Shown: piece by piece, positions 1 through 64,000 of the stretch
How positions within the stretch are numbered: the first letter of the stretch is position 1
How the letters are laid out: the number at the start of each line of letters is the position of its first letter
Sequence record: LC788709.1
DNA length: 64,000 nucleotides
Source of the DNA: Escherichia coli phage Shin27
Direction: 5' to 3' (one strand)
Notes under the pieces: model-generated
Databases searched by the model: none
What the model saw: only the letters and a program-made list of their open reading frames with translations
Told to the model about the DNA's origin: nothing
Program-made: the position numbers and the translations under genes

Positions 1-189
1 TTTTTTTTTTTTTTTGAGAGGGTGCAAAACGAACCTCTTGCATTTTGCGTTTTCATATTGTACATAAGAACAGCCTAAGAATCAGCGAACTGTTAACATA
101 ACAGAACACGCGTTGCGTTGCTAGGATAATCAATGTTCAGGCTTGTTTCGCAGCAATATTTTTCAGTGACAGATTGCACTCCACTTATA

Positions 190-3100
190 CTACGGTAGTT
201 CTGTAATTGTTGGAGCATTTCCGTTAAGCATTGATTTTACAAGGTTTTTCAGTTCATATAACTCATTGCGTAATACGTTAATTTCCTCCTGTTGATTATC
301 AATCTTTGCTTTTTGCTCTTTGAATGCGTTAACAAGAAGTGCGACAACACCATTATAGTTAATGCCTTTGATTGCCTCGCCTTTTGGGTCTAGCTGACCA
401 TCGTTATTCAAAGAATGAACCGCTTCCGGCAAAACCCTTTCAACATCTTGTGCGATCAATCCAGCCTCAATACTATAAACGCTGTTTTCATCTTCAATTA
501 GATTGTTGCGCTTGTAGTAAGTATAACCAGTTAGATAATCAATTTTGTCGGATGCCGTTTCGATCTCTTTTAGATGTGCTTTTAATCTAATGTCAGACCT
601 GCTAACCCAATTTGATGCGCTACCATTTCCAGCACTATCAAAAATAAATTCAGCGCCCTTAACATAAAGATGTGTTTCAGCGCTGCCAGAAGTCCACGGA
701 ACAACATCCATGCCAGCTATCCAATCTTTCCCCCAATAAACAGATTTAAATATGGCAACCGCAGAATCAAATCCAGTGTGCTCAACAAGCAATCCAGACG
801 CACGACTACGCCAGTCGGCAAATGCACCACCCTCAACTTGACCAGCAATAAGAGCGTTTGGATCACCGCGCCTAACTCCATTTACATACATACCCCTTGC
901 GTAATCATCAGCATAAGATGATATGACCCTGTAAGTGTTTATTCCTGATGGAGTCCATGCAAATATTCTCGCTGAATCAGCAAACGCGCTTATGTGACCA
1001 TCACGATCCCATTTAAGACCTGAATCATGATCCCCAATTGCTATAGAGTAATCACCAAGAGCCGATTGAGCATCAGGACTTAATAACATCAATTGCTTAT
1101 CAGATCTTGCTATCCTGTACCATCCACCCCAAGAGCCATTATTGCAAATGATACCCCATTTATTGCCATTCATTGTGGTTGCAACAATATTTCCATACTC
1201 AACATGGCCGTTTGCATTTTTACGGTGAACATGCAATTCATACATCCACCAACCAGAGGCTTCAGGTGGTTGATATGTAACAAGTTCTCCGCTTGAGTAA
1301 TAACCGCTTTCTGCGTATGTTGACATAAACCCAAGAATGTTTGAAGTATCCGGGATGACAATTGCTTGACCACCAACAGGAGTGTTTAAGTTCTTTCTTG
1401 CTCCAACATCACTTGTTGCACCAGTGCCGCCCTGTTGAATTCCAAGAGGAACAAACTGTTGCGTTGCAGTATTCCAATAACCCCAGCCATCATTACCAAC
1501 CGTTAGGTATTTAATTGTATCTGGCGACTGAATAAATGTTTCACCATCACCCTGATTAAACCTGTTAACCTGAAAATTAATTCTCGCTTGAGCAACGTTT
1601 TCAGCACCAGTACCGCCAGCATCAATAGAAAGCGCAGATGTGCTGTTATTGTCATTACGCGTAACGCGCCATTCCCCATTGTTAGCGATCCGTAATTCAT
1701 AAGTCCATGCAGGATTACGAAAAGAATTATAAGCGCCAGCATATTGATCTTTTACAGAATTAACAGCCTCAACTTTTAGCGCCTCCCTTGCAAGGTCTTT
1801 GTTTGCAAGATCATTAAGGTTCTGATCCTTCTTTAACGACGCTTGCATAACCTGTTCTGCTGATGCAGCCGCTGTCTCCGCTCTATCTGCTGCACTGGTG
1901 GCATTAGTAGCTTTCTCTCCTGCTATTGTAGCGCTACCAGCGGCCTCCAGGGCCTTGTCTGTTGCTGTCGTTGCAGCAGTAGTGGCGGTATTTTTAAATA
2001 CCTCTGCTTCGTCTCTGTAGCCTTTGGTTGTGGTCATCGCTTGCGTAGCTGTATTCGCACTACCTGATGCACTTTGCTGAGCTAGCTTAGCAGCGTCTTC
2101 ACTAGCTTTTGAGTTAATTTCACTAGTCTTTGTATTAGTTTCTGAGTTTTTTGCTGCTAATGCTGATGTGGAGGCTTGTGCAGCGAATGCTTCTGCTTCA
2201 TCCCTGAATCCTTTGGAGTCAGAAGCAGAGGCAGCGGAATCAGCAGCATTAGTCTCACTAGTTTTTGCTGCTGCATATGCTGCTGCATTAGTCTCACTAG
2301 TTTTTGCATTAATCTCACTAGTTTTTGCATTAATCTCACTAGTTTTTGCTGCAGCTGATGATTCTTCACTAGTTTTTGCTGCTGCATATGCTGCTGCATT
2401 AGTCTCACTAGTTTTTGCATTAATCTCACTAGTTTTTGCATTAATCTCACTAGTTTTTGCTGCAGCTGATGATTCTATAGCAGTAGTTTCACTAATTTTT
2501 GCTGCAGCTGATGATTCTGCAGCTTTAGTAGCGGATGCAGCAGATTGAGAAGCAGAAATAGCAGACTGAGAAGCAGAAGCTTCAGAAGCTTCAGCAGAAA
2601 TAGCAGATTCATTCTCAGAATTCTTAGCATTAAGTTCTGAAGTCTTAGCAGCTATCTCGGAGTCTTTTGCAGTAGTAGCGTATTCTCCCGCCTCTGTAGC
2701 AGAACCAGCAGCAGCAATAGCCTGATTGGTAGATTCAGTAGCAGATGTAGCAGCATTTTGCTCAGAAGTAGCAGCAGCAGTCTTAGCAGCCTCAGCGTCC
2801 TTCTTAGCTTGTTCAGCTAATAGACGACTCTGTTCAGCATTTTGTGCAGCAAGTTCAGCAGAATCACGGAATCCTTTGGATTCCTCAGCTGACGTAGCAG
2901 AGGCATCAGCACTATCTTTAGATAAACCAGCTTGTCTCTCCGCTTCAGTAGCAGAAGCAGCAGATTGAGTTGCAGAAGTTTCTGAAGAGTTAGCGTAAAT
3001 TGCAGCTAGGTTCTCCGAGTCCTTAGCATTTGTTTCAGATTCTTTTGCTGCAATTTCAGAATCTTTTGCTGCCGCAGCAGAAGCAGCAGAGGCCTCAATA

Positions 3101-3240
3101 GCCCCTGTTAGTTCACTAGCAGTAATAGAACTAATAGAAGTACCTAAAACTACCGTATACTTAGGATATTTACTAGCAGTAGTTGTAGTGTCATCTATGT
3201 TCAGAATCTGCTGTACAATAATTTTAGTTTTAAGTGCCAT
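190..3240 (-). CDS. ltf: L-shaped side tail fibre protein (T5 pb1/LtfA-like) with C-terminal intramolecular chaperone/autoproteolysis domain
   Basis: 1016-aa ORF. The N-terminus (KYPKYTVVL) and the Ala/Ser/Glu-rich AKTSExN heptad shaft are typical of T5-family side fibres. The C-terminus (SDIRLK...GINYNGVVALLVNAFKEQ plus coiled coil) matches the endosialidase-type chaperone (S74) signature. Confidence 0.9.
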   Translation of the reverse strand: MALKTKIIVQQILNIDDTTTTASKYPKYTVVLGTSISSITASELTGAIEASAASAAAAKDSEIAAKESETNAKDSENLAAIYANSSETSATQSAASATEAERQAGLSKDSADASATSAEESKGFRDSAELAAQNAEQSRLLAEQAKKDAEAAKTAAATSEQNAATSATESTNQAIAAAGSATEAGEYATTAKDSEIAAKTSELNAKNSENESAISAEASEASASQSAISASQSAASATKAAESSAAAKISETTAIESSAAAKTSEINAKTSEINAKTSETNAAAYAAAKTSEESSAAAKTSEINAKTSEINAKTSETNAAAYAAAKTSETNAADSAASASDSKGFRDEAEAFAAQASTSALAAKNSETNTKTSEINSKASEDAAKLAQQSASGSANTATQAMTTTKGYRDEAEVFKNTATTAATTATDKALEAAGSATIAGEKATNATSAADRAETAAASAEQVMQASLKKDQNLNDLANKDLAREALKVEAVNSVKDQYAGAYNSFRNPAWTYELRIANNGEWRVTRNDNNSTSALSIDAGGTGAENVAQARINFQVNRFNQGDGETFIQSPDTIKYLTVGNDGWGYWNTATQQFVPLGIQQGGTGATSDVGARKNLNTPVGGQAIVIPDTSNILGFMSTYAESGYYSSGELVTYQPPEASGWWMYELHVHRKNANGHVEYGNIVATTMNGNKWGIICNNGSWGGWYRIARSDKQLMLLSPDAQSALGDYSIAIGDHDSGLKWDRDGHISAFADSARIFAWTPSGINTYRVISSYADDYARGMYVNGVRRGDPNALIAGQVEGGAFADWRSRASGLLVEHTGFDSAVAIFKSVYWGKDWIAGMDVVPWTSGSAETHLYVKGAEFIFDSAGNGSASNWVSRSDIRLKAHLKEIETASDKIDYLTGYTYYKRNNLIEDENSVYSIEAGLIAQDVERVLPEAVHSLNNDGQLDPKGEAIKGINYNGVVALLVNAFKEQKAKIDNQQEEINVLRNELYELKNLVKSMLNGNAPTITELP
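2256..2477. repeat. perfect 2 x 111-bp in-frame tandem duplication inside the side-fibre gene
   Basis: 2256-2366 and 2367-2477 are identical at 110/111 positions. Each unit contains nested 21-bp CTCACTAGTTTTTGCATTAAT-type units. Confidence 0.9.
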
Positions 3241-3662
3241 TATTGAGTTACTCCATCGCTGATGTATACTTTACCTTCCATAATACGGAAAGAATTGACT
3301 TCAGAGCCAATTACATCACGAGTCATTAGGATATCATAATAACCAGCAAAACGTTGTCTTGGGTTATACTTATCACGTTCTTTAGATGCTTTTTCACCAA
3401 TATTAGTAGTGTCTGCAATGGAAAGACTAATTGCAGCAGCACCTTGGGCAGCATCAATAATATGAGTTTTAAAATCAGCTAGAACCTCGGCGTTCTCATC
3501 TAAACTAGATTTAATAGTTCCTCGGAGTGAATATCCGGTTAAGTTAACAGGAACTTCTGTTGGTGGATATACACTGTCATCAACATCCATAAACTGCATG
3601 ATAAGACCATAAGGTACTTTCTCATCAACAACAATATCAATAACTCGGTTTTCTGTACTCAT
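3240..3662 (-). CDS. tail collar protein (T5 p132-like slot)
   Basis: 140-aa ORF between the side-fibre and central-fibre genes. Its stop abuts the start of the next gene. The name rests on recalled T5 gene order only. Confidence 0.55.
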
Positions 3663-3667
3663 TATAA

Positions 3668-5725
3668 TTACCTTATATGGATATACCCACTATTTAGGTC
3701 TATCTTCATCTTGTAGTATGCTTCAGGGTTCCCTGATAATGCAGCATTTCTATCGTAGATTATATTAACACCTATTTGTGATAAGAAGGCATTTCCTGCC
3801 ACAATCTTATCAGCAGTTACAGTTCCATTAACAATCATGTTGCCATGAAGAACCATTGCAGGGTTAATCCATCCAGCCCCGTTCCATTGACGGGTAAATG
3901 CTGTTTGTGGAGCATTACTGTTAAATTGTGTTAAGACATCGTATTTAACTGGAGGTTTTCCAAAGTTATTTTGGAAGAATGCATTAGCCTGTCCATCATC
4001 CCAACCACCTAATCCAGGAATACCCATGGAGTACATCCCAGGACCACGCTGTCCATCATGTCCTATAGTACCTTCAGTACCACTCCACTGAACCACATCA
4101 GACCAGCTAGTACCTTCGAGAAGTTTGTTAGTAACTGGATCAAGTGTACCCGTAGTAGCATAGATATTTTGTGTCATATCTGTACGATTAGGTGGAGTTT
4201 TTGACCAACCAGGAGGTGGATAATCTTGTTCTAGCGGTTTAGCTGGTAGAGATGTTGCTAACTTATAAACAAATACTGTTTGTTTACCCTGTAATCCAGT
4301 ACCAATATCTACGTCACCATTTGGTGTTCCAATTACTACACCACTAGAAATACGTAGGGTAGTACCATCATAACGTATCCATTGTGTAGCATTACCAATG
4401 TCTAATTTAGCTTTGGCAGAGGTATTATCCATGCCCATCCAAATACCAGAGTTATTATCTCCCCAAGATTTACCTTGAGTGTAAATTGCTGGATTATCTT
4501 TACCAGACAAGTTAGTCATAATAAAGTTTGCAGCATTAATATCTCTAGTGATTACTTTACCATCAACGTTAACAATACGGTTTATAGGGTCGAAAGAAAT
4601 AGGTGCTTTACCTTCTTCATCTAGCAGACCAATGTTAATAGCACCAGTAGCTGCATCAATTAGGAATGTTTGTCTCCAGATTTCCCCATCTTTCATGCTG
4701 CCTTTAATAAAGGCATAGTTAACATCAATACCCGTCTCATTGACAAAGCTGTTGTCTAGAGGAGTATCTTCATTCAGAATAAATGTTACAGGAACTGACT
4801 CTGTTATATCTTGTTTATTTGGTCCCCAGGCAATTGATGATACCTTAAAAGTATGTTCAACTTTCCATGGGAATGATATAATTGTTGCAGCTCTGGCAGC
4901 ACCCACGTTTATCTTTTGAGCTTTAGCCCATCCGGTTTTAGCATATTCCTCGGAGTTTATGTAAGTAACCAAAAACTCACGAACGTTAGCACCAGCACCA
5001 CGTTCCCAATCCCACTCAATTCTAACATCATATCGTTCTTTACCATCTGCAATTCGTGCAGCTTTAAAAACAATATCGATAGGTGCGGTAGGAGGAACAA
5101 AGTTATAAGCTACAGTTAGAATACTAGGGAATTCATAGTATCCAGAAGAATCAACTGTAACACCATCAGGCATAGTTACTTGACCAGATATTCTGATCTT
5201 ATAATCTCCGATAGGAACTCCACCAAATTTAATAGTAGAACCTAAAGCCCCAATGTAATATTTAGTCCATGGACTGTCTTCAGTGGCTGTACTTTTTAAC
5301 TCAATAGTACAGTAGCTTGCTTCACCAGTTGTTTCCACAACAACTATCGGTGAGCCCACCCCAACATCCACGGGTTCTGACTCAGATCTTGCTGCAACAA
5401 TTATTGGCTTCTCTTTTGTTTTAAAGTTAGTTTCATTAGAGAGGTTAATACCAATTTTTGCATTTAAAAGTTCTGAGTCAATAATTGAGTCATAAAAAGC
5501 TCCCTGAACCTGATAGGTAGTTGAGGGAGTTAAGTTATTGATCATAACAAAGAAAGTGTCGATTCCAGTGAAATCTCTTCTATCCACTTCTTCGCCAAGT
5601 TTAAGCCAAAATGATCTACCGATAACATCGTAGTCGGTATAGATAGAATGCTGGATATACGCCATAGTATATCCAGTCATAATACTATTTAAGACCATCT
5701 TGGCTGGTGCATTATTCGAAATCAT
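3668..5725 (-). CDS. central straight fibre protein (pb4-like)
   Basis: 685-aa beta-rich ORF directly downstream of the hub gene. Size and position match T5 pb4. Confidence 0.75.
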
Positions 5726-8575
5726 TTAAATAGATGCCCAATCCACAGATTGCTCGCCATTATCACCTTCTGCTCTTATACGGAAGCGTAACTTCCTATT
5801 AATACCTAGAGCATCCTCGTTATGAAGAGCATAGTCTGCCTTATTGTATATCAGTAGATAATCGTAGACATACTGATCTTCAATTCGTACACTTCTTAAT
5901 AAACGATCTAGGTTATCGTAGATTTCGAGAGTGTAGAAGATTCCATCAATAATATCTTCTTCTGGAATTCTATCCCAGGCCAACTTAACGTCTGGTCCTA
6001 CAAACTCCGATGCATCTCCTGAAGCTGTGTTAGTAACCCTGAAATTACTAACGACGCTTAAGTTTTTAGCAGAGTTAAGTTCTACCGATAGTGTTACAGG
6101 AGAACTTCGTCTACCATTAATATCTACAGCTCTAATCTCAAAGACTGCTAAACCAGCAGGTTCTCCAATAATTTCTTGGATCATTCGTAGATTTGGATTA
6201 GTTTCTAGTTGCTGTACTATATAAGGATCAGCATGCCCAGAGTGAACGATGGAGTAATAAACAACGTTATTAGTTAAGCTAGGAAGCCAAGATAGCTCAC
6301 CATTCTTACCAATAGATCCTACTTGTCCACCAGGTGTTGGTGTATACATAAAGTCTCTAGGAGGCAGTACGTTATTACTAACATCAGGAATATCATTACC
6401 ACTATTATCTACCTGTTCAGAGTTAATAAATACATCTTCTCCATACTCTTGTAGAGTAATATTAATCTTGCCTTCTCTTGAGTTCTCAACCTCATCTACT
6501 AGGAAGTATTTCTTATTCCACCCATAACGGTCATAAGTAAACGCTACTGGATCGTTGGGTTCAATACCAATGAAATGGTAAGGTAGAGAGAAAGATAGAG
6601 TTCGAGAGTAACGAGACTTTTTAAGTTCTCTATCAGCAAAACTACGTGCAGTGTAGTAGTTAGTAATGTTTGCAAAGGATAATTGCAGCTTTTTATCTAA
6701 TCCTTTATCCTGCTCTTTAAATATAGAGTTAAAGAATGTAATGGAGTTAGTTTTCCAGCTTAATGCGGGATCTAGTATAGAGGCTTGTACTGAGTTAAAC
6801 TTATTTCTACCAGTAGTATCTGATAGCTCCAGATCACCATAGGTATCTAAGAAGTCAATCTCTAATGGGGTGTTTGAGAACTTCTCAACAGTTATTCTAT
6901 ACTGTCCAGATAAGTTGTTGATAGCACCGCCATAAGACTCTATTAATCCCTGCACGTTTTTAAATACTGACTCAGAGGTATCGAGAATAGTATTCATTTG
7001 AACTATTTGTCTATTCTCTCCTACAGCATCAGTCCATCCAACGTATCTCCAGTAGGGCTGCCAAGAAACCTGATAGGATTCATCAATGATATCCAGGATA
7101 GCTGCTTCTTGAATAAGTTGCTGGAGAGGGAACTGATCAATAGTGATATTAGCACCGTAGCGGTCAGAGGTTAGGTAGTCCAGAGTTTGCCAGATACCAT
7201 TTAAGCTAGTCTTATCAGCAGTTACTCTACCATCTGAATGATAGATCTTAATCTTCTTACCTTGAACTTCAGCGCTAACTTCTGGAATTTCTGTTCTGTT
7301 TTCATTAATAGTAAAGCGAACAATAGCATAAGCAGTATCTAACAGTTTATAACGAGTGTCCCAGTATTCCGGTCCATTCTCATTCATGTTCTGTAGATAG
7401 AAACCTTTCTCTTTTGCAATGTTAACTAGAACATCAGCAGCAGATTGATCAGCCTTACCATGATAAGTCCAGATACGGATATCGCCATTACCATCATTAT
7501 ACTTATATTCCTGTCCATGAACAGAAGGTTCAGAGCTTGGTTGACCAGAAGCAATACGTTGCATGGTATCGCCAGCTACTTTCTTAGTACCAAAGCAAGT
7601 ACGAGACTTACTATCATTAGGATCAATACAGATCATTGGTACATCACCAAAGTAAAAATCTAGGAACCCATCAATCTCACCCTCACAGAAAGCGTATACT
7701 ACATATACGATATTAGGATTATGCAGTTCAGTATCTGCAAATACTGGGACTCCAGGAATTTTCTGAACTCCATATACTACTGGCAGGAATTTAGCAGCTA
7801 AGTTAAAATCAAGATCTACTTCCTTAGTTACAGTCTCATAGTATTTCTTTAGGCTATAGCTTCTAGAAAGACCAAATAACTTTTTCTTAGATTGTAACTT
7901 ATAACGTTCTTCCTGAACCTGATACTTAGCAAGAATAGAAATACTCTTGTTAGCATGAAAGAATCCGTAGTCCTCTTGATATTCAGGTCGTTTAGCACCA
8001 TTAGATGGAACTAATTGGCCAGCAACAATCTCAAGTCCCCTATGGTCAGCATCATCTGTGAAACGTCCGTTTACTCTATCAAAGTCATAGAATTGGTTTG
8101 AACAGTTCCATGTAATAACAGATGTACTAACTCCAGAAGTACCAATGTTATCCTTAATACCACCACCAGTGATTTTACCACGGAAGTAAAGTAAAGGACC
8201 ATTAGTATCTGGATCTACAGGAAGAATGTTACCTTCTTCATCAATAACCGCTTGATGGATTGAAATAGATCTATCTAGGAAGGATACACCATTTTGGACT
8301 AGTTTTAATACTTCATCCTCAGCAGTACCTGTGATAGTAAAAGAAAGGCTACCAATGGAAAGTTTTCTATTTTGTTTATGTGTTGTTATAGACTTAACTT
8401 TACCGGATGTGTAAAGAATACCATTATAAATTACATCCCTAAAATAGTCTGTAAGATAAATGTACGCAGAACTTGATCCGGTAGAGCTTGGCAATTCAAG
8501 AGTAATAAGGCATGCAGTTTTTATTTTATTATTGGTTCTTAGATACTCTCTTGCACTGTCAAGAATTTTCTTCAT
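5726..8575 (-). CDS. baseplate hub protein (pb3-like)
   Basis: 949-aa ORF between the pb9-like and pb4-like genes, with a 4-nt overlap with the upstream gene. Size and order are as in T5. Confidence 0.8.
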   Translation of the reverse strand: MKKILDSAREYLRTNNKIKTACLITLELPSSTGSSSAYIYLTDYFRDVIYNGILYTSGKVKSITTHKQNRKLSIGSLSFTITGTAEDEVLKLVQNGVSFLDRSISIHQAVIDEEGNILPVDPDTNGPLLYFRGKITGGGIKDNIGTSGVSTSVITWNCSNQFYDFDRVNGRFTDDADHRGLEIVAGQLVPSNGAKRPEYQEDYGFFHANKSISILAKYQVQEERYKLQSKKKLFGLSRSYSLKKYYETVTKEVDLDFNLAAKFLPVVYGVQKIPGVPVFADTELHNPNIVYVVYAFCEGEIDGFLDFYFGDVPMICIDPNDSKSRTCFGTKKVAGDTMQRIASGQPSSEPSVHGQEYKYNDGNGDIRIWTYHGKADQSAADVLVNIAKEKGFYLQNMNENGPEYWDTRYKLLDTAYAIVRFTINENRTEIPEVSAEVQGKKIKIYHSDGRVTADKTSLNGIWQTLDYLTSDRYGANITIDQFPLQQLIQEAAILDIIDESYQVSWQPYWRYVGWTDAVGENRQIVQMNTILDTSESVFKNVQGLIESYGGAINNLSGQYRITVEKFSNTPLEIDFLDTYGDLELSDTTGRNKFNSVQASILDPALSWKTNSITFFNSIFKEQDKGLDKKLQLSFANITNYYTARSFADRELKKSRYSRTLSFSLPYHFIGIEPNDPVAFTYDRYGWNKKYFLVDEVENSREGKINITLQEYGEDVFINSEQVDNSGNDIPDVSNNVLPPRDFMYTPTPGGQVGSIGKNGELSWLPSLTNNVVYYSIVHSGHADPYIVQQLETNPNLRMIQEIIGEPAGLAVFEIRAVDINGRRSSPVTLSVELNSAKNLSVVSNFRVTNTASGDASEFVGPDVKLAWDRIPEEDIIDGIFYTLEIYDNLDRLLRSVRIEDQYVYDYLLIYNKADYALHNEDALGINRKLRFRIRAEGDNGEQSVDWASI

Positions 8576-9186
8576 AGACTTTCCCTCAAGGAAAGTGAAA
8601 TACCAGTATATGTACCATTACTATTTAACGTAGAGCCAAAACTGTCTCCGTTCATTAATTTAGTTCTAAACAGAATACCATTAAATACCGGTTTCTCACT
8701 ACCCGTAGTAGTAATGAATAGATCAGGATAAACACTTATATTCCAAGTATTTCCTGCTGTGTTGATAGAAGTGATTTTGTACACTTTTGGATGGTTGGAC
8801 AATTTAAATAAATCGCCTGGTTTAGGCAGTCCACGAAGTGTACCTTTAGTGTCCATAATAACTATTGAACCTTTTTGTCCGGCAGGAATATTTACAGCAC
8901 TAGTATCACCACGAACTCGGAAAGCCTCATATTGTGGTAATAACACATCAATATAGCTACCTGTTCTTTTATAATCTAGAATGAATGAGTCTAATTTAGC
9001 AAATTCATCTGGGAATAATTCTGGATAAGAGATATTAATACCCCAATATTGAGCAGACACCTTAACCTCCCTAACTTTACCATTAGGTAATTCATCACGA
9101 ATCATAGGGTCATTGTCTACTAAGTTAACGCTTTCAAAACCTAACCCTGATAGCTCTGGGTTCGTGTATGGGTCTGGTAGTCTCAT
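8572..9186 (-). CDS. distal tail protein (pb9-like)
   Basis: 204-aa ORF immediately after the tape-measure gene and a promoter-like site. The position matches T5 pb9. Confidence 0.75.
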   Translation of the reverse strand: MRLPDPYTNPELSGLGFESVNLVDNDPMIRDELPNGKVREVKVSAQYWGINISYPELFPDEFAKLDSFILDYKRTGSYIDVLLPQYEAFRVRGDTSAVNIPAGQKGSIVIMDTKGTLRGLPKPGDLFKLSNHPKVYKITSINTAGNTWNISVYPDLFITTTGSEKPVFNGILFRTKLMNGDSFGSTLNSNGTYTGISLSLRESL

Positions 9187-9212
9187 AGTTAATTTCTCCT
9201 CTTAATAACAAT

Positions 9213-9241
9213 ATTATAATAGGATTGGAAAATTTTATCAA
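9213..9241 (-). promoter_or_regulatory. sigma70-type promoter upstream of the pb9-like gene
   Basis: Coding strand reads TTGATA, 17 nt, TATAAT. It follows the pb2 terminator. Confidence 0.55.
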
Positions 9242-9258
9242 GAAATTTTTATTTTTCC

Positions 9259-9289
9259 ATAAAGAAAAGGAGGACATAAAGTCCTCCTC
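9259..9289 (-). terminator. Rho-independent terminator after the tape-measure gene
   Basis: Coding strand reads GGAGGAC-TTTAT-GTCCTCC followed by TTTTCTTT. Confidence 0.7.
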
Positions 9290-9294
9290 CAGTA

Positions 9295-12200
9295 TTAAGA
9301 ATTACCAAGTGATTTCAGGGTGGTTCCATTCTCATTAAGAGCCTGTTCTACGGCATCCCTGAAAGCAGCACTGTTGCTCGAAGCAAAGTCTCGGAAGCTA
9401 GCCGCATCCATCGTACTGATGTTCAGCACAATAGGTCTACCCGATGTACCCTTTGAAGATCCTTTGAGTTCATCAGTAGGAGTAGCCTTCATCGGAACCA
9501 TAGGAGTGATTACTTCGGTACCATGTTCACCCATCTGGTAACTAACTCCAGGATACATATTACCACCTTCTGCACGGGGTACGAAAGAGTTAGCATTACC
9601 AATCCCTTGATCTCCTCGAATATAAGAAAGCTCACCTGCGTTAGCCGACATAGAAACGTCTACGTTCTTCTGGCGCTCTCCAAGAGTTAAGTAACCAGCT
9701 GTCTCAGCACCAGAGTCCCCAATAGAAGACATACCAGATGCAGAGGATGCTTGAGCAAGAGCCATAGCACCTGCTAAACCAGCCGCAACCATCAGAGGAA
9801 TAGAGAATGGATACGGAACAGCTGTTGCTGCCTGCATCACCGCTACTGCCGTCTGGATAATGATTTGCTTCTTAGCCGCATCTTGCTGGATCTTGAGCTT
9901 TTCAGCCTCTAACTTCTTGATCTTAGCTTTAGATTGCTCAGATTTACCATCACGTTTCTGTTCTGCTGCAATAGCTGCATCAATAGCACTTACCTGTTGA
10001 CCAACACTATACTGAATCATTGAAGATACAGTTTGCATACCAGCCGCTACTAGAGAAGTGGTATCCAGAGATCCTTGTGAAAACTGGATCATAGCATTAG
10101 TTAGGTTACCCATGCTTTGTGCTACAGCAGTTGCTTCGGAGTTCAGTTCAGACAGCTTAGAAATAGCCTGGTCATAGGATGCCATTCTATTCTGCATATC
10201 CATATTTGCTTTATCATCTCCTTCCAGTCCAGTTGTTGGAGTGTAAACACCACCAACAGAAGAAGTGACTTGCTGCTGCATCTGAGCATCACGTTGCATC
10301 TTAAGCTGTGCTAGAGCTGCCGAAGTTTCTTGGATTTTACGCTTATACTCTTCCTGAGCTTGTGCATTTCCTTTTGTAATTTCCAGTAAACTTTGGTACA
10401 GAGCTTGCTGTTCGGTTAGTCTCTGAGATTCCCCCGTAACGTTTCTGCTAGTCTGTGAAATATTAAGAGCTCTTTCACGTCCAGAAGCCATTTCCCTTTG
10501 CTGATCCTGACGGAATTTCCAGATTTCACGTTCAATTTGTGCCTGAGCTCGTCTTGATTGTTCAGCTTCCTTCTGCTTATCAATCTGCTTGGAGTACCAC
10601 ACATACTTCTCTTTCTCGATAGTCAGTTCAAGGTTCAACTGAGCTAAACGATATTGAGTATCTGTCATAGTACGGTTATTCAGGAGAGCAATTTCACGAT
10701 CAACACCAAGAATCTTATCGGTATAGTCCTTAACCTTCTTCTGAGCTTCCATACCCTGGTTAGTGATCTTGATACGTTCTAGCTGAATCTTAGCTATCTC
10801 ACCTTCGATTGCTTTGTTACCCTTGTTAGTTTCTAGGACACGCTTAAGAGCTGCTTCCTGTTCTTCTAACTGTTGGATTTCCAGACGTCTACCAGCTTCC
10901 TGTGCTTTCTCTTTGTCCTTAGTCTGGCTATACACTTCGGCAATCTTCTGCTGAACTTCTAGCTGATTCTTAGTCTCATTACCAGTTAATTTTACATAAC
11001 CAGCAAGAGCTTGTGAAGCAGTCTTCATCTCACTAAGAGTATTATACCCTAAGTTCAGGCTCTTAACATACTCATCAGCATTTTTACCAGTACCCGCGGA
11101 TAGAGACTCAATAGTCTTAATCGTATCTGATAAGGATGCACTAGTTTTAGCCGCAGTATTAGTATTCTGAGCGATGTTCTGGATATCGTTAGCTAAATCA
11201 CTAGCAGTTTTCTTAGCCTGATCATATGCTTTCTGCTGTTCTGTCAGTCCTTTCAGAGTTGCAGAGTTGAAGTCATAAACCGCATCAGGGTCATTTGCAT
11301 CTTTCTGTAGGTTAATTTGCTTCTGGAATTCTGGATTAGCCTTAGCAGCTGCAGCACCAGCAGCTTGGTATGCCGATTTCCATGCATTAAGATTGCCAGT
11401 TGAATCCTCTACTTCCTTATCAAGACGCTCTACCTGGAGAGCTAATGCAGCAGTATCTGCAATAAATTTCTGGTTTTCTTCAGAAGATCCTATGCGAACT
11501 CCTCCTACTTCAAAACCTCCTGCAGCTAACCCTACCGGTGCACCTTGAGCAACTAAACGAATAGCCCCTGCTGTAGATGCATCTGCTTGCTGCATACGCT
11601 TATCTAGATCAGCTTTTAACTTATTACGCTTTTCTAGAGATTCTTTGTACATATCAAGAGCTTTATTATATCCTTCCTCAGAAGCGGAAAGACTTAAAGC
11701 TACAGCACCAACGTTAGTTGGGTCAATCTGACGGTTAGTTTCTTCCTGTGCTCTAGCAGCAGAGGCCGAGATAGATGCTTGAGAAGTATAGAACACTGCG
11801 TTGATAGAATCAATTACTGGCCCTAAATACTTAGCAGCAGCCTGTTGAACCTTTCTCAGTGCAGCATCAGCATTAGCAGCAAACTGTTCCCAGGGGGTTG
11901 CACGAAGTACATCATCAAGATAGCCGAAACGTTTAGTAGATTCAGCGATAACTGCGTTAGCATATGCTTGTTGCTTCTGGAAAGTAGAGAGACTATTAAC
12001 GTTATATGTAATACCTGTGTTAGCAGCATTTAACTGTTTAACGTAGTCTGCGTAAGCATCGTTAAGACGAATAGTAACACCAAGTTCGTCCAGAAGTTCG
12101 ATTTCTTGTTTAGATACACCCTTGATTACACGGTTAAGTGCATCAGTCATATCAACACCAAGAACAGCAGCAGCACGACGAGCTACTAGACCAAATTTAT

Positions 12201-13002
12201 TAAGTTGTTCAGCATCAAATCCATATGCAGAAGCAGAGGATGCCTGTCTCATTGCTTCTTCGAAGGAGATTGCATAACCAGCAGCCTCTTGTAGAGATCT
12301 AGCTAGAGTTTGTACAGGAGTACCTGTTTGAGTACCAACAATAGTACCAAACTTCTCAAGACGGTTTAACTGATCCCCCATCTTAAGTTGTTCGAAGGCA
12401 GATTGTAGAACGAACACGTTAGATGCGATAGCAGCATACATAAGAGGCAAACTACCGCCCACTTTAGCCATAGCTGCGAAATCACGAGTAGCACCACGTG
12501 CTGAACCAGAAGTATTACCAATTGCACGACTAGCACGTCCTGCGGAGGTAGTTGTATCGTTAAAGCCTCTAGCAGTATTGCCTAGTGCTCGGTTAGTATC
12601 ATATAATCTATCTTGAACTTTTTCGGTTGCAGCAGCTACATCGTTACCCATAGCCTTAACAGATTTACCCACATGTGTAAATCCAGACTCTAGCTTCTCA
12701 GATACTTCGATCATAGCAAGGGCAAGATCATCTAGCTTATCACCAATACCTTCAATGGATTTAGTGATACCAGCCATACCTCTACTAGCCTGCATTTTAG
12801 TTAGACTTTTAGCTGCTCTATCCGCCGCCCTCTCAATGGAGTAAAGAGTTTTGGGCATTTTTCCTAACTGCTCATTAGTCAGTTCGGAAGCGGCAGCAGC
12901 ATTTTCTAACGCATCGGAAACGTTCTCAATAGATTTTGCAGTACTGGTTGCCCCTTTCTGCTTTACATCTATAAGTAGTTCTCGTATTAGCTTATCAGTC
13001 AT
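9295..13002 (-). CDS. tape measure protein (pb2-like)
   Basis: 1235-aa ORF, largely Ala/Gln/Glu/Lys-rich helical or coiled-coil. A hydrophobic segment (IIIQTAVAVMQAATAVPYPFSIPLMVAAGLAGAMALA) lies near the C-terminus. Confidence 0.9.
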   Translation of the reverse strand: MTDKLIRELLIDVKQKGATSTAKSIENVSDALENAAAASELTNEQLGKMPKTLYSIERAADRAAKSLTKMQASRGMAGITKSIEGIGDKLDDLALAMIEVSEKLESGFTHVGKSVKAMGNDVAAATEKVQDRLYDTNRALGNTARGFNDTTTSAGRASRAIGNTSGSARGATRDFAAMAKVGGSLPLMYAAIASNVFVLQSAFEQLKMGDQLNRLEKFGTIVGTQTGTPVQTLARSLQEAAGYAISFEEAMRQASSASAYGFDAEQLNKFGLVARRAAAVLGVDMTDALNRVIKGVSKQEIELLDELGVTIRLNDAYADYVKQLNAANTGITYNVNSLSTFQKQQAYANAVIAESTKRFGYLDDVLRATPWEQFAANADAALRKVQQAAAKYLGPVIDSINAVFYTSQASISASAARAQEETNRQIDPTNVGAVALSLSASEEGYNKALDMYKESLEKRNKLKADLDKRMQQADASTAGAIRLVAQGAPVGLAAGGFEVGGVRIGSSEENQKFIADTAALALQVERLDKEVEDSTGNLNAWKSAYQAAGAAAAKANPEFQKQINLQKDANDPDAVYDFNSATLKGLTEQQKAYDQAKKTASDLANDIQNIAQNTNTAAKTSASLSDTIKTIESLSAGTGKNADEYVKSLNLGYNTLSEMKTASQALAGYVKLTGNETKNQLEVQQKIAEVYSQTKDKEKAQEAGRRLEIQQLEEQEAALKRVLETNKGNKAIEGEIAKIQLERIKITNQGMEAQKKVKDYTDKILGVDREIALLNNRTMTDTQYRLAQLNLELTIEKEKYVWYSKQIDKQKEAEQSRRAQAQIEREIWKFRQDQQREMASGRERALNISQTSRNVTGESQRLTEQQALYQSLLEITKGNAQAQEEYKRKIQETSAALAQLKMQRDAQMQQQVTSSVGGVYTPTTGLEGDDKANMDMQNRMASYDQAISKLSELNSEATAVAQSMGNLTNAMIQFSQGSLDTTSLVAAGMQTVSSMIQYSVGQQVSAIDAAIAAEQKRDGKSEQSKAKIKKLEAEKLKIQQDAAKKQIIIQTAVAVMQAATAVPYPFSIPLMVAAGLAGAMALAQASSASGMSSIGDSGAETAGYLTLGERQKNVDVSMSANAGELSYIRGDQGIGNANSFVPRAEGGNMYPGVSYQMGEHGTEVITPMVPMKATPTDELKGSSKGTSGRPIVLNISTMDAASFRDFASSNSAAFRDAVEQALNENGTTLKSLGNS

Positions 13003-13011
13003 TTATTTTTC

Positions 13012-13047
13012 CCAATAAAAAAGGCTCTGGGCAAATCACCCAGAGCC
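13012..13047 (-). terminator. Rho-independent terminator/attenuator just upstream of the tape-measure start
   Basis: GGCTCTGGG-TGATTTG-CCCAGAGCC followed by TTTTTTATT. Confidence 0.7.
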
Positions 13048-13082
13048 AAGCCTCATCGTGGAACGCCCATTGGAGGAAACTT

Positions 13083-13451
13083 TTACTGAGCTCGAGATCT
13101 AGCATGCGGTTTAATGTTCGGAGTACGACCATTAGGTTTACTATGCTTCTCGGCTCTCTTACGAGCTGCATCTACAGCTTTCGAATCAAATATATTGATG
13201 ATGTGTAGAACAAACTCTTTCTCTATAGGATCAGTAATCCCATAGATATCAAATAAAACACCTAGTGCACTTTTGTCTTTTCCTATAAAGATAGGAAAGT
13301 CACCTGGTATGAAACAGTCAATAAGACTGTTATAAATATTCATACTAGTAGATACAATAGGTGGAAAATCTTCGAGTTCAACAGGCATTGCCTTAGGATC
13401 AGGTTCAATACCTAGTGACTCACAAAGCATTAAATATTGTTGTTTTGTCAT
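13083..13451 (-). CDS. tail assembly chaperone, distal ORF (possible frameshift extension)
   Basis: 122-aa ORF just upstream of the tape-measure gene. No SD precedes its ATG, and its frame stays open 34 codons upstream, 8 of them overlapping the end of the preceding ORF. Confidence 0.5.
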   Translation of the reverse strand: MTKQQYLMLCESLGIEPDPKAMPVELEDFPPIVSTSMNIYNSLIDCFIPGDFPIFIGKDKSALGVLFDIYGITDPIEKEFVLHIINIFDSKAVDAARKRAEKHSKPNGRTPNIKPHARSRAQ

Positions 13452-13512
13452 TTTAGATGCTGAGGATTTAATGCATTTATCTGCAAAATCGGCAACAGCA
13501 TCTAGTAACTGC

Positions 13513-13917
13513 TTACGCTTTTGAGCTACGAAAAGTGTCTAAGTGGAACACTGTCTGGTTGATCCAAGAATCAAACGCAGCAGAGTTCTGCATAAGCATG
13601 ATAGCATTATCGCGGCTAAATGGAACTTCAGTAGTAGGATCAGCTTCAGTTTCGATAAGCATCAGCTTCTCAACATCTCCAATCGTCAAGCCAGTCCAGC
13701 CAGCAATTGCAGTATCAACGAAAGCTTCAATAAACTTATCATCATCCTGAACCTGAATCATAGTACCGTTAACCCACTCATCACGCTTAGCGGAAGAGAT
13801 AACACGCTTAGATGCAGCACGAGACATGTAGTTCAGTTGCAGCTTGAAGTTAGGCATACCTGGGTAAGCCAGCTCAATAGTACGAGTTTCAAGGGTAATA
13901 TCTTTTAAATTGATCAT
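13513..13917 (-). CDS. tail assembly chaperone (G-like)
   Basis: 134-aa acidic ORF in the canonical slot between the tube/initiator genes and the tape-measure gene. Confidence 0.55.
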   Translation of the reverse strand: MINLKDITLETRTIELAYPGMPNFKLQLNYMSRAASKRVISSAKRDEWVNGTMIQVQDDDKFIEAFVDTAIAGWTGLTIGDVEKLMLIETEADPTTEVPFSRDNAIMLMQNSAAFDSWINQTVFHLDTFRSSKA

Positions 13918-14813
13918 TTCTTTATTTCTCCAAAGAAGTCGATTCTTACCGGATCAGAGTCTGCAGTAGGGATTACATCCCATTCAACTCTGTATATATC
14001 CGAGAATTGTAGGCGTTTTGTTATACGTGCTGAAGGAAAATCAATCGAAATATGTTCATTTCGGATGGTTAATGGTATGTCAGTTTCGGGTTCAATATTA
14101 TAAAACATATCACCAGCAAATCGCTTGGTGTAGTAAAATGCAATTGTTGCCGAAGCATTCATTTCATTAACATAAGCTCTCTTATTATTATATATTTTGT
14201 TTATGTCAAATACGCTTTTATCTTCTCTCCAAGAACATTGTTGCTGGAATGACATAGAAGCGGATAAAAGAGCTGGTAAAACATTACTGTTGGTAGATAC
14301 TCTAGGAGGACTATATGACATAACTTTACCCTGAACAATAGAACCAGCAGGAGTAAAAGTAGACACCTCAGAGAACTTACCAGATTCAATTCCTACGTTT
14401 AGGATAGGAACGCTTTTATCTAGAGAAAAGTCTACAGTAGATACATAGCAATTCTCAAAGTATACACAGTTATTATCTTTATTAACTATGTATATATTAA
14501 ACATTGTTGGCTCAATATTTGTACTATAAAGTGGTAGTAAGAATGTGTTACCCTCTCGGTCAAAGCCCATCCATTCAAAGAAGTTAGCTTCAGTAAGGGT
14601 ATTACTAAAATTTATAGCCAGTGATATTGAAGATGGAGTTTGTGCATTAATAATAGAGTCAGCATAGTTGGTTCTACGATGGATAGTCCTACGAAGAGTT
14701 TTAAATTCCTCATAGGACGTATTGATATCGTAATTTGACAGGGCATCAAAATGATAAGCCCTGCCATCATACTCAACTATAACTTTTGACTCCCTCATTA
14801 GAGAGTAGTACAT
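13914..14813 (-). CDS. tail tip/tube-initiator protein (T5 p140-like)
   Basis: 299-aa ORF directly downstream of the tail tube gene with a 4-nt overlap. Named from recalled T5 order. Confidence 0.55.
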   Translation of the reverse strand: MYYSLMRESKVIVEYDGRAYHFDALSNYDINTSYEEFKTLRRTIHRRTNYADSIINAQTPSSISLAINFSNTLTEANFFEWMGFDREGNTFLLPLYSTNIEPTMFNIYIVNKDNNCVYFENCYVSTVDFSLDKSVPILNVGIESGKFSEVSTFTPAGSIVQGKVMSYSPPRVSTNSNVLPALLSASMSFQQQCSWREDKSVFDINKIYNNKRAYVNEMNASATIAFYYTKRFAGDMFYNIEPETDIPLTIRNEHISIDFPSARITKRLQFSDIYRVEWDVIPTADSDPVRIDFFGEIKK

Positions 14814-14817
14814 TTAA

Positions 14818-16227
14818 TTAGCCACCAGAAGCAGTAACTGTAATGCTCTTAGTACCTTCTACACCAGAACCATCTTTAGCTACAGCTTTCACAGTAACTG
14901 CACCAGTCTTAGAAGCATCAGCGGTCAGTAAACCAGAAGTTGCATCAATAGTAGCAGCAGTACCAGAGGAAATAGACCAAGTTACTTCCTTATTAGTAGC
15001 TTCAGCAGGTAAAACGTCTACAGTCATCTGAAGAGTTGCGCTATTCTCAACGGAAGTTGTATCGCCCGCAGATTTAACAGTAATACCTGTTACCTTAACC
15101 GGAGCTGCTTTACCACCGTCACCAGTTGCAATCAGATTTGCAATAGTAGTTTTGGTGTACTTATTAGAGAAACCAAGATAACCTTCATCACCAGTATCCA
15201 GATCAGTAGGAATTGCTTTGAACTCTACAGAAGTACCAAGTACATCGTCAGTCTCAATAGTTGGGATGTTAACGTGAGCTTGCTTAGCAACTAGAACAGC
15301 GGCTGGGCGCTCATCATCATATTCACCGCCAAGTACTAGAGCGATTTCGAAACGGTTAACTACCTTCAGGGTCTTAATCAGATCTTTATACAGATCCATA
15401 GAACCTAGAGCTTTATCGCTAAGATAAGCGGTCAGAGAACCAGTTAATTCGAATGCACCAGTAAATGAACCGATTGGGATGTTAACACGGGACATGACGT
15501 TAGGAGTCAGATAGGTGATGTTGTTGTTAATTGTAAAGCTACCACCAGTGATCGGAATGTCATATGCCTTACCAGTATCCATATCCTTAATTTTGAGGAT
15601 AGTCAGTTTGTTCTTGATGTAAGAACCCTGGATAGTCATGTAAGTTTCATCATCAATACCCACAGTATCAGGATCAAAGGGAGCAGCGTCCAGAGGGATC
15701 AGCTGGTTACCATTACCCGACCAAGTTACACGACCGATATCTTCGATATCAACGTTTACTTCAGCCTGGTTGATCTGACAGGAATCGATGTAGCTCCATG
15801 CTTTATCAGTAAGGATGTAAATATGTAGCATTGCCAGCTCGTGGTATGCGTTATCCTTAAAGTTAACCATGAAGTTAGTTTCGTTAGTGTGAGCACCTGT
15901 ATCACCATCTAGGTTGATAGGCTTACCGCTAGAAAGAGCATGCCACAGCATGTAGTCCGGGACGATCTGCTTACTAGTAGTCTTATCTAAGTAAGGCAGG
16001 ATGTAAGTAGAGAAACTCCACTCAGCTGCGTTCAGGGAGTCGTTGAAACGTTTTGAACCACGAGTTGGACGCGGACCAGCTTCGTTAACAGTAATATCGG
16101 TTGAGTTACTGTCCTGACCCCAAGAAATATCATCTTGAACTAGAATCTCTTGCGTGTTGGTCTTATCGTGACCAGTCTTAACCGTAGACACGAAGATTCG
16201 AGTATTACGTAATAGTTGTAAAGACAT
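14818..16227 (-). CDS. major tail tube protein (pb6-like) with C-terminal Ig-like (Big_2) domain
   Basis: 469-aa ORF. The C-terminus (ITVKSAGDTTSVENSATLQMTVDVLPAEATNKEVTWSISSG...VTVKAVAKDGSG) is a bacterial Ig-like repeat. Confidence 0.85.
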   Translation of the reverse strand: MSLQLLRNTRIFVSTVKTGHDKTNTQEILVQDDISWGQDSNSTDITVNEAGPRPTRGSKRFNDSLNAAEWSFSTYILPYLDKTTSKQIVPDYMLWHALSSGKPINLDGDTGAHTNETNFMVNFKDNAYHELAMLHIYILTDKAWSYIDSCQINQAEVNVDIEDIGRVTWSGNGNQLIPLDAAPFDPDTVGIDDETYMTIQGSYIKNKLTILKIKDMDTGKAYDIPITGGSFTINNNITYLTPNVMSRVNIPIGSFTGAFELTGSLTAYLSDKALGSMDLYKDLIKTLKVVNRFEIALVLGGEYDDERPAAVLVAKQAHVNIPTIETDDVLGTSVEFKAIPTDLDTGDEGYLGFSNKYTKTTIANLIATGDGGKAAPVKVTGITVKSAGDTTSVENSATLQMTVDVLPAEATNKEVTWSISSGTAATIDATSGLLTADASKTGAVTVKAVAKDGSGVEGTKSITVTASGG

Positions 16228-16253
16228 TTATTTATATTCTCCTAATCTGTAAC

Positions 16254-16739
16254 TTATCTGCGAAGTGCCCTACGAGGTGGCTGATACCTCACTGTTACAT
16301 TTATTTCCGCTAAACCATATGGGGCCAGTAGACCCTCATCTGTAGCTACTGAGGTGATGCTCATATCAGTTGCCTCACATGGGAAGGTCGATCCATTAGG
16401 TTTACTAACAGTATATTCTAAATTTCCACCTGTGTCAATGACGGTTTTTATGTCAGCTACGAGTTTTTCAAGTTGCTCTTGAATATCTGTTTTCTCTTTA
16501 TCATACACGAGGATTGGAAGTTCTAAAAACACCCACTGTTGGCCTGAAGGAAGATACTGCCCAGTTTCAGTTCCGATATGGACTGCCACATAAGGAAATT
16601 CTCGGATTTCCTCGAATTTATAAGTTTGACGAGAAACGTTTCCATAAAGGTTATTGAAATACTCGTCAGGTTGTGAACCATCCATTTGTGTGGCGATTCG
16701 GTCAACCACTGCTTGTGCAATACTTGTTCTGTGATCCAT
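16254..16739 (-). CDS. tail terminator protein (p142-like)
   Basis: 161-aa ORF upstream of the tube gene. Called from position in T5 order. Confidence 0.55.
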   Translation of the reverse strand: MDHRTSIAQAVVDRIATQMDGSQPDEYFNNLYGNVSRQTYKFEEIREFPYVAVHIGTETGQYLPSGQQWVFLELPILVYDKEKTDIQEQLEKLVADIKTVIDTGGNLEYTVSKPNGSTFPCEATDMSITSVATDEGLLAPYGLAEINVTVRYQPPRRALRR

Positions 16740-16742
16740 TTA

Positions 16743-17510
16743 TTAGGTTCCTTGATTAACCTTGATTTTATATCTAGAGTGAATCAGGTCTCTTGCAGCT
16801 TTTGCGATTGCTTCCCCAATAAGTTTTTGAGGGTTTCGAGCGCCAGGGTAAGGTCGTAGAGAAAGTCTTCGATATGTAGAAACTGCGGGGTTGAACACAG
16901 AGTAAGGACGAACCATATAGTTATACGTCACATTCAGCTCTGGAGCACCTTTACTAGTTTCTGCATCACGTAGCATAACGTCTTTAATCTTTAAGGAGTT
17001 AGCAAAGCGACCAGTTCTGAACTTCAATGGTGCCCCTGCTTTTTTCATATCCTTGATTAAATATTCCTTAGCAACTATCTCAAGAATAGCACGCATGTTA
17101 CTGTTCGATACGAAACGACCGGAAGCACCTGTTACTGCACCAGAATAGCCATCTTCAGTATCTCTAGGATCTCCAAAGTTTACCTGAACTCTACCGGTAG
17201 AACGTTTTTTACCAACAGCAGAACGTTTACCTGCTGTTGCTTGAATTAAATTCTCTAGAGCGCCTAAATCACCAGAAAGATCTAAATTAGAAGAAACAGC
17301 CTTCAGTATAGATGCTGTCCTAACATTTAATAAGTCTTGAGATACTGGTTTTGAGAATTTGAAAGATACCTGTGCAACTGTACCATCTCTTGTAGGATCT
17401 TTCAAACCTGTCTCAACTGTATACACAACAGTATTCTTATTATTCTCAGATCGTCCTGCAGTATCTAGCTGCTCTTTAATAATTTGTCTAGCTAGATCAG
17501 AAAGAGCCAT
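16743..17510 (-). CDS. tail completion protein (p143-like)
   Basis: 255-aa ORF between the head-completion and tail-terminator genes. Confidence 0.5.
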   Translation of the reverse strand: MALSDLARQIIKEQLDTAGRSENNKNTVVYTVETGLKDPTRDGTVAQVSFKFSKPVSQDLLNVRTASILKAVSSNLDLSGDLGALENLIQATAGKRSAVGKKRSTGRVQVNFGDPRDTEDGYSGAVTGASGRFVSNSNMRAILEIVAKEYLIKDMKKAGAPLKFRTGRFANSLKIKDVMLRDAETSKGAPELNVTYNYMVRPYSVFNPAVSTYRRLSLRPYPGARNPQKLIGEAIAKAARDLIHSRYKIKVNQGT

Positions 17511-18022
17511 TATACTCTCCTGTAGACTTCGATGATTGTACGAATATGCTCTGGAATACCAGACTTAGTATTGTTAAACGTAACTGTCTCACCACCAATA
17601 GTCTTGGCTTGACGATAATCTTGCTTATGCCAGTGGTCTACTAACAGACATGCTGCCAGTTTAAGATCTTCAGGCATTGGATTGAAACCACCTTGAGTAT
17701 ACTCTACATCCATATACCCTTCAGGAGGATTAAACTTAAGAAGAATAACACCATCAGGATACAGTTTAAACTGTTCCGGGTCTATTTCATTCTCGTTAAT
17801 AGTCATCTTTGTAATAGATGTGGCTGAAGGAGAACTCAGGAAATATTTCCTACGGCTAGGTTTTGTGGTAATTAATTGATCTACCGCATCTGCATCATCC
17901 ATACCTAGAAGGCTTGTAATCAGCGTATTGGCAGCTTTAATCATCATCTCAACCTGAGTTTCCATATCAGGACGTTTTAAATTCCCATATAGTTTATAAT
18001 CTTCAACAGTGATGATTTGCAT
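17510..18022 (-). CDS. head completion/head-tail adaptor protein (p144-like)
   Basis: 170-aa ORF, the first gene after the terminator that follows the capsid gene. Confidence 0.55.
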   Translation of the reverse strand: MQIITVEDYKLYGNLKRPDMETQVEMMIKAANTLITSLLGMDDADAVDQLITTKPSRRKYFLSSPSATSITKMTINENEIDPEQFKLYPDGVILLKFNPPEGYMDVEYTQGGFNPMPEDLKLAACLLVDHWHKQDYRQAKTIGGETVTFNNTKSGIPEHIRTIIEVYRRV

Positions 18023-18033
18023 TTATTTTTCCC

Positions 18034-18060
18034 AATAAAAAAGGAGAGCCGAAGCTCTCC
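18034..18060 (-). terminator. Rho-independent terminator after the major capsid gene
   Basis: GGAGAGC-TTCG-GCTCTCC (UUCG tetraloop) followed by TTTTTTATT. Confidence 0.8.
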
Positions 18061-18081
18061 TTATCGGCTGAAAAGCCTGTA

Positions 18082-19458
18082 TTAAGATGCAGCGTAAGCA
18101 CCAGATACAACGCCGTTTTCGAAGTAACGTTGCAGGTTAACACGCTGGGTAACGTAGTATGCATCACGCTGTTTGCCAGCTTGGCGCTCACGTTCAACAG
18201 TAACGGCACGCTGACGCGGCATTACGAAGTTATCTTTATAAACAATAACTGCGAATTCAGCGGAAGCAGCTTTAGCTGGGAAGTACTCAGAAACTACAAC
18301 CGGCAGACCGTAAATACGACCAACCTGACCCTGCAGTTTAACAGCATCGTTACCAACCTGGGCAACATCCTGCCATTCTTCATCTTCCAGCAGATCGTAG
18401 TAAGCATCCATAGATACGATCAGTACCAGTTTGCTTAGTTTCAGACCGTGACGGCCCAGTTTACGACGCAGCTTGGAGATAGTCTTAGCAGTTACCAGAA
18501 CAGAACCGTCAGCTTTAGCTTCGGTAACAACCTTAGCACCATCATCAGCAGCCAGTTTCAGCAGACCCTTAGGCTGACCAGTACCATTACCGGACATGAA
18601 AGCTTCTTCGATAGAAACAGCGTGTGCTTCGATCAGACGCTTACGCAGCAGAGGCAGCAGGGAGAAGATTGCATCTTCTTCAGTTTCATCAGTGATGAAG
18701 GATTTAGCAGCCAGCTTGTAAGTTTTGAAGCTGATTTCAGTCAGTTGACCTTTAACTTCGTCACCAACAGTTTCGTCAGTACCGAATTTGGAAGCATCTA
18801 CCCAAGTAGCACGACCAGCTTCTGGTTCAACGAGCATAGTAAGGATTTTGCTGGACATTGGCAGTTCATCGAACAGTGCACCAACTACCAGTTCCTTCTG
18901 CAGGTCACGGATAATACGGGTAGAGAAGATAGTTTCGTATGCTTCGCTAGACATGGAAACGGAAGAAGAACCGTTAACAGCTTTAACGTGAGCCTTACCA
19001 TGTTCAGTTTCGAATACGTCTTTCTCCATCATATAAGACAGAAGAACCAGTTTCTCAACTTCATCTTCGAAAGCATCCTGAGTGCCATAAAGAGCTTTAG
19101 CTACGCTATCACCAACGAAGGAACGACCTTCACGAGCTGCCAACAGAGACTTGATTTCGTCCTGAAGACCAACGATGGTTTCCTGTTGCTTTTCTACAGT
19201 CTGTGCAAACAGTTCTGCGCTCTTCTTAGACTTCTCATCCAGGTTCTTAACCAGATCCAGAGCTTCTTCCAGACGCTTACGGTCTTCACCAACAGCTTTA
19301 GATACTAGGTCGTTCATACGAGCCAGTTCTTTTTCTTCCTGCTCTTCACGCAGACGCTTAGCTTCCGCAGCTTTCTGAGCAGCAGTCAGACCTTCCAGAG
19401 ATTTAGCCAGATCACCCAGACCAAGTTCTTCCTTCAGCTTATTAATATCAATAGTCAT
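18082..19458 (-). CDS. major capsid protein precursor (pb8-like, HK97 fold with N-terminal scaffolding delta domain)
   Basis: 458-aa ORF. The N-terminal ~150 aa are coiled-coil (LKEELGLGDLAKSLEGLTAAQKAAEAKRLREEQEEKE...). It lies directly downstream of the protease gene and is followed by a strong terminator. Confidence 0.92.
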   Translation of the reverse strand: MTIDINKLKEELGLGDLAKSLEGLTAAQKAAEAKRLREEQEEKELARMNDLVSKAVGEDRKRLEEALDLVKNLDEKSKKSAELFAQTVEKQQETIVGLQDEIKSLLAAREGRSFVGDSVAKALYGTQDAFEDEVEKLVLLSYMMEKDVFETEHGKAHVKAVNGSSSVSMSSEAYETIFSTRIIRDLQKELVVGALFDELPMSSKILTMLVEPEAGRATWVDASKFGTDETVGDEVKGQLTEISFKTYKLAAKSFITDETEEDAIFSLLPLLRKRLIEAHAVSIEEAFMSGNGTGQPKGLLKLAADDGAKVVTEAKADGSVLVTAKTISKLRRKLGRHGLKLSKLVLIVSMDAYYDLLEDEEWQDVAQVGNDAVKLQGQVGRIYGLPVVVSEYFPAKAASAEFAVIVYKDNFVMPRQRAVTVERERQAGKQRDAYYVTQRVNLQRYFENGVVSGAYAAS

Positions 19459-19475
19459 TTTTAAATAATTCTCCG

Positions 19476-20108
19476 TTATTCTTTAACGTAGCCTAAAGCT
19501 ATCGCAAGTTTTTCTAGTTCAGAAAGATTACGTTCTTGAGCTGGGACAGCCTTAGAACTTGTTGCAGTAAAAGATTTGCGCCATTCAGTGTAATCGTGGC
19601 CATTCATACTCTTAGCGAGGTTGAACGTTGAGTCCTGATTACAAGGTACAGAAACTACCGAAACTTCGTATAGTTCTAAATCTTTAATAATAAATATGTC
19701 AGTAGCTTCATCCCATTCTGCGTCTAGGCAGCGGAATCCGATACTGAAGGTTTTCAGTACACCGTTTTTAATTAGTGAGAAGATAGCTGGATCAGAACTT
19801 TCATAAATCTCGCATTCAATTTCGAGACCCATTTCAGTAGGGTTAAGATCAATACACTTGCCGATTGGACGACGATGGTCGTGGCCGAAAAGAATAATCG
19901 GGTTTTTCATGTAGTTAGCAAGTGCATTAGACGTTTTCCATGCCGAAGCAGGAATTACGTCACCAGCGCGATCTTTACTAATTGTATTAGCGAATCCACG
20001 GATTTTTACAACACCCTCTTTGGATTCGCTATCAATAGACTTAATGTAAGCGTCTAAATGAACCGGTGCTGATTTTAACTTGTTATAGTCAATAGCAGCA
20101 TTTGTCAT
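19476..20108 (-). CDS. prohead protease (pb11-like)
   Basis: 210-aa ORF immediately upstream of the capsid gene, the conserved HK97-type arrangement. Confidence 0.8.
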   Translation of the reverse strand: MTNAAIDYNKLKSAPVHLDAYIKSIDSESKEGVVKIRGFANTISKDRAGDVIPASAWKTSNALANYMKNPIILFGHDHRRPIGKCIDLNPTEMGLEIECEIYESSDPAIFSLIKNGVLKTFSIGFRCLDAEWDEATDIFIIKDLELYEVSVVSVPCNQDSTFNLAKSMNGHDYTEWRKSFTATSSKAVPAQERNLSELEKLAIALGYVKE

Positions 20109-20111
20109 TTA

Positions 20112-20594
20112 TTAAGCCTCCGGCGCAGGGTTGATAGTTGTTACACACTCATTAGAAGTAATGGAAGTAGATTTACTATCCGTTACAACAACTTTGTAAG
20201 TACCAGCATCTTCTGCAACAGCTGTAGCTTTGTTGAAATTAGGGCCAGTAACACCACTAAGTGGAGAACCGTCTTTAGTCCAAGCATAAGTATATGGTGC
20301 AGTACCACCAGTAACTGTTACGCCCAGATTAATTGCTGCACCAGTATCAACAGCTAGAGTTTTAGCCAAATTCTTCGTGAAAGCTAGAGCCGGAACAACC
20401 GGAGCAGTAACTTCGTATGCTTCTTTGAACTTATTCCAAACCTTGCGGTTGGTATGTGCAGTGGTCATTCCAAACTCTTTACGTAGAGTAGCGTAGTTTG
20501 GAACGAACTTGTGTGCTGCAACCGTAGCAAAGAAGATATGAGATTCTGGCAGCTTTTCACCAAAAATGGCCTTTAGACCATCATAATCAATCAT
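20112..20594 (-). CDS. capsid decoration protein (pb10-like) with Ig-like domain
   Basis: 160-aa ORF. The C-terminus (VTGGTAPYTYAWTKDGSPL...EDAGTYKVVVTD) is an Ig I-set-like signature. Confidence 0.75.
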   Translation of the reverse strand: MIDYDGLKAIFGEKLPESHIFFATVAAHKFVPNYATLRKEFGMTTAHTNRKVWNKFKEAYEVTAPVVPALAFTKNLAKTLAVDTGAAINLGVTVTGGTAPYTYAWTKDGSPLSGVTGPNFNKATAVAEDAGTYKVVVTDSKSTSITSNECVTTINPAPEA

Positions 20595-21808
20595 TCTTTA
20601 TCCCCATCGGCAGTGCCTTGCGGTCTACCACCTTCTTGACCAGATACACCTGTTGCAGAACCAGCAACGTTAGCAGGAATACGAATCTTATTCATCTGCT
20701 CATCATCTAAAGGTTCAAGGTTAAGCTCTTCACGAGCCTCGTTACCAGTCATGATACCGTTATTAACCAAAGAGGTTAAATGTTTAGCCTCAGCTTCTTT
20801 ATCTGGCGTCAGTGCAGCTACTTCCTTAGTATTAGGAGTAACCTTGTAGCCAAAGAAGAAAGTAAGAGAACTAGTCAGCTTGTTCAGCATAGGAATGACA
20901 GTCATGTAATAGAACAATTCGATGTTTGGTCGAATGTTAGCATTATTACCACCATCAAGTAACACTTGCGGAACACCAAAGGCAAGACAGATGGATTTAT
21001 TAAATCCTTCGATATCTTCCTTGAAGTCTAGATCTTTAAAAGAGGATATTTGGGAGTACGGTTTTGCTTTCATACCACCATCTAGAATCAGGACAGTAGA
21101 CTGACCAGTACTAGGATTATAATCGAGTTGTAATTCTTCTTGTTTACGCTCACGCAATTTCTTGTTCAGGATTTCATCCGTCTCAAGAATAAGACCAATC
21201 ACAGTGCCGTTATCGAGGAACTTCTCTTTAAAGTTAAGCATTTTAGAACGCTTCTCAAGAGAGTCAATAACTGTAGCAACACGAGATTGTCCAGAAATTT
21301 GGGAGTTTGTGCCACACACGTAACTGTTATCCTTTATAAAGATAATCTCATCTACGCGATAGTCTATCTGGTTATTAAATATGAATTTTTTGATAAACTT
21401 ATTGGCATCTGCCTCTACTTGCATTAGTGCAGCAGGGACATGGTAAAGTGCTGTGCCATCCCAATAGATGTATGCACAACCCTCAAAAAGTAGGTCAGTG
21501 ACTACAAGTCTACGGAATGTGCTTATATCCATGAATGGATTAGGTCGTACATTTAAGAGAGTGTCTAGAGTCTTTGCCTTGACGCCATTAGCGTACGTGA
21601 CAATATTATATTTATCTCCGACAGTATAAGAACACTCCGCCGCACTATCGATAACCATGTTAGCAGTTCGGTTGAGAATCTCAATCTTACTGTAGGCTTG
21701 TCCAGTGGTAAATGGCTTACGGTTAGTGCGATGACTAACTGGTTCCATGTCTCTTATAATACGTTGACCCGGATTTAGCTTTTCAGTAATCCAGCTTTTT
21801 AAACCCAT
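20591..21808 (-). CDS. portal protein (pb7-like)
   Basis: 405-aa ORF between the terminase side and the protease/decoration genes. Size and position are typical. Confidence 0.85.
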   Translation of the reverse strand: MGLKSWITEKLNPGQRIIRDMEPVSHRTNRKPFTTGQAYSKIEILNRTANMVIDSAAECSYTVGDKYNIVTYANGVKAKTLDTLLNVRPNPFMDISTFRRLVVTDLLFEGCAYIYWDGTALYHVPAALMQVEADANKFIKKFIFNNQIDYRVDEIIFIKDNSYVCGTNSQISGQSRVATVIDSLEKRSKMLNFKEKFLDNGTVIGLILETDEILNKKLRERKQEELQLDYNPSTGQSTVLILDGGMKAKPYSQISSFKDLDFKEDIEGFNKSICLAFGVPQVLLDGGNNANIRPNIELFYYMTVIPMLNKLTSSLTFFFGYKVTPNTKEVAALTPDKEAEAKHLTSLVNNGIMTGNEAREELNLEPLDDEQMNKIRIPANVAGSATGVSGQEGGRPQGTADGDKE

Positions 21809-22332
21809 TATAAGAACCTTGCGAATCCTGATTTAGTTTCAGTCTTGACTTGTGTCTTTTCTTGAGGATTCTGTAGCTTTTCCTTTTGTTTAAGAACCCA
21901 TGCCTTCTGCTTATTAGCGGAAAAAAGAGGAGGTTCTTTAGTGTACACCTTATGTAATAGTTGGTGATGGTGTACACAAAGGGTAACAGTGTCATCTACT
22001 AGCTCATGCCTATATCTTTCATAGAATGCCGTCCTATTTGAGAGGACTGTTTCTTCGTCAGTGAAATCCAATTGGAGTTCTTTAGCAAATTTTTTGACTA
22101 GTAGAGACACTGTATGGTAATGATGAAGCTCTAATTCTTCACCACAACCACAGATTTCGCAGCGATCGGCTTTTTTATATTGACTTTTTATACCATCTCG
22201 CATGAGTGATATAGCATCACGTTTATATTTTACATTTCCTGCCACAGTATTCTCCTCAACTGTATGAATATAGTATACATAATCATGTCGAATTTGTAAA
22301 GGGGATTTTAAAATGCAGGAATGGGATACCAA
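21808..22332 (-). CDS. HNH-like zinc-finger protein between terminase and portal
   Basis: Contains CEICGC...LELHHYH...TLCVHHHQLLH (paired Cys plus His clusters). The likely true start is the GTG at 22245, preceded by a GAGGAG SD. A 9-bp hairpin at 22321-22348 lies inside the longer ORF version. Confidence 0.5.
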   Translation of the reverse strand: MVSHSCILKSPLQIRHDYVYYIHTVEENTVAGNVKYKRDAISLMRDGIKSQYKKADRCEICGCGEELELHHYHTVSLLVKKFAKELQLDFTDEETVLSNRTAFYERYRHELVDDTVTLCVHHHQLLHKVYTKEPPLFSANKQKAWVLKQKEKLQNPQEKTQVKTETKSGFARFL

Positions 22333-22359
22333 CTGAGTAGTATCCCATCCTATACTTAT

Positions 22360-23676
22360 TTATTTCCCACGGGAAATTGAGTAAATTCCATAACGCAGTG
22401 CGTCACAAAGGTGAGAGTTCGCATCATGACGTGGTTTTTCACGTGATAATTTCTCTTCGCCTTCCTGGAAGTCCCACTTGTAGTTCGCTAGGGCGTGGAT
22501 CAATGAGGTACATGAAGCATCTACGATGATCTTACCTTGCTGGAACAGTGCTTGCAGGCATGCCAAACCATCTAGGACAGATTTCTTAGCAGGTGCAGAA
22601 GCGATTTCATGTTCATAGGCTAAGTCCTGACGGAACTGAGCAGCAGCGGAGTCTACAAATATACGATCAACATTATAACGATCTATGCAGTGTTGGATAT
22701 AAGCAGCGTGTTGAGCTGTAGTCTTTTCAGCTTGCTGATACTCTTCCAGTACGTAGTAAATATCTTCATCGTAGTGATACTTAATAGTAAGAACTGCTGT
22801 AGGATCACGATAACCAACGTCGATACCAAGTAATGTTTCGAATGCTTCATCATCTTTAAAGAAGTGACGCATACCCTTGAGGTCTTTAACATGCTCTATA
22901 GCATTGAAAGTATCAAAGATCTGACCTTCGAATACGGAGAAGTCAGCTTCATATTCTTGGCGGAAGTAGTTTTTACTAACAGTACGACGCGCTTCCTCGA
23001 TATCGTTCAGGTCAGCACGTGGGTTATCACGATATGTACCATGAATGGATACCCAGTTAGGTAACGTTTCGTTAAATCCTTTCTCGTAGAACTCTTTGAA
23101 CCAGTTACCACCACGAGGTGTGGAAATAAATAGAGCTTTAGAGTTTGGCTTATCTAGGGTAGGACGTAACTGAATATCGAAAGCTGCACCACCAACGTCG
23201 GAAATCGCTGCTTCGTCAAAAATGATGAAGTCATATGAACGACCAACCGCGGAGTCAGCCTGAGCCGCAGAAGCTAGTTTAAAGAGAGAACCATTCGCCA
23301 GTTCAATCTCTTTATCTTTGGCATTCTCACGTTCAGTCTGTAGTCCATACTTCTTAATAAGACCACGAATCTGAGACCAACCGATATTAGCTAGGGAGTA
23401 GTTAGGTGCAACTACCAGCACCTTCACATTAGGTTCCAGAAGTTTTAGGAACCCAAGTGTATATGCGATGAATGACTTACCTACACGACGTGATACACAT
23501 GCAGTCACGAAGCGGTGTTTTGGGTCTTCCAGCGCATTAATGATTGCAATCTGAGGGGCATTAGGTGTAATCCCCTCTTGAGCTAAAATGCTAGAGACTG
23601 GCAGACGGAAGAATCGTTTGTCAATACCAAAGTCAATAACATCTGTGGTGTTAATATAGTCTCTAGAGACTTTCAT
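22360..23676 (-). CDS. terL: terminase large subunit
   Basis: 438-aa ORF with Walker A-like VSRRVGKS and Walker B-like YDFIIFDEAA, followed by a nuclease-type C-terminal half. Confidence 0.93.
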   Translation of the reverse strand: MKVSRDYINTTDVIDFGIDKRFFRLPVSSILAQEGITPNAPQIAIINALEDPKHRFVTACVSRRVGKSFIAYTLGFLKLLEPNVKVLVVAPNYSLANIGWSQIRGLIKKYGLQTERENAKDKEIELANGSLFKLASAAQADSAVGRSYDFIIFDEAAISDVGGAAFDIQLRPTLDKPNSKALFISTPRGGNWFKEFYEKGFNETLPNWVSIHGTYRDNPRADLNDIEEARRTVSKNYFRQEYEADFSVFEGQIFDTFNAIEHVKDLKGMRHFFKDDEAFETLLGIDVGYRDPTAVLTIKYHYDEDIYYVLEEYQQAEKTTAQHAAYIQHCIDRYNVDRIFVDSAAAQFRQDLAYEHEIASAPAKKSVLDGLACLQALFQQGKIIVDASCTSLIHALANYKWDFQEGEEKLSREKPRHDANSHLCDALRYGIYSISRGK

Positions 23677-24158
23677 TATCTCTTACCTCCTCCTGCTAGA
23701 GCGGTAATAAGATTCATATAGTTTTCGTCACCACTTCCAGCAATAATATTATTCTGAATATTAGTCTGGTTAGCCGGAGTACGGGCTGCTGCCTTCACTT
23801 TCTCCAGTTCTACCATCATTTTCATTTCTTCCATCTTCATCTTGTGCGCCTTCCAGAGAATATCCATGATATCCTGGTCAGAACCCATGCCAGTTTCTTC
23901 AAGTTCTTCCAGCTTACGCTTGATAACTTCGTCAAGAACTCCGAATAAGCGGTCACGATTACGGAAGCCACTTTCCATAAAGATATCGTTGAGATAGTTT
24001 TTAACTTCCCCACGATTCATTATATCACGGAATGCAATCTCGGACATTCCAAGACTACGAGCGGCGGCAGGAACATCACTACCGCACTGTAAATAGGCTT
24101 CAATAACATCCATGCCTTCGGGAGACATGAGATCGGGAACTAATACATCATTTGCCAT
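23676..24158 (-). CDS. terS: terminase small subunit
   Basis: 160-aa ORF whose stop overlaps the terL start. An N-terminal HTH-like segment ([17 protein letters not shown]) is present. Confidence 0.7.
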
Positions 24159-24168
24159 ATATCCTCCT

Positions 24169-25950
24169 TTAGGTTAGGCGTTGAACTGTTACACGTAGTC
24201 TTGGCAAGAAAACAGCTGCCGCTTCTGCAGCGTGAATGATAACACCCAACTCAACGTTGCCATTACCAAGGTTTTTAATAGTATAAATATATCCGTTCCT
24301 ACGGAAAGCAAACTCATCAGGCCTACTAGCCCAAGTCTGTGTATAACTATAGGAAGTTGTACTGTGATAAGGTACTAGATATCCAGGTGGCAGAGTAAGA
24401 ATCTGGTGGAATACACCATCACCAGCTGTATAACTTTGTTGACGTCTACCTTGTACCTGCCAAGCGCTACCGCCGTAAGTACGCACAGGCATTCCAGCAG
24501 TATTAAGATTACCCATAATAACTTCAGTAGTTAATATAACAGTAGAGTGAGCATTTGGTAATCCCAACCAAACTGTGGCCAAAGGTGTGTAGAAGTCACC
24601 AGCACCAGGGTAGGATGGAGTTATATCGTCCCCTACATAAGTACTTGCAACGTTGCCTGGGAATAACCTGAGTGGTACAGTACTAGGACTCCACACAGGT
24701 CCATGTTCATTACCAATGGAGTTGGTATTAGTATCTACATACCATTGTTTACCTACACCAAATTTATATAAGCTAATTTGAGAAGCTGCACCCCCATAGT
24801 TAACAGGAGACCACAACCCGCCATTACTAGAGCCGATAAATTCACATCGTGCAGTATTATCACCAAAAACTCCGGTATACGCAGCGTTATTACCAACATA
24901 CTCCATATCAGGGCGATAGCCTAAGTTTCCGAAAGCATTCTGGTTAATAAATTTATAGCCTGTATTTGGTAGGCTAACACCTTTAATAGTAAAATTAGAC
25001 GGAGATATTAGGATATCTGAACCGGTAAATGGATTACCAGAAACTCCCATACTACCATTAGAATAGCGCAGATTTAGCACATACCAAATAACCTTAGTTG
25101 GCGTAACGTTATACCAGTCCTGTACATATACCTTTCTAGCAGACTGAGCAGCCATATTAGAAGTAGAACCTCTACAAACATATATTTTTTCTGGGTATGC
25201 AGGAGATTGGTAAAGAACGTTTACGTTATCTGGTAGTACGCCTTTTTTACCTGCGAAGCCACGAATATTAGAACTACAAACATAAAACCAATCATGGCCT
25301 CTACCAGCAGAACCAATAGGCGCCTGCCAGTTAGGTTCCCAATAATCTGCGTTACCACCATCTAAAGGAACAGTAGAGACACCAGTTGGAAAACCCATAA
25401 GACTCCAGGCTCTGGCAATGGCTTCACCAGCAGAAACACCACCAGGTCTAAAGATCTGGAAACCAGAGGACTGTAGTAAACTGCCTCCAGAACCTTGCCT
25501 AGCAATAGATTCCTCATGACCAAGACCACCATTATAGATATAAGTACCATGAGCTAAACTATCACCGATCGCAAAAGCAGATGTTACAGATAATTCAGCA
25601 CCAGCACGTGGTGGGTCTTCAAAGAATGATAAGAACTGGCCAACCTGAGATTGAGTACCATTCAGAAATCCACGATGAGTACCGTTTATCTCAATAGCAG
25701 TTAATATAACTCTACCCGGATCATTGGATTTAATATTTATAATATCCCAAGGCATCTGAGTAACAAAGTATCCATTACCTGCATTACCTAGGGCTGCTTC
25801 ATAAGTCCCATCAACTAGGACAAATGGCATATCTGAGTGGAAGATACTATTAGTATTTGGAGAGTAGTGCTGATTTATATCACCACCATTAGCAGCGTTT
25901 AGAGATAATACAGTTTTACCATCACTAAATTTTCCTGCGAAAAAACTCAT
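24169..25950 (-). CDS. oad: receptor-binding tail protein (pb5/Oad-like)
   Basis: 593-aa beta-rich ORF starting MSFFAGK. It is the last late gene and lies divergent from the Llp-like lipoprotein gene, as in T5. Confidence 0.8.
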
Positions 25951-25975
25951 ACAATCTCCTTCTTTAAAAATGTAT

Positions 25976-26004
25976 TTGCTTAGATCCCTCTATTTTGCTA
26001 TAAT
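25976..26004 (+). promoter_or_regulatory. sigma70 promoter of llp
   Basis: TTGCTT, 17 nt, TATAAT, located 30 nt upstream of the llp ATG. Confidence 0.65.
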
Positions 26005-26033
26005 ATATTTATAAATTAAACAGAGGAACGATT

Positions 26034-26300
26034 ATGAAAAAGTTACTAGCCATCGTAGTTGCAGCAGTAGTGTTGACGGGTTGTGTGCCAGCTCCCGAGC
26101 CATTTTGTAAGGCATATGTGAAGTCTTATGGTCATGTTGGTGAAGAACACTACGCTTTAGATATTCGAGAAGCACGTACTGTGGGCTACCGATTCCCTAA
26201 AACTCAGTTACGCACTAAGTTTGGGTGGTGGGATTTGTCACAGTTTGATCTCAAATATGGTGATTGCAAATTTAAACTAGAACAATCTGGTCACTTGTAA
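26034..26300 (+). CDS. llp: Llp-like superinfection-exclusion lipoprotein
   Basis: 88-aa ORF with a signal peptide and lipobox (MKKLLAIVVAAVVLTGC). It has its own consensus sigma70 promoter and is adjacent to the receptor-binding protein gene. Confidence 0.75.
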   Translation: MKKLLAIVVAAVVLTGCVPAPEPFCKAYVKSYGHVGEEHYALDIREARTVGYRFPKTQLRTKFGWWDLSQFDLKYGDCKFKLEQSGHL

Positions 26301-26629
26301 TTAGTATAAAGTAAAAAGATCTCGAAGTAAACAAAAATTTTTATTTCTGGGATGAGGTACAGGTAGCAAACACAATGCAAGATGAAGAAAAGTCCTTTCA
26401 GGAACCTGTTAACTTTGAAATAAATCCCAGGAATAAAAAGCAATACATGATGCAATTGATGAAATCATTCAAGACGTCATAGAAGATACAATAGAAGACG
26501 TGATGGGAACATCCTTCTTACTAGAAGAATCCGGCTTCGACGAAGTAATGGATCTAATCGGGACAGTCGTAATGGTTCGTGCAATTGCTAGGGTATTCCA
26601 AATACCAAGACTATAGGAGAAGCAAAGAG

Positions 26630-26764
26630 ATGTCAGACGACAACAGAAGAAAGAACAGACGCGGGGAAGTGTACGAAAGTTGGATAAATAGTTTCGGATT
26701 CGGGACTGTGTTATTCTTTATCTTTGTACTCTTTTGGTTAGCAGCTATGGCGGGGTGGTTATAA
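26630..26764 (+). CDS. small single-pass membrane protein
   Basis: This internal ATG of the 26579 ORF has an AGGAG SD. The 44-aa product has a basic N-terminus and one TM segment (FGTVLFFIFVLFWLAAMAGW). Confidence 0.45.
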   Translation: MSDDNRRKNRRGEVYESWINSFGFGTVLFFIFVLFWLAAMAGWL

Positions 26765-26868
26765 TGGAAGTAGTAATTATTACTTTACTAGTTGTGGTAA
26801 TTATAGGGCAGTGTATTTTAGATAACCACTTAGCTCGTATTGAACGTAAGCTGCGGGGAGATAAATAA
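26764..26868 (+). CDS. small single-pass membrane peptide (34 aa)
   Basis: MEVVIITLLVVVIIGQCIL... Its start overlaps the upstream stop (TAATG) and its stop overlaps the next start (TAATG). It is below the ORF-track cutoff. Confidence 0.35.
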   Translation: MEVVIITLLVVVIIGQCILDNHLARIERKLRGDK

Positions 26869-27062
26869 TGGATTGGTTAGGACTTATTACACTTGTAGTA
26901 TGGATTGTCTGGATTGTTGGATACATGACGTCACATCGTAATCGTATACAGAAGCTAGAGGATAAAGTCACCCAACTAAACATTAATATGGATAAGTTAC
27001 TGGACTCCCAACGTAATGATCGGGCGCGTATTCACCAACTTGAGAGGGAATTAGATGTTTAG
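26868..27062 (+). CDS. small single-pass membrane protein
   Basis: 64-aa ORF with an N-terminal TM (LGLITLVVWIVWIVGY) and a charged helical tail. It is translationally coupled on both sides. Confidence 0.5.
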   Translation: MDWLGLITLVVWIVWIVGYMTSHRNRIQKLEDKVTQLNINMDKLLDSQRNDRARIHQLERELDV

Positions 27063-27300
27063 CTTTGTAGCTATCTTCATTATCGGAGTGCTTGCGGGGA
27101 TCTTCGGAACACTCGGGGCGATTAACAAGCATCGTGAATACGTTGCGGGAATATCGCGGGAGCTTTCGGAAAGGGAGCGGAGGTTTGCGGAGAAACGTGC
27201 GGAGTTTGAGCGGGAGTGGTCGGATGGATCTCGGGCGTCGCGGAGGAGATTTCGTATGTCAGAATCAGGAGACAAGCCGGTAGACCGGTGTTCCTCCTAA
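27055..27300 (+). CDS. small single-pass membrane protein
   Basis: 81-aa ORF with an N-terminal TM (FVAIFIIGVLAGIFGTLGAI) and an Arg/Glu-rich tail. A strong terminator follows. Confidence 0.5.
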   Translation: MFSFVAIFIIGVLAGIFGTLGAINKHREYVAGISRELSERERRFAEKRAEFEREWSDGSRASRRRFRMSESGDKPVDRCSS

Positions 27301-27413
27301 GTTAGCGCTAATTACCAATTCTCGAAATCTCATAAGATTACACATGAAGGTGTGCCCAGAGGTTACCTAGATGAGAATGAGTCTCATTACCGCCCCGGTA
27401 CTTAGCAAGCTAA

Positions 27414-27457
27414 TAGTCACACTATGTGATGATAACATAGTGTGACTATTTTATTTT
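27414..27457 (+). terminator. Rho-independent terminator ending the small-membrane-protein operon
   Basis: A perfect 13-bp stem, TAGTCACACTATG/CATAGTGTGACTA, is followed by TTTTATTTTT. It lies tail-to-tail with dmp. Confidence 0.8.
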
Positions 27458-27463
27458 TAATTG

Positions 27464-28198
27464 TTAGGCGACTTTTAATTTATCAATGAATTGTTGCGGG
27501 CTGCAACTATATTCTGCGCGTTCTTCCTCGGTCATACCTTCCCAACACATTTTTAAACGGTCGGCTAGGAATTGATAATCATTATCATCATCTAATGATT
27601 CATCAATAAAGGTTTCACCGATCAATGTTACGCCGATTGATAGGATATCATTAACGGCTTGAGCGTCCAGCGTTTTAAATCCAGCACTTGCCGCCGCCGA
27701 TAATACGCCTTTATGATCATCAATCATCGTAAAATCAGCGTTCGGATATAACTGTTTAAACAGTTCAAAGTAATAGCTTTTGTATACAGCGTCTTTACTA
27801 TGATATATTTCGCTAACCTTATCCGCTTCAAAGTATTTGTGTAATGTATCGCGAGAGAATACGCGGATATTGCTATTTCCGCGCCCTCGCAAGCCTTGTT
27901 TACGCAAATAAAAGTAATCGCTTTTAGACATAAGGCGCGCGGTACAAATAATATTTAAAGTATTTGCATCATTCATACATTGGCGCATATATTCAACCAA
28001 TGGCAATAAAGAATCCTGCATAATTAAATCATGTTTACAGGCTTCGCGTGAATACTTATTTAAATTTAAATTCCCGTTATCATCAAAGCAAGGCGCTACA
28101 CGGTGGAAAGAATTAATGATAGTTCCGTCTAAGTCCCAAATCATAACGCGGGAAATATGCGGGAAAGCGCGGGCAATATTCAAGGTTACTTGATTCAT
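27464..28198 (-). CDS. dmp: 5'-deoxyribonucleotidase (T5 Dmp-like, HAD family)
   Basis: 244-aa ORF with the HAD motif I (IWDLDGTIINS). It sits in the pre-early position next to A1. Confidence 0.8.
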   Translation of the reverse strand: MNQVTLNIARAFPHISRVMIWDLDGTIINSFHRVAPCFDDNGNLNLNKYSREACKHDLIMQDSLLPLVEYMRQCMNDANTLNIICTARLMSKSDYFYLRKQGLRGRGNSNIRVFSRDTLHKYFEADKVSEIYHSKDAVYKSYYFELFKQLYPNADFTMIDDHKGVLSAAASAGFKTLDAQAVNDILSIGVTLIGETFIDESLDDDNDYQFLADRLKMCWEGMTEEERAEYSCSPQQFIDKLKVA

Positions 28199-28285
28199 TT
28201 GTTACATTCTCCATTTAAGGGATTTAGGTTAATTCAATCTTGCCAGCTAATTATATTGGATTAGCTGGCAATGTTCAATTAACTA

Positions 28286-28678
28286 TTAATTAGTGAGGCC
28301 ATACGCTAGCGCGTCACCAATAAAGCTAATATCTTCACCATGTACGCTAGAACGAATCCCCGCGCAAGTGTAAACCATCGCGCTAGCTTCTGGATTGCAG
28401 ACCGGACACGGCTTAACAACTGCAAACGCTAGACCGGATTTAAGCGCATCAATAATAATTGTTTGCACTGTCAAAGTATCAGCGTAAACGCCTTTTGCTT
28501 TCGTATGGCTTGCCACTTTGCCGGTATCATAAGCAAAGGTAGTAACCTGCAAAGCGTCGTTATAATTCAGCAAATCAAAATTAACTTGCCCCGCCTCGAC
28601 GTGATAACGTTCACCATTAGAATAAACTAGAACGATGGAAGAAGTAGCACGATCAAAAGGAATGTTTTGGTTTTTCAT
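28286..28678 (-). CDS. hypothetical pre-early protein
   Basis: 130-aa ORF flanked by GC hairpins. No motif was recognised. Confidence 0.55.
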   Translation of the reverse strand: MKNQNIPFDRATSSIVLVYSNGERYHVEAGQVNFDLLNYNDALQVTTFAYDTGKVASHTKAKGVYADTLTVQTIIIDALKSGLAFAVVKPCPVCNPEASAMVYTCAGIRSSVHGEDISFIGDALAYGLTN

Positions 28679-28710
28679 GTTTATGACTCCAGATTATTTA
28701 ATTACGGGAT

Positions 28711-28989
28711 TTATTGAAAAAATACATTTAAAGATAAATCAGTTTTACGAAAATATGTTTCGTCGCCGTCTTTCCTTTCTTGATTAAGGTAATCGCCTGT
28801 CATTACCTGAATATGATCTTTTTCGAAAAAGATCATATTTTCGCCAATATTACTATCCCATACGGCATACATTCCCGCGTACATTCCACGGGTAACTAAA
28901 TAAACGCAACTATCAAAAGACATTTCAGACCATGCAATATCTTCTAAACAATTGCTATCAGGGATAGATATATTAATTTTACTAGCCAT
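28711..28989 (-). CDS. hypothetical pre-early protein
   Basis: 92-aa ORF between A1 and the 130-aa ORF. Confidence 0.5.
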   Translation of the reverse strand: MASKINISIPDSNCLEDIAWSEMSFDSCVYLVTRGMYAGMYAVWDSNIGENMIFFEKDHIQVMTGDYLNQERKDGDETYFRKTDLSLNVFFQ

Positions 28990-29041
28990 TTAATAAACCT
29001 TTTATTAATGGCGGTATATTTCAACCGCCGATTAAATTTAA

Positions 29042-30706
29042 TTATGCAAAGAATTTACCGTTTTTGAAATCAATCAAAGTACGTTGCCCGTTTGCATAGG
29101 TAATTAAATGCGTTTGCGTCCAGCTTGACGCGCCCACGTTGTAGCCCATATCAAGGGAACCAGCAACGCCAGCGGTATAAACGCCGCCGTAAATGCTAGC
29201 CGTGTGAGTGTGACCAGTGTTAAGGCGTCCCAACTTTTTAAACTGCTTAGGATTGCCCCGACTGCCGTTAATGCCATTGTGACCATGTACGCCGCATTCA
29301 ATGCCAGCGATTTTAAAGGACTGGTCAGTAGTCAAAAAAATGGCGTTAAATTCGCATCCTGCAACGTTTCTAAGCGCATAATCTAACACGTTAAAGGTAT
29401 CATCCTTTTCAGCAATAGCGGCGTAAATCGCAGCGTTTAGACGGTGATACAGTTCCGCGTTTGCGGGATCATCTTTAATGTTTGCGTTACGATCATCTAA
29501 CCAGCGGGATAATGCTAAATCATGGTTAGATTCCACAATGATTGTTTGACTAAAATCACGTTCCATAGATTCTAATACGCGTCCAGTATCGATAAGATCA
29601 TCAATAACTTTATCACGTCCGGCGGCGTATTGTTTCGCAAGGAATACACCACTAGCGCGGTTATGATGGTTACGCGATGTAAAATCATGCACGTCATGAA
29701 TAAATTGATATTTCGGTTTAAGAATATCAAGCAAGCTGTTTTCACTAGCCCATGAAGCGACGGCGCAATCATCATCTAATTTTTCGGCGTGAATATCGCC
29801 ATATTGCAAGCCTAGAACATGATCGGACGTTTCAAAACATCCGGTAGGCATAGCGCAAACATTCAAATCATAGAACATTCCGCTTTCATCCATTGTTTCA
29901 ATCTGGCGAGCATAAAATTCGCCGTCGTCGTCGAACTCTACCAGCAAAGCGCCATAATTATGTAAAGCCTCAGCTTTTTGACCTGCTTTCTGCTGAATGT
30001 AGTTTTTAAGCGTAGCCGTTCCGGTTGAATACATACGGCACACTACTTCACCTTTTAACGCTGGCACACTTTCAGCGGTAATTTTAGCGTGACCAATTGC
30101 CAGACCTTCAATATTTAAAGCCGTGGCGGTTTCTGCGAATCCTGAAAGCGGGTAATCTGCCGTTGGTAAAACGTTAATTTCAGCCATGAAAGCAAAGCGG
30201 CGGTTATTTAAAAATACGTTTTTATCACAAACATATTTATCAAATGCGGGATCGTATTTAATACCGTTTGCCCCTTCCCCGTTCTGAAATCCGTTTTTGT
30301 TGTAAATGAATTTGCTAACAAGTAATTCAGCGCCGCAATATTCAGCGAATTTTTCCAGACTTGCTAAAAAGTTTTTATGCGGGAAAGTATTATTTTGAAT
30401 CGACGTTAGAATAAAACGGCGACCGGACTTAACTTCCCATTGCTCAACGGTGCTAGAAACAATTCCCGCCGCCTCTGGGCGATCATCGTTTTTAATCGCC
30501 TTTTCGGCTTTTGCCGCTTTCGGTTTCGCTGGTTTATTTGCTTCCAGCCAGTCACAAATTGCGGTCGAATGTTTCGGCGTACCATAAACAGCTTTTGAAA
30601 TATCGTCGCAAACTTCCAATTTAGTAGCGCGTAAACGCTTACCGTAGAAGTTAAAATCTGCGGCCATTTTCAAAATTTGAGCTTGTTTTTCTGCGGAAAT
30701 ATTCAT
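29042..30706 (-). CDS. A1: pre-early protein A1 (metallophosphoesterase/Mre11-like fold)
   Basis: 554-aa ORF with calcineurin-like motifs in order: GDIHAE, IHDVHD, ESNHD, GVHGHNG, GHTHT. Size and position match T5 A1. Confidence 0.85.
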   Translation of the reverse strand: MNISAEKQAQILKMAADFNFYGKRLRATKLEVCDDISKAVYGTPKHSTAICDWLEANKPAKPKAAKAEKAIKNDDRPEAAGIVSSTVEQWEVKSGRRFILTSIQNNTFPHKNFLASLEKFAEYCGAELLVSKFIYNKNGFQNGEGANGIKYDPAFDKYVCDKNVFLNNRRFAFMAEINVLPTADYPLSGFAETATALNIEGLAIGHAKITAESVPALKGEVVCRMYSTGTATLKNYIQQKAGQKAEALHNYGALLVEFDDDGEFYARQIETMDESGMFYDLNVCAMPTGCFETSDHVLGLQYGDIHAEKLDDDCAVASWASENSLLDILKPKYQFIHDVHDFTSRNHHNRASGVFLAKQYAAGRDKVIDDLIDTGRVLESMERDFSQTIIVESNHDLALSRWLDDRNANIKDDPANAELYHRLNAAIYAAIAEKDDTFNVLDYALRNVAGCEFNAIFLTTDQSFKIAGIECGVHGHNGINGSRGNPKQFKKLGRLNTGHTHTASIYGGVYTAGVAGSLDMGYNVGASSWTQTHLITYANGQRTLIDFKNGKFFA

Positions 30707-30814
30707 AACTAAATCAACTCCTATAAAGGGATAAATATTAATACTGGCAATATTGCCAAATATAACGCCTTGCCTGAAGTGAGGACAATTTAAAAGGCGT
30801 TATAATTTGCAATA

Positions 30815-31060
30815 TTATTCTAGAATTGGCATAAGACTAGAACTAAAACCGCAACTAATAGCCAGCGTTAAAAATATAATCGCTAGATATTTTTGTTTAT
30901 TAGCTTGACGTTTAAACATATCAGCGGCATAAGCTGAATTAATGCCGATAATAGAGATTATATATTTGCCGTAATTAAATATAAATATAGCGGCAACTAT
31001 AAATAAACCTAAAATAAACGCTTCACTAGGGAAGAAAATCATTTTAATAACTCCGGTCAA
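30815..31060 (-). CDS. small membrane protein
   Basis: 81-aa ORF with two or three hydrophobic segments, located between A2 and A1. Confidence 0.45.
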   Translation of the reverse strand: MTGVIKMIFFPSEAFILGLFIVAAIFIFNYGKYIISIIGINSAYAADMFKRQANKQKYLAIIFLTLAISCGFSSSLMPILE

Positions 31061-31100
31061 AGGGAAATTATAGCGGGGAATATTCCCCGCTAATTAGAAT

Positions 31101-31517
31101 TTATTCACCTGCGGCCTGTTTTACTTCCTCCGCTACGCCTAACAATTGCGCTACGGCGTCCAGCGTTTCCAGTTTAGCACTTTCAAGGCTTGCCAGATCG
31201 TCGGCATCTTTTACGATACCTGAATCAATGGCGTGTTTAGCGATGACGCGCACATAGTGAGCTTTACGAATTGAGCTACCGCCGCCAACTTTGCGAGGTT
31301 TATCGCTTTTCTGATAGGCTTTTGCGCTTGTCAGTTTAGAACGTACAGACACCGGACTAGCAGCACCAACGGCGGCGGCAATTTCTTTCAGGCCGTCACT
31401 GTTAGCAAATTCACTTCCGCTTTTAGCGACCATTTCAGAATACATAGAAACAGCTTTTTCGGTGTTTTCTTCGTTCCAAGAGAATTTTGCGGTTTTTTCG
31501 GTTTTAACGTTAGACAT
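31101..31517 (-). CDS. A2: pre-early protein A2-like (probable DNA-binding)
   Basis: 138-aa ORF immediately upstream of A1 in the transcription direction. Assignment rests on recalled T5 order and size only. Confidence 0.6.
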   Translation of the reverse strand: MSNVKTEKTAKFSWNEENTEKAVSMYSEMVAKSGSEFANSDGLKEIAAAVGAASPVSVRSKLTSAKAYQKSDKPRKVGGGSSIRKAHYVRVIAKHAIDSGIVKDADDLASLESAKLETLDAVAQLLGVAEEVKQAAGE

Positions 31518-31805
31518 AATTTAATACTCCATTCAATTATTAATTAAGGGATTATGATTAACTAAATGTTAATCGCTATATATTCTATTAGCTAGAATAT
31601 ATATAACGGAAACATTTTATTTTTATTTCCAGTTTCAAGCGGTTTATTAATTCCCGAATATATTTATATTCTCACCTTACCCGGCTTGCCAGAGAATTAA
31701 TAAGGCAACATTGTATTTATACGCTGTTTATTATTCCGTTCACGCTAGGAATATTTCGAGTTATCTTTATTGCCTAACTAAGCATGATATGTAAGGCGCA
31801 TTAAT

Positions 31806-32057
31806 TTATGCGATAGCTTGCCATTTATCATCTTTCTGAATGATTTTTACAACGTCGCCAGATTTAACACGGACGTTATAAATAGGCTTGCCGTGGTTAC
31901 TGCGTTCCGTTTCCGCATAGACCGCTTCAATCTTATCAAAGGGATCAAGCGCCGCACCTTTAATACGTTCAGCTTTTCCAGTTAATTCATCCGTTTTAGT
32001 AACGAAAGGAATAAAAACGGATTGACCTACTTTCGGTGCGGTGATAACGTTTTGCAT
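31806..32057 (-). CDS. hypothetical pre-early protein
   Basis: 83-aa ORF with GGAG-type SD context (CCGGAGTATTAAAAATG on the coding strand). Confidence 0.5.
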   Translation of the reverse strand: MQNVITAPKVGQSVFIPFVTKTDELTGKAERIKGAALDPFDKIEAVYAETERSNHGKPIYNVRVKSGDVVKIIQKDDKWQAIA

Positions 32058-32191
32058 TTTTAATACTCCGGTTTATTGGGGGATTATTCCACAATAGCGC
32101 CTCGATACTTTGAAACGCTATTAGATTATAATCCGCTAGGAGTTAGCCTAAACATTACCGTTTTTCCAAATTGTTAAAGAGCAGTTACTAC

Positions 32192-32489
32192 GGGGAACAT
32201 CTTAAAACCTATCGGCTAGCGTGTCAATCGTTTTTTAAACTTTTTTCGATTTGATGGGAGTTATATAAATCAATCATTATATTACGCCACACCATTTCCA
32301 GCCCTTGTTGCTTGCCTTTCTTGTATTGCTTGAATCTGTATTTTACAGATCGTTGCGCTACTGTCAACAAATTTTTTGTTCTGCTATCAAGCGACTTGAT
32401 AGGCTTGCCAGTGATCAAAAGCGTTTGTTTCATATCGTCGATTCCTTATAATATCTAAGTTTACCGCCGATAGGCTTTAAGATGTTCCC
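32192..32489. repeat. 24/25-bp inverted repeat pair flanking a 69-aa ORF
   Basis: GGGGAACATCTTAAAACCTATCGGC (32192-32216) versus GCCGATAGGCTTTAAGATGTTCCC (32466-32489), with one mismatch. Confidence 0.8.
32224..32433 (-). CDS. small basic protein flanked by 24-bp inverted repeats
   Basis: 69-aa Lys/Arg-rich ORF (RSVKYRFKQYKKGKQQ). The inverted repeats lie at 32192-32216 and 32466-32489. Confidence 0.4.
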   Translation of the reverse strand: MKQTLLITGKPIKSLDSRTKNLLTVAQRSVKYRFKQYKKGKQQGLEMVWRNIMIDLYNSHQIEKSLKND

Positions 32490-32840
32490 TAATTTTTAAA
32501 GAGCATGGCAGGGTTTTGAAAGGTCAAACAGACTGTCAATCGCTGTTATCCCCGCCGTGTAGTTCGTCATTGCCGCCCTACGTGATAAATAATAGGAGAA
32601 TACCGAGAAGGGCGCAAGCGTATTTTTGTAAAGAAACGTAAAGAAAACCACTACTCGCAAACGTCCAGCGGCGCATTAAATTTAATGAAACGGGCGCGCG
32701 AATAACACCAAAACAACCATTTTAGCAAGTAATTTTTTTCATTTATATTTGCTTTGCCATACTTGACAAAATCTAAAATCCTCGTGGTGAGGTTTTCTCG
32801 GTGTATCCCTTATGATTGCCTATCCTTTCCTTTGAGGCGC

Positions 32841-32867
32841 TTAGAATGCGTTACAGAGCGTTTTAGA
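32841..32867 (+). repeat. 27-bp perfect direct repeat, copy 1
   Basis: TTAGAATGCGTTACAGAGCGTTTTAGA is also present at 37084-37110. Confidence 0.85.
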
Positions 32868-33246
32868 CCCTGTTAATAACTTATACAAAAAGCAAAAATG
32901 AAATTTAATGAGTTATCCACTTGATTTTTCAAAAAAGTATTTTCTGCTGTTATTTTTCATTGACAAATAAGTTTAGACGTGCATTTATTGGTTAGCAGAC
33001 TAATAATCGCTAGGAGGATAATCACGCTGGTGGATTGTAACAGCCGAAACAGTTAGCGGACTATTAATACTTTAAAAACCTATTAGCCAACTAACTATTT
33101 CATAATATATAATATACACATAAATTAATGAGAAATAATAACTATGAGAAACTATCGGGCTAAGTGAGAACCACTATCATTTAGGTTATGCACAAAGCTA
33201 TCCACAGCACAAAATAACTTGACGCAATAGGCGACGTTTTGGCGAC

Positions 33247-33255
33247 TTATCCACA
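33247..33255 (+). promoter_or_regulatory. DnaA box (perfect TTATCCACA)
   Basis: Exact 9-mer. Near-matches are CTATCCACA at 33198-33206 and TTATCCACT at 32913-32921. Confidence 0.6.
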
Positions 33256-33275
33256 GACTTATATACAGGTTATCC

Positions 33276-33295
33276 TACTGTATAAATATACAGGG
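33276..33295. promoter_or_regulatory. LexA (SOS) box-like palindrome
   Basis: TACTGTATAAATATACAGGG has the CTGT-N8-ACAG core and is AT-rich, adjacent to DnaA boxes. Confidence 0.55.
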
Positions 33296-33543
33296 TAGAA
33301 TGGTAGCAGTAACAACCGCAATCAAATTTAAGCGGCCTAGAACGCGCTACACGGCGTTTTCTCACTGCTACCCTTATTATAATAAAGCCTTGTGTACGCT
33401 TACAGAGAGCTAGAAATAGAAAACGCGCGATTATCATAAAAACGGGCAGTAGGCAAGGAATAAAAAACCTTTTCTTTTTTTCTTGCCCCTAGCGAACAAT
33501 TATCTATATCATTCACTCACCGATTAACGAGGGAGACAAAGAA

Positions 33544-34545
33544 ATGTCTACTGTAAGAATTGCAGTACCAGCAAACGCAACTATTATTAAAGGTAGTTTG
33601 CGCAACCTGCTAGATGGTAGTAGTGCGGCAAGTATTCAGCACACCGCCGCAATGGTTGAAAAAATTCACGAGGATATTTTAGATAATAATGATACTCATT
33701 ATTCAGTCGATGATTTCACGCTATTACTAGACCAGACAAGGGCGCTAGTAATTTTCAACCGTGATTATCACATTTTCCGTAATAGTCAGGGAACTGATAT
33801 TGATTTTATCATTGTTGGTTATAGTGAGTCTCATAGTGGTTACATTGCGCGATTATATAACGTGCAAGAAAAAGAGCAGGTAACAGCAACAAAAGTAAAT
33901 AATATCAGATTGGATAGTGTCGGATCGTTATTAAATAGTATCTGGCGTGAATTATCATCCAGTTATAAAGGTGCTGATAGTGACGCAATCGAAACAACTG
34001 GCGTATTGTGCTTTGAACGCGCTAGCGGTAACATGTTGATCCCTAACGATTATTTAGAGTATGGGAATGAATCAAACGTTGCAAACGCTGGATTTACACT
34101 TTTACCGCTTGACAATGTAGCAAAACAGGCTGTAAACTCTCAAACTTCAAGCGCAAATGCGCAAACTACTGAAAATAAAGGAAATATTATGTCTAAAGTA
34201 TCTTCTATCGTTGCCGCTAATAAATCCGCCGTTGTTAACGCTGCTAAACTGGAAGCGGGTAAAATTGCACTGACTCAAATCACAAAAGTAGCGGCGAAAA
34301 AAGCGCCGTTTATGATTAAAGGTTATATCGATACGCCGATCGGTCGCGTAGTGATCGCTAACCTGTTAAGCGTAGCGGTTGACCAGTACGCCCCGACTAA
34401 TGCGAAAGCGAAAGCGGTAGCAGGCGCGGCAATGGAAGCGGCAATGCTGGAAATGGTACAGAGTTTCAATATTGCGGAAATGATCGATGAAATGGTAAAA
34501 GGTATTGACATTTCTACTTTTACCACTAACACCGAAAGTGAGTAG
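33544..34545 (+). CDS. hypothetical pre-early protein (largest gene of plus-strand cassette)
   Basis: 333-aa ORF with a GAGGGAG SD 8 nt upstream. The C-terminal third is an Ala/Lys-rich amphipathic region. A hairpin follows the stop. Confidence 0.65.
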   Translation: MSTVRIAVPANATIIKGSLRNLLDGSSAASIQHTAAMVEKIHEDILDNNDTHYSVDDFTLLLDQTRALVIFNRDYHIFRNSQGTDIDFIIVGYSESHSGYIARLYNVQEKEQVTATKVNNIRLDSVGSLLNSIWRELSSSYKGADSDAIETTGVLCFERASGNMLIPNDYLEYGNESNVANAGFTLLPLDNVAKQAVNSQTSSANAQTTENKGNIMSKVSSIVAANKSAVVNAAKLEAGKIALTQITKVAAKKAPFMIKGYIDTPIGRVVIANLLSVAVDQYAPTNAKAKAVAGAAMEAAMLEMVQSFNIAEMIDEMVKGIDISTFTTNTESE

Positions 34546-34612
34546 TAATAACTAGCGGGGATTATTTCCCCGCGTTACTATTTCCCTGTTAATTGTTAGG
34601 AGACTACTTATT

Positions 34613-34921
34613 ATGCAACTGAATCAAATCATGTTGACGCAATTAGCCGAAAAAATGCCGAATAGCCCCCATGTTAATTATTCGGACGATCAAAGCAATA
34701 TTCCTATATGGGAAAAACAAGGCCGTCCCTTTTTATGGGAACATGTAGAAAGCGCGAATAATTATCATGCTTTCTTTGATCGTGGTTATGGCTGGCTATG
34801 TATTTTTGTAGACGAAACTTTGCTGGATTATGGAATGGATGAAATAGTCCGTGATGACGTAATTTTCTTAAATAAAGGATTTTACAGTGTAGCAAATTCT
34901 CTTTATTTCCCTGCTAATTAA
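34613..34921 (+). CDS. hypothetical protein
   Basis: 102-aa ORF with a TAGGAG SD. Confidence 0.55.
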   Translation: MQLNQIMLTQLAEKMPNSPHVNYSDDQSNIPIWEKQGRPFLWEHVESANNYHAFFDRGYGWLCIFVDETLLDYGMDEIVRDDVIFLNKGFYSVANSLYFPAN

Positions 34922-34934
34922 TAGGAGGCTAGTT

Positions 34935-35429
34935 ATGTCAGAAGAAAAATATGGCTTTTCACTAGAAAGTGTGAATGAAGCTAAACACGATATGATAGTT
35001 TTAGTTGATTGTCATACTGGCTATTGCGGGGAAGGCTGGACGGAGGAACATTTTGTTCCCGCTGGCTGTGATCTGGACGCTTTCGCAAACGAACACGCAT
35101 ATGATAATGCTTCTCGTTTCGGTAGTGATGGGGAAGAAGATGAAGAAACAGGGGAATGGATTGAAAATGATAATGTTTATGCGAGTATTTATCATTATCA
35201 ATTGAGTAAATCCGGTATTTATGTAAATGGCGGCGATCCTATTAATACCGTTATGAAACTAATTATTAAACACGGTGGCGCGGAAATAATTGGTAACAAG
35301 GCGTTATTATATGCAAATCGATTAAAACAGCTTGTTTATATTCCTGATAATTCCCGTTGGGATGAATATGCCGTTTTACAGAAAGAACTAAAACGCTGTT
35401 TCGGTGTGGAAGCATTAGAAATAGTCTAA
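34935..35429 (+). CDS. hypothetical acidic protein
   Basis: 164-aa ORF with a TAGGAGG SD and an acidic tract (GSDGEEDEETGEWIENDN). A terminator follows. Confidence 0.6.
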   Translation: MSEEKYGFSLESVNEAKHDMIVLVDCHTGYCGEGWTEEHFVPAGCDLDAFANEHAYDNASRFGSDGEEDEETGEWIENDNVYASIYHYQLSKSGIYVNGGDPINTVMKLIIKHGGAEIIGNKALLYANRLKQLVYIPDNSRWDEYAVLQKELKRCFGVEALEIV

Positions 35430-35443
35430 TGTAAAGTTTTGTA

Positions 35444-35472
35444 AAGGTCGCCTATTATGGCGACCTTTTTTG
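35444..35472 (+). terminator. Rho-independent terminator
   Basis: AAGGTCGCC-TATTAT-GGCGACCTT followed by TTTTGTT. Confidence 0.75.
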
Positions 35473-35479
35473 TTATAAT
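35471..35479 (+). promoter_or_regulatory. possible extended -10 promoter
   Basis: TGTTATAAT lies immediately after the terminator at 35444-35472. No good -35 is present. Confidence 0.3.
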
Positions 35480-35536
35480 GCCTTTACACCGAAACGGTGG
35501 GTTGAAAATTTTCCCTGATTTCTAGGAGGCGTTAAA

Positions 35537-35764
35537 ATGGTACATTCATCATCTTCTGCAATTTTTAACGGTATGGAATGGGTATCCGTTCCCGCTATTG
35601 TCAGCGTTATGGTTTCTGAGTTCGGCATAGGTAAAACTTATGTTACCATTCAGGGGCTTTACGACAATGACAAGATTGACCAGCAAACCGCCGGATTTTT
35701 GCTGGATGAATTGAAAGCTAACCATTGCACTAAAAAGCAAGCGGCAAAAATTGTTTTAATGTAA
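35537..35764 (+). CDS. hypothetical protein
   Basis: 75-aa ORF with a TAGGAGG SD. Confidence 0.5.
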   Translation: MVHSSSSAIFNGMEWVSVPAIVSVMVSEFGIGKTYVTIQGLYDNDKIDQQTAGFLLDELKANHCTKKQAAKIVLM

Positions 35765-35810
35765 TTAATAAAGGGGGTATATTATCCCCTAATTTCTAGG
35801 AGCTAATAAA

Positions 35811-35960
35811 ATGGTTATTTTTCGATCTATTCTAGCTAGTATCTTGGGCGCTATTTTATCACTGTTTGTAATAGCTTTCGGCGTTAACGTGGTTATTATT
35901 GGAGCAGGTATCGCTGGGTTTTCTTACTTGTTAGGCTGTATGACTGGTAAAGGGGAATAA
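35811..35960 (+). CDS. small double-pass membrane protein (49 aa)
   Basis: MVIFRSILASILGAILSLFVIAFGVNVVIIGAGIAGFSYLLGC... with a TAGGAG SD. It is below the ORF-track cutoff. Confidence 0.4.
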   Translation: MVIFRSILASILGAILSLFVIAFGVNVVIIGAGIAGFSYLLGCMTGKGE

Positions 35961-35962
35961 AA

Positions 35963-36175
35963 ATGTTAAAGAATGTTTCCCTTGCCCGTTCTAAAGGTTT
36001 TAAGCTGGTGGATGTTAACACGTTCGAGCGTCCAGATTGTAAAATCGAATATGTAGCACGCAACAAAAACGCTTTCCGTGTTACTGAAAAGAAATTTGAC
36101 AAGCGCGGAAATTTGGTAGCCGAAACGGTTAAACACTTTGCTACTTTTTACGCTGCGTTTCGTGGGGTATTATGA
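35963..36175 (+). CDS. hypothetical basic protein
   Basis: 70-aa ORF that starts 2 nt after the preceding stop. Confidence 0.5.
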   Translation: MLKNVSLARSKGFKLVDVNTFERPDCKIEYVARNKNAFRVTEKKFDKRGNLVAETVKHFATFYAAFRGVL

Positions 36176-36273
36176 GATCCTTATATATTGCTCTAGCGTT
36201 TGCTACCGTTGGCGTTGTTTGCTCATTCGCTGCATTTGTTCTAAAAATGTACCTGATATTTTCCCAGCTTTAG
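36172..36273 (+). CDS. small membrane peptide (33 aa)
   Basis: MRSLYIALAFATVGVVCSFAAFVL... It has an ATGA start/stop overlap with the upstream ORF. Confidence 0.3.
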   Translation: MRSLYIALAFATVGVVCSFAAFVLKMYLIFSQL

Positions 36274-36284
36274 GAGCTTGACAA

Positions 36285-36632
36285 ATGGTTATTTATGAGG
36301 GTAATCGCTTTGTTACTAATTGCCGTCCGGCATTATTAGCAAACTATTTAAATCAGCTTTCCCCTGTTTATAAAGGCGTGGTTAACATCTATGAAGGCAA
36401 AGCGCACTATAGAATTAATGCCGTTGTCGCTCGCGAGCTTGCCTTTCAGTTTCTTACTTTTAACTCATGCGATATTCAGGTTATGGGTGAGTCTTTGATT
36501 GCAGAAAATGAAGATGAATTTATTAACATTTTCCGCAAAGTATGTACAGAGCGCCTGATTATGAAAGGCGCATATATTCAATCAACCGCTGATAGTATTG
36601 AAACAGCGTTTCGAAAAATTGTAAATGAATAG
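36285..36632 (+). CDS. hypothetical protein
   Basis: 115-aa ORF with a TAGGAG SD. Confidence 0.55.
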   Translation: MVIYEGNRFVTNCRPALLANYLNQLSPVYKGVVNIYEGKAHYRINAVVARELAFQFLTFNSCDIQVMGESLIAENEDEFINIFRKVCTERLIMKGAYIQSTADSIETAFRKIVNE

Positions 36633-36755
36633 CTGGTGGCGTAAAACGCAATCCCATAAATCTAATAATACCGCTGGGAAACATTCCCAGCGTTTACGAT
36701 TTGGGAACGGCTTCACAATGTTAATAATAATCATTCTCATTCTAGGAGCAATGGC

Positions 36756-36995
36756 ATGGCTGTAAGAATTTTACGATATGTAGAACGTAAAGAAACCGAT
36801 ATTATGCAGCATCATTTAACTGATGGGCAATACGCGCAATTTTTAGAAATGCAGAAAAGCGGAGCTAGTACGGCGGCGCTAGGGGCGTGGATCAATTCAG
36901 TTTCAACGTGTACGCATTTTGATTCATACGGGTATACGCCAGCCGAAACCGTCCAGATCTTTGACGACTACGAGAAGGAATACATAGCAGACTAA
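36756..36995 (+). CDS. hypothetical protein (last gene of cassette)
   Basis: 79-aa ORF with a TAGGAG SD. An AATCATTCTCATT operator-like half-site lies at 36729-36741 and a terminator at 37001-37031. Confidence 0.5.
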   Translation: MAVRILRYVERKETDIMQHHLTDGQYAQFLEMQKSGASTAALGAWINSVSTCTHFDSYGYTPAETVQIFDDYEKEYIAD

Positions 36996-37000
36996 TAATA

Positions 37001-37031
37001 GCGGGGCGCAACTATCGGCCCCGCCTTTTCT
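37001..37031 (+). terminator. Rho-independent terminator at the end of the plus-strand cassette
   Basis: GCGGGGC-N10-GCCCCGC followed by CTTTTCT. Confidence 0.65.
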
Positions 37032-37083
37032 GCCTGCAAACAAATTTCCCCTTATTAAAATACCTCCTCCAAAAATAAACGCG

Positions 37084-37110
37084 TTAGAATGCGTTACAGA
37101 GCGTTTTAGA
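37084..37110 (+). repeat. 27-bp perfect direct repeat, copy 2
   Basis: Identical to 32841-32867. It lies 31 nt upstream of the near-consensus LexA box. Confidence 0.85.
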
Positions 37111-37140
37111 GCTATATTAGAGTTATTCACTACGTAGGAA

Positions 37141-37160
37141 TACTGTATATTTATACAGTA
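37141..37160. promoter_or_regulatory. LexA (SOS) box, near-consensus
   Basis: TACTGTATATTTATACAGTA differs at one position from the E. coli consensus TACTGTATATATATACAGTA. Confidence 0.65.
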
Positions 37161-37168
37161 GAATAACC

Positions 37169-37177
37169 TGTGGATAA
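37169..37177 (-). promoter_or_regulatory. DnaA box (perfect, reverse orientation)
   Basis: The plus strand reads TGTGGATAA. An 8/9 box, AGTGGATAA, lies at 37181-37189. Confidence 0.6.
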
Positions 37178-37241
37178 GTCAGTGGATAACGCCTCAAAAT
37201 CGCTAGGATTTTGTCAAGTCAAATCGTGCTGTTAATAAACC

Positions 37242-37250
37242 TGTGGATAA
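37242..37250 (-). promoter_or_regulatory. DnaA box (perfect, reverse orientation)
   Basis: The plus strand reads TGTGGATAA. Confidence 0.6.
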
Positions 37251-37283
37251 CTTAAATAGCAGTGTTTCTCACTTCGCTTTCTA

Positions 37284-37413
37284 AATGCGAATCATTCTCA
37301 TTATGCGACTCATTCGTATTCAATTCTGTAAATGATAATCATTCCCATTCCACTTTCTAAATGCGAGTAGTTCTCATTCGCATTCAACTTCTCAAATGCG
37401 AATCAATCTCATT
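37284..37413. repeat. five copies of a 19-bp imperfect palindrome (AATGCGAAT-N-ATTCTCATT family)
   Basis: Copies lie at 37284-37302, 37303-37320 (degenerate), 37331-37349, 37360-37378 and 37395-37413. A lone half-site lies at 36729-36741. Confidence 0.75.
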
Positions 37414-37432
37414 ATCAGTTGCATTTCGGCAG

Positions 37433-37463
37433 GCAGGGCATTTTCTATTTGCCCTGCGCTTTT
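37433..37463 (+). terminator. terminator-like hairpin inside the repeat region
   Basis: GCAGGGC-N11-GCCCTGC followed by GCTTTT. Confidence 0.4.
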
Positions 37464-38065
37464 GTGCAAATCCGACATCTGCCCCCACGGATTACGTGCC
37501 AGCGTGCATGTGCGAATCCGACAATTTTTGGTAGTGTGCAAATCCGATGGGAAATATTTTTTATATGTGCGAATCCGACAATGAATTTTCCTAAAAACTC
37601 CAGCAATCCGCAACTGCGATGCAATCCAGCTGGATTTACTAGAGTATGCGCAAATCCGACATGAGTTTATTTGTGCAAAACCGACAAGATTTTTGTGACT
37701 TCGATGAGAGGGTGTGTGATTGTGAGGGTTTGGGGAGAAGTGCGAATCCGATGAGATTTTGGGAGGAACTACGGAAGGAGCAGCGGTGATGGTGCTTTAG
37801 CACCGGTTTGCTGCATTTTTGAGGATAATGCGGGATGTTTTGGCTAGAATTGAGATTAGGGGAGATAAAGCGAAATTTTATTAGCAAAATGGGGCAAAAT
37901 CGCTTGACAAGTGAAAATTCCTGTGGCTCTAAAAAACTCAGGCAAATATGGGCCTTCGGCCCGAAATAATGCTGCTATTTTCAGTGTTCCTAAAAACTTT
38001 GGAGACTCCTATCAATGTGCAAATCCGACCATAAATTTCTAGAAACACAGTGTGCAAATCCGATA
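37464..38065 (+). repeat. iteron-like array: nine same-orientation copies of GTGC(A/G)AATCCGA(C/T)N
   Basis: Copies start at 37464, 37510, 37536, 37567, 37648 (variant), 37673 (variant), 37740, 38017 and 38052. Spacing is irregular and no ORF is supported. Confidence 0.85.
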
Positions 38066-38224
38066 GCAATTTCCAGAAATGTGTTTTGGAAAAATGTCTC
38101 CTAGAAATAACCGCCCTCCCTATAACCGCCCTGTATTAAACCGCCTATTGCTGGAGTTTCTAGGAACATGAAAACCGCCTGAGTTGGCGAGAGTTTTCCT
38201 AGAAACTTAGGAGTCTACTAGAAA
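38036..38224. repeat. six TTCTAGAA-type palindromes interleaved with four (T/A)AACCGCC(C)T direct repeats
   Basis: The TAG-centred sites lie at 38036-45, 38071-80 (degenerate), 38098-107, 38157-66, 38195-205 and 38214-24. The AACCGCC repeats lie at 38108, 38123, 38137 and 38171. Confidence 0.75.
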
Positions 38225-38492
38225 GTGTTGTGCTATCCTAGCAGATGAGCGGCAACAGGTGTATCATCTTGAACATTAATTTATCTATTCAACAGTATTA
38301 GTTTTTATATAAGTATAAGATCCCCAGGGGATTGTGAGAGATGCTCCACCCCTGGGATACGAATTGCGTGAGATGGTACAAAACTTCTGAAGATTTCCCT
38401 AGCCCTCCGACAAGCTACGGGGGAAATAGAAGTTTCCCATCCACCATCCGTATCCGGGTGGATCTCTTTATTCTATGTTATTTCATAGAGTT

Positions 38493-38521
38493 ATTATAAC
38501 ATGCAGAAATCATAACGTCAA
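38493..38521 (-). promoter_or_regulatory. sigma70-type promoter reading into ORF-free hairpin-rich DNA
   Basis: Coding strand reads TTGACG, 17 nt, TATAAT, just downstream of the stop of the 296-aa gene. Confidence 0.5.
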
Positions 38522-38528
38522 GTAGAGT

Positions 38529-39419
38529 TTATTCATCGAACATGAGATTTCCTTTCATCCCCATCTCCGCATACTCCATGAGTTCTCCTAGGGATCTCAC
38601 AGGGTAATCTACTTTACTGAAGTTATCATAGATCTTACATGAACTCTCGTACAACTCGTTAGGTATCTGCAATTTGTTATCAGTTAGCTTCTCATAACGT
38701 GTAGAAGATTTTGTACCTTCAAACAGAACTGCAATAACTGCGGCGATTTGTTTGGTAAGATCATCTGCTCCTAGAATTATTCTATTAATAGCAATCGTTA
38801 CTTCATGCTTAGGTTTCACAGGTGGAAGGATAGGCTTGAGATCCTTAGGTAAAGGTTCTGTTCCTAGGAATCCTTCTTTTGTGCGGAACCAATAATTATC
38901 TAGATCAGATATTGTCTTAGACTTATTCCATATAGTGAAGCAAGGTTTATTTCCTTCACGATCTCTGTATTCACGAACTGGAAGATAATGATCAGGGAAT
39001 GAGTTGAGTGCATCATGCATTGGTGAGCCTGTCTTTTTAAATGACAAACCGTACAACTCATTATAATTCATAACTTCATCTTCATAAACATGGAAATCTT
39101 TATATGCTGGAAGATTAAACCATTCCTGAAGTGAATGAACTGCAAAACGTTGTGCCCAAGCATGCATCACAAGAACTCTGTACTCTTTTACTTCATCTTT
39201 TGGAGAAGTACCTCTAACTGTTCTAGCTGACCGAATACAGAACATCTCAACAACACGTCTCTCGTTTAAAGAAAGCTCAGAGTAACAACGTTCATGGCAA
39301 CCTTCTAGCATTTCTAGAAGTTCACGTAGTTTCTCTACATCGACCGGTGGAAAAGGTCTCTCTTCCACCGCGAATTTACCAACTACACCTTTCGGCTTTC
39401 TATTACTATAAAATCCCAT
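38529..39419 (-). CDS. hypothetical early protein
   Basis: 296-aa ORF, the last gene of the leftward early transcription unit. Confidence 0.6.
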   Translation of the reverse strand: MGFYSNRKPKGVVGKFAVEERPFPPVDVEKLRELLEMLEGCHERCYSELSLNERRVVEMFCIRSARTVRGTSPKDEVKEYRVLVMHAWAQRFAVHSLQEWFNLPAYKDFHVYEDEVMNYNELYGLSFKKTGSPMHDALNSFPDHYLPVREYRDREGNKPCFTIWNKSKTISDLDNYWFRTKEGFLGTEPLPKDLKPILPPVKPKHEVTIAINRIILGADDLTKQIAAVIAVLFEGTKSSTRYEKLTDNKLQIPNELYESSCKIYDNFSKVDYPVRSLGELMEYAEMGMKGNLMFDE

Positions 39420-40030
39420 TAACGACCTCTAGCCTTATCTGCATCAATAGCTTCGAATACTTTCGTTAACATTTCTTCAAGCTCACCTTCTTTGCTAGGA
39501 TTGCTCAAACGAATAGTATATGAGTTCCTAGAAACTCCTGAGTCTTCTTGTGCTCCGCGATCTTTTGCAAAGCCCATCATTGCAACGCCAGCTTTATTCC
39601 ACTCGTCTACGCTAGATGCTTCCCCAAATTTATATGATTGCGTATTGCTTACCACGCCACCACAAGGAACATTGTGCATATCCGGCATTAATCTTTTATC
39701 GGAATTATTCAGCATTGCGATTGGTCCCGACTGCCACGGATCTCGAATAGTCACTGGAGTACTCGGGCGGTTCACTTCAGTCTTCACGAGTTTGTATCCA
39801 GCATCGATTAGTGCATTAATCAGATTATCAGCCGGGATACGAGCCGTGCCAAAGATAGCACGAGCATTCATAAGCTTAGCCTGAAATTCCTTGCAACCTT
39901 GAAGATCAGTGTGCAAAAACGACAGTTGCATAGATTTAAACTGTACTGTAGCAGTCAGATCTTTAAAGCTGTAATCCCATGTGTCGAGTTCATGATCTGC
40001 AACTACTTTAATGGTTTGTTGTGTAAACAT
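39419..40030 (-). CDS. hypothetical early protein
   Basis: 203-aa ORF with start and stop overlapping the neighbouring genes. Confidence 0.6.
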   Translation of the reverse strand: MFTQQTIKVVADHELDTWDYSFKDLTATVQFKSMQLSFLHTDLQGCKEFQAKLMNARAIFGTARIPADNLINALIDAGYKLVKTEVNRPSTPVTIRDPWQSGPIAMLNNSDKRLMPDMHNVPCGGVVSNTQSYKFGEASSVDEWNKAGVAMMGFAKDRGAQEDSGVSRNSYTIRLSNPSKEGELEEMLTKVFEAIDADKARGR

Positions 40031-40215
40031 TATTTATTCTCCAGTTTATCTAACAGCTTACGAGCTGCGATATTGTGTTGTTTAATTTCTCTGTTAAGAA
40101 TCTCGTTCTCACAGTTTAACTCTAGATTCTTAGTATTAAGACGACTGCAAATCAGTATCAAGCCTAGAATAGTTAAGAGTGAACCGCCCAGTAATATAAG
40201 AAGTAATGTTTCCAT
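40030..40215 (-). CDS. small membrane protein
   Basis: 61-aa ORF with an N-terminal TM and a coiled-coil tail. Confidence 0.45.
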   Translation of the reverse strand: METLLLILLGGSLLTILGLILICSRLNTKNLELNCENEILNREIKQHNIAARKLLDKLENK

Positions 40216-40448
40216 TATTTGATTCCCATGTAACGTTTAAGATAAACAATGAAGTCTTCCGGTGCATGCTCTAGGCTACCTTGAGCCACGAATAACTTCA
40301 GAGCTTCACGTTGTAGTTTAAGAGTCGCCACCTCGCCACGTAACTTTGTTAGATCCTCTGCTAATTCTCTGGCTCTACGCATAATAACGAAAGATACAAG
40401 TATTACTATGAATAACATAACTACTAAGACGCTTGCTACAATTTCCAT
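40215..40448 (-). CDS. small membrane protein
   Basis: 77-aa ORF with an N-terminal TM (VASVLVVMLFIVILVSFVIM). Confidence 0.45.
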   Translation of the reverse strand: MEIVASVLVVMLFIVILVSFVIMRRARELAEDLTKLRGEVATLKLQREALKLFVAQGSLEHAPEDFIVYLKRYMGIK

Positions 40449-40735
40449 TAGTTACCCCAAATTAACATCCAACTCTTATCAAAGTTAGATACTCTATTAA
40501 TTAATTCGCCCATAGAAATGTTATTGTTGTCTATGGCTTCTTGTACAAACTCTTTACCGAAATCATCTACTAGGTATTCTGTACCATTTATAATAATCTT
40601 GTAGAGAGCTGGGACTAAAGGATGTTGATGATTAAGAGGACTCTCGTTAACAATTATCTCATTCTTTCCCCACGTCGTCTTGAACAGTTTGTGAGAGAGT
40701 AGAGCTAAGGGGTTTGACCAGACTACGTACTCCAT
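40448..40735 (-). CDS. hypothetical protein
   Basis: 95-aa ORF. It overlaps the upstream 180-aa ORF by 77 nt, so the start is uncertain. Confidence 0.4.
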   Translation of the reverse strand: MEYVVWSNPLALLSHKLFKTTWGKNEIIVNESPLNHQHPLVPALYKIIINGTEYLVDDFGKEFVQEAIDNNNISMGELINRVSNFDKSWMLIWGN

Positions 40736-41201
40736 CTTTCTTTAACTCCTGTTTTAACTTTTGATCTTTATTATACCAAATTATGTGCTCACCGTCAACT
40801 ACAAATTTGTGGAAAGGTGCTGGTACGGTGTACACTCCATATTCTGTTAAGCGTGTCACAACTTTATGTGCACATAATCGGCAACCATGTCCTTCTAAGT
40901 GAGACCGTGCAGTTTGCAAGAAGTAACCATCATGATCTGGACAATAGATCTCAACTTGCTGTTGCATAGTTCTATACTTAACTCTCTCGTATCCAAAGAA
41001 CTTACCATGTGCTTCTACAGCTCTCCTGATAAAGATTAGATTAAGTGCATCTTGCTGGAAGTCTGGATGAAGTTGTTTGAGTTTAATTCTATTAATAGAT
41101 CCATCTGATTTAGTGAATCTATTTATGGGAAACTGTAATGCTTCCTCATAAAGTAATTCGTTTATTTTATCTCTCATAGTATACACGAAAGGCCAGAACA
41201 A
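40659..41201 (-). CDS. hypothetical protein with zinc-ribbon-like motif
   Basis: 180-aa ORF. The segment VEIYCPDHDGYFLQTARSHLEGHGCRLC resembles the Cys/His motif of some phage homing-endonuclease-like proteins. This is a weak call. Confidence 0.5.
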   Translation of the reverse strand: MFWPFVYTMRDKINELLYEEALQFPINRFTKSDGSINRIKLKQLHPDFQQDALNLIFIRRAVEAHGKFFGYERVKYRTMQQQVEIYCPDHDGYFLQTARSHLEGHGCRLCAHKVVTRLTEYGVYTVPAPFHKFVVDGEHIIWYNKDQKLKQELKKDGVRSLVKPLSSTLSQTVQDDVGKE

Positions 41202-41222
41202 TTAAGTCCTGGCCTCTAGAAA

Positions 41223-41645
41223 TTAGGTAGCGTCAATGCTCACTAAATCCGTTATAAATTCACCTGATTCCATAGGGATAGAGATCGCAGGGTCACATTC
41301 ACAGGAGGTTATCCATTCGTCCCATTTACTATCAAGTAAAGAGATAAAGCTATCAGGACTTCCTCTTTCTTTATACCTAGCTAAATATTCTTCTTTTAGC
41401 TCTCGTTCTGGATAAAGCAAAATAAAATCTATTCCAGCAGCATGAAGAGCATCTCGTACTTCTTTATGGCTAGAAACTAAGATCAGTTTACCTTCTTCTA
41501 TAGCTTGTGAAATGTGCTCAATATAGTTTGCTGGAAAGTTATCCTTCGGGAACTTAGAAGAATCCGAATCTAGTACACGTGGAAAACACTTAGTGAAGTA
41601 AGTCTTACCGCACCCTGGAAAAGCAGATATAACATTAAATTGCAT
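41223..41645 (-). CDS. P-loop NTPase/kinase-like protein
   Basis: 140-aa ORF with an N-terminal Walker A (SAFPGCGKTYF). Confidence 0.6.
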   Translation of the reverse strand: MQFNVISAFPGCGKTYFTKCFPRVLDSDSSKFPKDNFPANYIEHISQAIEEGKLILVSSHKEVRDALHAAGIDFILLYPERELKEEYLARYKERGSPDSFISLLDSKWDEWITSCECDPAISIPMESGEFITDLVSIDAT

Positions 41646-41655
41646 AATTATTTCC

Positions 41656-42039
41656 TTAATGAAGTTGCTTGCCGTTTAAGGCCATATCAGCGGTTTCCAG
41701 AAGAGATTCAGTAATCTCACGAGAAACTAGATATTCATCAATTGAGTGGCGGCGTTTGCAGGCATAAGCATTAACAATCAGATCTAGAGCACCAAGAACA
41801 TCATGAATAGTTACTTCTTCATCCTTGTCTAACTCTTCTTTGGTAATCTCAATTAACTGGCCAACTGCCATTAAAAGCCCAAGAATATCTGCTGTTTCGC
41901 CTGCCACCAGCGGATTAGCACATCCTACTGTAAGATCGAAAGCATGATTGACAATTGACTGCCCATCAACGCTTCCTTCCTCAATCTGCTTCTCCAACTG
42001 CTTCATCTGCTCTAGCACTGGATTTTTCTTTTGTGTCAT
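41656..42039 (-). CDS. hypothetical protein
   Basis: Start chosen at the internal Met (MTQKKNPVLEQ) with an AGGAAA SD. The track ORF extends to 42105. Confidence 0.45.
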   Translation of the reverse strand: MTQKKNPVLEQMKQLEKQIEEGSVDGQSIVNHAFDLTVGCANPLVAGETADILGLLMAVGQLIEITKEELDKDEEVTIHDVLGALDLIVNAYACKRRHSIDEYLVSREITESLLETADMALNGKQLH

Positions 42040-42448
42040 GGTAAAGATTTCCTGTATCAGTTGGAAGGAATGCCGATTGTGCCTTCGGCGGATGTTGTTT
42101 AGCAATCCAGTTGAGGATCAGTACACGGCTAGGAACGATATCGGTATTATACCAGAAATCATGAACCCAATGTCGTGCATTTTCAAACTTACCGAACTTA
42201 TACGCTTTCTTGAACAGCTCAAAACCAAAACAGTCAGGTGCAAAATCTACATCACGATAAGGAATTACCTTAGATCCGGTGAGATCTTGAATCGCTGCGT
42301 TAATCTCTGTATGCGAGAACTTCGTTTCATGGAAAGTATTAAAGAAGCGGTAATTAAAACGTCCGTTCGTTTCGACAAACAACTGGATGAATAAATCATT
42401 AAATTGGCCATCAAACCAGTAATTCTGTAATCTTTGCAGTGCTGTCAT
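41981..42448 (-). CDS. hypothetical protein
   Basis: 155-aa ORF. Its 3' end overlaps the next ORF by 59-125 nt. Confidence 0.5.
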   Translation of the reverse strand: MTALQRLQNYWFDGQFNDLFIQLFVETNGRFNYRFFNTFHETKFSHTEINAAIQDLTGSKVIPYRDVDFAPDCFGFELFKKAYKFGKFENARHWVHDFWYNTDIVPSRVLILNWIAKQHPPKAQSAFLPTDTGNLYHDTKEKSSARADEAVGEAD

Positions 42449-42645
42449 TTACGAACCCCATTTATTGCTGCGATAACGCCTTCATACATGAAAGGAAGAA
42501 CTTGTGAAATGTGGAAATCTTGGACTGTCCAACCAGCTTCTTGATACATAATGTTAATGATTGCACAACTTAACATAAAAGCTGGTAGAATTATAAAGTA
42601 ATCCCACGTTGCTTTCTGCAAGTTAGGGTTATAAAAATTAATCAT
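42445..42645 (-). CDS. small membrane protein
   Basis: 66-aa ORF with a hydrophobic core (WDYFIILPAFMLSCAIINIM). Confidence 0.45.
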   Translation of the reverse strand: MINFYNPNLQKATWDYFIILPAFMLSCAIINIMYQEAGWTVQDFHISQVLPFMYEGVIAAINGVRK

Positions 42646-42749
42646 CTGTTTTTAAGTCTCCGTATTACTTTGGCCTGCTCAACGATTATGAAAGCGGCAA
42701 CCACTAAACCGAAGATTAGGATTGCCGTAACAGTTGTTAAATCAATCAA
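42642..42749 (-). CDS. possible small membrane peptide (35 aa, TTG start)
   Basis: It fills an otherwise empty gap. The TTG overlaps the upstream TGA and the stop overlaps the next ATG (ATGA). The core is hydrophobic (AILIFGLVVAAFIIV). Confidence 0.3.
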   Translation of the reverse strand: MIDLTTVTAILIFGLVVAAFIIVEQAKVIRRLKNR

Positions 42750-43078
42750 GGCAGACGCCAAATATAATGGGCTGTCCAAAGTGTTTCTGGTTCATCGTCA
42801 TGATGCATCACTAGGGACTCTGGAGAATAACTATTAGCCAGTTCTTTACGAACCATCTCACGTTCTTCGCCAGTTTCAATATTTTTAACAATCACTTTCA
42901 TATTAAGAGGAGTTAGCTCAGAAAGTGGTCGCCATAAGTCTTCCAGATCTGTTTTAGTTTTATTCTGGATGGATTGCAAGACTTCTAGTGTCTGAGGATC
43001 TACATTAATAAACCCACGTTCAGTAACAAAACCTAGAAACTCGTCCAGCAGGGTTAATTCACTAAAATTAAGCTTCAT
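42746..43078 (-). CDS. hypothetical protein
   Basis: 110-aa ORF. Confidence 0.55.
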   Translation of the reverse strand: MKLNFSELTLLDEFLGFVTERGFINVDPQTLEVLQSIQNKTKTDLEDLWRPLSELTPLNMKVIVKNIETGEEREMVRKELANSYSPESLVMHHDDEPETLWTAHYIWRLP

Positions 43079-43313
43079 CTTTCAGAATATCCTCGATCAT
43101 GTCAGAAGATTGCTGTAGTTCGTCTACAATGCGTTTAACGTCAGTTTTTGTCACTTTACAGGCCAACATCGTGAACAGCATTGCAACGATGATGATAGGA
43201 ACTGGCAGAACAAACAGTGCTACTTTAGCAACGTTCTTCGGGGTCCAGGTATGATACTTAGTAACCAGAACACCAACAATAACCAGATAAAAAGCTAAGA
43301 TAATTAACATCAT
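43068..43313 (-). CDS. small membrane protein
   Basis: 81-aa ORF with two TM segments. Confidence 0.5.
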   Translation of the reverse strand: MMLIILAFYLVIVGVLVTKYHTWTPKNVAKVALFVLPVPIIIVAMLFTMLACKVTKTDVKRIVDELQQSSDMIEDILKDEA

Positions 43314-43591
43314 TTCTTAATCTCCGTGATTACCTGAGCGCGCAGGACTTTAATAGGAAGTTTAGTGTTACCAACAAGAGTTTCAATATTCGTTAGCTTT
43401 TCTTTAAGAAGATCTGAGCGTCTTTGTGCTAATTCGATATCTTCTTCCTGTTCAACGAGACGTTTAACTAGCCCATCATTGGTGAGGCGCATCCTATCCA
43501 TATTTTTATTAGCATTAATAATGCCAATGATTCCACCAATTGCTGCTAAAGTCGTGAGAACCAGTAATCCAATTAAAATTTCTGTTATCAT
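43310..43591 (-). CDS. membrane-anchored coiled-coil protein
   Basis: 93-aa ORF with an N-terminal TM and a helical tail. Confidence 0.5.
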   Translation of the reverse strand: MITEILIGLLVLTTLAAIGGIIGIINANKNMDRMRLTNDGLVKRLVEQEEDIELAQRRSDLLKEKLTNIETLVGNTKLPIKVLRAQVITEIKK

Positions 43592-43995
43592 TTAAATACT
43601 CCATTAGCACACCACATGGATGGTGGGACTTCTTCTACATTTCCATAAAATTTGATCTTAAATAAGACACTACCTTTATTTTGGCAGAAAATCTTTCCTT
43701 CCTCTACCATAATTTTTGCTTGATTTGTGTCACCAGATCTTAAAACATCTATTACTGTAACCCCTGTAAATCTGGAGAATTGTTCATCAGCATATTCACC
43801 TTGTTGACGGTGTCTCTGCTCCATTTCCATGGCTGCTTTCTTTGCCTCTTCCCATTTATCCTTATGCTGGGTTGGGGCTTCCTTAACTTCTACTTTATCA
43901 CGCTGGTTAAGCATGAAATCGGTAACACCGAGTGTGATAGCTAGAGAGACTAGGGCATTCAGCCCTAGTACAAGTAAGAATTTTCCATTAGTCAT
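43588..43995 (-). CDS. membrane-anchored protein
   Basis: 135-aa ORF with an N-terminal TM or signal anchor (FLLVLGLNALVSLAITLGV). Confidence 0.5.
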   Translation of the reverse strand: MTNGKFLLVLGLNALVSLAITLGVTDFMLNQRDKVEVKEAPTQHKDKWEEAKKAAMEMEQRHRQQGEYADEQFSRFTGVTVIDVLRSGDTNQAKIMVEEGKIFCQNKGSVLFKIKFYGNVEEVPPSMWCANGVFK

Positions 43996-44264
43996 TATTT
44001 CTTACCTTTCAGTTGCTTAACTTCACGCTCAAAAGATGCTGCACGACGTTCGGCAGTTGCCTGATGCTCTTTCGCAAAACGTGCTTCTTGTTTCGCAAGG
44101 TTGAATGCCATAGCATTCTTGTTCAGAGAATCATACATCTTTTTCATTGCCGGAATAGACATCTTCATGAGCTGACCTTCAAACCCTTGCATGTCCAACA
44201 GGATAGCCAATACGTTTGCCATTTCAGTTTTAGTCATGTTTTCCATTTGAACTTCCTCTCTCAT
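43995..44264 (-). CDS. hypothetical protein
   Basis: 89-aa ORF, the first gene behind the early promoter at 44279-44307. Confidence 0.55.
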   Translation of the reverse strand: MREEVQMENMTKTEMANVLAILLDMQGFEGQLMKMSIPAMKKMYDSLNKNAMAFNLAKQEARFAKEHQATAERRAASFEREVKQLKGKK

Positions 44265-44278
44265 TAATTTATAAATAT

Positions 44279-44307
44279 ATTATATAAGATTTCTGGACAT
44301 TTAGCAA
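44279..44307 (-). promoter_or_regulatory. T5 early-type sigma70 promoter
   Basis: TTGCTA, 17 nt, TATAAT, then an AT-rich leader ...AATTAATGAGAGAGG SD. Confidence 0.7.
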
Positions 44308-44312
44308 GTAAA

Positions 44313-44843
44313 TTATTTATTTAATTCTTCTAATGCTGGAAGCAACCCGCGAAAGACTTCCTTAACTGCTAGCTCTCCGTGAAGCTCTTCCCTTAGTATA
44401 TTAGCTGCTTCAACAGCTAAATTTAGATCTTGGTATCTAAAGTAGCCACCATGTACTGGAGTACTTTCAGAATTTCTGGCTTGGACTCTCCATTGCTGGA
44501 GATCTTTCTTCCAGCTAACCCCTAGATATCCAGAATTAGATTGTGCGACTTTATTACGATTATTTTCCTGAGATGTGGCATCCTTTAGATTACACCATCT
44601 GTTATCTTTTCTTATATTATTTAAGTGATGAACTAAACCTGGGATATAACCCTCCATATACAGGAAAGCTAATCTATGGGCTGCATATCTTTTTCTGTTT
44701 ATCCCGATAAATATATAACCATCTTTATCGGGACTGCCAGCGATAGCTCCAGCTTTAGCTCTACCCTTACTGACTTTCCTTATAAAGTCTCCTGTATCGG
44801 GATTATATTCAAATAGTTCTTTTAGTAGTTCTTGTGTTATCAT
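44313..44843 (-). CDS. HNH homing endonuclease with AP2-type DNA-binding domain
   Basis: 176-aa ORF with an HNH region (HRLAFLYMEGYIPGLVHHLNNIRKDNRWCNL) and an AP2-like region (YLGVSWKKDLQQWRVQARN). Confidence 0.75.
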   Translation of the reverse strand: MITQELLKELFEYNPDTGDFIRKVSKGRAKAGAIAGSPDKDGYIFIGINRKRYAAHRLAFLYMEGYIPGLVHHLNNIRKDNRWCNLKDATSQENNRNKVAQSNSGYLGVSWKKDLQQWRVQARNSESTPVHGGYFRYQDLNLAVEAANILREELHGELAVKEVFRGLLPALEELNK

Positions 44844-45275
44844 TTACCAATCGTTAACGAAACCTGAGAACTCAGAAGCAAAGACTAACTCAAATTTCTC
44901 AGCAATTTCAGGATGATCTTTACAGATCAGTTCAATGCACTTCTCAGGTTCCATACCATCTTCTTCAGGATCACCGTAATACTTGTCCCAAAGATCATCA
45001 GGAATAACTTGCTCAGCTAGATCTTGGAAGTTCACTAACTGATAGCGTGGAGTATCCTCATTAATAAAGATCTCATGCAATTCCTCAGATACTTCTCCCT
45101 TATAATCGGAAATTAGCAGAGCATTGCAAGCAAAACATTCCCACATCATCAAACGCTCAGAAATCGGGTTCGATTTGTCTTGAACATAGGACTGAAAGAC
45201 TGCCTTAAAAGTAGCTTTAACTTGCTCAAACTTATCTGCTGTTGCGATTAAAAGTGCTTTATCAATCTTTTGCAT
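44844..45275 (-). CDS. hypothetical acidic protein
   Basis: 143-aa Asp/Glu-rich ORF, the first gene behind the promoter at 45306-45334. Confidence 0.55.
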   Translation of the reverse strand: MQKIDKALLIATADKFEQVKATFKAVFQSYVQDKSNPISERLMMWECFACNALLISDYKGEVSEELHEIFINEDTPRYQLVNFQDLAEQVIPDDLWDKYYGDPEEDGMEPEKCIELICKDHPEIAEKFELVFASEFSGFVNDW

Positions 45276-45305
45276 TTTGATTCCTTCTCATCAATTTATA
45301 AAGTA

Positions 45306-45334
45306 ATTATACAGAAAACTAAGCATTTTAGCAA
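45306..45334 (-). promoter_or_regulatory. T5 early-type sigma70 promoter
   Basis: TTGCTA, 17 nt, TATAAT, then leader ...AAATTGATGAGAAGGAA. Confidence 0.7.
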
Positions 45335-45436
45335 ATGAAGTTTTAAAATAAAAGGCCTAAGCCTAGGCCCGTAAAGAAAGAGATAAGAACTACTATCCCT
45401 ATTGCTATAAATATCTCACGAGCCATGCCATCAAAA

Positions 45437-46027
45437 TCAAACATTGATATCTCCCCTCAATACCGCTGCCACATCTTCATCGATTTGGAGTATTTCACCA
45501 GTAGTGCAGTTAACCACTTTATCATAGCTTGTGAACTTGCCAGACACAATATCCTCTAGAGGAATAGGAGTCTTGCTCATCTCAAAAGAGACGTTGATAT
45601 AACGTGGGTCACGCACAGAATTGGTGTGCACATGTCCGTGAATGTTTAGCTTACCACGAAGTTCTGCTTCGTGCAATGGACAATGTGACAGCCAAAACTT
45701 CTTGCCACCACCTGTTTGCTTACCTAGAGCCTGAATATCATCATAAACGTCTACAAGATCTTTAATACGCAGACCCTGACGTTCAGCATCGTGGTTGCCC
45801 ATGATTAATTGGTTAGGCACATTGTAGATAACCGACTTCAATTTAGCCAACCCTTCACGCCCCACGGCAATATCTCCTAGCAATACAAGTTTTGTACGCT
45901 TGCCAATGTGCTTGGACAAAGTATCTAGGATATATTCATCGTGCTCTTTCCTGTTCTTAAACCACGGACGGAAGCGAAGAGTTCCAGGATGGTCTAGGTG
46001 CAAATCCGACCAGAATTTAACTTTCAT
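45437..46027 (-). CDS. metallophosphoesterase
   Basis: 196-aa ORF with motifs SDLHLDH, LLGDI, GNHD and HGHVH. Confidence 0.75.
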   Translation of the reverse strand: MKVKFWSDLHLDHPGTLRFRPWFKNRKEHDEYILDTLSKHIGKRTKLVLLGDIAVGREGLAKLKSVIYNVPNQLIMGNHDAERQGLRIKDLVDVYDDIQALGKQTGGGKKFWLSHCPLHEAELRGKLNIHGHVHTNSVRDPRYINVSFEMSKTPIPLEDIVSGKFTSYDKVVNCTTGEILQIDEDVAAVLRGDINV

Positions 46028-46233
46028 TACTTATTCCTTACACAAGTTGAGGTAATAGTATAACTATCGTAGAATATACCTTTTGTGAGTCCAATTTGGA
46101 TGCTGGAATTATCCAGCTTACCTCCAGCTACGTCACACAAGTGTCTAGTATCTTCTGCGGTGAATCTCATACTATTATCATAAGGATCACATCCAGCTAG
46201 TATTAGTACTGATACTAGTAGTAATCTCTTCAT
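46027..46233 (-). CDS. lipoprotein
   Basis: 68-aa ORF with a signal peptide and lipobox (MKRLLLVSVLILAGC). Confidence 0.6.
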   Translation of the reverse strand: MKRLLLVSVLILAGCDPYDNSMRFTAEDTRHLCDVAGGKLDNSSIQIGLTKGIFYDSYTITSTCVRNK

Positions 46234-46601
46234 TACAGAACTTCCTCCGCATATTTATTCCAACCCTGACAATAACTACTAATACCACGAAGTTTGAATA
46301 TTTCATCATAAACCTCATGGTGCTCTTTTGCTTCTTGATATCCTTTGTCAAGTTCTTCTTGTCGTGCTTGCTCAAAATCAACACGATTCTCTAGCATTTT
46401 CCAGACTTTTTCATACTCTGGCCAGTCATGCTCTACCACAACGGTTTTGAGATCCTCTTTTCCACGTTGTGCTCGACTATACCACAGTTTGGATAAGATA
46501 TGTTCCAAAGTGGTAAAGTTGCTTTGAGTGATATGCCCTAATTCTAGGGCTTTCTCAATATCAGACAACTTTATAACTACATAACGTTCTTCACGTTCCA
46601 T
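46233..46601 (-). CDS. hypothetical protein
   Basis: 122-aa ORF, coupled to its neighbours. Confidence 0.55.
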   Translation of the reverse strand: MEREERYVVIKLSDIEKALELGHITQSNFTTLEHILSKLWYSRAQRGKEDLKTVVVEHDWPEYEKVWKMLENRVDFEQARQEELDKGYQEAKEHHEVYDEIFKLRGISSYCQGWNKYAEEVL

Positions 46602-47464
46602 TATAGAATCCTCTGTACACCACAGCTATCATTTTTATCTGTGGTAAATGTCAAGATCTTACCAGCTTCATCATTAACTTGCGCAACCGTCAACTGCCCG
46701 TTGAAAACACCGCCAGTATCGAGATAAACACGGTTCTTGTACAGAATTGGGTAAGGAACACCAGTGTGGCCATGGAATACGAAATCTACACTTTCAACTT
46801 CTGGCACTTCCACAGTCAGTTCATCTTTAAATCCTGCATAACGCTGGAAATAGGGGTGCTCTGCACCTTGCTTAGACAGATGAAAACCAATTTCCTGAAT
46901 TACATCACGATCCCATAGATATGGCTCAATGTAATAACTAGGATGATCATTAGGATCATTTTCACTTGCAGCGATATGATCAATAATATCATCCCAATTA
47001 GGTGTATGTACATCGAATCCCGCATCTTTATACTGGAATGGTATTCCACCATGAACAACACCATATTTCTTGCCACGATGGAGTACAGTCATGAATACTG
47101 GCATTTTAACTGCCATATCTTCTGCGATACCTTTAATTGTATCGGTATCTAGATCATTCATTGCCCACATTCCACCATTATACATCCAGTTGGCGTAGTC
47201 ACCAGCAATCATAAACTGATCATGGTTGCCACGAACGCTGCGGAAGCGTGGGTTATATAAGAATTTGGCTAGAACCTGTAAGTTCTGCGGGCCACGGTCA
47301 ATTAAGTCGCCAACACAGACAACATAGTCACGCTTCTCTTTATATCCTGCTAGTTTAAGAGCATCTTCCAGCATATCATTACAGCCGTGAATATCTCCTA
47401 CGAAGAACAGGTTAACATCGTCTGGTACTACTAACATTTCATGCAGGTTAAATTCTTTTTTCAT
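46601..47464 (-). CDS. Ser/Thr protein phosphatase (lambda PP/ApaH-like)
   Basis: 287-aa ORF with motifs GDIHGC, GDLIDRGP, RGNHD and HGHTG. Confidence 0.85.
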   Translation of the reverse strand: MKKEFNLHEMLVVPDDVNLFFVGDIHGCNDMLEDALKLAGYKEKRDYVVCVGDLIDRGPQNLQVLAKFLYNPRFRSVRGNHDQFMIAGDYANWMYNGGMWAMNDLDTDTIKGIAEDMAVKMPVFMTVLHRGKKYGVVHGGIPFQYKDAGFDVHTPNWDDIIDHIAASENDPNDHPSYYIEPYLWDRDVIQEIGFHLSKQGAEHPYFQRYAGFKDELTVEVPEVESVDFVFHGHTGVPYPILYKNRVYLDTGGVFNGQLTVAQVNDEAGKILTFTTDKNDSCGVQRIL

Positions 47465-47495
47465 TATCTGGTTCCTTTCTCAAGTTTATAGGTAT

Positions 47496-47524
47496 ATTAT
47501 ATCAAAATTTTAAGCGTTTAGCAA
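47496..47524 (-). promoter_or_regulatory. T5 early-type sigma70 promoter
   Basis: TTGCTA, 17 nt, TATAAT, directly after the terminator at 47527-47559. Confidence 0.7.
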
Positions 47525-47526
47525 AT

Positions 47527-47559
47527 AAAGAAAAACCCAGATCAGCTAAGATCTGGGTT
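47527..47559 (-). terminator. Rho-independent terminator
   Basis: AACCCAGATC-TTAGCT-GATCTGGGTT followed by TTTCTTTATTT. Confidence 0.75.
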
Positions 47560-47566
47560 GGATTTA

Positions 47567-47857
47567 TTAATCTTCTGGATTATCTTCCAGGAAGTTTTTG
47601 ATTGCATCGTGCATAGTTTCCTTACGAAGCTGACGACCAATCAGAATGTGGTTGGCTTCCACACGACCATTCGGTAGACGATCTGCTAGAACTACTACAG
47701 GAACTTGTCTAACACCGAACTTCTGCATAAGTTCTGTATTATCAGTCTCTTTATGAACTTCTAGACTGTAGCCCTGTACTACTTTATCGAATACAGGCTC
47801 GAAAAGTTTACATGGGTTGCAAGTGGAACCTTTTAATAGATATATTAATTTACTCAT
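47567..47857 (-). CDS. thioredoxin/glutaredoxin-like protein
   Basis: 96-aa ORF with a CxxC motif (STCNPCKLF) in a thioredoxin-fold-length protein. Confidence 0.6.
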   Translation of the reverse strand: MSKLIYLLKGSTCNPCKLFEPVFDKVVQGYSLEVHKETDNTELMQKFGVRQVPVVVLADRLPNGRVEANHILIGRQLRKETMHDAIKNFLEDNPED

Positions 47858-48260
47858 GTTTATTAATGGCCTCCAAAAAGCCTTTCATTACCTTGACAGT
47901 TGCAGTGCTAAGATCTAAGGTAGCACCTAAGCACTCGGATACAGCAGCTTGATAAGGGGCTTTTAGCCTGCCTTCCGGTACTTGTACTTTCTTATAGGTT
48001 TTCTTCTTGACTTTATCCAGCATCGTTTCAAGAACATTGAGAGGCAACTTCTGACCTTCAATATTCACGCCAAGCTCTTCCATTAGCATGGTATTTAAGT
48101 CAATACGAGTAAGTTTCTTGCCCTTGCTAGACATACGAATTCCCGCCTTTTTCTCAAGTTTTGCACGCTCTGGTGAATCGAGGTCACGTAATGCGATGTT
48201 CAATTCATACGGAGCCATATTGTAATGGTTAGCCATCTGAGTATAGTAACGATCTGACAT
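47850..48260 (-). CDS. hypothetical protein
   Basis: 136-aa ORF, the first gene behind the promoter at 48294-48322. Confidence 0.55.
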   Translation of the reverse strand: MSDRYYTQMANHYNMAPYELNIALRDLDSPERAKLEKKAGIRMSSKGKKLTRIDLNTMLMEELGVNIEGQKLPLNVLETMLDKVKKKTYKKVQVPEGRLKAPYQAAVSECLGATLDLSTATVKVMKGFLEAINKHE

Positions 48261-48293
48261 TTGTGAAACTCCTCTGATTCAATTTATATAAAT

Positions 48294-48322
48294 ATTATAT
48301 AAAAATTTCAGCGGAAAGTCAA
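48294..48322 (-). promoter_or_regulatory. T5 early-type sigma70 promoter
   Basis: TTGACT, 17 nt, TATAAT, then leader ...AAATTGAATCAGAGGAG. Confidence 0.65.
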
Positions 48323-48335
48323 CTACTTTTTTATA

Positions 48336-48752
48336 TTAGTGTGCTTGATGTGGGAATCTCTTCCTAACTAAGTACATAGTTATTGGATATATTGAATACA
48401 TAAGTATAGGGGAGAAAAGGGTGAAATAAGCCGTGACTCCCCCAGCTAACATTAGTGGTATCAATGCTAGAGTAAGGGCCATAAGAATCATACCGAATGA
48501 GACAGCCAGGGCTACTGTGATGCAGTTCTCTAACTCCATCCAAAGCCAACAATATTTCGTATTCCTCTGGCAGTTGCATTTGCAAACGCCGAATGTGCCC
48601 ATAATTATATACTCTAGCCCATGAACGACTTTCTTTAATGTATCATTTTGGGTAACTAGTGCGACAACAGTGAGAATTATCATTAAGATGAAAATTACTA
48701 GGCTTATTTTCCATATTCCTAGTAATATCATGGTGAATAGTTCTGCAAACAT
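48336..48752 (-). CDS. polytopic membrane protein
   Basis: 138-aa ORF with at least four hydrophobic segments. Confidence 0.5.
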   Translation of the reverse strand: MFAELFTMILLGIWKISLVIFILMIILTVVALVTQNDTLKKVVHGLEYIIMGTFGVCKCNCQRNTKYCWLWMELENCITVALAVSFGMILMALTLALIPLMLAGGVTAYFTLFSPILMYSIYPITMYLVRKRFPHQAH

Positions 48753-48827
48753 GGCTTTCTCCTATCATTAAGTTTTTAAAGCCCCCTTTGCTTTAAAAGG
48801 CGGGAATTACCCCGCCTTGATTTATTA

Positions 48828-49241
48828 TCAGACTAATTCTACGTGACCACCGTCGTAAGTACCACGATCGATCTCATCATGATAATCACCAGAACTATTC
48901 CAGTCGGCACCAAAACGAAGTTTGACACCAAGTTCCTTACCGGCTTGTTCAAAAGCCTTCTTAACAGCCCAAAATGCTTCCAGATCTTTCCAATCAATCT
49001 TTCCATTAATATATGGTGCAAAATCGATAGCGTCTCCAGTTACATGCTTACTCTTGCTAGGGTCTTTCAAAAATGAAGTACCATTAGCAATGTTTTGGGC
49101 ACTTTGTGCTACTGTACGAATACCCTGTACGATTGTGAAATCATATGGAGATAATTCTAAAGCCCTACGAGCTACCTTTTGTAGCTCGGGCTTAACAGTT
49201 GCTAATTGTTTTTCGCTATTTTTACCAAATTTAAAACTCAT
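48828..49241 (-). CDS. lys: endolysin, L-alanyl-D-glutamate peptidase (M15/VanY-like)
   Basis: 137-aa ORF with zinc-ligand motifs SKHVTGDAIDF and YDGGHVE. It overlaps the holin gene by 4 nt. Confidence 0.85.
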   Translation of the reverse strand: MSFKFGKNSEKQLATVKPELQKVARRALELSPYDFTIVQGIRTVAQSAQNIANGTSFLKDPSKSKHVTGDAIDFAPYINGKIDWKDLEAFWAVKKAFEQAGKELGVKLRFGADWNSSGDYHDEIDRGTYDGGHVELV

Positions 49242-49894
49242 ATAGATCTACCTAATGATCTCCGTTGTGGGGAACAGAGCTTTGCTAAGTACTCATTAAA
49301 TTGTTCCGAATCAGCTGTATCTACGGGTTTATCCTTCCATGCAATACCTATGTATCCAGCATAGATATTATTTAGGTTGAAATATGGACAAGTGTAGACG
49401 TAATTAAAAGTAATGTTCTTAAATGCTGGTATATTTGACCCAGTATATTTATTTACTTTTACACTTAAATCCGCAGCGTAGTTAAAGCCTTCCAGGTGAC
49501 GTCTATAAAGTTCAGACGTCTTATTTACTGCTTTATCGGCCAAGTCAGCCCTATCCAATTGCGCATTGCTTTCCCATGCAATAATGTTTGAATAATCATT
49601 TATAGCATCTGGTTTATACTTTACTACAAAAACGGCATCCGCACCAGTCTGGGAGAAAAGAACCATACTCTTTTCTCGTGCTACATTAGGAAAGTTATCT
49701 ATCCTTTGGGTTTGAACATCCTGTAAAACCGAAGACGTGGAGAAAGTCTTTAAAAATGACATCACCTCGCTAGTGTTACTTACAAACAAGAAAATAATGA
49801 CAGCAACTAAGATAGTTAGCAGACGTTTTAGTAGTGAAGCTGGATCTTTCGCTTCTTGTAGCAGTATCGTTAATAGTTGTATAAACTTTTCCAC
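49238..49894 (-). CDS. hol: holin (T5-type)
   Basis: 218-aa ORF with an N-terminal TM (LLTILVAVIIFLFV), directly upstream of and overlapping the endolysin gene. Confidence 0.6.
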   Translation of the reverse strand: MEKFIQLLTILLQEAKDPASLLKRLLTILVAVIIFLFVSNTSEVMSFLKTFSTSSVLQDVQTQRIDNFPNVAREKSMVLFSQTGADAVFVVKYKPDAINDYSNIIAWESNAQLDRADLADKAVNKTSELYRRHLEGFNYAADLSVKVNKYTGSNIPAFKNITFNYVYTCPYFNLNNIYAGYIGIAWKDKPVDTADSEQFNEYLAKLCSPQRRSLGRSI

Positions 49895-49918
49895 TTGTAA
49901 CCTCCTCTAACCACTACC

Positions 49919-49947
49919 ATTATACTAATTCTAGAGTAAAATTACAA
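49919..49947 (-). promoter_or_regulatory. possible sigma70 promoter of the holin-endolysin pair
   Basis: TTGTAA, 17 nt, TATAAT. An AGAGGAGG SD follows. Confidence 0.4.
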
Positions 49948-50009
49948 TGTGTTTTTTAAGATCACTTCTGGAGCACAATTTTTTGTCGTTGTCAAGAAGA
50001 ATTTTAGGC

Positions 50010-50041
50010 AAAAGAAAAGCCAGAGTCGTTAAACTCTGGCT
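50010..50041 (-). terminator. Rho-independent terminator after the ClpP-like gene
   Basis: AGCCAGAG-N8-CTCTGGCT followed by TTTCTTTT. Confidence 0.7.
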
Positions 50042-50050
50042 TAAAACTAC

Positions 50051-50650
50051 TTACACTTCTCCATGTTCTTCTGGATGCGGGGCTTGAGCTTTACTACACT
50101 GCTCTTTACGATAATTCGCCAAAATTTCAATACGCTTATTGATTTCTTTGCTGTTGAGATAGATATTCTTATTCTCTTTTACCATATCCTCGATTTCGTC
50201 GACAGAGAAGAACGGAAAGTAAATATCTAGCATCATATCTTCTACAAACTGGTTGTAGGATTCATAGGCTTTCTTGATTTCTTGACCTTTCTCGCAGAAT
50301 CCGCCAGAGAACGTATGTCCCATAAGCGTAGCATGTGGATGTACAACCCAACCGTGGCAAGACAGGAAGATTGTGCAGTAAGCAGAAGCACTAGGACCGA
50401 GCAGGTGTCCAATAACAGTTCCACGACAGTTAGCGATTAGGTTAGATAGTTGTGCAGCAGTATCAACGTAACCACCCGGCCCATTAATCATCAGATTAAT
50501 TTCATCATCTTCACCAGCCTGCATCAGTATCATGGATAGGTCACGATACTCATCCGGTGAGCCTAATTCTTCATCAAAGAAAAAGGTATATTCGTTAGAT
50601 TGGCGAACAGTGTGAAACAGGTTAGTCTTTTCTTCTTTCTTATTAGTCAT
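50051..50650 (-). CDS. ClpP-like serine protease
   Basis: 199-aa ORF with ClpP/S14-like blocks (INGPGGYV, GPSASAYCTIF, MGHTFSGG). Confidence 0.65.
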   Translation of the reverse strand: MTNKKEEKTNLFHTVRQSNEYTFFFDEELGSPDEYRDLSMILMQAGEDDEINLMINGPGGYVDTAAQLSNLIANCRGTVIGHLLGPSASAYCTIFLSCHGWVVHPHATLMGHTFSGGFCEKGQEIKKAYESYNQFVEDMMLDIYFPFFSVDEIEDMVKENKNIYLNSKEINKRIEILANYRKEQCSKAQAPHPEEHGEV

Positions 50651-50662
50651 AGTGATCCTTAA

Positions 50663-51415
50663 TTATCCAACTAGTGGTTCTAGTTCTAAGTCACAGAAGT
50701 GGTACACATCGGTACGAAGTGCATCAAGTCCGTTGAAGGTATTCTCAAATTTATGAGAAATGTATTTTTCAGGAATACCGCTTTCAGACGGATGATCTGT
50801 CTCGATGCGATACTTATTAGTAATACCAGATTCAACCTTAATAAGCATGGAATCCATATCTAGAGTATTGGTTTCCATGATTAGCTCTCCCTCATTGGGG
50901 AAACGCACATCGGTAACGATTGCGACGTCTGGGTCGTCTTTATCGATGGATTGCTCCAGAATTATGAGCCAAATGCGTTCATGCACCAGCTGCCTTCCTA
51001 ACTCAGTACCTACAAGCTGTAGCATTTTTCTTGGGGAGATAAATACGCTATACAGCGCATCATCAGCTTGCCCAATTAACTGCTGAGGATCAAGGTATTT
51101 TCCTTCAAAAATCGGCCAAACGTACGAGAAGTCCTCAAACTTATCGATACCATACTTAAACCATACGTCTCTAGCTCGCTCCAATTGAGATTGTGTGACC
51201 GTAAACCATTGGTCAATCTCTTTTCCCCTGCGCTCTCCCAGAAACTCTGGAGTTACCCCGAGGATTACGGATGCAAGTTCGTAAACGGGTTTAGCAAAAC
51301 TGTAACGACGGGATAAACACGTTGGGAACGTGTCATTACACCAGTCAATCATTAATTCTGCAACGGTATCTTTTCCCGCACCAGCCTCACCATGTAAACC
51401 GACTAATACTGACAT
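50663..51415 (-). CDS. dnk: deoxynucleoside monophosphate kinase
   Basis: 250-aa ORF with an N-terminal P-loop (GLHGEAGAGKDT). Size and context are as in T5. Confidence 0.75.
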   Translation of the reverse strand: MSVLVGLHGEAGAGKDTVAELMIDWCNDTFPTCLSRRYSFAKPVYELASVILGVTPEFLGERRGKEIDQWFTVTQSQLERARDVWFKYGIDKFEDFSYVWPIFEGKYLDPQQLIGQADDALYSVFISPRKMLQLVGTELGRQLVHERIWLIILEQSIDKDDPDVAIVTDVRFPNEGELIMETNTLDMDSMLIKVESGITNKYRIETDHPSESGIPEKYISHKFENTFNGLDALRTDVYHFCDLELEPLVG

Positions 51416-51768
51416 TAATCTTTCCTATTTGTAATGGGTGGATAGTAAACTAAGCAACGTTTTTCTTGTAAATCTTGACGATAGAAGCAAACCATACCAG
51501 TCAGTCGTGAAATGTAAGAGTAAACTGCTTCCTCGCATTTTGCTTTTGCATTCCAATCTTTGTAAGGTACAACAACTACTACGCCATCTTCGCCATTCGT
51601 AGCTAATTTCTTTTCGAATTTGAAATCAAAGCTACACGGCTGAAGTCCTTTAGGCCAGTCAACATGGGCTTGCTTTAACTCATGTGAAGGCTCTGGTTTT
51701 ATTTCTTCTGCACAGCCTGTGATTGTGATTGCGGCTGCGAGCAGTACTCCAAGTTTCCAGTTAAGCAT
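51415..51768 (-). CDS. outer-membrane spanin lipoprotein (Rz1-like)
   Basis: 117-aa ORF with a lipobox (LLAAAITITGC). Its start is embedded in the 3' end of the i-spanin-like ORF. Confidence 0.55.
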   Translation of the reverse strand: MLNWKLGVLLAAAITITGCAEEIKPEPSHELKQAHVDWPKGLQPCSFDFKFEKKLATNGEDGVVVVVPYKDWNAKAKCEEAVYSYISRLTGMVCFYRQDLQEKRCLVYYPPITNRKD

Positions 51769-52148
51769 GCTAATCTTTCCTCGAACTCCTTACTCTGCTT
51801 TTTAGCAATTAATGTAACCAATCCAGGCTTTGCAGCTATAATGTCTTGACGACTAAGTGCTTTATCAAGCTGACTAATTTTCTTGTCTAGATCTGCTTGG
51901 GAAACATTATTCATTGTGAAATACTGATTCATACGAGTTTCACGAAGTTCACTTTCAGCTTTCACATTATTAAGGGAAGTCTCTAGGGACGTAATCTTTT
52001 TAGTAGCTACTGCAAGATCACCTGCTAGAGTCTCAACCTTATTTACTAAGTGATAAGCACCGAATCCGATACCTATCGCAAGACCAGCTCCCAGGATATA
52101 CCACTTACCTTGCCATATTCCTGAAAGAAGTTTTTGTATCAAATCCAT
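51699..52148 (-). CDS. inner-membrane spanin (Rz-like)
   Basis: 149-aa ORF with an N-terminal TM (WYILGAGLAIGIGFGAY) and a coiled-coil periplasmic part. It overlaps the lipoprotein ORF by 70 nt. Confidence 0.55.
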   Translation of the reverse strand: MDLIQKLLSGIWQGKWYILGAGLAIGIGFGAYHLVNKVETLAGDLAVATKKITSLETSLNNVKAESELRETRMNQYFTMNNVSQADLDKKISQLDKALSRQDIIAAKPGLVTLIAKKQSKEFEERLACLTGNLEYCSQPQSQSQAVQKK

Positions 52149-52803
52149 GTGCTGCTAACCTGTCTTTATCTGATACGGTAATCATATCAGGCTCACCAGT
52201 TCCTAGTACACCGAAGATATACTGTTCGAGAACTTGGTGTAAACGGTATAAGTTACTTTCAATTTCCTGCCACGGAATACCTGACTGGTGGAAACGAATG
52301 TTTGTCTGAATTACGAAGTTACGAACATCATCGTTATCGTTCTTCTTAATACCTTTCACATATGCAATTGGTACGCGCAGTTCAGATAAGATACGTTCTG
52401 CTTTAGGTTTTGCTTCAACCAACATATCTCGCATGGTTTCACGAACATCACCACGATTCTTGTCTAGTAAGTAAGAACGGGCATGTAATCCCATTTCTTC
52501 CATTTTATCAAATACAGCATCGATGTTGAACGTTTTGAAACTGAATGCCGGATGCCAGCAGGACAGCTCATGTAACCAGTAAACTTCACCTGCAATAAAC
52601 AGCGGATTTACTGAGTATTCGAAATCACCACGGAAGGATAAGGAACCTTCACGAAACACCTGACGATTATGAACAATATTCTTTTCTACATCGTCGGTTA
52701 CTTTTACTCGCAGCTCTTCAGTTTTACGCTCCCAGACACGATCTGGATCAAATAAACTATTCTGCAAATCGTATACATCATTGAACTTTGAAATGATTCT
52801 CAT
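52105..52803 (-). CDS. hypothetical protein
   Basis: 232-aa ORF, the first gene behind the promoter at 52835-52863. Confidence 0.6.
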   Translation of the reverse strand: MRIISKFNDVYDLQNSLFDPDRVWERKTEELRVKVTDDVEKNIVHNRQVFREGSLSFRGDFEYSVNPLFIAGEVYWLHELSCWHPAFSFKTFNIDAVFDKMEEMGLHARSYLLDKNRGDVRETMRDMLVEAKPKAERILSELRVPIAYVKGIKKNDNDDVRNFVIQTNIRFHQSGIPWQEIESNLYRLHQVLEQYIFGVLGTGEPDMITVSDKDRLAAHGFDTKTSFRNMAR

Positions 52804-52834
52804 AAATTATCCTTTTGCCTCAATCTATAAACAT

Positions 52835-52863
52835 ATTATACAATACTTGTGGCATCTGAGCAA
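52835..52863 (-). promoter_or_regulatory. T5 early-type sigma70 promoter
   Basis: TTGCTC, 17 nt, TATAAT. Confidence 0.6.
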
Positions 52864-52876
52864 CTGAAATTTTATT

Positions 52877-52913
52877 ACAAAAATAGCCCAGTCGCAAAAT
52901 TGCAGGCTGGGCT
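52877..52913 (-). terminator. Rho-independent terminator
   Basis: AGCCCAG-N15-CTGGGCT followed by ATTTTTGT. Confidence 0.6.
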
Positions 52914-52948
52914 TTGTCATTATTATTCTTGCTAGGAGGTGATTATCA

Positions 52949-53296
52949 TCACTCTTGTTTACTTAATTCTCTAGCACGACGTAGCGATCCAGCGGTTCTC
53001 CATAGTTTAATGTCGTCAACAACTTCTTTGTAGGGAGCAATAGTAAGACCTAGCGGCCCCGCTACCAACAGTCCAAAGAAACCAATTACACGCATGTAAA
53101 GCAAGCATTCTTTGGGAGTCATTGACTGGACAGCCTGTCTTTCCTCAGCACTGTCGAACTCGTGTTCTCGATCGTCTAAACGTAGGTACTTAATAAACCA
53201 TTCAGCAGAATATTCATCCAGATGACGAATAACTGCAATAGCATAGCCTAAACCAATAATAAACCATGCTGCTACAATGAATAAAATAAAGCTCAT
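52949..53296 (-). CDS. membrane protein
   Basis: Start chosen at the Met of MSFILFIVAAWFIIGLGYAIAV, which has a GGAG SD. The track ORF extends to 53338. Confidence 0.5.
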   Translation of the reverse strand: MSFILFIVAAWFIIGLGYAIAVIRHLDEYSAEWFIKYLRLDDREHEFDSAEERQAVQSMTPKECLLYMRVIGFFGLLVAGPLGLTIAPYKEVVDDIKLWRTAGSLRRARELSKQE

Positions 53297-53413
53297 GATA
53301 TCTCCAGTTAAAGTTGAGGTCAGCGACCAACTCACCACTTACCGCACTAAAGGGGCACGACTCCCTTATCCGTAACAGTTGCAGGTGACGCAACTCGGTC
53401 CTACGCGAGTTCT

Positions 53414-53698
53414 TTACTTGCTCTGCATTTCAGCGCGAAACTTTTTCATCTTACGAGTTTTACGGAAGAAGAAGTAAGTAGCTACTGGCCCGAACAAGGT
53501 GTCCATGATAAGCATACCTGACATAATGAATTTGAACATCTTTTCATTGTCAAATTCTGCTAATTCTGGTGGACGATATTTGTTTATAACATAAAGAATA
53601 ACATCTTTATTTTTAGAGATATACAGATCATCAATCAGGCTGTAAATCGCGACAACTGCACCAATAACAAACCACAAAGCAAATGGAGAGATAATCAT
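53414..53698 (-). CDS. membrane protein
   Basis: 94-aa ORF with two TM segments. Confidence 0.5.
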   Translation of the reverse strand: MIISPFALWFVIGAVVAIYSLIDDLYISKNKDVILYVINKYRPPELAEFDNEKMFKFIMSGMLIMDTLFGPVATYFFFRKTRKMKKFRAEMQSK

Positions 53699-53988
53699 TT
53701 AAGATCCTTTTCATCAATTAGAATAGTAACAAACAATGGTACACAACCTGGGCACAAATCTTTACCAAACTTTTCCATCACATCCCAAAGTGGTAAAGTA
53801 ATCACACCATTCTTAACTCTAGGATCTGTATACTCAGCTATTCGTTTATTTGCAAAATCAGTAGCTAAATCTGAGTTATGCTCGTAGCTATAATCAGTCC
53901 AGAATTTAACATGATCCTTTCTAAGATATTCTAGTACAGCATCAGTTGCTGGAATCTGTACTAGACTGTTGAGATTTAGCTCTTTCAC
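53695..53988 (-). CDS. hypothetical protein
   Basis: 97-aa ORF. Confidence 0.5.
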   Translation of the reverse strand: MKELNLNSLVQIPATDAVLEYLRKDHVKFWTDYSYEHNSDLATDFANKRIAEYTDPRVKNGVITLPLWDVMEKFGKDLCPGCVPLFVTILIDEKDLK

Positions 53989-54361
53989 GTTCTTCTCTCC
54001 GACGTTTGCGTTCTTTCATCATGTAAGCTGCTACAACTTCATGATAGTAGTCATTAATGTTATCTTCTGGCAAGAAATGTTTAATTGTTTCTAGCTGACA
54101 GATAACACGGTAAAGATGTTTATTTGGTAGACATAGTTTCATGCCCATAACAAATCCAGAGAAGCCTGGAACACTGAACATGGGTTGGGCTTCTACGTTG
54201 CCCTCTGGATTGATACTAAGTTCAATCGAGATGCCCATTTTCATGCTATAAAGCTGACAGCCTTCACCATTGCCAAATCTTGACCAAACAGTGAAGTCCT
54301 CATCTATCTGATCTTGGATTTCTTCGACTGCATGTTTAATTCTAGGGTCTAAATTACTCAT
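53942..54361 (-). CDS. hypothetical protein
   Basis: Start chosen at the Met of MSNLDPRIKHAVEE, whose ATG overlaps the upstream stop (GATGAGTAA). The track ORF extends to 54439. Confidence 0.5.
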   Translation of the reverse strand: MSNLDPRIKHAVEEIQDQIDEDFTVWSRFGNGEGCQLYSMKMGISIELSINPEGNVEAQPMFSVPGFSGFVMGMKLCLPNKHLYRVICQLETIKHFLPEDNINDYYHEVVAAYMMKERKRRREERERAKSQQSSTDSSN

Positions 54362-54653
54362 CTTCACCTTCAAAGTCGCAGTCATAACGGCAAGTAAAAG
54401 AATCAGAACTATTAGTACGTTGAGTAGTGATTTCACCACGTTTACTAACAGTAACAGCCGGAGTAGAGAAGTTTTTATTAGTATATATTTCTACTTTGCC
54501 ATTACGTTCTTTTACATCACGTACTTTACCATATTCGGTGGTAATGCCATTCTGCTGAACTTTAACATTACCATTTTTCATAGAAACTTTGGTAGATGCC
54601 AGAGAACCGAAACTAACTGCTGAAATTACTAGAGCAATAATAAACTTATTCAT
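54354..54653 (-). CDS. secreted/periplasmic protein
   Basis: 99-aa ORF with a signal peptide (MNKFIIALVISAVSFGSLAS). Confidence 0.55.
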   Translation of the reverse strand: MNKFIIALVISAVSFGSLASTKVSMKNGNVKVQQNGITTEYGKVRDVKERNGKVEIYTNKNFSTPAVTVSKRGEITTQRTNSSDSFTCRYDCDFEGEDE

Positions 54654-54925
54654 TATTCTTCTCCTTCACAATCGGAACAGTAGGAACCTTCTTCAGAACG
54701 ATCATGCTCTGGACACCACCAATTACAGTTACCACACTGGAAGACTTCAGCACTACTACAAGTTTCCATTAGAAGATCTTCAATTTCAGTATCTTCCATA
54801 TGTACGCCTTTCTCGGCTAACATTTCCTGAAATACTATAGCAGACTCGAATAAACTATTGCAACTGCCTTGCATATAGGAAACGATGAATATTCTAGCCA
54901 TTTCATTAATTTCTGCTTCTTTCAT
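54653..54925 (-). CDS. Cys-rich zinc-ribbon protein
   Basis: 90-aa ORF with CGNCNWWCPEH and CSDC. It is the first gene behind the promoter at 54956-54984. Confidence 0.55.
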   Translation of the reverse strand: MKEAEINEMARIFIVSYMQGSCNSLFESAIVFQEMLAEKGVHMEDTEIEDLLMETCSSAEVFQCGNCNWWCPEHDRSEEGSYCSDCEGEE

Positions 54926-54955
54926 TTCAAAGCCCTCTCATCAATTTATATAAAT

Positions 54956-54984
54956 ATTATATCAAAAGGAGAGGGTTTTAGCAA
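54956..54984 (-). promoter_or_regulatory. T5 early-type sigma70 promoter
   Basis: TTGCTA, 17 nt, TATAAT, then leader ATTTATATAAATTGATGAGAGGG. Confidence 0.7.
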
Positions 54985-55001
54985 ATGAATTATTTACGAA
55001 A

Positions 55002-55397
55002 TTAGTCGTAGCACCACCATAACCCACGCTTACGCAGATCATGATCGCGATTATAGTCGTAATTTTCTGGATCTTTCATCACACGATGAAGTTCGCGACG
55101 GTTTCCCTGACGAACCATTTTGTTAGAATGCCACTTAACATTCCTACTAACAGAATCCCACCAGTGCCCATCTTTCTTCTCGTTACGGATGATATTTTCC
55201 TGAATCTCCTTCTCAATTTCATCCCAAGTTTTAGCCCATGCTTCATTGGATCGAACTTGATAATACTTCCACTGCTTACCCTCCCTATCCGTGTAGGTAT
55301 ACGGAATACGGATATTAGTGCTATGAAAATTATAAGTAGAACGATGTGCATCACGCCAGTGACGATCACCAGATTGTTTACGATATGTACGGCTCAT
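55002..55397 (-). CDS. hypothetical basic protein
   Basis: 131-aa Arg/Lys/Trp-rich ORF. Confidence 0.5.
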   Translation of the reverse strand: MSRTYRKQSGDRHWRDAHRSTYNFHSTNIRIPYTYTDREGKQWKYYQVRSNEAWAKTWDEIEKEIQENIIRNEKKDGHWWDSVSRNVKWHSNKMVRQGNRRELHRVMKDPENYDYNRDHDLRKRGLWWCYD

Positions 55398-55455
55398 ATT
55401 ACCTCCATTAAGTCTTTTAAATTAACTTAATGTGGGCGAACTTCAAAATATAACA

Positions 55456-55641
55456 TCAGTAATCTCCGTTGTTGTTGTATACTACCCCACTGCTCGGGAG
55501 TTCTTCTACTATCACATCCTCGAATTCTATAGAACTTCTATGGTTTCTAGTCAGTTCGATTGCTTCTTCTGCAGTTTCTGCAACGACAATAGCTGTACCA
55601 CCTAACCACAGGCCGCTATAGTTCACTTTAAAAATTTTCAT
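55456..55641 (-). CDS. hypothetical protein
   Basis: 61-aa ORF. Confidence 0.4.
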   Translation of the reverse strand: MKIFKVNYSGLWLGGTAIVVAETAEEAIELTRNHRSSIEFEDVIVEELPSSGVVYNNNGDY

Positions 55642-55654
55642 TTCGAAAATCCTA

Positions 55655-55697
55655 CATACAAGAAAACCCCAGACTACCTATTCAATAGCTGGGGTTT
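55655..55697 (-). terminator. Rho-independent terminator
   Basis: AACCCCAG-N16-CTGGGGTT followed by TTCTTGT. Confidence 0.6.
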
Positions 55698-55705
55698 ATT
55701 ATTAA

Positions 55706-56005
55706 TTAGATAATTTCGACAATATCCTGAGTTACAAAACCGTCGAATTCATCAGAGATACCACCTGTAAAGGTGATGCCCATAATCATTGCATCCATCT
55801 TTTTAATCTCCGAGATTTTCATGCCTGCTTTACTATTCTTATAGTATTTGCGAGGATTCCCACACATCCAACAAGAACAGATGCAAGGAGTGGTAGTGAT
55901 AATGCCTAACCGCTTAGGACTTTCTTCATGTGGGAAGACTGTCCAATACTTTTTGCGATTGTTTTTCACACGTTGCCGGTGATGGCGTCTTAATGCTCGA
56001 TCCAC
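55706..56005 (-). CDS. hypothetical basic Cys-rich protein
   Basis: 99-aa ORF with RRHHRQRVKNNRKKY and CICSCWMCGNPRKY. A terminator follows. Confidence 0.5.
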   Translation of the reverse strand: MDRALRRHHRQRVKNNRKKYWTVFPHEESPKRLGIITTTPCICSCWMCGNPRKYYKNSKAGMKISEIKKMDAMIMGITFTGGISDEFDGFVTQDIVEII

Positions 56006-56086
56006 ACATTTCTCCTAAAACTTGGGAGATAAATGGAGTTTGCTCGACTACCTTGCGTAGCTGGGAGAAATCGTATCCAAACCCCA

Positions 56087-56455
56087 TTATATCGCCTGAG
56101 TAAATGTACGACTAATAACGTCGTTCTGTTGTTCACGCGTCAATGCGTTAAATCGAACAGCATAGCCAGAGACACGGATGGTCAACTGAGGATATTTTTC
56201 AGGATGTTTCTGTGCATCCAAAAGCTGATCACGGCTTAACACATTGACATTTAGGTGCTGACCACCCTCGACTTGAGGAACCACTTCCACATCTACAATG
56301 CGAAAGGCCTCAGGGTCAAAGTGAGGTGTGATACCTTCTAGATCTTCGACTAGAACTTTCTGTTTAAGTTCACCATCTTTAGAATATAGTTGAATGATCT
56401 GATTGTTATGAACAATGTTAATTACGCCAGACTTAAGACTTTGATATGCTTTCAT
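56087..56455 (-). CDS. grcA: autonomous glycyl-radical cofactor (GrcA/YfiD-like)
   Basis: 122-aa ORF. The C-terminal ~70 aa are near-identical in pattern to E. coli GrcA as recalled: [12 protein letters not shown]...[32 protein letters not shown]. Confidence 0.85.
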
Positions 56456-56820
56456 TAGATCTCCCTGATGTTAGAATTTGGCTCAGCTTTTTGTTAACCC
56501 AGAAGCAAGATAAAAACTGGAAGGCAGGCTTGCTTATTAAGTGAATACCCGATAATCGCTCGTAGTCCGGCTTGTGGATTGATAGTCCCATTCAGTTTAA
56601 TAAGCACAGGAGCTTTGATTTTAACGTTGCGATCTTCCAGGTCTGTTGCAACTACGTGATTGCTCACGCTAAGACAATGGCTATCTAAAGTCTTAGCTTC
56701 TACATTTATACTCCTGGATAGCATGGAGTTGCAGTCTACTTCCTGCTGTCACGCCCGGCCATTTATAGAATGTGGACTCTCTTCTCAGCAGGATCTGGTA
56801 CAATGACCTGATCCTCTGTT

Positions 56821-56896
56821 TGGTAGTTAGTAGTGGATTTGAACCACTGTAGTCGCTCCGTATGAAGGAGGTGCATAACCACTCTGCCAACTAACT
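56821..56896 (-). tRNA. tRNA, anticodon CAU (Met or Ile2 type)
   Basis: Acceptor AGTTAGT/ACTAACT, T-arm AGTGG-TTCAAAT-CCACT, anticodon loop TTCATAC, A73, CCA encoded. Confidence 0.7.
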
Positions 56897-56902
56897 ATAA
56901 TT

Positions 56903-56978
56903 TGGTACTCCGACTTGGGATCGAACCAAGATTTGACGATTATCGGTCGCCTGTTCTAACCGTTTGAACTATCGGAGC
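56903..56978 (-). tRNA. tRNA-Ile (GAU) with C at position 33
   Basis: Acceptor GCTCCGA/TCGGAGT, anticodon arm GGCGA-CCGATAA-TCGTC, T-arm CTTGG-TTCGATC-CCAAG, CCA encoded. Confidence 0.7.
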
Positions 56979-56979
56979 A

Positions 56980-57273
56980 TTACATCATTTCGTCTAAGTA
57001 AGAAGTATACTGGTATTTAGCTTCTCCAGTTTTATCTACTTCGACTTCTGTTCTAGGTACTTTTCGTACCAGACCGTGAATCATCTTGTACTGAATAGAC
57101 TTAGATGGTTCGTGATCTTTTGGAAATACTTGTTTAACCGTTACTACTTTGAAGCCTTCACGAGGTGTTAGCACAACAACTTGATCACCTTCTTTTATTT
57201 TCCAAGACTCAGGAAATTCGTAAGTGTAGCGTTGACCACCCGTTTGGAACACGACAGAAAGATAACGTTTCAT
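56980..57273 (-). CDS. hypothetical protein
   Basis: 97-aa ORF, the first gene behind the promoter at 57304-57332. tRNAs lie downstream. Confidence 0.55.
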   Translation of the reverse strand: MKRYLSVVFQTGGQRYTYEFPESWKIKEGDQVVVLTPREGFKVVTVKQVFPKDHEPSKSIQYKMIHGLVRKVPRTEVEVDKTGEAKYQYTSYLDEMM

Positions 57274-57303
57274 TTGGTTTCCCTCTCATTAATTTATGTA
57301 AAT

Positions 57304-57332
57304 ATTATAACAAGAAATAAGAGAGAAGGCAA
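57304..57332 (-). promoter_or_regulatory. T5 early-type sigma70 promoter
   Basis: TTGCCT, 17 nt, TATAAT, then leader ...AAATTAATGAGAGGGAA. Confidence 0.6.
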
Positions 57333-57347
57333 ATGAATTTTTAAATT

Positions 57348-57422
57348 TGGTGCTCCCACCAGGAATCGAACCCGGTTCAGATGCTTACAAGGCAACTGCA
57401 TCGCCAGCAATGCTTTAGGAGC
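57348..57422 (-). tRNA. tRNA-Thr (UGU)
   Basis: Acceptor GCTCCTA/TGGGAGC, loop CTTGTAA, T-arm CCGGG-TTCGATT-CCTGG, CCA encoded. Confidence 0.8.
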
Positions 57423-57589
57423 AATAAACCCGTTATTTCAACGGAATTTCTTTTTCAAATACAGGAGACTTATCAGACATTACTGTCATAGCCAACTGCT
57501 GTAGAAATTCGAATGAGAGTTTTAAACGTTCTTCACCCAACTCAACCTCAACACACTTCATTTGCTTATCAACCTTTAGCTTTAGATTA

Positions 57590-57811
57590 TCAGCCCTCTT
57601 CGGGTTCTCTTTGCTCAGCTATTGCTAGCCAGTCTGGTAAAAGAAACTTAGTACGAAATTCTTCATATGTTTCTTCTGGATGAAAGCTATAGCCTTGCTT
57701 TTCATCATTTAATAAAACCGAACCGTCTTCCTGTTCATAAGCTCGGTATGTTTCACCAATAATTAAAACTCGTCTATTGGGGTTTTTATTACGAAACTCA
57801 AAAACGTCCAT
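57590..57811 (-). CDS. hypothetical protein
   Basis: 73-aa ORF between tRNA genes. Confidence 0.5.
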   Translation of the reverse strand: MDVFEFRNKNPNRRVLIIGETYRAYEQEDGSVLLNDEKQGYSFHPEETYEEFRTKFLLPDWLAIAEQREPEEG

Positions 57812-57826
57812 AACGTTTCCTTAAGT

Positions 57827-57901
57827 TGGTGCGGGATACGAGAGTCGAACTCGTGTCTACTGGTTGGAAGCCAGTTATTCTAGCCACTGAACTAATCACG
57901 C
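57827..57901 (-). tRNA. tRNA-Gly (UCC)
   Basis: Acceptor GCGTGAT/ATCCCGC (one mismatch), arm ACTGG-CTTCCAA-CCAGT, T-arm ACGAG-TTCGACT-CTCGT, CCA encoded. Confidence 0.8.
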
Positions 57902-57907
57902 ATAAAT

Positions 57908-57983
57908 TGGCTGGAGAAGGAGGAATCGAACCTACCATTAACGGAGTCAAAGGCCGTTGTGCTAACCGTTACACTACTCTCCA
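57908..57983 (-). tRNA. tRNA-Gln (UUG)
   Basis: Acceptor TGGAGAG/TTCTCCA with U1-A72, G73, loop CTTTGAC, T-loop TTCGATT, CCA encoded. Confidence 0.8.
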
Positions 57984-57989
57984 AGTATT

Positions 57990-58065
57990 TGGCTGGGATG
58001 CCACGGATCGAACGTGGAACCTTCGGAGTCAGAGGCCGACGATCTGCCAATTGATCTACATCCCA
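57990..58065 (-). tRNA. tRNA-Gln (CUG)
   Basis: Acceptor TGGGATG/CATCCCA with U1-A72, G73, loop CTCTGAC, T-arm CCACG-TTCGATC-CGTGG, CCA encoded. Confidence 0.8.
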
Positions 58066-58072
58066 ATAATTT

Positions 58073-58273
58073 TTATTCTACAGGAACCGTGGCAATTGGA
58101 TCTGGTTCTTCTAGACGTTTACCATTATGGTCAACACGAATAATACCACAACCTTCACAGATTACAACAGCACCATAGCCTTCTTTAACTTCGGCTTCTG
58201 TAATCAGACCAGAAAGATCACCAGTATCTTTGCCCCACATATCGATAGAGCATTCTTTGCAGAAATCAGCCAT
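58073..58273 (-). CDS. zinc-ribbon protein
   Basis: 66-aa ORF with CKEC...CEGC, located between tRNA genes. Confidence 0.5.
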   Translation of the reverse strand: MADFCKECSIDMWGKDTGDLSGLITEAEVKEGYGAVVICEGCGIIRVDHNGKRLEEPDPIATVPVE

Positions 58274-58297
58274 ATTTTAGTTCCTGTATAAGTTAAT

Positions 58298-58372
58298 TGG
58301 TGCATCCTCAGGGAATCGAACCCCGATCGTAAAGTTCGTAGCTTTACATTCTTTCCGTTGAAATAAGGACGC
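58298..58372 (-). tRNA. tRNA-Arg (ACG)
   Basis: Acceptor GCGTCCT/AGGATGC, arm TAAAG-CTACGAA-CTTTA, T-arm CGGGG-TTCGATT-CCCTG, CCA encoded. Confidence 0.8.
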
Positions 58373-58377
58373 ATATT

Positions 58378-58454
58378 TGGGGTGGCTAGTGGAATTCGAA
58401 TCCACATAGGCCTGATTCACAATCAGGATCATTAACCAATTATGATATAGCCAC
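58378..58454 (-). tRNA. tRNA-His (GUG)
   Basis: Acceptor GTGGCTA/TAGCCAC, C73, arm CCTGA-TTGTGAA-TCAGG, T-arm GTGGA-TTCGAAT-TCCAC, CCA encoded. Confidence 0.8.
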
Positions 58455-58699
58455 AATTGAATACTATTAGGGGATGATCAGTCCTCCATTTGGCCGTCTA
58501 AGGTACCAAAGTTAGTCATTCTGCGCACAGGTTTTTCTCCTGATTCTTTATTGCGAATGCTCTCTAATAATACTCAATTGTGGCGGCTCTCCGAAACTCT
58601 TCTACTCTAGCCTTAGCAGCTTACTCCCGAACGCATGTCGGGAAAGTCTTACTAAGAACATCAAATAGCACCGTTACACTTTGAGCCATTAATGTATCA

Positions 58700-58830
58700 A
58701 GAAGCAGAAGGACTTGAACCTTCACGAGATAGACCATTTATCTCAGCCTCGTTTTCGGGTATCTTATGAGGAGTGGATGTTCCCCTTACGCCCTTTAGGA
58801 AGCCCCGTCTACCGATTCCGGCATACTTCA
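58700..58830 (-). ncRNA. oversized (~131 nt) tRNA-like element
   Basis: Canonical T-arm GAAGG-TTCAAGT-CCTTC is followed by TGCTTCT, which pairs 6/7 with TGAAGTA at the far end. A D-like CCG-GAATCGGTAGA-CGG is present. No CCA and no ORF. It lies 5 nt from tRNA-Ser. Confidence 0.3.
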
Positions 58831-58835
58831 AGATT

Positions 58836-58925
58836 TGGCAGAAGATAATGGAGTCGAACCATCACCGTATCACTACAGCGGGCCGGTTTTCAAGACCGGT
58901 TACGTACCACTACGTCCTATCTTCT
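58836..58925 (-). tRNA. tRNA-Ser (UGA), long variable arm
   Basis: 90 nt. Acceptor AGAAGAT/ATCTTCT, G73, arm CCGGT-CTTGAAA-ACCGG, T-arm GATGG-TTCGACT-CCATT, CCA encoded. Confidence 0.8.
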
Positions 58926-59152
58926 AGTATTTGTTCTACTTCTTTTCGAAGATCTTCTGGATTATCATGATAGGTTGTTTGCCATACATAAATAACTCCA
59001 GTATCACATGCTTTATCAAATATTTCTCGCTCAGGAAGTTTCATGCCCATTGCGTACTTGATATGAAACTCTAAAGCTTGCTTACTAGGGAATGTATGAC
59101 GCAAGAAAAACTTATCATTAACTAAATCCAACATCATAATCTTGACTTTCAT
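58910..59152 (-). CDS. hypothetical protein
   Basis: 80-aa ORF. Its last 16 nt overlap the 5' end of tRNA-Ser(UGA). Confidence 0.5.
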   Translation of the reverse strand: MKVKIMMLDLVNDKFFLRHTFPSKQALEFHIKYAMGMKLPEREIFDKACDTGVIYVWQTTYHDNPEDLRKEVEQILEDRT

Positions 59153-59173
59153 TTATATTCCCTATTAGTTGTT

Positions 59174-59266
59174 TGGCGGAAGAAGAGAGATTCGAACTCT
59201 CAAGCCTGCTTTAACAAGTCAGCCACTTTCCAAGCGGTTTTCGTCACCTAATCGATTTGCTCTTCC
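59174..59266 (-). tRNA. tRNA-Ser (GGA), long variable arm
   Basis: 93 nt. Acceptor GGAAGAG/TTCTTCC, G73, loop TTGGAAA, T-arm GAGAG-TTCGAAT-CTCTC, CCA encoded. The D-region register is uncertain. Confidence 0.6.
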
Positions 59267-59424
59267 GTAGATCTCAGGATTAAATCATAAACTTCATTAG
59301 CAGATACTGGAAGTATGAGATTATACATCTTTTGGTCATACCTCTGACCATACTCTATAAACACATACTCTTTAGTTAATGTATTAACAGCTAACCAGAT
59401 ATCAGTTATAGGAGTTTTCATCAT
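59248..59424 (-). CDS. possible small protein (58 aa)
   Basis: MMKTPITDIWLAVNTLTKEY... It is below the track cutoff. Its last 19 nt overlap the 5' end of tRNA-Ser(GGA). Confidence 0.3.
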   Translation of the reverse strand: MMKTPITDIWLAVNTLTKEYVFIEYGQRYDQKMYNLILPVSANEVYDLILRSTEEQID

Positions 59425-59440
59425 GAGTTAATCCAATGTT

Positions 59441-59521
59441 TGGTAGGGATGGAGGGACTCGAACCCACACCCGAAGACTAGAACCTAAATCTAGCGCGTC
59501 TGCCAATTTCGCCACATCCCC
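59441..59521 (-). tRNA. tRNA-Leu (UAG)
   Basis: 81 nt. Acceptor GGGGATG/CATCCCT, D region GCG-AAATTGGCAGA-CGC, arm CTAGA-TTTAGGT-TCTAG, T-loop TTCGAGT, CCA encoded. Confidence 0.75.
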
Positions 59522-59528
59522 ATTTTAT

Positions 59529-59747
59529 TTAGTTAGAAATAAATAGTAACCCTGCAACAATGGAACCTATGCCACTGAATACCATTATCAGCATAGCTTC
59601 TAAGCTGATAAAGCGGACGTTATATGGAGCGCCCCAAGAATAATCAGTAAAGAAAGTTTTCTTTTCTTTAGCTAAATCTTTAATAGTTCTAAAATAGATA
59701 GCTAGTGCTAAAGCTACAAGAACTACAGAGGCTGCTAAGAATACCAT
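59529..59747 (-). CDS. small membrane protein
   Basis: 72-aa ORF with two TM segments. Confidence 0.5.
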   Translation of the reverse strand: MVFLAASVVLVALALAIYFRTIKDLAKEKKTFFTDYSWGAPYNVRFISLEAMLIMVFSGIGSIVAGLLFISN

Positions 59748-59766
59748 ATTATTTCCTTAATTTGTT

Positions 59767-59842
59767 TGGTGGAGTCACTCAGAATTGAACTGAGTTCCAC
59801 TGCTTGCAAGGCAGTAAGTTTAACCAAATAACCTATGACCCC
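59767..59842 (-). tRNA. tRNA-Ala (UGC)
   Basis: Acceptor GGGGTCA/TGACTCC with G3-U70, A73, arm ACTGC-CTTGCAA-GCAGT, T-arm CTCAG-TTCAATT-CTGAG, CCA encoded. Confidence 0.8.
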
Positions 59843-59847
59843 GAATT

Positions 59848-59926
59848 TGGTGGAGAATAAGAGATTCGAACTCTTCTGATATCCTCGGTGCAAGCGAGGT
59901 GTCCACTCCAAGCAGACCCATTCCCC
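59848..59926 (-). tRNA. atypical tRNA, anticodon read as UGC (Ala-like)
   Basis: 79 nt. Acceptor GGGGAAT/ATTCTCC with G3-U70, arm CCTCG-CTTGCAC-CGAGG, T-arm AAGAG-TTCGAAT-CTCTT, CCA encoded. It has G at position 8, an enlarged D loop and a longer variable region. Confidence 0.5.
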
Positions 59927-59936
59927 AAAATCTTTA

Positions 59937-60152
59937 AGTTTACTAAGGCTATTAGCTCGGTGTGCGTATTACCCTCAGACATTAGCCAGTAGAGGATAAC
60001 CGCTCTTCACAAACCCGATACACTATTCAGTTGCCGCTGAATCTAGTGGACTAATCTAGAACTTATTGCAAAGTATCCCCCGCCATTAAGGGTCTACTTG
60101 CAATTGTGCTTTTTGGCAGCCAGTCCTAGGTCGAGCTAATACCTTAGTGAAC
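59937..60152 (-). ncRNA. structured leader/stable-RNA candidate downstream of an early promoter
   Basis: A 22-bp closing helix with one bulge forms between 59937-59959 and 60130-60152 and encloses ~170 nt containing at least three hairpins. No ORF. It lies between the promoter at 60189-60217 and two tRNAs. Confidence 0.3.
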
Positions 60153-60188
60153 TTTGATGAGGATTTCTCCTCATCAATTTATATAAAT

Positions 60189-60217
60189 ATTATAACAAGA
60201 AATTAAGCATCAAGCAA
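60189..60217 (-). promoter_or_regulatory. T5 early-type sigma70 promoter driving a non-coding leader plus tRNAs
   Basis: TTGCTT, 17 nt, TATAAT. The downstream leader starts with a perfect 9-bp hairpin, TGATGAGGA-GAAA-TCCTCATCA. Confidence 0.6.
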
Positions 60218-60569
60218 GTACATTTTTAGCGATTTCTTGTATTTCCTTAACGTCACTAACGAAAAGGTAATCAGAGCTTCCAGAGTGCATACTCTGCATA
60301 ACCACACCATCCTCTGGTGCATCTTCTTTCAAAGTAATACCTAACCAGAACTCGGCAAAACTAGGTGTTACCTCACCTTGACTTGCCTTGAATACATCGG
60401 CTTCTGTGATCTCCTGACCAGTAGAGAGTCCCATGTACGGTACGTTCAGATCAATATCTTTGTAAAACTCAGCTAGATCTTGTTCGAAGTCCCAACCTTT
60501 AGAGATAGCGAACTCCATTGTTACATGACCGAAATAGCCTTGAACCTTGCTTGATAATTGCATTTGCAA
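60210..60569 (-). CDS. hypothetical acidic protein
   Basis: 119-aa ORF between tRNA-Val and the promoter at 60189-60217. Confidence 0.55.
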   Translation of the reverse strand: MQMQLSSKVQGYFGHVTMEFAISKGWDFEQDLAEFYKDIDLNVPYMGLSTGQEITEADVFKASQGEVTPSFAEFWLGITLKEDAPEDGVVMQSMHSGSSDYLFVSDVKEIQEIAKNVLA

Positions 60570-60588
60570 TTCCTTATTTTGAGTTAAT

Positions 60589-60662
60589 TGGTACTCGGTG
60601 ATAGAATCGAACTATCGCAACCGCCGTGTAAAGACGGGGTTCTCCCATTAAACTAACCGAGC
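60589..60662 (-). tRNA. tRNA-Val (UAC)
   Basis: Acceptor GCTCGGT/ACCGAGT, arm CCGTC-TTTACAC-GGCGG, T-arm GATAG-TTCGATT-CTATC, CCA encoded. Confidence 0.8.
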
Positions 60663-60666
60663 AATT

Positions 60667-60744
60667 TGGTGGATTGCCTGGGATTCGAACCCAGAACTGA
60701 CGGATTAAAGGTCCGCTACTCTTATCCGGTTGAGCTAGCAATCC
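60667..60744 (-). tRNA. tRNA-Lys (UUU) with C at position 33
   Basis: Perfect acceptor GGATTGC/GCAATCC, arm GCGGA-CCTTTAA-TCCGT, T-arm CTGGG-TTCGAAT-CCCAG, CCA encoded. Confidence 0.75.
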
Positions 60745-61208
60745 AATTTTTCTACTAATAATTTAAAAGCATCTAGTACAGGTACTTCAAACCATTCCCC
60801 GGATACTCTGTAGTCTTTGAGAAGATTATGTAACTCTTTCTCCGTACGTCTTTTATCTGACGAAAATCTGAAATGGTGTAGCTTGTAGTCTCTATTAGGT
60901 GAATAGGTTTGATAACTTGCTAACCTCTCATTTACATCTATAGTCATACCTATTTTATACATGCCTGGCCATGCGGGATTACCGATTACATATACAAAAC
61001 CTTCCGTTATAGGTATTTTATGTTCTCTTTTGTATTTTAAGAGATTTAAAGCTGCCATTCGATAACAGAATTTAAATTCTGAAGTTTTTAACTTACCCTC
61101 TTTACCAGAAATTTCATTATATTTGCTCATATAAGCTCTTATAAGCTTATCATCTATAATAAAATTATCAGGAAGGTTTAAGGCAGCTAAAACTTTATTA
61201 ATTAGCAT
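60735..61208 (-). CDS. T5orf172/GIY-YIG-superfamily domain protein (homing-endonuclease-like)
   Basis: 157-aa ORF. GFVYVIGNP...YKIGMT..VNERLASYQT...EKELHNLL...GEWFEV matches the T5orf172 (MUG113-like) pattern. Confidence 0.7.
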   Translation of the reverse strand: MLINKVLAALNLPDNFIIDDKLIRAYMSKYNEISGKEGKLKTSEFKFCYRMAALNLLKYKREHKIPITEGFVYVIGNPAWPGMYKIGMTIDVNERLASYQTYSPNRDYKLHHFRFSSDKRRTEKELHNLLKDYRVSGEWFEVPVLDAFKLLVEKLDC

Positions 61209-61362
61209 AAACTTCCTTAATAGAGTAGACTTTCAAGTAAGGATGATTAATACCAAATTCCGCCATTACTTCATTTTCATCTTTACCATAATGGGCTAGT
61301 GGATACTTCTTACGATCTTTACTAGAACGTAAATCACTTACTTTTAAACGAAATAATTTCAT
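61198..61362 (-). CDS. possible small protein (54 aa)
   Basis: MKLFRLKVSDLRSSKDRKKY... Its 3' end overlaps the ATG of the T5orf172 gene. It is below the track cutoff. Confidence 0.3.
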   Translation of the reverse strand: MKLFRLKVSDLRSSKDRKKYPLAHYGKDENEVMAEFGINHPYLKVYSIKEVYAN

Positions 61363-61383
61363 TTCGAAATCCTTCTATTAAAT

Positions 61384-61461
61384 TGGAAGCGGGTGCAGGA
61401 ATCGAACCTACCTCTTTCTAGCTTATGAGACTAGCGATCTCTACCAGAGATCTAACCCGCA
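61384..61461 (-). tRNA. tRNA-Met type (CAU) with 1-72 mismatch
   Basis: Acceptor TGCGGGT/ACCCGCT, arm CTAGT-CTCATAA-GCTAG, T-arm GTAGG-TTCGATT-CCTGC. The 3' end reads TCCA. Confidence 0.65.
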
Positions 61462-61467
61462 ATTGTT

Positions 61468-61545
61468 TGGTCTCCGTGGGAGGATTTGAACCCCCGACCC
61501 TATCGCCCCAAACGAAACGCTCTGGCCAAACTGAGCTACACGGAG
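61468..61545 (-). tRNA. tRNA-Pro (UGG)
   Basis: Acceptor CTCCGTG/CACGGAG with C1-G72, loop TTTGGGG (G37), T-arm GGGGG-TTCAAAT-CCTCC, CCA encoded. Confidence 0.8.
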
Positions 61546-61577
61546 AATATTCTTTGTTAACTCACTTTATAAAATAT

Positions 61578-61606
61578 ATTATACAGAGAATTAAGCTAAA
61601 TAGCAA
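61578..61606 (-). promoter_or_regulatory. T5 early-type sigma70 promoter directly upstream of tRNA-Pro/tRNA-Met
   Basis: TTGCTA, 17 nt, TATAAT. The tRNA-Pro 5' end lies ~26 nt downstream of the predicted start. Confidence 0.65.
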
Positions 61607-61623
61607 CTACATTTTTTAATAAA

Positions 61624-61745
61624 TTTACTTATTGCGTAGGCCACCTGGAGGGTTCAAGCCCCACGGCTGACAAAGAAGTTTGCGAGACTTCTCTTAAACG
61701 CCAGAATAGACCCGCCGATCTATCGGAACCTACTCAATAAGTAAA
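61624..61745. ncRNA. structured ORF-free element closed by a 17-bp helix
   Basis: TTTACTTATTGCGTAGG (61624-61640) pairs 16/17 with CCTACTCAATAAGTAAA (61729-61745). Inside are a 6-bp stem with a 7-nt loop (AGAAGT-TTGCGAG-ACTTCT) and a GGTTCAAGCC T-loop-like motif. Confidence 0.3.
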
Positions 61746-61860
61746 CTTTCGTTTACCTACACCTACCTGGTCGGGAGGATTTTCAGCGACTAGAACCGGC
61801 CGGAAACTCATCGCCTTGTTTATCTAGGAGTCCGTTCTCTAGGAAGCAGAAACCTAAATT

Positions 61861-61934
61861 TGGTGCGGTCGGAGGGAATCGAACCCTCAACTTCTGGTTG
61901 GCAACCAAAAATTATACCTTTTAACTACGAACGC
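61861..61934 (-). tRNA. tRNA-Gly (GCC)
   Basis: Acceptor GCGTTCG/CGACCGC (one mismatch), arm TTTGG-TTGCCAA-CCAGA, T-arm GAGGG-TTCGATT-CCCTC, CCA encoded. Confidence 0.75.
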
Positions 61935-61943
61935 ATAATAAGT

Positions 61944-62065
61944 CAATCTAGGCAGGACTTGAACCTGCTATCACTTGTGCGGATTTACGAGAACCATTCT
62001 TTCACTCGAATCGAACGAGCTTCTACCCTCGGCAAGCTGGTGTCCCCTCTCCACCACGCTAGAAT
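61944..62065 (-). ncRNA. oversized (~122 nt) tRNA-like element
   Basis: Canonical T-arm GCAGG-TTCAAGT-CCTGC is followed by CTAGATT, which pairs 6/7 with ATTCTAG at the far end. Internal hairpins are TGGTG-N9-CACCA and CTCG-TTCGATT-CGAG. No CCA and no credible ORF. Confidence 0.3.
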
Positions 62066-62147
62066 GATAATTAGTGCCTGCTCCTTTGAATCAAGAAGTC
62101 CACCCCGGACTTTGGGTCTTTGCAGTACATCACGCTGCTCTGATGTT

Positions 62148-62224
62148 TGGTACACCCACTAGGACTTGAACCTAGAACCTACCGCTTAAGAGGCGGTAGC
62201 TCTAACCAATTGAGCTATGGATGT
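62148..62224 (-). tRNA. tRNA-Lys (CUU)
   Basis: Acceptor ACATCCA/TGGGTGT, arm ACCGC-CTCTTAA-GCGGT, T-arm CTAGG-TTCAAGT-CCTAG, CCA encoded. Confidence 0.8.
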
Positions 62225-62230
62225 ATAATT

Positions 62231-62305
62231 TGGCGGTACTAAGGGTAATCGAAACCCTACCTCTCCCGTGACAGGGGAGTATCCTAACCGTTAGACTATA
62301 GTACC
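62231..62305 (-). tRNA. tRNA-Asp (GUC)
   Basis: Perfect acceptor GGTACTA/TAGTACC, G73, arm CTCCC-CTGTCAC-GGGAG, T-arm AGGGT-TTCGATT-ACCCT, CCA encoded. Confidence 0.85.
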
Positions 62306-62877
62306 TTTAACTTTTTAAGTTCTTTAGGATTGCCTCCTAAAGAAGTGTATCTTTTACGCAACCCATTATCTGAATAACTTAACTTTCTCCCTGCACCTGA
62401 CCAGCCTAGCTCTCTTACTGTAACCTCGATTATTTCTTTAGTTATAGAGATATCTTTTGGTTTATGTGAAGAGCACTCCTGACATTTTTCAGCTTTTAAA
62501 GAAATAGCTTTACCACAATCCTTACAACAATTATCATGGTTTAGTTTACTAAATCCTTTATCTTTTAAAGTCTTTTCTAGATGCTGCTCTTTTGTGAGCA
62601 CTTGTAAGTTATTAAGACCCCAATAAGTAATGTCTGTGTTAATATGGTCAACTTCTAGTTCAGAGTCTAGACTTGGTAATTTCTTAAATGCACATGCTAA
62701 AATCCTATGTACACCGGTATTTCTCTGTTGACCATTTTTATGGAGACGTATAGATAAGTATCCGTAATTACTGGTTATTTGGGTTAGTATTTTGTTTGAT
62801 TTGATACTAAATACTAACCCATCCAAACTTACTAAGTACTCCTCAAACCCTGGAATGGGTAAGGATATTCCGTGCAT
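62296..62877 (-). CDS. HNH homing endonuclease
   Basis: 193-aa ORF with an HNH region (HRILACAF...EVDHINTDITYWGLNNLQVLTKEQHLEKT) and a Cys4 region (CCKDCGK...CQEC). Confidence 0.75.
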   Translation of the reverse strand: MHGISLPIPGFEEYLVSLDGLVFSIKSNKILTQITSNYGYLSIRLHKNGQQRNTGVHRILACAFKKLPSLDSELEVDHINTDITYWGLNNLQVLTKEQHLEKTLKDKGFSKLNHDNCCKDCGKAISLKAEKCQECSSHKPKDISITKEIIEVTVRELGWSGAGRKLSYSDNGLRKRYTSLGGNPKELKKLKVL

Positions 62878-62880
62878 AAT

Positions 62881-63066
62881 TTACTCAGTTTTGAGTTTTT
62901 CGATAGCTTCCTCAACCTCTTTTAGAGCTTCACGACGCTCTACTTGACCTTGAAGTTCTTCAAGAAGTTCAGCTTTCAGAGCCTTAATAATATTACCACG
63001 AACCTTAATATTATTAATCAGATTATCACGATCAGCTTCTAGTCGAGCAATTGCACGAGTTGTCAT
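62881..63066 (-). CDS. small coiled-coil protein
   Basis: 61-aa ORF, all helical with heptad character. Confidence 0.45.
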   Translation of the reverse strand: MTTRAIARLEADRDNLINNIKVRGNIIKALKAELLEELQGQVERREALKEVEEAIEKLKTE

Positions 63067-63169
63067 ATCTATTTCCTCAGTTGTTAATGAAAAATGGTAT
63101 CTGTGACTGAATTCGATATCAGCAATGATAGCTGGTTGGCTACCGGTTTACTTAACTCTACACAGAATA

Positions 63170-63252
63170 TGGCGGGCCGTGTAGGATTCGAACCTACGTT
63201 GTCTTTCGACATGGATTAACAGTCCACCGCCAAACCGCTTGGCTAACGACCC
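63170..63252 (-). tRNA. tRNA with Asn anticodon (GUU) and a 13-nt hairpin variable arm
   Basis: 83 nt. Acceptor GGGTCGT/ACGGCCC, D-stem GCCA/TGGC, arm GTGGA-CTGTTAA-TCCAT, variable GTC-GAAA-GAC-AAC, T-arm GTAGG-TTCGAAT-CCTAC, CCA encoded. Confidence 0.7.
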
Positions 63253-63259
63253 TAAAATT

Positions 63260-63335
63260 TGGACGACCGCATGAGATTCGAACTCACATAAGGAGGTTTT
63301 GCAGGCCTCCGCCTAAGCCATTCAGCCAACGGTCG
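63260..63335 (-). tRNA. tRNA-Cys (GCA)
   Basis: Acceptor CGACCGT/GCGGTCG, U73, loop CTGCAAA, T-arm GTGAG-TTCGAAT-CTCAT, CCA encoded. Confidence 0.8.
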
Positions 63336-63513
63336 ATTTATCTTGCTTTTCGAGATTAGTAAACTCTAGATCTTTAGAATGTCCTATAGATCTAGCATAA
63401 TAGCCATCTCCAGCATCGTAGCCTGATTTACCGCACTCACACATCTTAAACTCTCTATAATGAGTGAAAATATGTTCAGAACCACAACACTTAAATTTAA
63501 CTAACATTTTCAT
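63322..63513 (-). CDS. zinc-ribbon protein
   Basis: 63-aa ORF with CCGSEH...CECG. Its last 14 nt overlap the 5' end of tRNA-Cys. Confidence 0.5.
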   Translation of the reverse strand: MKMLVKFKCCGSEHIFTHYREFKMCECGKSGYDAGDGYYARSIGHSKDLEFTNLEKQDKSTVG

Positions 63514-63752
63514 TTAACACGCTCCGGTAAATCTTCGAGTTTATATTGAGTAGCCACATTAGCAGCATCTAGTAACAAACCCATATGTTTAAGAATCCTA
63601 GTGATAGCCTCGCCTTCTGCTTCTTCTACAAAAGTGCGTAGTTGAATGAAGTCAATACCCCCATCCATACCAGAGAAAATGTTTAGTAAGCGAAGCATTA
63701 CCAGCTTACGTTCTTTCAATTCTTGTTCTGTCATGTTGCTTCTCCAGTTCAA
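63510..63752 (-). CDS. hypothetical protein
   Basis: 80-aa ORF, the first gene behind the promoter at 63764-63792. Confidence 0.5.
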   Translation of the reverse strand: MNWRSNMTEQELKERKLVMLRLLNIFSGMDGGIDFIQLRTFVEEAEGEAITRILKHMGLLLDAANVATQYKLEDLPERVK

Positions 63753-63763
63753 TTTATGTAATA

Positions 63764-63792
63764 ATTATACAGAACTTTAAGCGGTTAAGCAA
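63764..63792 (-). promoter_or_regulatory. T5 early-type sigma70 promoter
   Basis: TTGCTT, 17 nt, TATAAT. It overlaps the stop of the truncated upstream CDS. Confidence 0.6.
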
Positions 63793-64000
63793 CTACATTT
63801 TTTAAGAATTTGATGCCTTTCTTTTTCTTCTTATATTTCCACGTTAACGGGTTCTGTCGATTATGAACGCTTGAGATCTTTGTCTCGTCAAAGTTCTTCA
63901 AAACCATGTAATCACAGGCCAACTGTTCTAGTGGGATGTGATCTCCATCAAAAGCATAAACATAAGGCTGTTGACTAGCACGATAATGATAGACTTTGTT
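63785..64000 (-). CDS. 3' end of a CDS truncated by the window edge
   Basis: An open frame runs from the window end to the TAA at 63785-63787 (...SSVHNRQNPLTWKYKKKKKGIKFLKNVVA*). It is not in the track because no start lies in the window. Confidence 0.45.
   Translation of the reverse strand, partial: NKVYHYRASQQPYVYAFDGDHIPLEQLACDYMVLKNFDETKISSVHNRQNPLTWKYKKKKKGIKFLKNVVA

What the first reader, a model, noticed from the sequence alone, without database searches (positions are those of the whole stretch)
59937..60217. Strong promoter feeds a ~230-nt structured non-coding leader before two tRNAs
Seen: the promoter TTGCTT, 17 nt, TATAAT (60189-60217) is followed on the minus strand by three elements. 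First is a perfect 9-bp hairpin, TGATGAGGA-GAAA-TCCTCATCA (60155-60176). Second is a 22-bp long-range helix (60130-60152 with 59937-59959, one bulge) enclosing ~170 nt. Third are hairpins within that domain at 60026-60043 (ATTCAG/CTGAAT), 60042-60060 (TCTAG/CTAGA) and 60066-60103 (TTGCAA/TTGCAA). There is no ORF. The Ala-type tRNAs start 10 nt beyond the helix. Inference: this is a stable RNA or a processing/regulatory leader, for example an RNase P/E entry platform or a protein sponge.
Basis: seen in the sequence. Interest (0 to 1): 0.55.

Follow-up and report, generated by a model that had tools for sequence, protein, structure and literature searches.

The report
Phage T5 "RNA2H" structured RNA gene
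The flagged stretch is the counterpart of gene rna2H of phage T5, long annotated as a "stable RNA with unknown functions"; it folds into a conserved, knotted, many-armed RNA that sits in front of the phage's tRNA genes, and what it does is still not known.

Summary
The window is a T5-like phage, 100% identical over the 801-base query to E. coli phage Wa28. On the minus strand, 60217-59927 holds a T5-type early promoter, a 10-bp hairpin, and a 21-bp long-range helix with one bulged G that encloses about 170 nt. A tRNA-Ala gene starts 11 nt after the helix.

The enclosed RNA is the ortholog of T5 rna2H (NC_005859 31808-31979), which lies between promoter P13b and tRNA-Ala. I collected 45 distinct homologs in six lineages: T5/Epseptimavirus, Klebsiella Sugarlandvirus, phage Eos, Enterobacter phage KKP_3711, a metagenome contig, and Pectobacterium phage My1.

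On 21 representative sequences, 95% of cells pair, against 33-41% when the partners are slid, and 29 of 70 pairs change on both sides.

The element has no ORF and no Rfam match. There is one copy per genome.

So this is a discrete non-coding RNA gene, not just a leader. Its function is unknown. T5 deletion mutants that lack it are viable. I infer that host RNA-processing enzymes release it and that it acts in trans.

It is known as an annotation, but I found no published structure or function for it. Interest is moderate.

The parts
60212..60217 (-). -35 hexamer TTGCTT of a T5-type early promoter (counterpart of T5 P13b)
   Evidence: Sequence. Aligns with the annotated T5 promoter P13b. The promoter cassette recurs elsewhere in the window.
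60189..60197 (-). Extended -10, TGTTATAAT. The predicted transcription start is near 60182.
   Evidence: Sequence. The start is inferred from spacing only and is not mapped.
60154..60177 (-). P0: 10-bp 5' hairpin UUGAUGAGGA-GAAA-UCCUCAUCAA, which sequesters an SD-like GAGGAG
   Evidence: I7. The base UUGAUG/CAUCAA is kept in the T5-like group, L054 and KKP_3711 with different apexes. The apex is inverted in L045 and L051, carries a ~95-nt insert in SP_Thor, saus132 and GSP044, and the hairpin is absent in the Klebsiella phages and Eos.
60132..60152 (-). P1 5' arm (outer GUUCACUAAGG plus inner UAUUAGCUCG)
   Evidence: I1, I4. Covariation (6 pairs change on both sides). In My1 the inner helix is a different, complementary sequence.
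59938..59959 (-). P1 3' arm (CGAGCUAAUA, bulged G at 59949, CCUUAGUAAAC)
   Evidence: The bulged G and the GG/CC pairs next to it are invariant in all six lineages.
60122..60126 (-). Pseudoknot 5' strand GGACU
   Evidence: It pairs with 60052-60048. 100% of cells pair and 4 of 5 pairs covary (helix 2). RNAalifold found the helix independently. A U-A / U.G / C-G series occurs within the Klebsiella phages.
60048..60052 (-). Pseudoknot 3' strand AGUCC, in the loop of P3
60106..60115 (-). Conserved A-rich linker CAAAAA plus the 5' strand of junction helix P6b (GCAC)
   Evidence: Near-invariant columns. GCAC/GUGU pairs in all cells with one G.U to A-U change, which is only weak evidence (helix 3).
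60065..60105 (-). P2: variable hairpin (long form here, 19-nt short form in T5)
   Evidence: The basal pairs covary (helix 4).
60042..60060 (-). P3 hairpin UCUAG/CUAGA, whose loop forms the pseudoknot
   Evidence: All 5 pairs change on both sides (helix 5).
60027..60040 (-). P4 hairpin UCAG-CGGCAA-CUGA
   Evidence: All 4 pairs change on both sides (helix 6).
60011..60023 (-). P6b 3' strand GUGU plus the conserved joiner AUCGGGUUU
   Evidence: Conserved block AGUGUA..G..UUUG in five lineages. Only GUGUA is kept in My1.
59960..60010 (-). P5 arm: base helix GUG/CAC, then GCG/CGC, then a 9-bp stem and the apical loop UGGCUAAU (59988-59981)
   Evidence: The base pair U-A changes to C-G (helix 7). 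The stem covaries (helix 8). P5 exists in two interchangeable forms, the window/Klebsiella type and the T5/Eos type, and My1 has a third.
59947..60141 (-). Stretch equivalent to the annotated T5 RNA2H (UAUUAGCUCG ... CGAGCUAAUAGCC), 195 nt here
   Evidence: Alignment to T5 31808-31979. Whether these ends are real in vivo was not tested.
59927..59937 (-). AU-rich 11-nt spacer to the tRNA
59848..59926 (-). tRNA-Ala(UGC), an unusual 79-nt type. An RNase P cut at its 5' end would set the 3' limit of the upstream RNA.
   Evidence: ARAGORN and Rfam at 38.1 bits. The RNase P step is inferred from general tRNA biology.
59767..59842 (-). Second tRNA-Ala(UGC), a different sequence

Best explanation
Shown: this is a separate non-coding RNA gene, the ortholog of phage T5 rna2H. 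It is not merely a leader. It lies directly after a strong T5-type early promoter in the tRNA cluster. The RNA closes on itself through a 21-bp helix (P1) that has an invariant bulged G. Inside P1 it forms a three-way junction. One branch is the long arm P5, which stacks directly onto the 3' strand of P1. The other branch is a cloverleaf-like four-way junction of P6b, P2, P3 and P4. The strand that leaves P1 pairs with the loop of P3 and so ties the fold together as a pseudoknot.

Inferred: the RNA is cut out of the tRNA-operon precursor by host enzymes. RNase P would cut at the 5' end of the downstream tRNA. RNase III, or an RNase P-type cut followed by 3' trimming, would act at the invariant GG / G-bulge-CC site in P1. 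This would leave a compact species of about 195 nt (172 nt in T5) with a 10-bp terminal stem and a short 3' GCC tail. The same stem-plus-tail end architecture is annotated for other T5 stable RNAs.

Inferred with low certainty: the RNA then acts in trans as a folded RNA, most likely by binding a host or phage protein. It would be an accessory function, useful in some hosts and not essential for growth.
For: Identity: the element aligns with T5 31808-31979 (rna2H, 'stable RNA with unknown functions') in the same position, between promoter P13b and tRNA-Ala.

Conservation: 547 phage records match the region. Six lineages carry it, including Pectobacterium phage My1, which only a profile search and a structure descriptor could find.

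Structure under selection: 95.1% of cells pair, against 33-41% with slid partners. 29 of 70 pairs change on both sides, and 0 of 500 shuffles reach the observed values. RNAalifold on an independent MAFFT alignment recovers P1, the pseudoknot helix and P5. The window differs from the Klebsiella phage by 18 compensatory changes.

RNA level and strand: there are 173 G.U cells against 42 A.C cells, 35 of which are one fixed mismatch.

Non-coding: no ORF is shared between lineages.

Discrete gene: in the Klebsiella phages and Eos, P1 starts about 3 nt after the predicted transcription start and ends 4 nt before the tRNA. The downstream neighbour varies between tRNA-Ala types, tRNA-Leu and an ORF.

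Processing site: the GG/CC pairs and the bulged G are invariant while the rest of P1 covaries. The annotated T5 ends fall exactly at this site and leave a 3' overhang of the bulged G plus CC. T5 RNAI and RNA3 end in a stem plus GCCA or ACCA.

Accessory role: the T5 deletions d30661-38625 and d29191-32442 remove rna2H and the phages grow (PMC11464382). Phage FFH1 carries an internal deletion of the element.
Against: No expression, end-mapping or binding data were available. I could not check the experimental basis of the T5 annotation 'stable RNA' or of its ends.

The covariation alignment was built by hand to fit the structure. The slid-partner controls and the independent RNAalifold run offset this only in part. 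There are only six independent lineages.

No partner protein gene is consistently adjacent to the element.

The two interchangeable P5 forms, and the third form in My1, show that a large part of the RNA tolerates replacement.

The choice between RNase III and RNase P is unresolved.
Confidence: 0.55

Rival explanations
1. Cis-acting processing or stability platform. The structured leader exists to help make or protect the downstream tRNAs. It could present the precursor to RNase P, E or III, or block 5'-end-dependent decay. It would have no life of its own afterwards.
For: The element almost always lies directly upstream of a tRNA: 11 nt here, 4 nt in the Klebsiella phages and My1. P1 resembles the stalks that flank rRNAs. 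P0 and P1 give a structured 5' end.
Against: In Eps7 and KKP_3711 an ORF follows the element, not a tRNA. The following tRNA differs in identity and in sequence type. The other tRNA groups in this cluster show no copy of the element. A stalk function does not explain the covarying pseudoknot, the four-way junction or the invariant loops. T5 annotates the element as a stable RNA.
Confidence: 0.15
2. tRNA-machinery mimic or decoy. After processing, the RNA presents a tRNA-like acceptor end (stem plus GCC, completed to GCCA by the CCA-adding enzyme). It would titrate or misdirect a host factor that acts on tRNAs, for example an anticodon nuclease of a defence system.
For: The element lies in a tRNA cluster whose tRNAs are known counter-defence tools, such as T5 tRNA-Lys against PARIS (PMC11464382). 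The P5 3' strand runs straight into the P1 3' strand and then G-CC, as the T-stem runs into the acceptor stem and NCCA in a tRNA. Other T5 stable RNAs end in GCCA or ACCA. The element is dispensable in laboratory hosts.
Against: ARAGORN and the Rfam tRNA, tmRNA and YrlA models do not match it. It has no T-loop sequence. The genome encodes GCCU, not GCCA. In the PARIS study the rescuing activity was assigned to the phage tRNA-Lys, not to this RNA.
Confidence: 0.12
3. Riboswitch or attenuator. The domain senses a ligand or a tRNA and controls transcription of the downstream genes.
For: A P1-closed, pseudoknotted multi-helix domain just after a promoter has the general look of an aptamer.
Against: There is no terminator or alternative pairing on the minus strand between P1 and the tRNA. 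A 21-bp P1 is too stable to switch. Nothing in Rfam matches. The downstream genes are tRNAs that start 4-11 nt after P1.
Confidence: 0.03
4. Non-functional relic or a DNA-level element, such as a decayed tRNA pair, a miniature transposon with inverted ends, or a DNA palindrome.
For: T5-like tRNA clusters are mosaic and hold tRNA-like remnants. P1 looks like terminal inverted repeats. The element can be lost, as in FFH1 and the T5 deletion mutants.
Against: Compensatory changes and strand-specific G.U pairs show selection on the RNA fold. There is a single copy per genome. The element is conserved from T5 to My1 although the sequences are beyond blastn reach.
Confidence: 0.03

Closest known systems
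Phage T5 rna2H (T5s04, 'RNA2H', NC_005859 31808-31979)
   Same: It is homologous in sequence and occupies the same position between promoter P13b and tRNA-Ala(UGC). It has the same P1, pseudoknot, P3, P4 and junction sequences.
   Different: The window has a long P2 (41 nt against 19 nt) and the other form of the P5 arm. It also has a second tRNA-Ala downstream. T5 has a mismatch in P0.
Other stable RNAs of phage tRNA clusters: T5 RNAI, RNAIII, RNAIV, RNA1-3 and T4 species 1/2 RNAs (rnaC, rnaD)
   Same: They have the same genomic niche, lying inside tRNA operons. Their 5' and 3' ends pair. They are annotated as stable and their function is unknown.
   Different: There is no sequence similarity to any of them. 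T4 rnaC and T5 RNA1/RNA2 carry a tRNA-type T-arm sequence, which this RNA lacks. This RNA is larger and has a pseudoknot.
rRNA-operon processing stalks (RNase III substrates)
   Same: Flanking sequences form a helix of about 20 bp that encloses the mature RNA. The annotated T5 ends leave a 3' overhang (the bulged G plus CC), consistent with a staggered cut.
   Different: Cleavage is not shown. The helix has an invariant bulged G and invariant neighbouring pairs, which RNase III does not require.
Bacterial Y RNAs (YrlA) and the tmRNA tRNA-like domain
   Same: In these too, paired 5' and 3' ends form a long stem with a bulge and carry a multi-branched module. Some are phage-encoded (from my own knowledge of these families).
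   Different: The Rfam models give no match even at E = 10. No Ro-binding or T-loop sequence motif is present.
Large structured RNAs often found near tRNAs in phages (ROOL, GOLLD)
   Same: They are structured non-coding RNAs of unknown role in phage genomes next to tRNA genes (from my own knowledge).
   Different: They are several times larger, and no Rfam match was found.

Membership tests
T5 rna2H (RNA2H) orthologs | Sequence homology to T5 31808-31979 | tested here: met
   The pairwise alignment is identical through P1, the pseudoknot, P3 and P4. The blastn hit covers T5 RNA2H 1-113 against window 60141-60007. The profile hit has E = 2e-57.
T5 rna2H (RNA2H) orthologs | Same position: after a T5 early promoter (P13b) and before tRNA-Ala(UGC) in the tRNA cluster | tested here: met
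T5 rna2H (RNA2H) orthologs | Accumulates as a stable RNA in infected cells | not testable with these tools
   Only the GenBank note 'stable RNA with unknown functions' is available. No primary data were found.
Any Rfam family | Covariance-model score at or above the gathering threshold | tested here: not met
   Only tRNAs reach the threshold. Within 59937-60185 the best matches at E up to 10 are chance-level snoRNA, sRNA and intron hits.
tRNA / tRNA-like RNA | Cloverleaf with a T-arm and T-loop, recognised by ARAGORN or Rfam RF00005 | tested here: not met
   Neither tool calls anything in 59937-60152. The topology is only loosely tRNA-like.
Riboswitch / transcription attenuator | Expression platform: a terminator or an SD-sequestering alternative downstream of the aptamer | tested here: not met
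   There is no minus-strand terminator between P1 and the tRNA. The tRNA starts 11 nt after P1.
RNase III processing stalk | Flanks form a helix of about 20 bp or more around the mature RNA | tested here: met
   The helix has 21 positions with one bulge and covaries.
RNase III processing stalk | Staggered cleavage by RNase III in vivo | not testable with these tools
   The annotated T5 ends are consistent with it, but their basis is unknown.
Miniature transposon with inverted ends | Several copies per genome and precise presence/absence | tested here: not met
   Only the promoter part repeats in the window. Each phage record has one place. The FFH1 loss is an internal deletion between GCTCGA repeats.

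The most novel reading that the evidence does not exclude
RNA2H is a phage counter-defence or host-takeover RNA. After it is cut out by the tRNA-processing machinery, it would present a tRNA-like acceptor end on a pseudoknotted body. It would act as a decoy for a host factor that targets or handles tRNAs, such as an anticodon nuclease, a retron-linked or PARIS-type effector, or a tRNA repair or modification enzyme. If so, the other orphan 'stable RNAs' of T5 and T4 tRNA clusters would become a class of RNA-based anti-defence factors.
Probability: 0.12. Interest if true: 0.75.

Novelty: already known. Interest (0 to 1): 0.45.

Why it matters
The small stable RNAs encoded in the tRNA clusters of T4 and T5 have had no assigned function in any source I could find. 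They are absent from Rfam and are left unannotated in the T5-like genomes whose annotation I inspected.

This work places one of them on firmer ground. It is a family that spans at least three branches of Demerecviridae. It has a covariation-supported pseudoknotted fold, a probable processing site, and defined variable arms.

That gives experimenters concrete handles: which base pairs to break and restore, which loops are invariant, and which natural deletion variants exist. It also gives annotators a model to build.

T5 tRNAs have recently been shown to neutralise host defences, so the neighbouring structured RNAs are reasonable candidates for similar roles.

Tried and rejected
- Rfam at gathering and at E up to 10, on the window and on the SP_Thor variant: nothing but tRNAs.
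- Seven literature searches for T5 stable RNAs, RNA2H or ncRNAs of T5-like phages. One was rejected for a term shorter than three characters. The other six found nothing on this RNA. The only useful item was the set of T5 deletion coordinates in PMC11464382.
- Pattern scans. IMG/VR gave mostly the same isolates. The metagenome scan gave one new lineage and one chance hit, L046. The bacterial-genome scan gave only a chance hit in Paenibacillus, so no host homolog was seen.
- The unusual tRNA-Ala as an anchor in unrelated phages (Yersinia jumbo phage, Klebsiella Vequintavirinae, Aeromonas LAh_9): the tRNA is there but the RNA element is not.
- tRNA-Leu as an anchor for distant T5-like phages: not informative.
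- Vibrio phage pVp-1, first 50 kb: no profile hit and no credible descriptor hit.
- Similarity to T4 rnaC/rnaD or to the other T5 stable RNAs: none.
- A hammerhead reading of CUGAUGA-like UUGAUGAGGAGAAAUCC: rejected, because the sequence lacks the GAAA core after stem II and Rfam is silent.
- The P4 loop as an anticodon mimic, and the P5 loop UGGC as a CCA-binding site: not conserved across lineages, so dropped.
- The MFE helix CUAGGACU/AGUUCUAG: it competes with P3 and the pseudoknot, and a substitution in phage 100268_sal2 would introduce a C.A mismatch into it, so I preferred P3 plus the pseudoknot.
- A covariance model was not built.

Full report
WHAT THE WINDOW IS. The 801 bases around the finding are 100% identical to E. 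coli phage Wa28 and 97-99% identical to many Epseptimavirus and Tequintavirus genomes. The minus strand of 56.8-63.3 kb carries 21 tRNA genes. This is the early tRNA cluster of a T5-like phage.

THE OBSERVATION. On the minus strand the sequence reads as follows.
- -35 hexamer TTGCTT at 60217-60212, then 17 nt, then TATAAT at 60194-60189, preceded by TG (an extended -10).
- A perfect 10-bp hairpin, P0, at 60177-60154.
- A long-range helix, P1, formed by 60152-60132 with 59959-59938.
- tRNA-Ala(UGC), starting at 59926.

P1 has 11 outer positions with one C.A mismatch, a bulged G at 59949, and 10 perfect inner pairs. No ORF of 20 aa or more lies inside the element.

The fold is far more stable than shuffled sequence, with z = -6.9 and 0 of 200 shuffles folding as well. 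The generic promoter scan missed the site because the -35 matches the consensus at only 3 of 6 positions. However, the site is homologous to the annotated T5 promoter P13b. Related forms of the same promoter cassette, including its first transcribed bases, occur at about ten other places in the window. From memory, TTGCTT is also the -35 of well-known strong T5 promoters such as PN25.

IDENTITY. In the T5 reference genome the homologous stretch is annotated as misc_RNA rna2H (T5s04): 'RNA2H, stable RNA with unknown functions', 31808-31979. It lies between promoter P13b and tRNA-Ala(UGC). The window and T5 are identical through P1, the junction strands, P3 and P4. They differ in two arms. P2 is 41 nt here and 19 nt in T5, and the P5 arm has been replaced by an unrelated hairpin. 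The feature is therefore already on record as a gene. The Wa28 record lists only a hypothetical protein under the matching stretch, so the RNA itself is not annotated there. Neither ARAGORN nor Rfam reports it.

RELATIVES. Using blastn, pattern scans, a profile HMM and a helix descriptor, I collected 45 distinct sequences in six lineages.
- The T5/Epseptimavirus group.
- Klebsiella Sugarlandvirus.
- Phage Eos.
- Enterobacter phage KKP_3711.
- Metagenome contig L054.
- Pectobacterium phage My1 (Mccorquodalevirinae).

The My1 copy is beyond blastn reach. The profile search found it at E = 1e-4, and a descriptor of the form 'outer helix, GG, inner helix ... inner helix, bulged G, CC, outer helix' found it with zero mismatches. 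Nothing credible was found in the first 50 kb of Vibrio phage pVp-1. Nothing was found in bacterial genomes either. Each phage genome holds one copy.

STRUCTURE. I aligned the sequences by hand, helix by helix. I then passed 21 representatives to the pair-counting tool as a padded alignment of fixed length. The overall figures are:
- 95.1% of cells form standard pairs, against 33-41% when the 3' partners are slid by 1-3 columns.
- 29 of 70 pairs change on both sides.
- None of 500 shuffles reaches the observed pairing, covariation score or number of compensatory cells.

Helix by helix (unless stated otherwise):
- P1 has 6 covarying pairs. In My1 its inner helix is UCUCUUAUC/GAUAAGAGA instead of UAUUAGCUCG/CGAGCUAAUA.
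- P3 covaries at 5 of 5 pairs.
- P4 covaries at 4 of 4 pairs.
- P2 covaries at its base.
- The base of P5 switches G-U-G/C-A-C to G-C-G/C-G-C.
- Both forms of the P5 stem show compensatory changes.

A pseudoknot pairs 60126-60122 (GGACU) with 60052-60048 (AGUCC) in the P3 loop. It pairs in 100% of cells and 4 of its 5 pairs covary. The pairing reads GAGUC/GACUC in the Klebsiella phages and GAACC/GGUUC in Eos, L054 and KKP_3711. Within the Klebsiella group one position runs through the series U-A, U.G, C-G. RNAalifold, run on a plain MAFFT alignment of eight sequences, found P1, this pseudoknot helix and P5 on its own.

There are 173 G.U cells and 42 A.C cells, and 35 of the A.C cells are one fixed mismatch. 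The constraint therefore acts on RNA of this strand. A short junction helix GCAC/GUGU is compatible with the data but barely varies.

The resulting picture is as follows. P1 closes a three-way junction. P5 continues directly from the P1 3' strand. The third branch is a four-way junction of P6b, P2, P3 and P4. The strand leaving P1 locks onto the P3 loop.

Two caveats apply. The alignment was fitted to the structure, and the lineages are few. The slid-partner controls and the independent RNAalifold prediction answer the first caveat only in part.

GENE OR LEADER. In the Klebsiella phages and Eos there is no P0. P1 begins about 3 nt after the predicted transcription start and ends 4 nt before the tRNA. 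Transcription initiation and the RNase P cut at the tRNA would therefore by themselves yield an RNA whose two ends are paired.

The downstream neighbour is not fixed. It is one of three unrelated tRNA-Ala sequence types in some phages. It is tRNA-Leu in L054 and My1, and a small ORF in Eps7 and KKP_3711. The interior is more elaborate than a stalk needs. Together these points favour a discrete RNA gene.

PROCESSING (INFERENCE). The GG/CC pairs and the bulged G at the middle of P1 are invariant in all six lineages, while the rest of P1 covaries. The T5 annotation places both RNA2H ends exactly at this site. The 5' end is the first base of the inner helix, and the 3' end falls after G-CC. That geometry fits two routes:
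- a staggered RNase III cut, which would leave the bulged G plus CC as a 3' overhang; or
- an RNase P-type cut at the base of an acceptor-like stem, followed by 3' trimming.

Other T5 stable RNAs are annotated with the same end architecture. RNAI ends in a stem plus GCCA, and RNA3 in a stem plus ACCA. I could not find how the T5 ends were determined.

FUNCTION. Nothing here reveals the function. T5 mutants with deletions d30661-38625 and d29191-32442, both of which remove rna2H, are viable (PMC11464382). Phage FFH1 has lost the interior of the element through a deletion between GCTCGA repeats. The RNA is therefore accessory. The P2 apex and the whole P5 arm can be exchanged. In contrast, P1, the pseudoknot, the A-rich linker and the GUGUA joiner are kept. 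In four lineages the 8-nt P5 loop UGGCUAAU is also kept, with a covarying closing stem. No protein gene is consistently adjacent.

My best guess is a trans-acting folded RNA that binds a protein. A cis role in tRNA maturation and a tRNA-mimic decoy role are the main alternatives. A riboswitch, a relic and a DNA-level element are unlikely.

VERDICT. The feature is the ortholog of an RNA gene already annotated in T5, so it is not new as an entity. I could not find the following described in Rfam or in the searchable literature: the covariation-supported pseudoknotted fold, the invariant mid-P1 site, the modular arms, and the reach of the family to Sugarlandvirus and Myunavirus. Interest is moderate. 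The RNA is a well-defined orphan structured RNA in a much-studied model phage, located in a gene cluster now linked to counter-defence.

Noticed in passing
window 58581-58687, 58688-58832, 61633-61733, 61942-62066, 63095-63167 (all minus strand): These are homologs of five other T5 'stable RNAs of unknown function': RNAI, RNA1, RNAIV, RNA2 and RNA3, at 81-97% identity. Neither ARAGORN nor Rfam reports them. No match to RNAIII was found.
   Followed up: partly
window 59848-59926 (minus strand): The first of two tandem tRNA-Ala(UGC) genes is an unusual 79-nt type. The whole-window Rfam scan missed it, but it scores 38 bits in a small scan. The same tRNA type occurs in unrelated phages (Yersinia jumbo phage fHe-Yen9-04, Klebsiella phage Seu621, Aeromonas phage LAh_9) without the RNA2H element upstream.
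   Followed up: partly
L002 460-555 (SP_Thor); also saus132 L013, GSP044 L016, phiR2-01 L062, metagenome L056: A ~95-nt insertion replaces the apex of the P0 hairpin while the base UUGAUG/CAUCAA is kept. On its own it folds weakly (z = -1.8) and has no Rfam match.
   Followed up: partly
L045 and L051 (metagenome contigs), P0 hairpin: The P0 apex is the exact reverse complement of the window's (GAGGA-UUUC-UCCUC instead of GAGGA-GAAA-UCCUC), that is, an inversion of the palindrome. On the plus strand the window's P0 palindrome followed by a T-run also scores as terminator-like.
   Followed up: no
L017 (phage FFH1) about 680-720: This is a natural internal deletion of the RNA2H interior between two GCTCGA direct repeats. 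It leaves P1 and the end of P5.
   Followed up: no
window 60100-60090 and 59919-59909: The P2 apex (CAAGUAGACCC) is 91% complementary over 11 nt to the D-arm region of the adjacent tRNA-Ala (I3). This is not kept in SP_Thor or the Klebsiella phages, so it is probably chance.
   Followed up: partly
L061 29278-29362 (phage My1, minus strand): A tRNA-Leu(UAG) that is 94% identical to the T5 gene lies right after the My1 copy of the RNA, but it is not annotated in the My1 record.
   Followed up: no
L002 (SP_Thor) 68-421 and 813-992; L012 (Eps7) 587-850: The product names in the public records look wrong. 'Thymidylate synthase' and 'dihydrofolate reductase' are given to ORFs of 117 and 59 aa, and the second overlaps the tRNA-Ala genes. 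'Rho-associated coiled-coil kinase 2' is given to an 87-aa ORF.
   Followed up: no
L001 13849-14567 (T5 40848-41566): T5 also annotates a 719-nt 'RNAX, stable RNA with unknown functions' upstream of tRNA-Arg. It contains a tRNA-type T-arm sequence and internal repeats. I did not look for it in the window.
   Followed up: no

Follow-up and report, generated by a model that had tools for sequence, protein, structure and literature searches.

Cytidine at position 33 in the tRNA-Lys(UUU) and tRNA-Ile(GAU) genes of a T5-like phage tRNA array, and its recurrence among phage families

The window, the whole 64,000-nucleotide stretch of Escherichia coli phage Shin27 (LC788709.1) that was analysed here, contains a tRNA gene array which may run on past the end of the window. 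Extraction of every anticodon stem-loop in the array showed that two tRNAs carry C rather than U at position 33 (C33) while the remaining 19 all have U33. The initial annotation had counted 20 tRNAs with U33, one too many, as ARAGORN finds 21 tRNAs in total and not 22. The features discussed below are as follows.

56821..63335, minus strand: tRNA gene array of a T5-like phage, 21 tRNAs with interspersed small ORFs (ARAGORN)
56903..56978, minus strand: tRNA-Ile(GAU), 'type 1', with encoded CCA (ARAGORN; Rfam tRNA, 58.9 bits)
60667..60744, minus strand: tRNA-Lys(UUU), 'allele A', with encoded CCA (ARAGORN; Rfam tRNA, 59.9 bits)
62148..62224, minus strand: a second lysine tRNA, tRNA-Lys(CUU), with the U33 loop CUCUUAA (stem-loop extraction)

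U33 is the nucleotide that forms the U-turn and is almost universal in tRNAs. The tRNA-Lys(UUU) stem-loop reads GCGGA-CCUUUAA-UCCGU, with C33 corresponding to the plus-strand G at 60710, and that of tRNA-Ile(GAU) reads GGCGA-CCGAUAA-UCGUC, with C33 corresponding to the plus-strand G at 56945. A cmscan search against Rfam RF00005 aligned both genes end to end with scores of 59.9 (Lys) and 58.9 bits (Ile) against a gathering score of 29, and both have the 5-bp anticodon stem and 7-nt loop of a canonical tRNA. In this alignment C sits under the consensus U33 of canonical elongators in both genes, with a posterior probability of '*' throughout the loop. The initial reading of the two loops as CCUUUAA and CCGAUAA is therefore borne out both by stem-loop extraction and by the covariance model; alternative folds with U at position 33 had been raised as a possible objection, and the RF00005 model allows no such register for either gene. 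As tRNA-Lys(CUU) has U33, C33 is specific to the UUU isoacceptor among the lysine tRNAs of the window.

The corresponding E. coli stem-loops are GUUGA-CUUUUAA-UCAAU for tRNA-Lys (supplement of PMC11555353) and CACCC-CUGAUAA-GGGUG for tRNA-Ile(GAU), the latter matching annotated tRNA-Ile at 100% in 5408 of 5426 complete genomes. The host loops given in the initial annotation, CUUUUAA and CUGAUAA, were thus correct. The window Lys gene has no homologue in E. coli genomes, and the C33 forms of both tRNAs are absent from the host tRNAs. The tRNA region as a whole shares 99.9% identity with that of E. coli phage Wa28, and its homologues in 647 phage records belong mostly to T5-like Demerecviridae.

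We then compared the syntenic arrays of T5, SP15, SPC35, Eps7, phiR2-01, saus132, Sepoy, EscoHU1, BF23 and one Sugarlandvirus (Kpn_3) using ARAGORN. Each array position is filled by alternative and quite different versions (alleles) of a tRNA across these phages, with at least five alleles for tRNA-Lys(UUU). The alleles and their carriers are given below.

Lys allele A, GCGGA-CCUUUAA-UCCGU (C33): window, Eps7, phiR2-01, BF23
Lys allele B, CUGGU-CUUUUAA-ACCAU: T5
Lys allele C, (U/C)CCGA-CUUUUAA-UCGGA: SPC35, SP15, Kpn_3
Lys allele D, CCCGG-CUUUUAA-CCGGA: saus132, Sepoy
Lys allele E, CCGAG-CUUUUAC-CUCGU: EscoHU1
Ile(GAU) type 1, C33: window, EscoHU1, saus132, Sepoy, Sugarlandvirus Kpn_3
Ile(GAU) type 2, an unrelated body with U33: T5, SP15, SPC35, Eps7, BF23
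Ile(GAU) type 3, C33 on a further, distinct body: phiR2-01

The Lys and Ile alleles assort independently: Eps7 combines the C33 form of Lys with the U33 form of Ile, Sepoy shows the reverse, and T5, SP15 and SPC35 have U33 in both. Lys allele A is present at 90% identity or more in about 109 of the 647 related phage records and Ile type 1 at 80% or more in about 200. Independent phage records with an identical copy, or one differing by a single nucleotide, number about 100 for Lys and about 160 for Ile, and C33 is kept in these copies; the sole frequent departure from the window Lys gene falls in the D-loop and leaves position 33 untouched. When U33 was put into the two alleles artificially, neither gave a 100% match in 50,697 phage records; this absence of U33 revertants carries little statistical power because most copies of the C33 alleles are nearly identical. 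Conservation of C33 in relatives, a comparison called for in the initial annotation, holds for carriers of the same alleles, and also in other phage families, but fails for T5, SP15 and SPC35.

Along a divergence series followed with the Ile gene, the loop CCGAUAA was found in the Epseptimaviruses S132 and 26175IV, Klebsiella phage Roth39, the Klebsiella Vequintavirinae myovirus BIS47, Boggle_ER46, Erwinia phage KEY and the Brevundimonas jumbo phage Gurke. BIS47 carries C33 in its two Ile(GAU) genes and in a tRNA-Lys(CUU). We assembled a set of 13 Ile(GAU) genes from Demerecviridae, Vequintavirinae, Straboviridae and the one Brevundimonas jumbo phage, in which 39 of 77 alignment columns vary and pairwise identity has a median of 68% and a minimum of 50%. 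C33 is present in 12 of the 13 genes, a conservation possibly inflated for the most divergent matches as BLAST seeds may favour genes that share the stem-loop; for phiR2-01, avDM1, ZHF and the first of the BIS47 genes, however, the Ile sequence played no part in their discovery. The sole exception is Klebsiella phage KP2025, which has U33 on the same Ile stem-loop. Position 33 is as conserved in this family as the universal tRNA invariants.

BLAST with the window Lys gene also matched T4-like Aeromonas phages (Straboviridae). Two of these, avDM1 and ZHF, have 16-17 tRNAs, and C33 is credible only in Lys(UUU) and Ile(GAU), the same pair as in the window, whereas their Asn, Thr, Met, Ser(GCU) and Arg(UCU) tRNAs keep U33. 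Their Lys(UUU) stem-loop is identical to that of the window and their Ile(GAU) stem-loop is CUCGA-CCGAUAA-UCGAG. The window Lys gene and those of the two Aeromonas phages share the C33-containing 21-nt block agtagcggaCCtttaatccgt without a mismatch, while the acceptor and T stems differ and the genes are 79-80% identical overall. Given that the Aeromonas Lys genes were found by homology, the chance that the second C33 tRNA would also be Ile(GAU) is roughly 1 in 16. These comparisons confirm that C33 is a real, heritable feature of phage tRNA alleles circulating among several phage families. Furthermore, a C33 tRNA-Lys(UUU) with the same stem-loop is present in a lambdoid prophage tRNA array in 603 of 5426 E. 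coli genomes (11%).

A C33 tRNA of the Lys type appears to be competent in decoding. Phage BF23 carries the same Lys allele as the window, in a 78-nt gene with an identical stem-loop and one difference in the D-loop, and its record (GenBank AJ604530.1) notes that exchange of the anticodon for CUA turns the BF23 tRNA-Lys into an effective amber suppressor. This annotation suggests, indirectly, that the C33 Lys body is processed, charged and used efficiently by E. coli ribosomes, in agreement with the earlier proposal that decoding is kept. The record is silent on C33, and the BF23 allele shows no difference of substance from that of the window. We found no comparable functional annotation for the C33 Ile allele, the suppressor note for T5 referring to the type 2 gene with U33.

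In order to place these alleles against a background, we scanned IMG/VR with patterns for C33 loops anchored on the T-loop and classified the matches with ARAGORN; the scans provide numerators only.

Lys(UUU): at least 100 true C33 genes, at least 37 distinct sequences with many unrelated stems
Ile(GAU): at least 41 true C33 genes, at least 41 distinct sequences
Thr(UGU): at least 79 true C33 genes, at least 59 distinct sequences
Asn(GUU): at least 102 true C33 genes, at least 84 distinct sequences

The many C33 tRNAs in the Thr(UGU) and Asn(GUU) scans had at first seemed to favour the idea that C33 belongs to tRNAs decoding ANN codons as a class.

To obtain a denominator for Lys(UUU), we accepted either base, C or U, at position 33 and scanned viral contigs as well as a single genome for each bacterial species. 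Among the matches listed, no true C33 Lys(UUU) gene was present in about 121 viral or about 131 bacterial genes, which sets an upper bound, and an upper bound only, of below 1% on C33 among Lys(UUU) genes in those matches. The one pattern match with C in each collection was rejected, being CCTTTAA within the variable arm of a tRNA-Ser.

Among distinct bystander tRNAs at the unselected loci listed, C33 occurred in 17 of 654 viral tRNAs (2.6%) and 4 of 194 bacterial tRNAs (2.1%; p=0.80), so that enrichment in phages over bacteria is unsupported in a comparison whose bacterial sample is small. Two of the four bacterial cases are tRNA-Glu of Sulfurimonas and the other two lie in a 29-tRNA array that is phage-like. 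A33 and G33 are almost absent from the bystander samples. Among the viral tRNAs sampled there is a mild covariation of C33 with C32 (78% vs 65%, odds ratio 1.9, p = 0.0015) and also with a G-C pair at 31-39. At the viral background of 2.6% the probability of two or more C33 tRNAs among 21 is 0.10, and at a nominal 0.5% it is 0.005. Two C33 tRNAs in one array are thus uncommon but not extraordinary for a phage.

A larger set of 2606 distinct viral bystander tRNAs, biased and phylogenetically non-independent, shows C33 in 54% of Val GAC tRNAs and in none of the Trp, Phe, Arg ACG or Gln CUG tRNAs. C33 frequency differs between anticodons in this non-independent set with a chi-square p of about 1e-19. 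Some contigs in the set have 9-10 C33 tRNAs out of 20-33. tRNAs decoding ANN codons have C33 in 39 of 871 cases (4.5%) compared to 107 of 1735 (6.2%) for the others, and on these figures we rejected C33 as a general feature of ANN decoders, the class that receives t6A. C33 is a recurrent minority state of phage tRNAs, rare in Lys(UUU) overall and fixed in particular stem-loop families.

Recent work has shown phage tRNA arrays to be countermeasures to tRNA-cleaving immunity, as with PARIS, PrrC and retron Eco7, and to our knowledge the protective changes known so far are located in the anticodon stem or are a matter of expression level. A conserved change of U33 at the cut site of PrrC and RloC would be a different and easily recognised kind of escape mutation. 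It would also serve as a natural experiment on whether bacterial translation and the synthesis of t6A37 can dispense with U33. The initial annotation had held that several nucleases, PARIS AriB among the candidates, cut beside position 33/34 of tRNA-Lys. This is right for PrrC and RloC, which cleave tRNA-Lys directly 3' of U33 (PMC2610378), such that C33 changes the nucleotide bearing the attacking 2'-OH. It is wrong for AriB, which cuts at 40|41 and recognises U36AAUC|A41 (PMC11464382; PMC12409363), and we rejected PARIS as the reason for C33 given the distance of this site from position 33. The resistance of T5 tRNA-Lys to AriB is due to U39A and A41C together with distal contacts, with U33 retained (PMC11464382; PMC12409363); U39A (Mut1) abolishes cleavage by AriB and A41C (Mut2) substantially inhibits it. 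Of these two changes the window Lys allele has the second, as it keeps U39 and carries C41 (UAAUC|C41).

[quoted passage not shown] The gamma-toxin of the yeast K. lactis, which cuts at 34|35, is the one anticodon nuclease that has been tried on a U33C substrate, and it cleaved this as well as the wild type. Salmonella HepS cleaves Thr(GGU/UGU/CGU), Ile(GAU) and Ser(GCU) tRNAs. T5 and Bas30 do not trigger HepS, nor do T5-type tail tips, which makes HepS an unlikely selective agent for the Ile allele in this phage; HepS therefore proves that Ile(GAU)-cutting nucleases exist, and nothing more. The two C33 tRNAs of the window are phage isoacceptors of host tRNAs targeted by nucleases, namely Lys (PrrC/RloC, AriB and RorSlfn5) and Ile (HepS), and the Lys stem-loop departs from that of the host at cleavage sites, with C33 at the 33|34 site of PrrC/RloC and C41 at the 40|41 site of AriB.

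The general idea that phage tRNAs escape anticodon nucleases by means of changes in the stem-loop, of which the earlier proposal of cleavage-proofing by U33C is a case, is published and in part proven (PMC10264068, PMC11464382, PMC11555353). Phage tRNA-Lys variants rescue phages from PARIS (Burman et al. 2024; PMC11464382) and from PrrC170 (Azam et al. 2024; PMC11555353). The T5 tRNA-Lys(UUU) that acts against PARIS shares with the window gene its array position and an anticodon stem-loop unlike that of the host, but T5 has U33 in CUGGU-CUUUUAA-ACCAU where the window has C33, and the two genes are 73% identical. Similarly the tRNA-Lys(UUU) of the T5-like phage SP15 rescues T1 and T7 from PrrC170, which cuts at 33|34 (PMC11555353), yet its stem-loop UCCGA-CUUUUAA-UCGGA has U33, so this protection does not rest on position 33. 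C33 is hence unnecessary for the two demonstrated escapes, both of which use U33 tRNAs. Van den Berg et al. (2023; PMC10264068) share with our analysis the concept of phage tRNAs altered at nuclease sites in the anticodon loop. However, their table gives 'No mutation' at the PrrC/RloC junction (CU-UUUAA) of coliphage tRNA-Lys, for which they invoked repair by RNA ligase, and position 33 is unmentioned; the C33 alleles are a case which that study missed.

Our favoured explanation, which we put forward tentatively, is that C33 is retained by selection for altered recognition by host enzymes acting on the anticodon loop, most plausibly nucleases that cut at 33|34. C33 alleles would circulate as interchangeable cassettes in phage tRNA arrays, with C33 a heritable part of a conserved 'phage-type' anticodon stem-loop kept by selection. 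Host proteins whose recognition involves the 5' part of the anticodon loop would then treat the tRNA differently, with decoding preserved. The prime candidates would be anticodon nucleases which cut or recognise the 33|34 junction; for Lys these may be enzymes like PrrC and RloC, and for Ile a HEPN enzyme resembling HepS.

Selection on C33 is suggested by its persistence while the rest of the Ile tRNA diverges (12 of 13 genes at a median identity of 68%), by its presence on the same isoacceptors, Lys(UUU) and Ile(GAU), in the Aeromonas phages, and by its having arisen or spread on many unrelated Lys(UUU) bodies. A nuclease is favoured as the agent because both isoacceptors are documented nuclease targets in these hosts. 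We infer that selection acting on C33 itself lies behind its conservation and that a nuclease exerts this selection; the putative cleavage-proofing fits the published paradigm. Against this, C33 is found on many anticodons for which no nuclease is known and is no commoner in the viral than in the bacterial tRNAs sampled, KP2025 has U33, the escapes from PARIS and PrrC170 use U33 tRNAs, and gamma-toxin is indifferent to U33C. We found no report in the literature of cleavage resistance or phage rescue by a C33 allele.

A second explanation, a serious alternative though on balance unlikely, is that C33 is a nearly neutral, tolerated variant that rides in recombining tRNA cassettes without a function of its own. 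C would be the least harmful substitute for U33, the auxiliary tRNAs of phages would be under weaker constraint, and U-to-C transitions are common. The similar frequencies of C33 in the unselected viral (2.6%) and bacterial (2.1%) samples are consistent with this, as is its scatter over many anticodons without ties to any single class, and the near absence of A33 and G33 is what tolerance of no more than the mildest change would predict. T5-like phages are moreover polymorphic, their Lys and Ile alleles assort independently (compare Eps7 and Sepoy), KP2025 has U33 on the same Ile stem-loop, two C33 tRNAs of 21 have a probability of just 0.10 at the viral background, and the C33 Lys body of BF23 is annotated as translating well. 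However, near-neutrality sits poorly with a position 33 that behaves like an invariant across the Ile family (median identity 68%) and across the Lys genes of two phage families, and with the recurrence of C33 in the same two isoacceptors of unrelated phages. The strong dependence of C33 frequency on the anticodon (chi-square p about 1e-19, from phylogenetically non-independent data) also argues against it, and two of the four 'bacterial' C33 cases that enter the comparison sit in the phage-like 29-tRNA array. Neutrality of C33, if it is borne out, would mean that textbooks overstate how fixed U33 is in phage tRNAs and in some bacterial ones, and that differences between phage and host in the anticodon loop are not automatically anti-defence adaptations.

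Avoidance of modification is a third explanation, again a serious alternative although we consider it improbable. Here C33 would act as an anti-determinant for the E. coli TsaBCDE enzymes and leave A37 without t6A, and this loss would alter either recognition by modification-dependent nucleases or decoding. Wang et al. (PMC8887486) report that neither reconstituted E. coli TsaBCDE nor yeast KEOPS forms t6A once U33 is changed to C, and they call C33 an anti-determinant in bacteria and yeast. Both window tRNAs decode ANN codons, with the loop CC-NNU-AA, and have the t6A37 determinants C32, U36, A37 and A38 described in that study but, with C33, lack U33; as ANN decoders with C33, both are predicted to escape t6A37. 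The nuclease and t6A mechanisms could be linked, since recognition by PrrC depends partly on base modifications. Nevertheless, C33 is not enriched in ANN decoders among the 2606 bystander tRNAs (4.5% vs 6.2%), and U33 is retained in further ANN decoders of the window and of the Aeromonas phages. The E. coli TsaBCDE result comes from one non-native substrate, tRNA-fMet, and t6A is a positive determinant for charging of human tRNA-Ile (PMC8887486), so its loss could carry a cost. Furthermore, AriB does not need modifications and the suppressor result for BF23 is silent on the status of A37.

Combining the favoured selection by nucleases with avoidance of t6A gives a stronger reading that we regard as unlikely. 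According to this, C33 would mark horizontally spreading 'hardened' stem-loops, notably CGA-CCGAUAA-UCG in Ile(GAU) and GCGGA-CCUUUAA-UCCGU in Lys(UUU), that are invisible to host enzymes reading U33 and evade both 33|34 nucleases and the t6A37 writer while still decoding. If true, the conflict between phage tRNAs and host defences would extend to position 33, so far unrecognised as one of its sites, and C33 would be a simple sequence signature predicting nuclease-resistant phage tRNAs. The concept of phage tRNAs that evade nucleases is itself known, and the Lys allele entered GenBank when the BF23 tRNA region was deposited. What appears to be undescribed is the C33 of that allele, the return of C33 in the same isoacceptors of several phage families and its coincidence with the PrrC/RloC junction; we found no explicit description of C33 in phage tRNAs in the literature.

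Tuning of decoding is a further explanation, to which we give little credence. C33 would shift the geometry of the U-turn and thereby influence how fast AAA/AAG and AUU/AUC are read, how far wobble extends or how well the frame is held, these codons being weakly pairing and, in an AT-rich phage, very frequent. Both window tRNAs read A/U-rich codons, and the covariation of C33 with C32 and with G-C at 31-39 hints at a structural context. There is also a natural functional C33 in the cytoplasmic initiator tRNA-Met of multicellular eukaryotes (loop CCCAUAA), an ANN-decoding tRNA that shares C32, U36, A37 and A38 with the window tRNAs (PMC8887486). This is, however, an initiator and not an elongator, and its t6A machinery has co-evolved to accept C33, which the bacterial enzyme reportedly does not (PMC8887486). 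In addition, C33 is present in tRNAs that read G/C-rich codons, among them Val GAC, Glu CUC and Thr GGU, and T5 manages with U33 in both tRNAs.

Finally, a sequencing error, pseudogene or mis-folded prediction is almost certainly not the origin of C33, given the high covariance-model scores, the unambiguous loop alignment and the encoded CCA ends of both genes, the identical C33 in about 100-160 independently sequenced phages, and the annotation of the BF23 allele as functional.

The frequency of C33 depends strongly on the anticodon. Among the matches listed for the bystander set of 2606 distinct viral tRNAs, a larger but biased set lying by chance in loci matched by the IMG/VR C33 pattern scans, and with counts that ignore relatedness, the C33 share peaked at 54% for Val(GAC), with 43% for Val(CAC) and 12-18% for both Glu(UUC/CUC) and Thr(GGU/CGU); Trp, Phe, Arg(ACG) and Gln(CUG) were all at 0%. 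In the same set, and under the same limits, C33 covaried with C32, and also with a G-C pair at positions 31-39. Some uncultivated phage contigs (IMG/VR L115, L401, L476 and L546) carry 7-10 C33 tRNAs out of 20-33, for Val, Asp, Asn, Glu, Lys, Ser, Thr, Pro, Ala, Gly and Leu. In certain phages C33 looks like a property of the whole array.

C33 was also found in contigs binned as bacterial:
L607 3372-3447 and L628 6279-6354, chromosomal tRNA-Glu(UUC) of Sulfurimonas MAGs, loop ACUUCAU (A32, C33)
L640 81-2905, 29 tRNA genes within 2.9 kb, contig JANRKX010000072.1, labelled Acidobacteriota MAG

The Sulfurimonas gene is set in an ordinary Lys-Val-Asp-Glu tRNA operon at both loci and appears to be a true elongator tRNA of cellular origin that carries C33. 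The L640 genes do not encode CCA, and their C33 members include tRNA-Cys(GCA) and tRNA-Ser(GCU); this cluster has the appearance of a tRNA array of phage or mobile origin lying in a bacterial bin.

A C33 tRNA-Lys is likewise encoded by a lambdoid prophage of E. coli:
L735 6985-7294 (E. coli S51, NZ_CP015995.1 2834346-2834655), array of four tRNAs, Ile(CAU)/Lys(UUU)/Thr(UGU)/Gly(UCC)

The array is flanked by a Q antiterminator gene and a holin gene, and it recurs at L011 and about 70 IMG/VR loci among the scan 1 (C33 tRNA-Lys(UUU)) matches listed. The complete array is present in 603 of the 5426 complete E. coli genomes. Its C33 gene, labelled tRNA-Lys by PGAP, reads UCAAC-CCUUUAA-GUUGA, and its anticodon stem differs from that of the host tRNA-Lys in having the two strands swapped. 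PARIS has two prime targets, Lys(UUU) and Thr(UGU), and the prophage array encodes both isoacceptors.

Two other phages add further C33 genes:
L730 1014-1089, 4634-4709 and 6001-6076, C33 tRNAs of Klebsiella phage vB_KpnM_BIS47 (Vequintavirinae myovirus)
L006 10822-10895, C33 tRNA-Ile(GAU) of Yersinia phage phiR2-01

BIS47 has two tRNA-Ile(GAU) genes that differ in sequence, both with C33, together with a C33 tRNA-Lys(CUU) (loop CCCUUAA) and a U33 tRNA-Lys(UUU). The phiR2-01 gene has a short D-loop and an atypical T-loop (GGATCGTAACC instead of GGTTCGA...), and several tRNAs of this phage are labelled pseudo-tRNAs in the original record.

Three further tRNAs of the window bear mention:
59848-59926, minus strand, tRNA-Ala(UGC), 79 nt, second of an adjacent tRNA-Ala(UGC) pair (ARAGORN)
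57348-57422, minus strand, tRNA-Thr(UGU), U36AAGCA
63170-63252, minus strand, tRNA-Asn(GUU), U36AAUC|C

The tRNA-Ala(UGC) scores below the Rfam gathering score, which accounts for 20 Rfam matches against 21 ARAGORN genes, and may be aberrant or tRNA-like. AriB recognises a UAAU motif in host tRNA, which G39 breaks in the tRNA-Thr(UGU) and which the tRNA-Asn(GUU) keeps. Judged from these motifs, the PARIS targets replaceable by phage tRNAs may differ between Shin27 and T5.

What the first reader, a model, noticed from the sequence alone, without database searches (positions are those of the whole stretch)
61624..61745. 122-nt element closed by a 17-bp helix with anticodon-arm-like and T-loop-like hairpins
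Seen: TTTACTTATTGCGTAGG pairs 16/17 with CCTACTCAATAAGTAAA. The enclosed 88 nt hold a 6-bp stem with a 7-nt loop (AGAAGT-TTGCGAG-ACTTCT), a CCGA-N4-TCGG hairpin and a GAGGG-TTCAAGC-CCCAC T-arm-like motif that reads canonically on the plus strand. It lies between tRNA-Gly(GCC) and the promoter at 61578-61606. Strand cannot be decided from pairing alone. Inference: this is a cloverleaf-like RNA with an extended closing stem, possibly a tRNA mimic or a processing platform.
Basis: seen in the sequence. Interest (0 to 1): 0.5.

Follow-up and report, generated by a model that had tools for sequence, protein, structure and literature searches.

The report
Phage T5 stable RNA IV gene
The 122-nt element is the copy, in a T5-like Salmonella phage, of the small stable "RNA IV" annotated in phages T5 and BF23: a minus-strand RNA with a four-way fold, apparently cut out of a tRNA transcript inside its long closing helix, whose function is still unknown.

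Summary
The window is 100% identical to Salmonella phage bux, a T5-like phage. The arms pair 16/17 and extend to 20 nt at 90%. The element aligns at 93% to the T5 gene rnaIV ("stable RNA with unknown functions", 103 nt), also annotated in BF23, in the same place: between a tRNA group and promoter P13a.

The strand can be decided, and it is the minus strand, like all 21 tRNAs. On 24 distinct variants the five-helix fold is 97% paired on minus against 82% for its plus-strand mirror. Eleven of 47 pairs show changes on both sides, against at most 3 in slid controls; a distant homolog in Pectobacterium phage DU_PP_V raises this to 21.

The plus-strand "T-loop" belongs to the bux variant of a variable hairpin. 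ARAGORN and Rfam find no tRNA or other family here.

The T5/BF23 mature ends (nt 11-113) lie inside the closing helix, next to a mismatch kept in all T5-like variants. T5 RNA III and RNA 2H end the same way, with exact 2-nt 3' overhangs. I infer excision by host RNase III; this was not tested.

The RNA is known, so novelty is low. Its function remains open; a viable T5 deletion mutant lacks it.

The parts
61633..61735 (-). Predicted mature RNA IV: 103 nt, nt 11-113 of the element, where nt n = window 61746-n.
   Evidence: Coordinates transferred from the rnaIV features annotated in T5 (NC_005859 32838-32940) and BF23 through a 93% alignment and the covariance-model alignment. The ends were not measured in this phage.
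61736..61745 (-). 5' arm of the outer closing helix (UUUACUUAUU, nt 1-10). It is removed from the mature RNA.
   Evidence: Pairs with 61624-61633. The sequence is invariant apart from one U-to-C variant in 2 of 24 variants. The 5' arm is identical in DU_PP_V.
61624..61633 (-). 3' arm of the outer closing helix (AAUAAGUAAA, nt 113-122). The first A (61633) is the annotated 3' end of the mature RNA. The arm lies 14 nt upstream of the -35 hexamer of the next promoter.
   Evidence: In DU_PP_V two A-to-G changes give U.G pairs, which keep pairing only on the minus strand.
61734..61735 (-). nt 11-12, opposite nt 111-112 (61634-61635). One of the two positions is always non-Watson-Crick in T5-like variants. 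The mature 5' end maps here.
   Evidence: nt 11/112 is unpaired in 21 variants and nt 12/111 in 8, never both. Both positions are paired only in DU_PP_V. End positions.
61725..61733 (-). Inner closing helix and its extension, 5' strand (GUAGGUUCC, nt 13-21). It pairs with nt 101-110 (61636-61645), with U103 bulged.
   Evidence: G16-C107 becomes A-U in the Eps7 clade, and U19.G104 becomes U-A in two variants. GUAG/CUAC becomes GACG/CGUC in DU_PP_V.
61636..61645 (-). Inner closing helix and its extension, 3' strand (GGUGGCCUAC, nt 101-110).
   Evidence: Same evidence as the 5' strand.
61705..61724 (-). P2: an 8-bp hairpin with a GGCG tetraloop (nt 22-41).
   Evidence: two pairs changed on both sides (U-A to C-G, G-C to C-G); five with DU_PP_V. 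The GGCG loop is kept in DU_PP_V.
61667..61704 (-). P3-P4 arm (nt 42-79). P3 is CUGGC/GUCAG. An internal loop (G/A/U)UUUAA follows. P4 is 8 bp and closes the 7-nt loop CUCGCAA (61680-61686).
   Evidence: P3 is 100% paired, with G-C to A-U and G.U to G-C or A-U changes. P4 has 3 pairs changed on both sides and many G.U pairs. The loop is invariant in 23 of 24 variants, and CUCGCA is kept in DU_PP_V.
61648..61662 (-). P5: a short variable hairpin (nt 84-98).
   Evidence: the stem is kept with 3 of 5 pairs changed on both sides, but the loop and stem sequences differ between clades. The bux variant has a C.C mismatch at the loop-closing pair.
61747..61760 (-). Upstream block GUAGGUAAAC-GAAA. It can pair with the 5' arm to form a 10-bp hairpin with a GNRA loop, so it competes with the closing helix.
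   Evidence: -9.6 kcal/mol, z = -4.3. Conserved wherever the spacer exists, including DU_PP_V, and absent in T5 itself. The closing helix wins in the full-length fold.
61578..61606 (-). Promoter of the next transcription unit, the homolog of T5 P13a. It lies immediately downstream of RNA IV on the minus strand.
   Evidence: TTGCTA-17-TATAAT; aligns with the annotated T5 promoter P13a.

Best explanation
The element is the rnaIV gene of a T5-like phage.

Shown or annotated:
- It is read on the minus strand, as the last gene of a tRNA transcription unit: tRNA-Asp, tRNA-Lys, RNA2, tRNA-Gly, a spacer, then RNA IV. It sits directly in front of the next promoter.
- The transcript folds into a closing helix of roughly 21-24 bp that leads to a four-way junction with three hairpins. 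P2 carries a GGCG tetraloop. The P3-P4 arm carries a CUCGCAA loop. P5 is short and variable.
- In T5 and BF23 the mature RNA is annotated as nt 11-113 (103 nt).

Inferred:
- A double-strand-specific cut in the middle of the closing helix, beside a conserved mismatch, releases the mature RNA. This is most likely host RNase III followed by removal of one 3' nucleotide.
- The same cut separates the upstream tRNA transcript from read-through into the next unit.
- The excised core persists as a stable RNA because it is compactly folded.
- The conserved loops suggest the core has a further role. That role is unknown, and the RNA is dispensable in laboratory E. coli.
For: Identity:
- The window is 100% identical to phage bux.
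- 175 of 188 nt match T5 across promoter P13a and rnaIV.
- rnaIV is annotated as a stable RNA on the tRNA strand in T5 and BF23, with the same neighbours.

Strand and fold:
- All 21 tRNAs are on the minus strand.
- MFE is -47.0 kcal/mol on minus against -37.9 on plus.
- On a MAFFT alignment of 24 variants, 97.0% of cells are paired and 11 of 47 pairs changed on both sides, against 1-3 in slid controls. The plus-strand mirror is only 82% paired.
- With a 51-bit homolog from another Demerecviridae subfamily, 21 of 47 pairs changed on both sides.
- Independent MFE folds of the T5, Eps7 and DU_PP_V versions give the same architecture.

Processing:
- The annotated ends fall inside the helix.
- In T5, the ends of RNA III and RNA 2H sit in about 20-bp closing helices with exact 2-nt 3' overhangs. 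RNA IV has a 1-nt overhang. RNA I has a 4-nt GCCA tail like a tRNA.
- No intrinsic terminator is predicted between RNA IV and the promoter.

Dispensability:
- The viable T5Mos deletion 30661-38625 spans rnaIV (PMC11464382).
Against: - No RNA data exist for this phage. The ends are transferred from GenBank annotation of T5 and BF23, and I could not read the primary papers.
- The annotated RNA IV overhang is 1 nt, not the 2 nt that RNase III leaves.
- DU_PP_V lacks the mismatch.
- The outer 10 bp never covary; they are simply invariant. Their pairing is therefore supported only by complementarity and by two U.G changes in DU_PP_V.
- Most of the covariation comes from two or three lineages (the Eps7 clade, DU_PP_V and the L136 type), so the number of independent events is small.
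- Nothing here identifies a function for the excised RNA.
Confidence: 0.85

Rival explanations
1. RNA IV is only a processing or insulating module. The long helix is an RNase III site that ends the upstream tRNA transcript and separates it from the next unit. The excised core is a stable by-product with no trans function.
For: - It sits at the 3' end of a transcription unit with no predicted terminator.
- The ends lie inside the helix.
- A viable T5 deletion mutant lacks it.
- At the neighbouring RNA III locus the closing helix is kept while the interior is replaced by unrelated sequence. This suggests that, there at least, the helix matters more than the content.
Against: - A plain hairpin would do the job.
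- Three internal hairpins are maintained by compensatory changes.
- Two loop sequences (GGCG and CUCGCA) are kept between two phage subfamilies whose stems have diverged almost completely.
Confidence: 0.3
2. RNA IV is a minus-strand tRNA mimic or decoy. The mature RNA offers an acceptor-like stem of 7 positions (one of them the mismatch) plus a 4-bp extension, a one-nucleotide 3' tail, and a 7-nt loop CU-CGC-AA with the anticodon-loop pattern (Y-U-NNN-R-N). It would be recognised by a tRNA-binding enzyme or by a host tRNA-cleaving defence nuclease.
For: - The topology is a four-way junction, with a 4-nt linker in the position of a tRNA variable loop.
- The P4 loop is nearly invariant.
- Other genes in the T5 tRNA region counter tRNA-targeting defences: T5 tRNA-Lys against PARIS (PMC11464382).
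- Neighbouring T5 RNAs 1, 2 and 3 are annotated as tRNA-like.
Against: - ARAGORN and Rfam RF00005 do not detect it, even at E up to 10.
- There is no T-loop, no D-loop GG and no encoded CCA.
- P2 is an 8-bp tetraloop hairpin, and the anticodon-like arm is 13 bp long.
- In DU_PP_V the P4 loop is 9 nt.
Confidence: 0.1
3. One reading: a plus-strand RNA with a canonical T-arm (GGGTTCAAGCCCC) and an anticodon-like arm.
For: The plus strand also folds better than shuffled sequence (z = -4.2). The covariance model gives weak plus-strand scores of 26-28 bits, as expected for a largely palindromic structure.
Against: - Every gene in this region, and the flanking promoter, is on the minus strand.
- 190 G.U cells become A.C on the plus strand, so pairing drops to 82%.
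- The T-loop sequence is GGCTACCAACCCC in T5 and differs again in other clades.
- The model scores 161 bits on minus against 26 on plus.
Confidence: 0.02
4. It is a DNA-level or transcription-termination element: a protein-binding palindrome next to the promoter, or an intrinsic terminator for the upstream unit.
For: The outer arms are invariant in sequence rather than covarying. The 3' arm lies in the UP-element region of promoter P13a.
Against: - No G+C-rich stem plus T-run is found.
- The 10-mer AATAAGTAAA is not enriched in the window: 13 matches against 13.3 expected.
- In DU_PP_V the arm is conserved without the T5-type promoter sequence downstream.
- G.U pairs and compensatory changes in the inner helices point to selection at the RNA level.
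Confidence: 0.03

Closest known systems
Bacteriophage T5 and BF23 RNA IV (gene rnaIV; T5s05 in NC_005859, FIU71_gs04 in NC_042564)
   Same: Orthologous. 93% identity to T5. Same strand, same neighbours (promoter P13a and tRNA-Pro on one side, RNA2 or tRNA-Gly on the other), same length and same fold.
   Different: The bux variant differs at nt 11-12 and 111 (mismatch A.G rather than A.C) and in the P5 hairpin loop. As in BF23, but unlike T5, a tRNA-Gly(GCC) and a 114-nt spacer lie between RNA2 and RNA IV. The bux record itself does not annotate the gene.
T5 stable RNAs III and 2H (rnaIII, rna2H)
   Same: Same kind of object in the same tRNA region: structured RNAs closed by a helix of about 20 bp, with annotated mature ends inside that helix. 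Their functions are also unknown.
   Different: No sequence homology; the RNA IV covariance model hits only one locus in the window. Their ends have the exact 2-nt 3' overhang, whereas RNA IV has 1 nt.
Phage T4 species 1 and species 2 RNAs (rnaC, rnaD)
   Same: Small stable RNAs of unknown function, encoded next to phage tRNA genes on the same strand.
   Different: Not homologous: no model hit at those loci with filters off. T4 rnaC carries a genuine T-arm (CCGGGUUCGAAUCCCGG) and short terminal pairing, not a 20-bp closing helix.
RNase III processing stems (flanks of 16S and 23S rRNA precursors, phage T7 early-mRNA sites, the T4 tRNA precursor)
   Same: From textbook knowledge of these sites, not tested here: a long helix formed by sequences flanking a stable RNA, cut on both strands with a short 3' overhang, often beside an internal mismatch. 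The excised RNA is then trimmed.
   Different: Dependence on RNase III was not tested here. The annotated overhang is 1 nt.
tRNA (Rfam RF00005)
   Same: Four-way junction topology, terminal helix formed by the 5' and 3' ends, a 7-nt loop with a Y-U-NNN-R-N pattern, and co-transcription with tRNAs.
   Different: Fails both tRNA detectors. It has no T-loop, no D-loop and no CCA, and the arm lengths are different.

Membership tests
T5/BF23 RNA IV (rnaIV) | Sequence homology to the annotated T5 and BF23 rnaIV genes | tested here: met
   175 of 188 nt identical to T5 across P13a and rnaIV. The covariance model scores 161 bits for the window, 165 for T5 and 170 for BF23.
T5/BF23 RNA IV (rnaIV) | Same genomic position and strand: tail of a tRNA unit, directly upstream of promoter P13a and tRNA-Pro | tested here: met
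T5/BF23 RNA IV (rnaIV) | A discrete stable RNA of about 103 nt in infected cells | not testable with these tools
   Only GenBank annotation of T5 and BF23 is available. There are no RNA data for bux.
tRNA / tRNA-like | Recognised by tRNA models (ARAGORN, Rfam RF00005) | tested here: not met
   No call at 61624-61745 on either strand, even at E up to 10.
tRNA / tRNA-like | Conserved T-loop (UUCRANY) closing a 5-bp stem | tested here: not met
   The TTCAAGC loop exists only on the plus strand of the bux variant. The homologous minus-strand loops are UGGUA, UGAUA, UCAUA and UGA.
tRNA / tRNA-like | 3' NCCA end, encoded or added | tested here: not met
   The gene reads A-AUA after the stem. T5 RNA I, by contrast, ends in GCCA. 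Post-transcriptional CCA addition cannot be tested here.
RNase III substrate | About two turns of double helix around the cleavage site | tested here: met
   From the cut there are 10-13 bp towards the base of the helix and about 11 bp towards the junction.
RNase III substrate | Staggered ends with a 2-nt 3' overhang | tested here: inconclusive
   The annotated T5 ends give 1 nt for RNA IV and exactly 2 nt for RNA III and RNA 2H.
RNase III substrate | Processing lost in an rnc mutant, or cleavage by purified enzyme | not testable with these tools
   Needs an experiment.
Intrinsic terminator | G+C-rich hairpin followed by a U tract | tested here: not met
   No terminator-like site at the element. 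The helix base is A+U-rich and is followed by UUUAUUAAAAAA.
T4 rnaC/rnaD | Homology in sequence and structure | tested here: not met
   The best model hits in the T4 tRNA region score at most 10 bits and none covers rnaC or rnaD.
Any Rfam family (Y RNA/YrlA, 6S, tmRNA, ribozymes and others) | Match to a curated covariance model | tested here: not met
   Nothing overlaps the core of the element at gathering score or at E up to 10. One sub-threshold match (S774, 26.7 bits against a gathering score of 48) ends at 61626 and covers the promoter region.

The most novel reading that the evidence does not exclude
RNA IV may be a dedicated trans-acting phage RNA rather than a processing by-product. Its GGCG and CUCGCA loops are invariant between two Demerecviridae subfamilies. 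They could bind a host or phage factor, for example as a decoy for a tRNA- or RNA-targeting defence nuclease or for an RNA-modifying enzyme. They could also form a loop-loop contact (GCG with CGC) that shapes a specific three-dimensional mimic. The conserved upstream hairpin that competes for the 5' arm could then gate how much RNA IV is released.
Probability: 0.15. Interest if true: 0.7.

Novelty: already known. Interest (0 to 1): 0.3.

Why it matters
As a discovery it adds little, because the gene is already annotated in the T5 and BF23 records. It is still useful in three ways.

1. Most of the roughly 400 T5-like genomes that carry it leave it unannotated or place spurious ORFs over it. No Rfam family exists, so the structure and covariance model built here could fix that annotation.

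2. It gives RNA IV a secondary structure backed by covariation. It also gives a simple, testable processing model that T5 RNAs III and 2H share.

3. The T5 tRNA region has recently been shown to carry counter-defence functions (PMC11464382). That makes its unexplained stable RNAs reasonable candidates for a fresh look.

Tried and rejected
- **Rfam:** nothing at the element, at gathering thresholds or at E up to 10.
- **IMG/VR scan with TCCGANNNATCGGCGGG:** too unspecific; nearly all hits were chance matches. The tighter 21-base pattern returned only 16 T5-like contigs, apparently known isolates for the most part.
- **Outer-helix pattern scans:**
  - Metagenomes: many chance hits in A+T-rich DNA. 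The model confirmed only one new T5-like contig.
  - IMG/VR: the model confirmed only T5-like contigs and DU_PP_V again.
  - Bacterial and archaeal genomes: the model confirmed none.
- **Klebsiella T5-like phage Sealy:** no RNA IV in its tRNA region with the model.
- **blastn with the DU_PP_V element:** no further relatives of that type.
- **T4 rnaC/rnaD:** not homologous.
- **E. coli genomes:** no similarity or long complementarity. The search is insensitive to short seed pairing.
- **Coding hypothesis:** the 25-aa ORF at 61734-61811(-) that runs into the 5' arm is not conserved; BF23 has AUA in place of AUG, and other phages have different upstream sequence. ORFs annotated over the element in TrudiRoth and SB13 are therefore probably spurious.
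- **DNA motif hypothesis:** AATAAGTAAA is not enriched in the window.
- **Kissing interaction between the P2 loop (GCG) and the P4 loop (CGC):** the loop variants seen (GGAG, GGUG, CUAGCAA) do not covary, so there is no support.
- **CCGA/UCGG hairpin:** one A-U to G-C change in three related sequences. The same changes also fit P2, and the hairpin is absent from DU_PP_V.
- **Literature searches:** no paper on RNA IV in the library.

Full report
**What the window is.** The region is 100% identical to Salmonella phage bux (Epseptimavirus, Demerecviridae), a T5-like phage. ARAGORN finds 21 tRNA genes in the window, all on the minus strand. The element at 61624-61745 lies between tRNA-Gly(GCC) (61861-61934, minus) and a sigma-70 promoter on the minus strand, TTGCTA-17-TATAAT at 61606-61578. 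That promoter drives tRNA-Pro and tRNA-fMet.

**Checking the observation.**
- The two arms pair at 16 of 17 positions. The repeat finder extends them to 20 nt at 90% complementarity, 88 nt apart. The pair is the sixth of 20 inverted repeats of at least 15 nt within 250 nt in the 64 kb.
- Both strands fold better than shuffled sequence. The minus strand is the better of the two: -47.0 kcal/mol (z = -4.95) against -37.9 (z = -4.2).
- The T-arm-like stem GAGGG/CCCAC contains an A.A mismatch.

**What it is.** blastn against the T5 tRNA region aligns window 61562-61749 to T5 at 93% identity (175 of 188 nt). The aligned stretch covers the annotated promoter P13a and the misc_RNA rnaIV: "RNAIV, stable RNA with unknown functions", NC_005859 32838-32940, 103 nt, on the tRNA strand. 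The BF23 tRNA-region record annotates the same gene with the same neighbours as in this window: RNA2, tRNA-Gly, spacer, RNA IV, P13a, tRNA-Pro. The element occurs in about 406 phage records, almost all Salmonella or Escherichia T5-like phages. It is nearly always unannotated, and sometimes a "hypothetical protein" is laid over it. The finding is therefore the ortholog of a known but functionally unexplained phage RNA.

**Strand and structure.** I collected 27 distinct variants and aligned 24 of them with MAFFT. Numbering runs along the minus strand, with nt n = window 61746-n. The fold is:
- P1: nt 1-21 with 101-122. It has a mismatch at nt 11 or 12 and a bulged U103.
- P2: nt 22-41, 8 bp, GGCG tetraloop.
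- P3: nt 42-46 with 75-79.
- P4: nt 52-74, 8 bp, loop CUCGCAA.
- P5: nt 84-98, a short hairpin.

On this alignment, which was not fitted to the structure, 97.0% of cells are paired. Eleven of 47 pairs show changes on both sides, against 1-3 when partners are slid by 1-3 columns. G.U pairs make up 190 of 1120 cells. The mirrored plus-strand structure is only 82% paired.

A covariance model built from the alignment scores 161 bits on the minus strand of the window and 26 on the plus strand. It finds no second copy in the window. It does find a 51-bit homolog (E = 2e-9) in Pectobacterium phage DU_PP_V, which belongs to another subfamily, Mccorquodalevirinae. That homolog sits in the same context, after tRNA-Lys, an RNA2-like gene and a decayed tRNA-Gly. 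Nearly every stem in DU_PP_V has a different sequence, yet its own MFE fold has the same architecture. The T5 and Eps7 versions fold the same way. With DU_PP_V included, 21 of 47 pairs show changes on both sides (that alignment is fitted to the model). Most of the covariation comes from a few lineages, so the number of independent events is modest.

**What is conserved and what is not.** The conserved parts are:
- the outer 10 bp (UUUACUUAUU / AAUAAGUAAA), which are invariant rather than covarying;
- the GGCG loop of P2;
- the CUCGCA(A) loop of P4, including in DU_PP_V.

Its sequence is GGGGCUUGAACCCU in bux, GGGGUUGGUAGCCUC in T5, CGUUUGAAGCG in another clade and GAGUUGAUAGCUC in Eps7. The T-loop look is an accident of one variant on the non-transcribed strand.

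The CCGA-N4-UCGG hairpin competes with P2. It has one A-U to G-C change in three related sequences. Those changes also fit P2, and the hairpin does not exist in DU_PP_V, whereas P2 does. ARAGORN, the Rfam tRNA model and all other Rfam families fail to match the element.

**How it is probably made.** This part is inference. The mature ends annotated in T5 and BF23 are nt 11 and nt 113. Both lie inside the closing helix, beside a position (nt 11/112 or 12/111) where exactly one non-Watson-Crick pair is kept in all 29 T5-like variants. I folded the T5 precursors of the other annotated stable RNAs and compared their ends:

| T5 RNA | Where the annotated ends lie | 3' overhang |
|---|---|---|
| RNA III | inside a closing helix of about 20 bp | exactly 2 nt |
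| RNA 2H | inside a closing helix of about 20 bp | exactly 2 nt |
| RNA IV | inside the closing helix | 1 nt |
| RNA I | short terminal stem | 4 nt (GCCA, like a tRNA) |

About 11 bp lie on the junction side of the RNA IV cut and 10-13 bp on the other side. No terminator is predicted between RNA IV and the promoter. The simplest reading has four steps:
1. The tRNA unit is transcribed through RNA IV.
2. Host RNase III cuts the helix on both strands.
3. One nucleotide is trimmed from the 3' end.
4. The folded core survives as a stable RNA.

The 1-nt overhang and the absence of any experiment here keep this step at roughly 55% confidence.

**An extra feature.** Wherever the spacer is present (bux, BF23, Eps7 and others, and DU_PP_V, but not T5 itself), the 5' arm is preceded by GUA(A/G)GUAAAC-GAAA. 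This block can pair with the 5' arm as a 10-bp hairpin with a GNRA loop: -9.6 kcal/mol, z = -4.3. It would form first during transcription and competes with the closing helix, although the closing helix wins at equilibrium. Whether this matters for processing is unknown.

**Function.** The function is unknown. The viable T5Mos mutant carries a deletion of 30661-38625. That range spans rnaIV in either T5 numbering, so the RNA is dispensable on laboratory E. coli (PMC11464382; coordinates). Maintenance of three internal hairpins and two loop sequences across subfamilies argues that the core is more than a spacer between the helix arms. A by-product role cannot be excluded. At the neighbouring RNA III locus the closing helix is conserved while the interior differs completely between T5 and bux. 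A tRNA-mimic or decoy role, resting on the anticodon-like CU-CGC-AA loop and the counter-defence content of this region, is possible but has no direct support.

**Comparison with known systems.** By homology and synteny the element is a member of the T5/BF23 RNA IV family. It is the same kind of object as T5 RNAs III and 2H. It is analogous, but not homologous, to T4 species 1 and 2 RNAs. It resembles a tRNA only in topology. Its closing helix resembles RNase III processing stems such as those flanking rRNA precursors; that comparison rests on textbook knowledge and was not tested here.

**Verdict.** It is wrong on the strand, the T-arm and the resemblance to tRNA. Novelty is "already known". 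Interest is modest at 0.3. The residual value lies in annotation, a covariation-supported structure, a testable processing model, and an RNA that still has no assigned function in a region now linked to counter-defence.

Noticed in passing
window 61942-62069 (minus strand): Homolog (89% identity) of T5 rna2, annotated there as a "tRNA-like stable RNA with unknown functions". It has a good T-arm (GCAGGTTCAAGTCCTGC) but is not called by ARAGORN or the Rfam tRNA model.
   Followed up: partly
window 58450-58584 (minus strand): Homolog of the T5 rnaIII locus. The outer closing helix (CACAAUUG.../...CAAUUGUG, arms 21 nt at 90%) and its flanks are conserved. The roughly 100-nt interior is unrelated to that of T5, as if a cassette had been swapped inside a conserved processing helix.
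   Followed up: partly
window 61785-61815 (minus strand), in the spacer between tRNA-Gly(GCC) and RNA IV: A conserved hairpin. The stem GGCGAU/GUCGCU becomes GCCACG/CGUGGU or GGCAAG/CUUGCU in other phages, including DU_PP_V. It encloses a conserved loop AGUU(U)CCGGCCG(G)UUC and is preceded by a conserved AAACAAG. This may be a further small structured RNA element.
   Followed up: partly
window 61747-61760 with 61737-61746 (minus strand): Conserved 10-bp GNRA-loop hairpin (GUAGGUAAAC-GAAA-GUUUACUUAU) that competes with the RNA IV closing helix for the 5' arm. The upstream block and the 3' arm are direct repeats of TAAGTAAA.
   Followed up: partly
L001 (T5, NC_005859) 1285-1390 and 2809-2980: The annotated ends of T5 RNA III and RNA 2H sit inside closing helices of about 20 bp with exact 2-nt 3' overhangs, an RNase III-like signature. 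The ends of RNA I give a 4-nt GCCA tail like a tRNA.
   Followed up: yes
L145 317-487 (TrudiRoth bas30_0114) and L004 450-578 (SB13 HWC37_gp193): "Hypothetical protein" CDSs are annotated on top of the RNA IV gene in other phage records. The reading frames are not conserved, so these are probably spurious.
   Followed up: partly
L148 6926-6942 (DU_PP_V, minus strand): In the distant homolog the P5 hairpin has the loop CUCAUAA. From memory, this is the anticodon-loop sequence of tRNA-Met and tRNA-fMet; it may be a coincidence.
   Followed up: no
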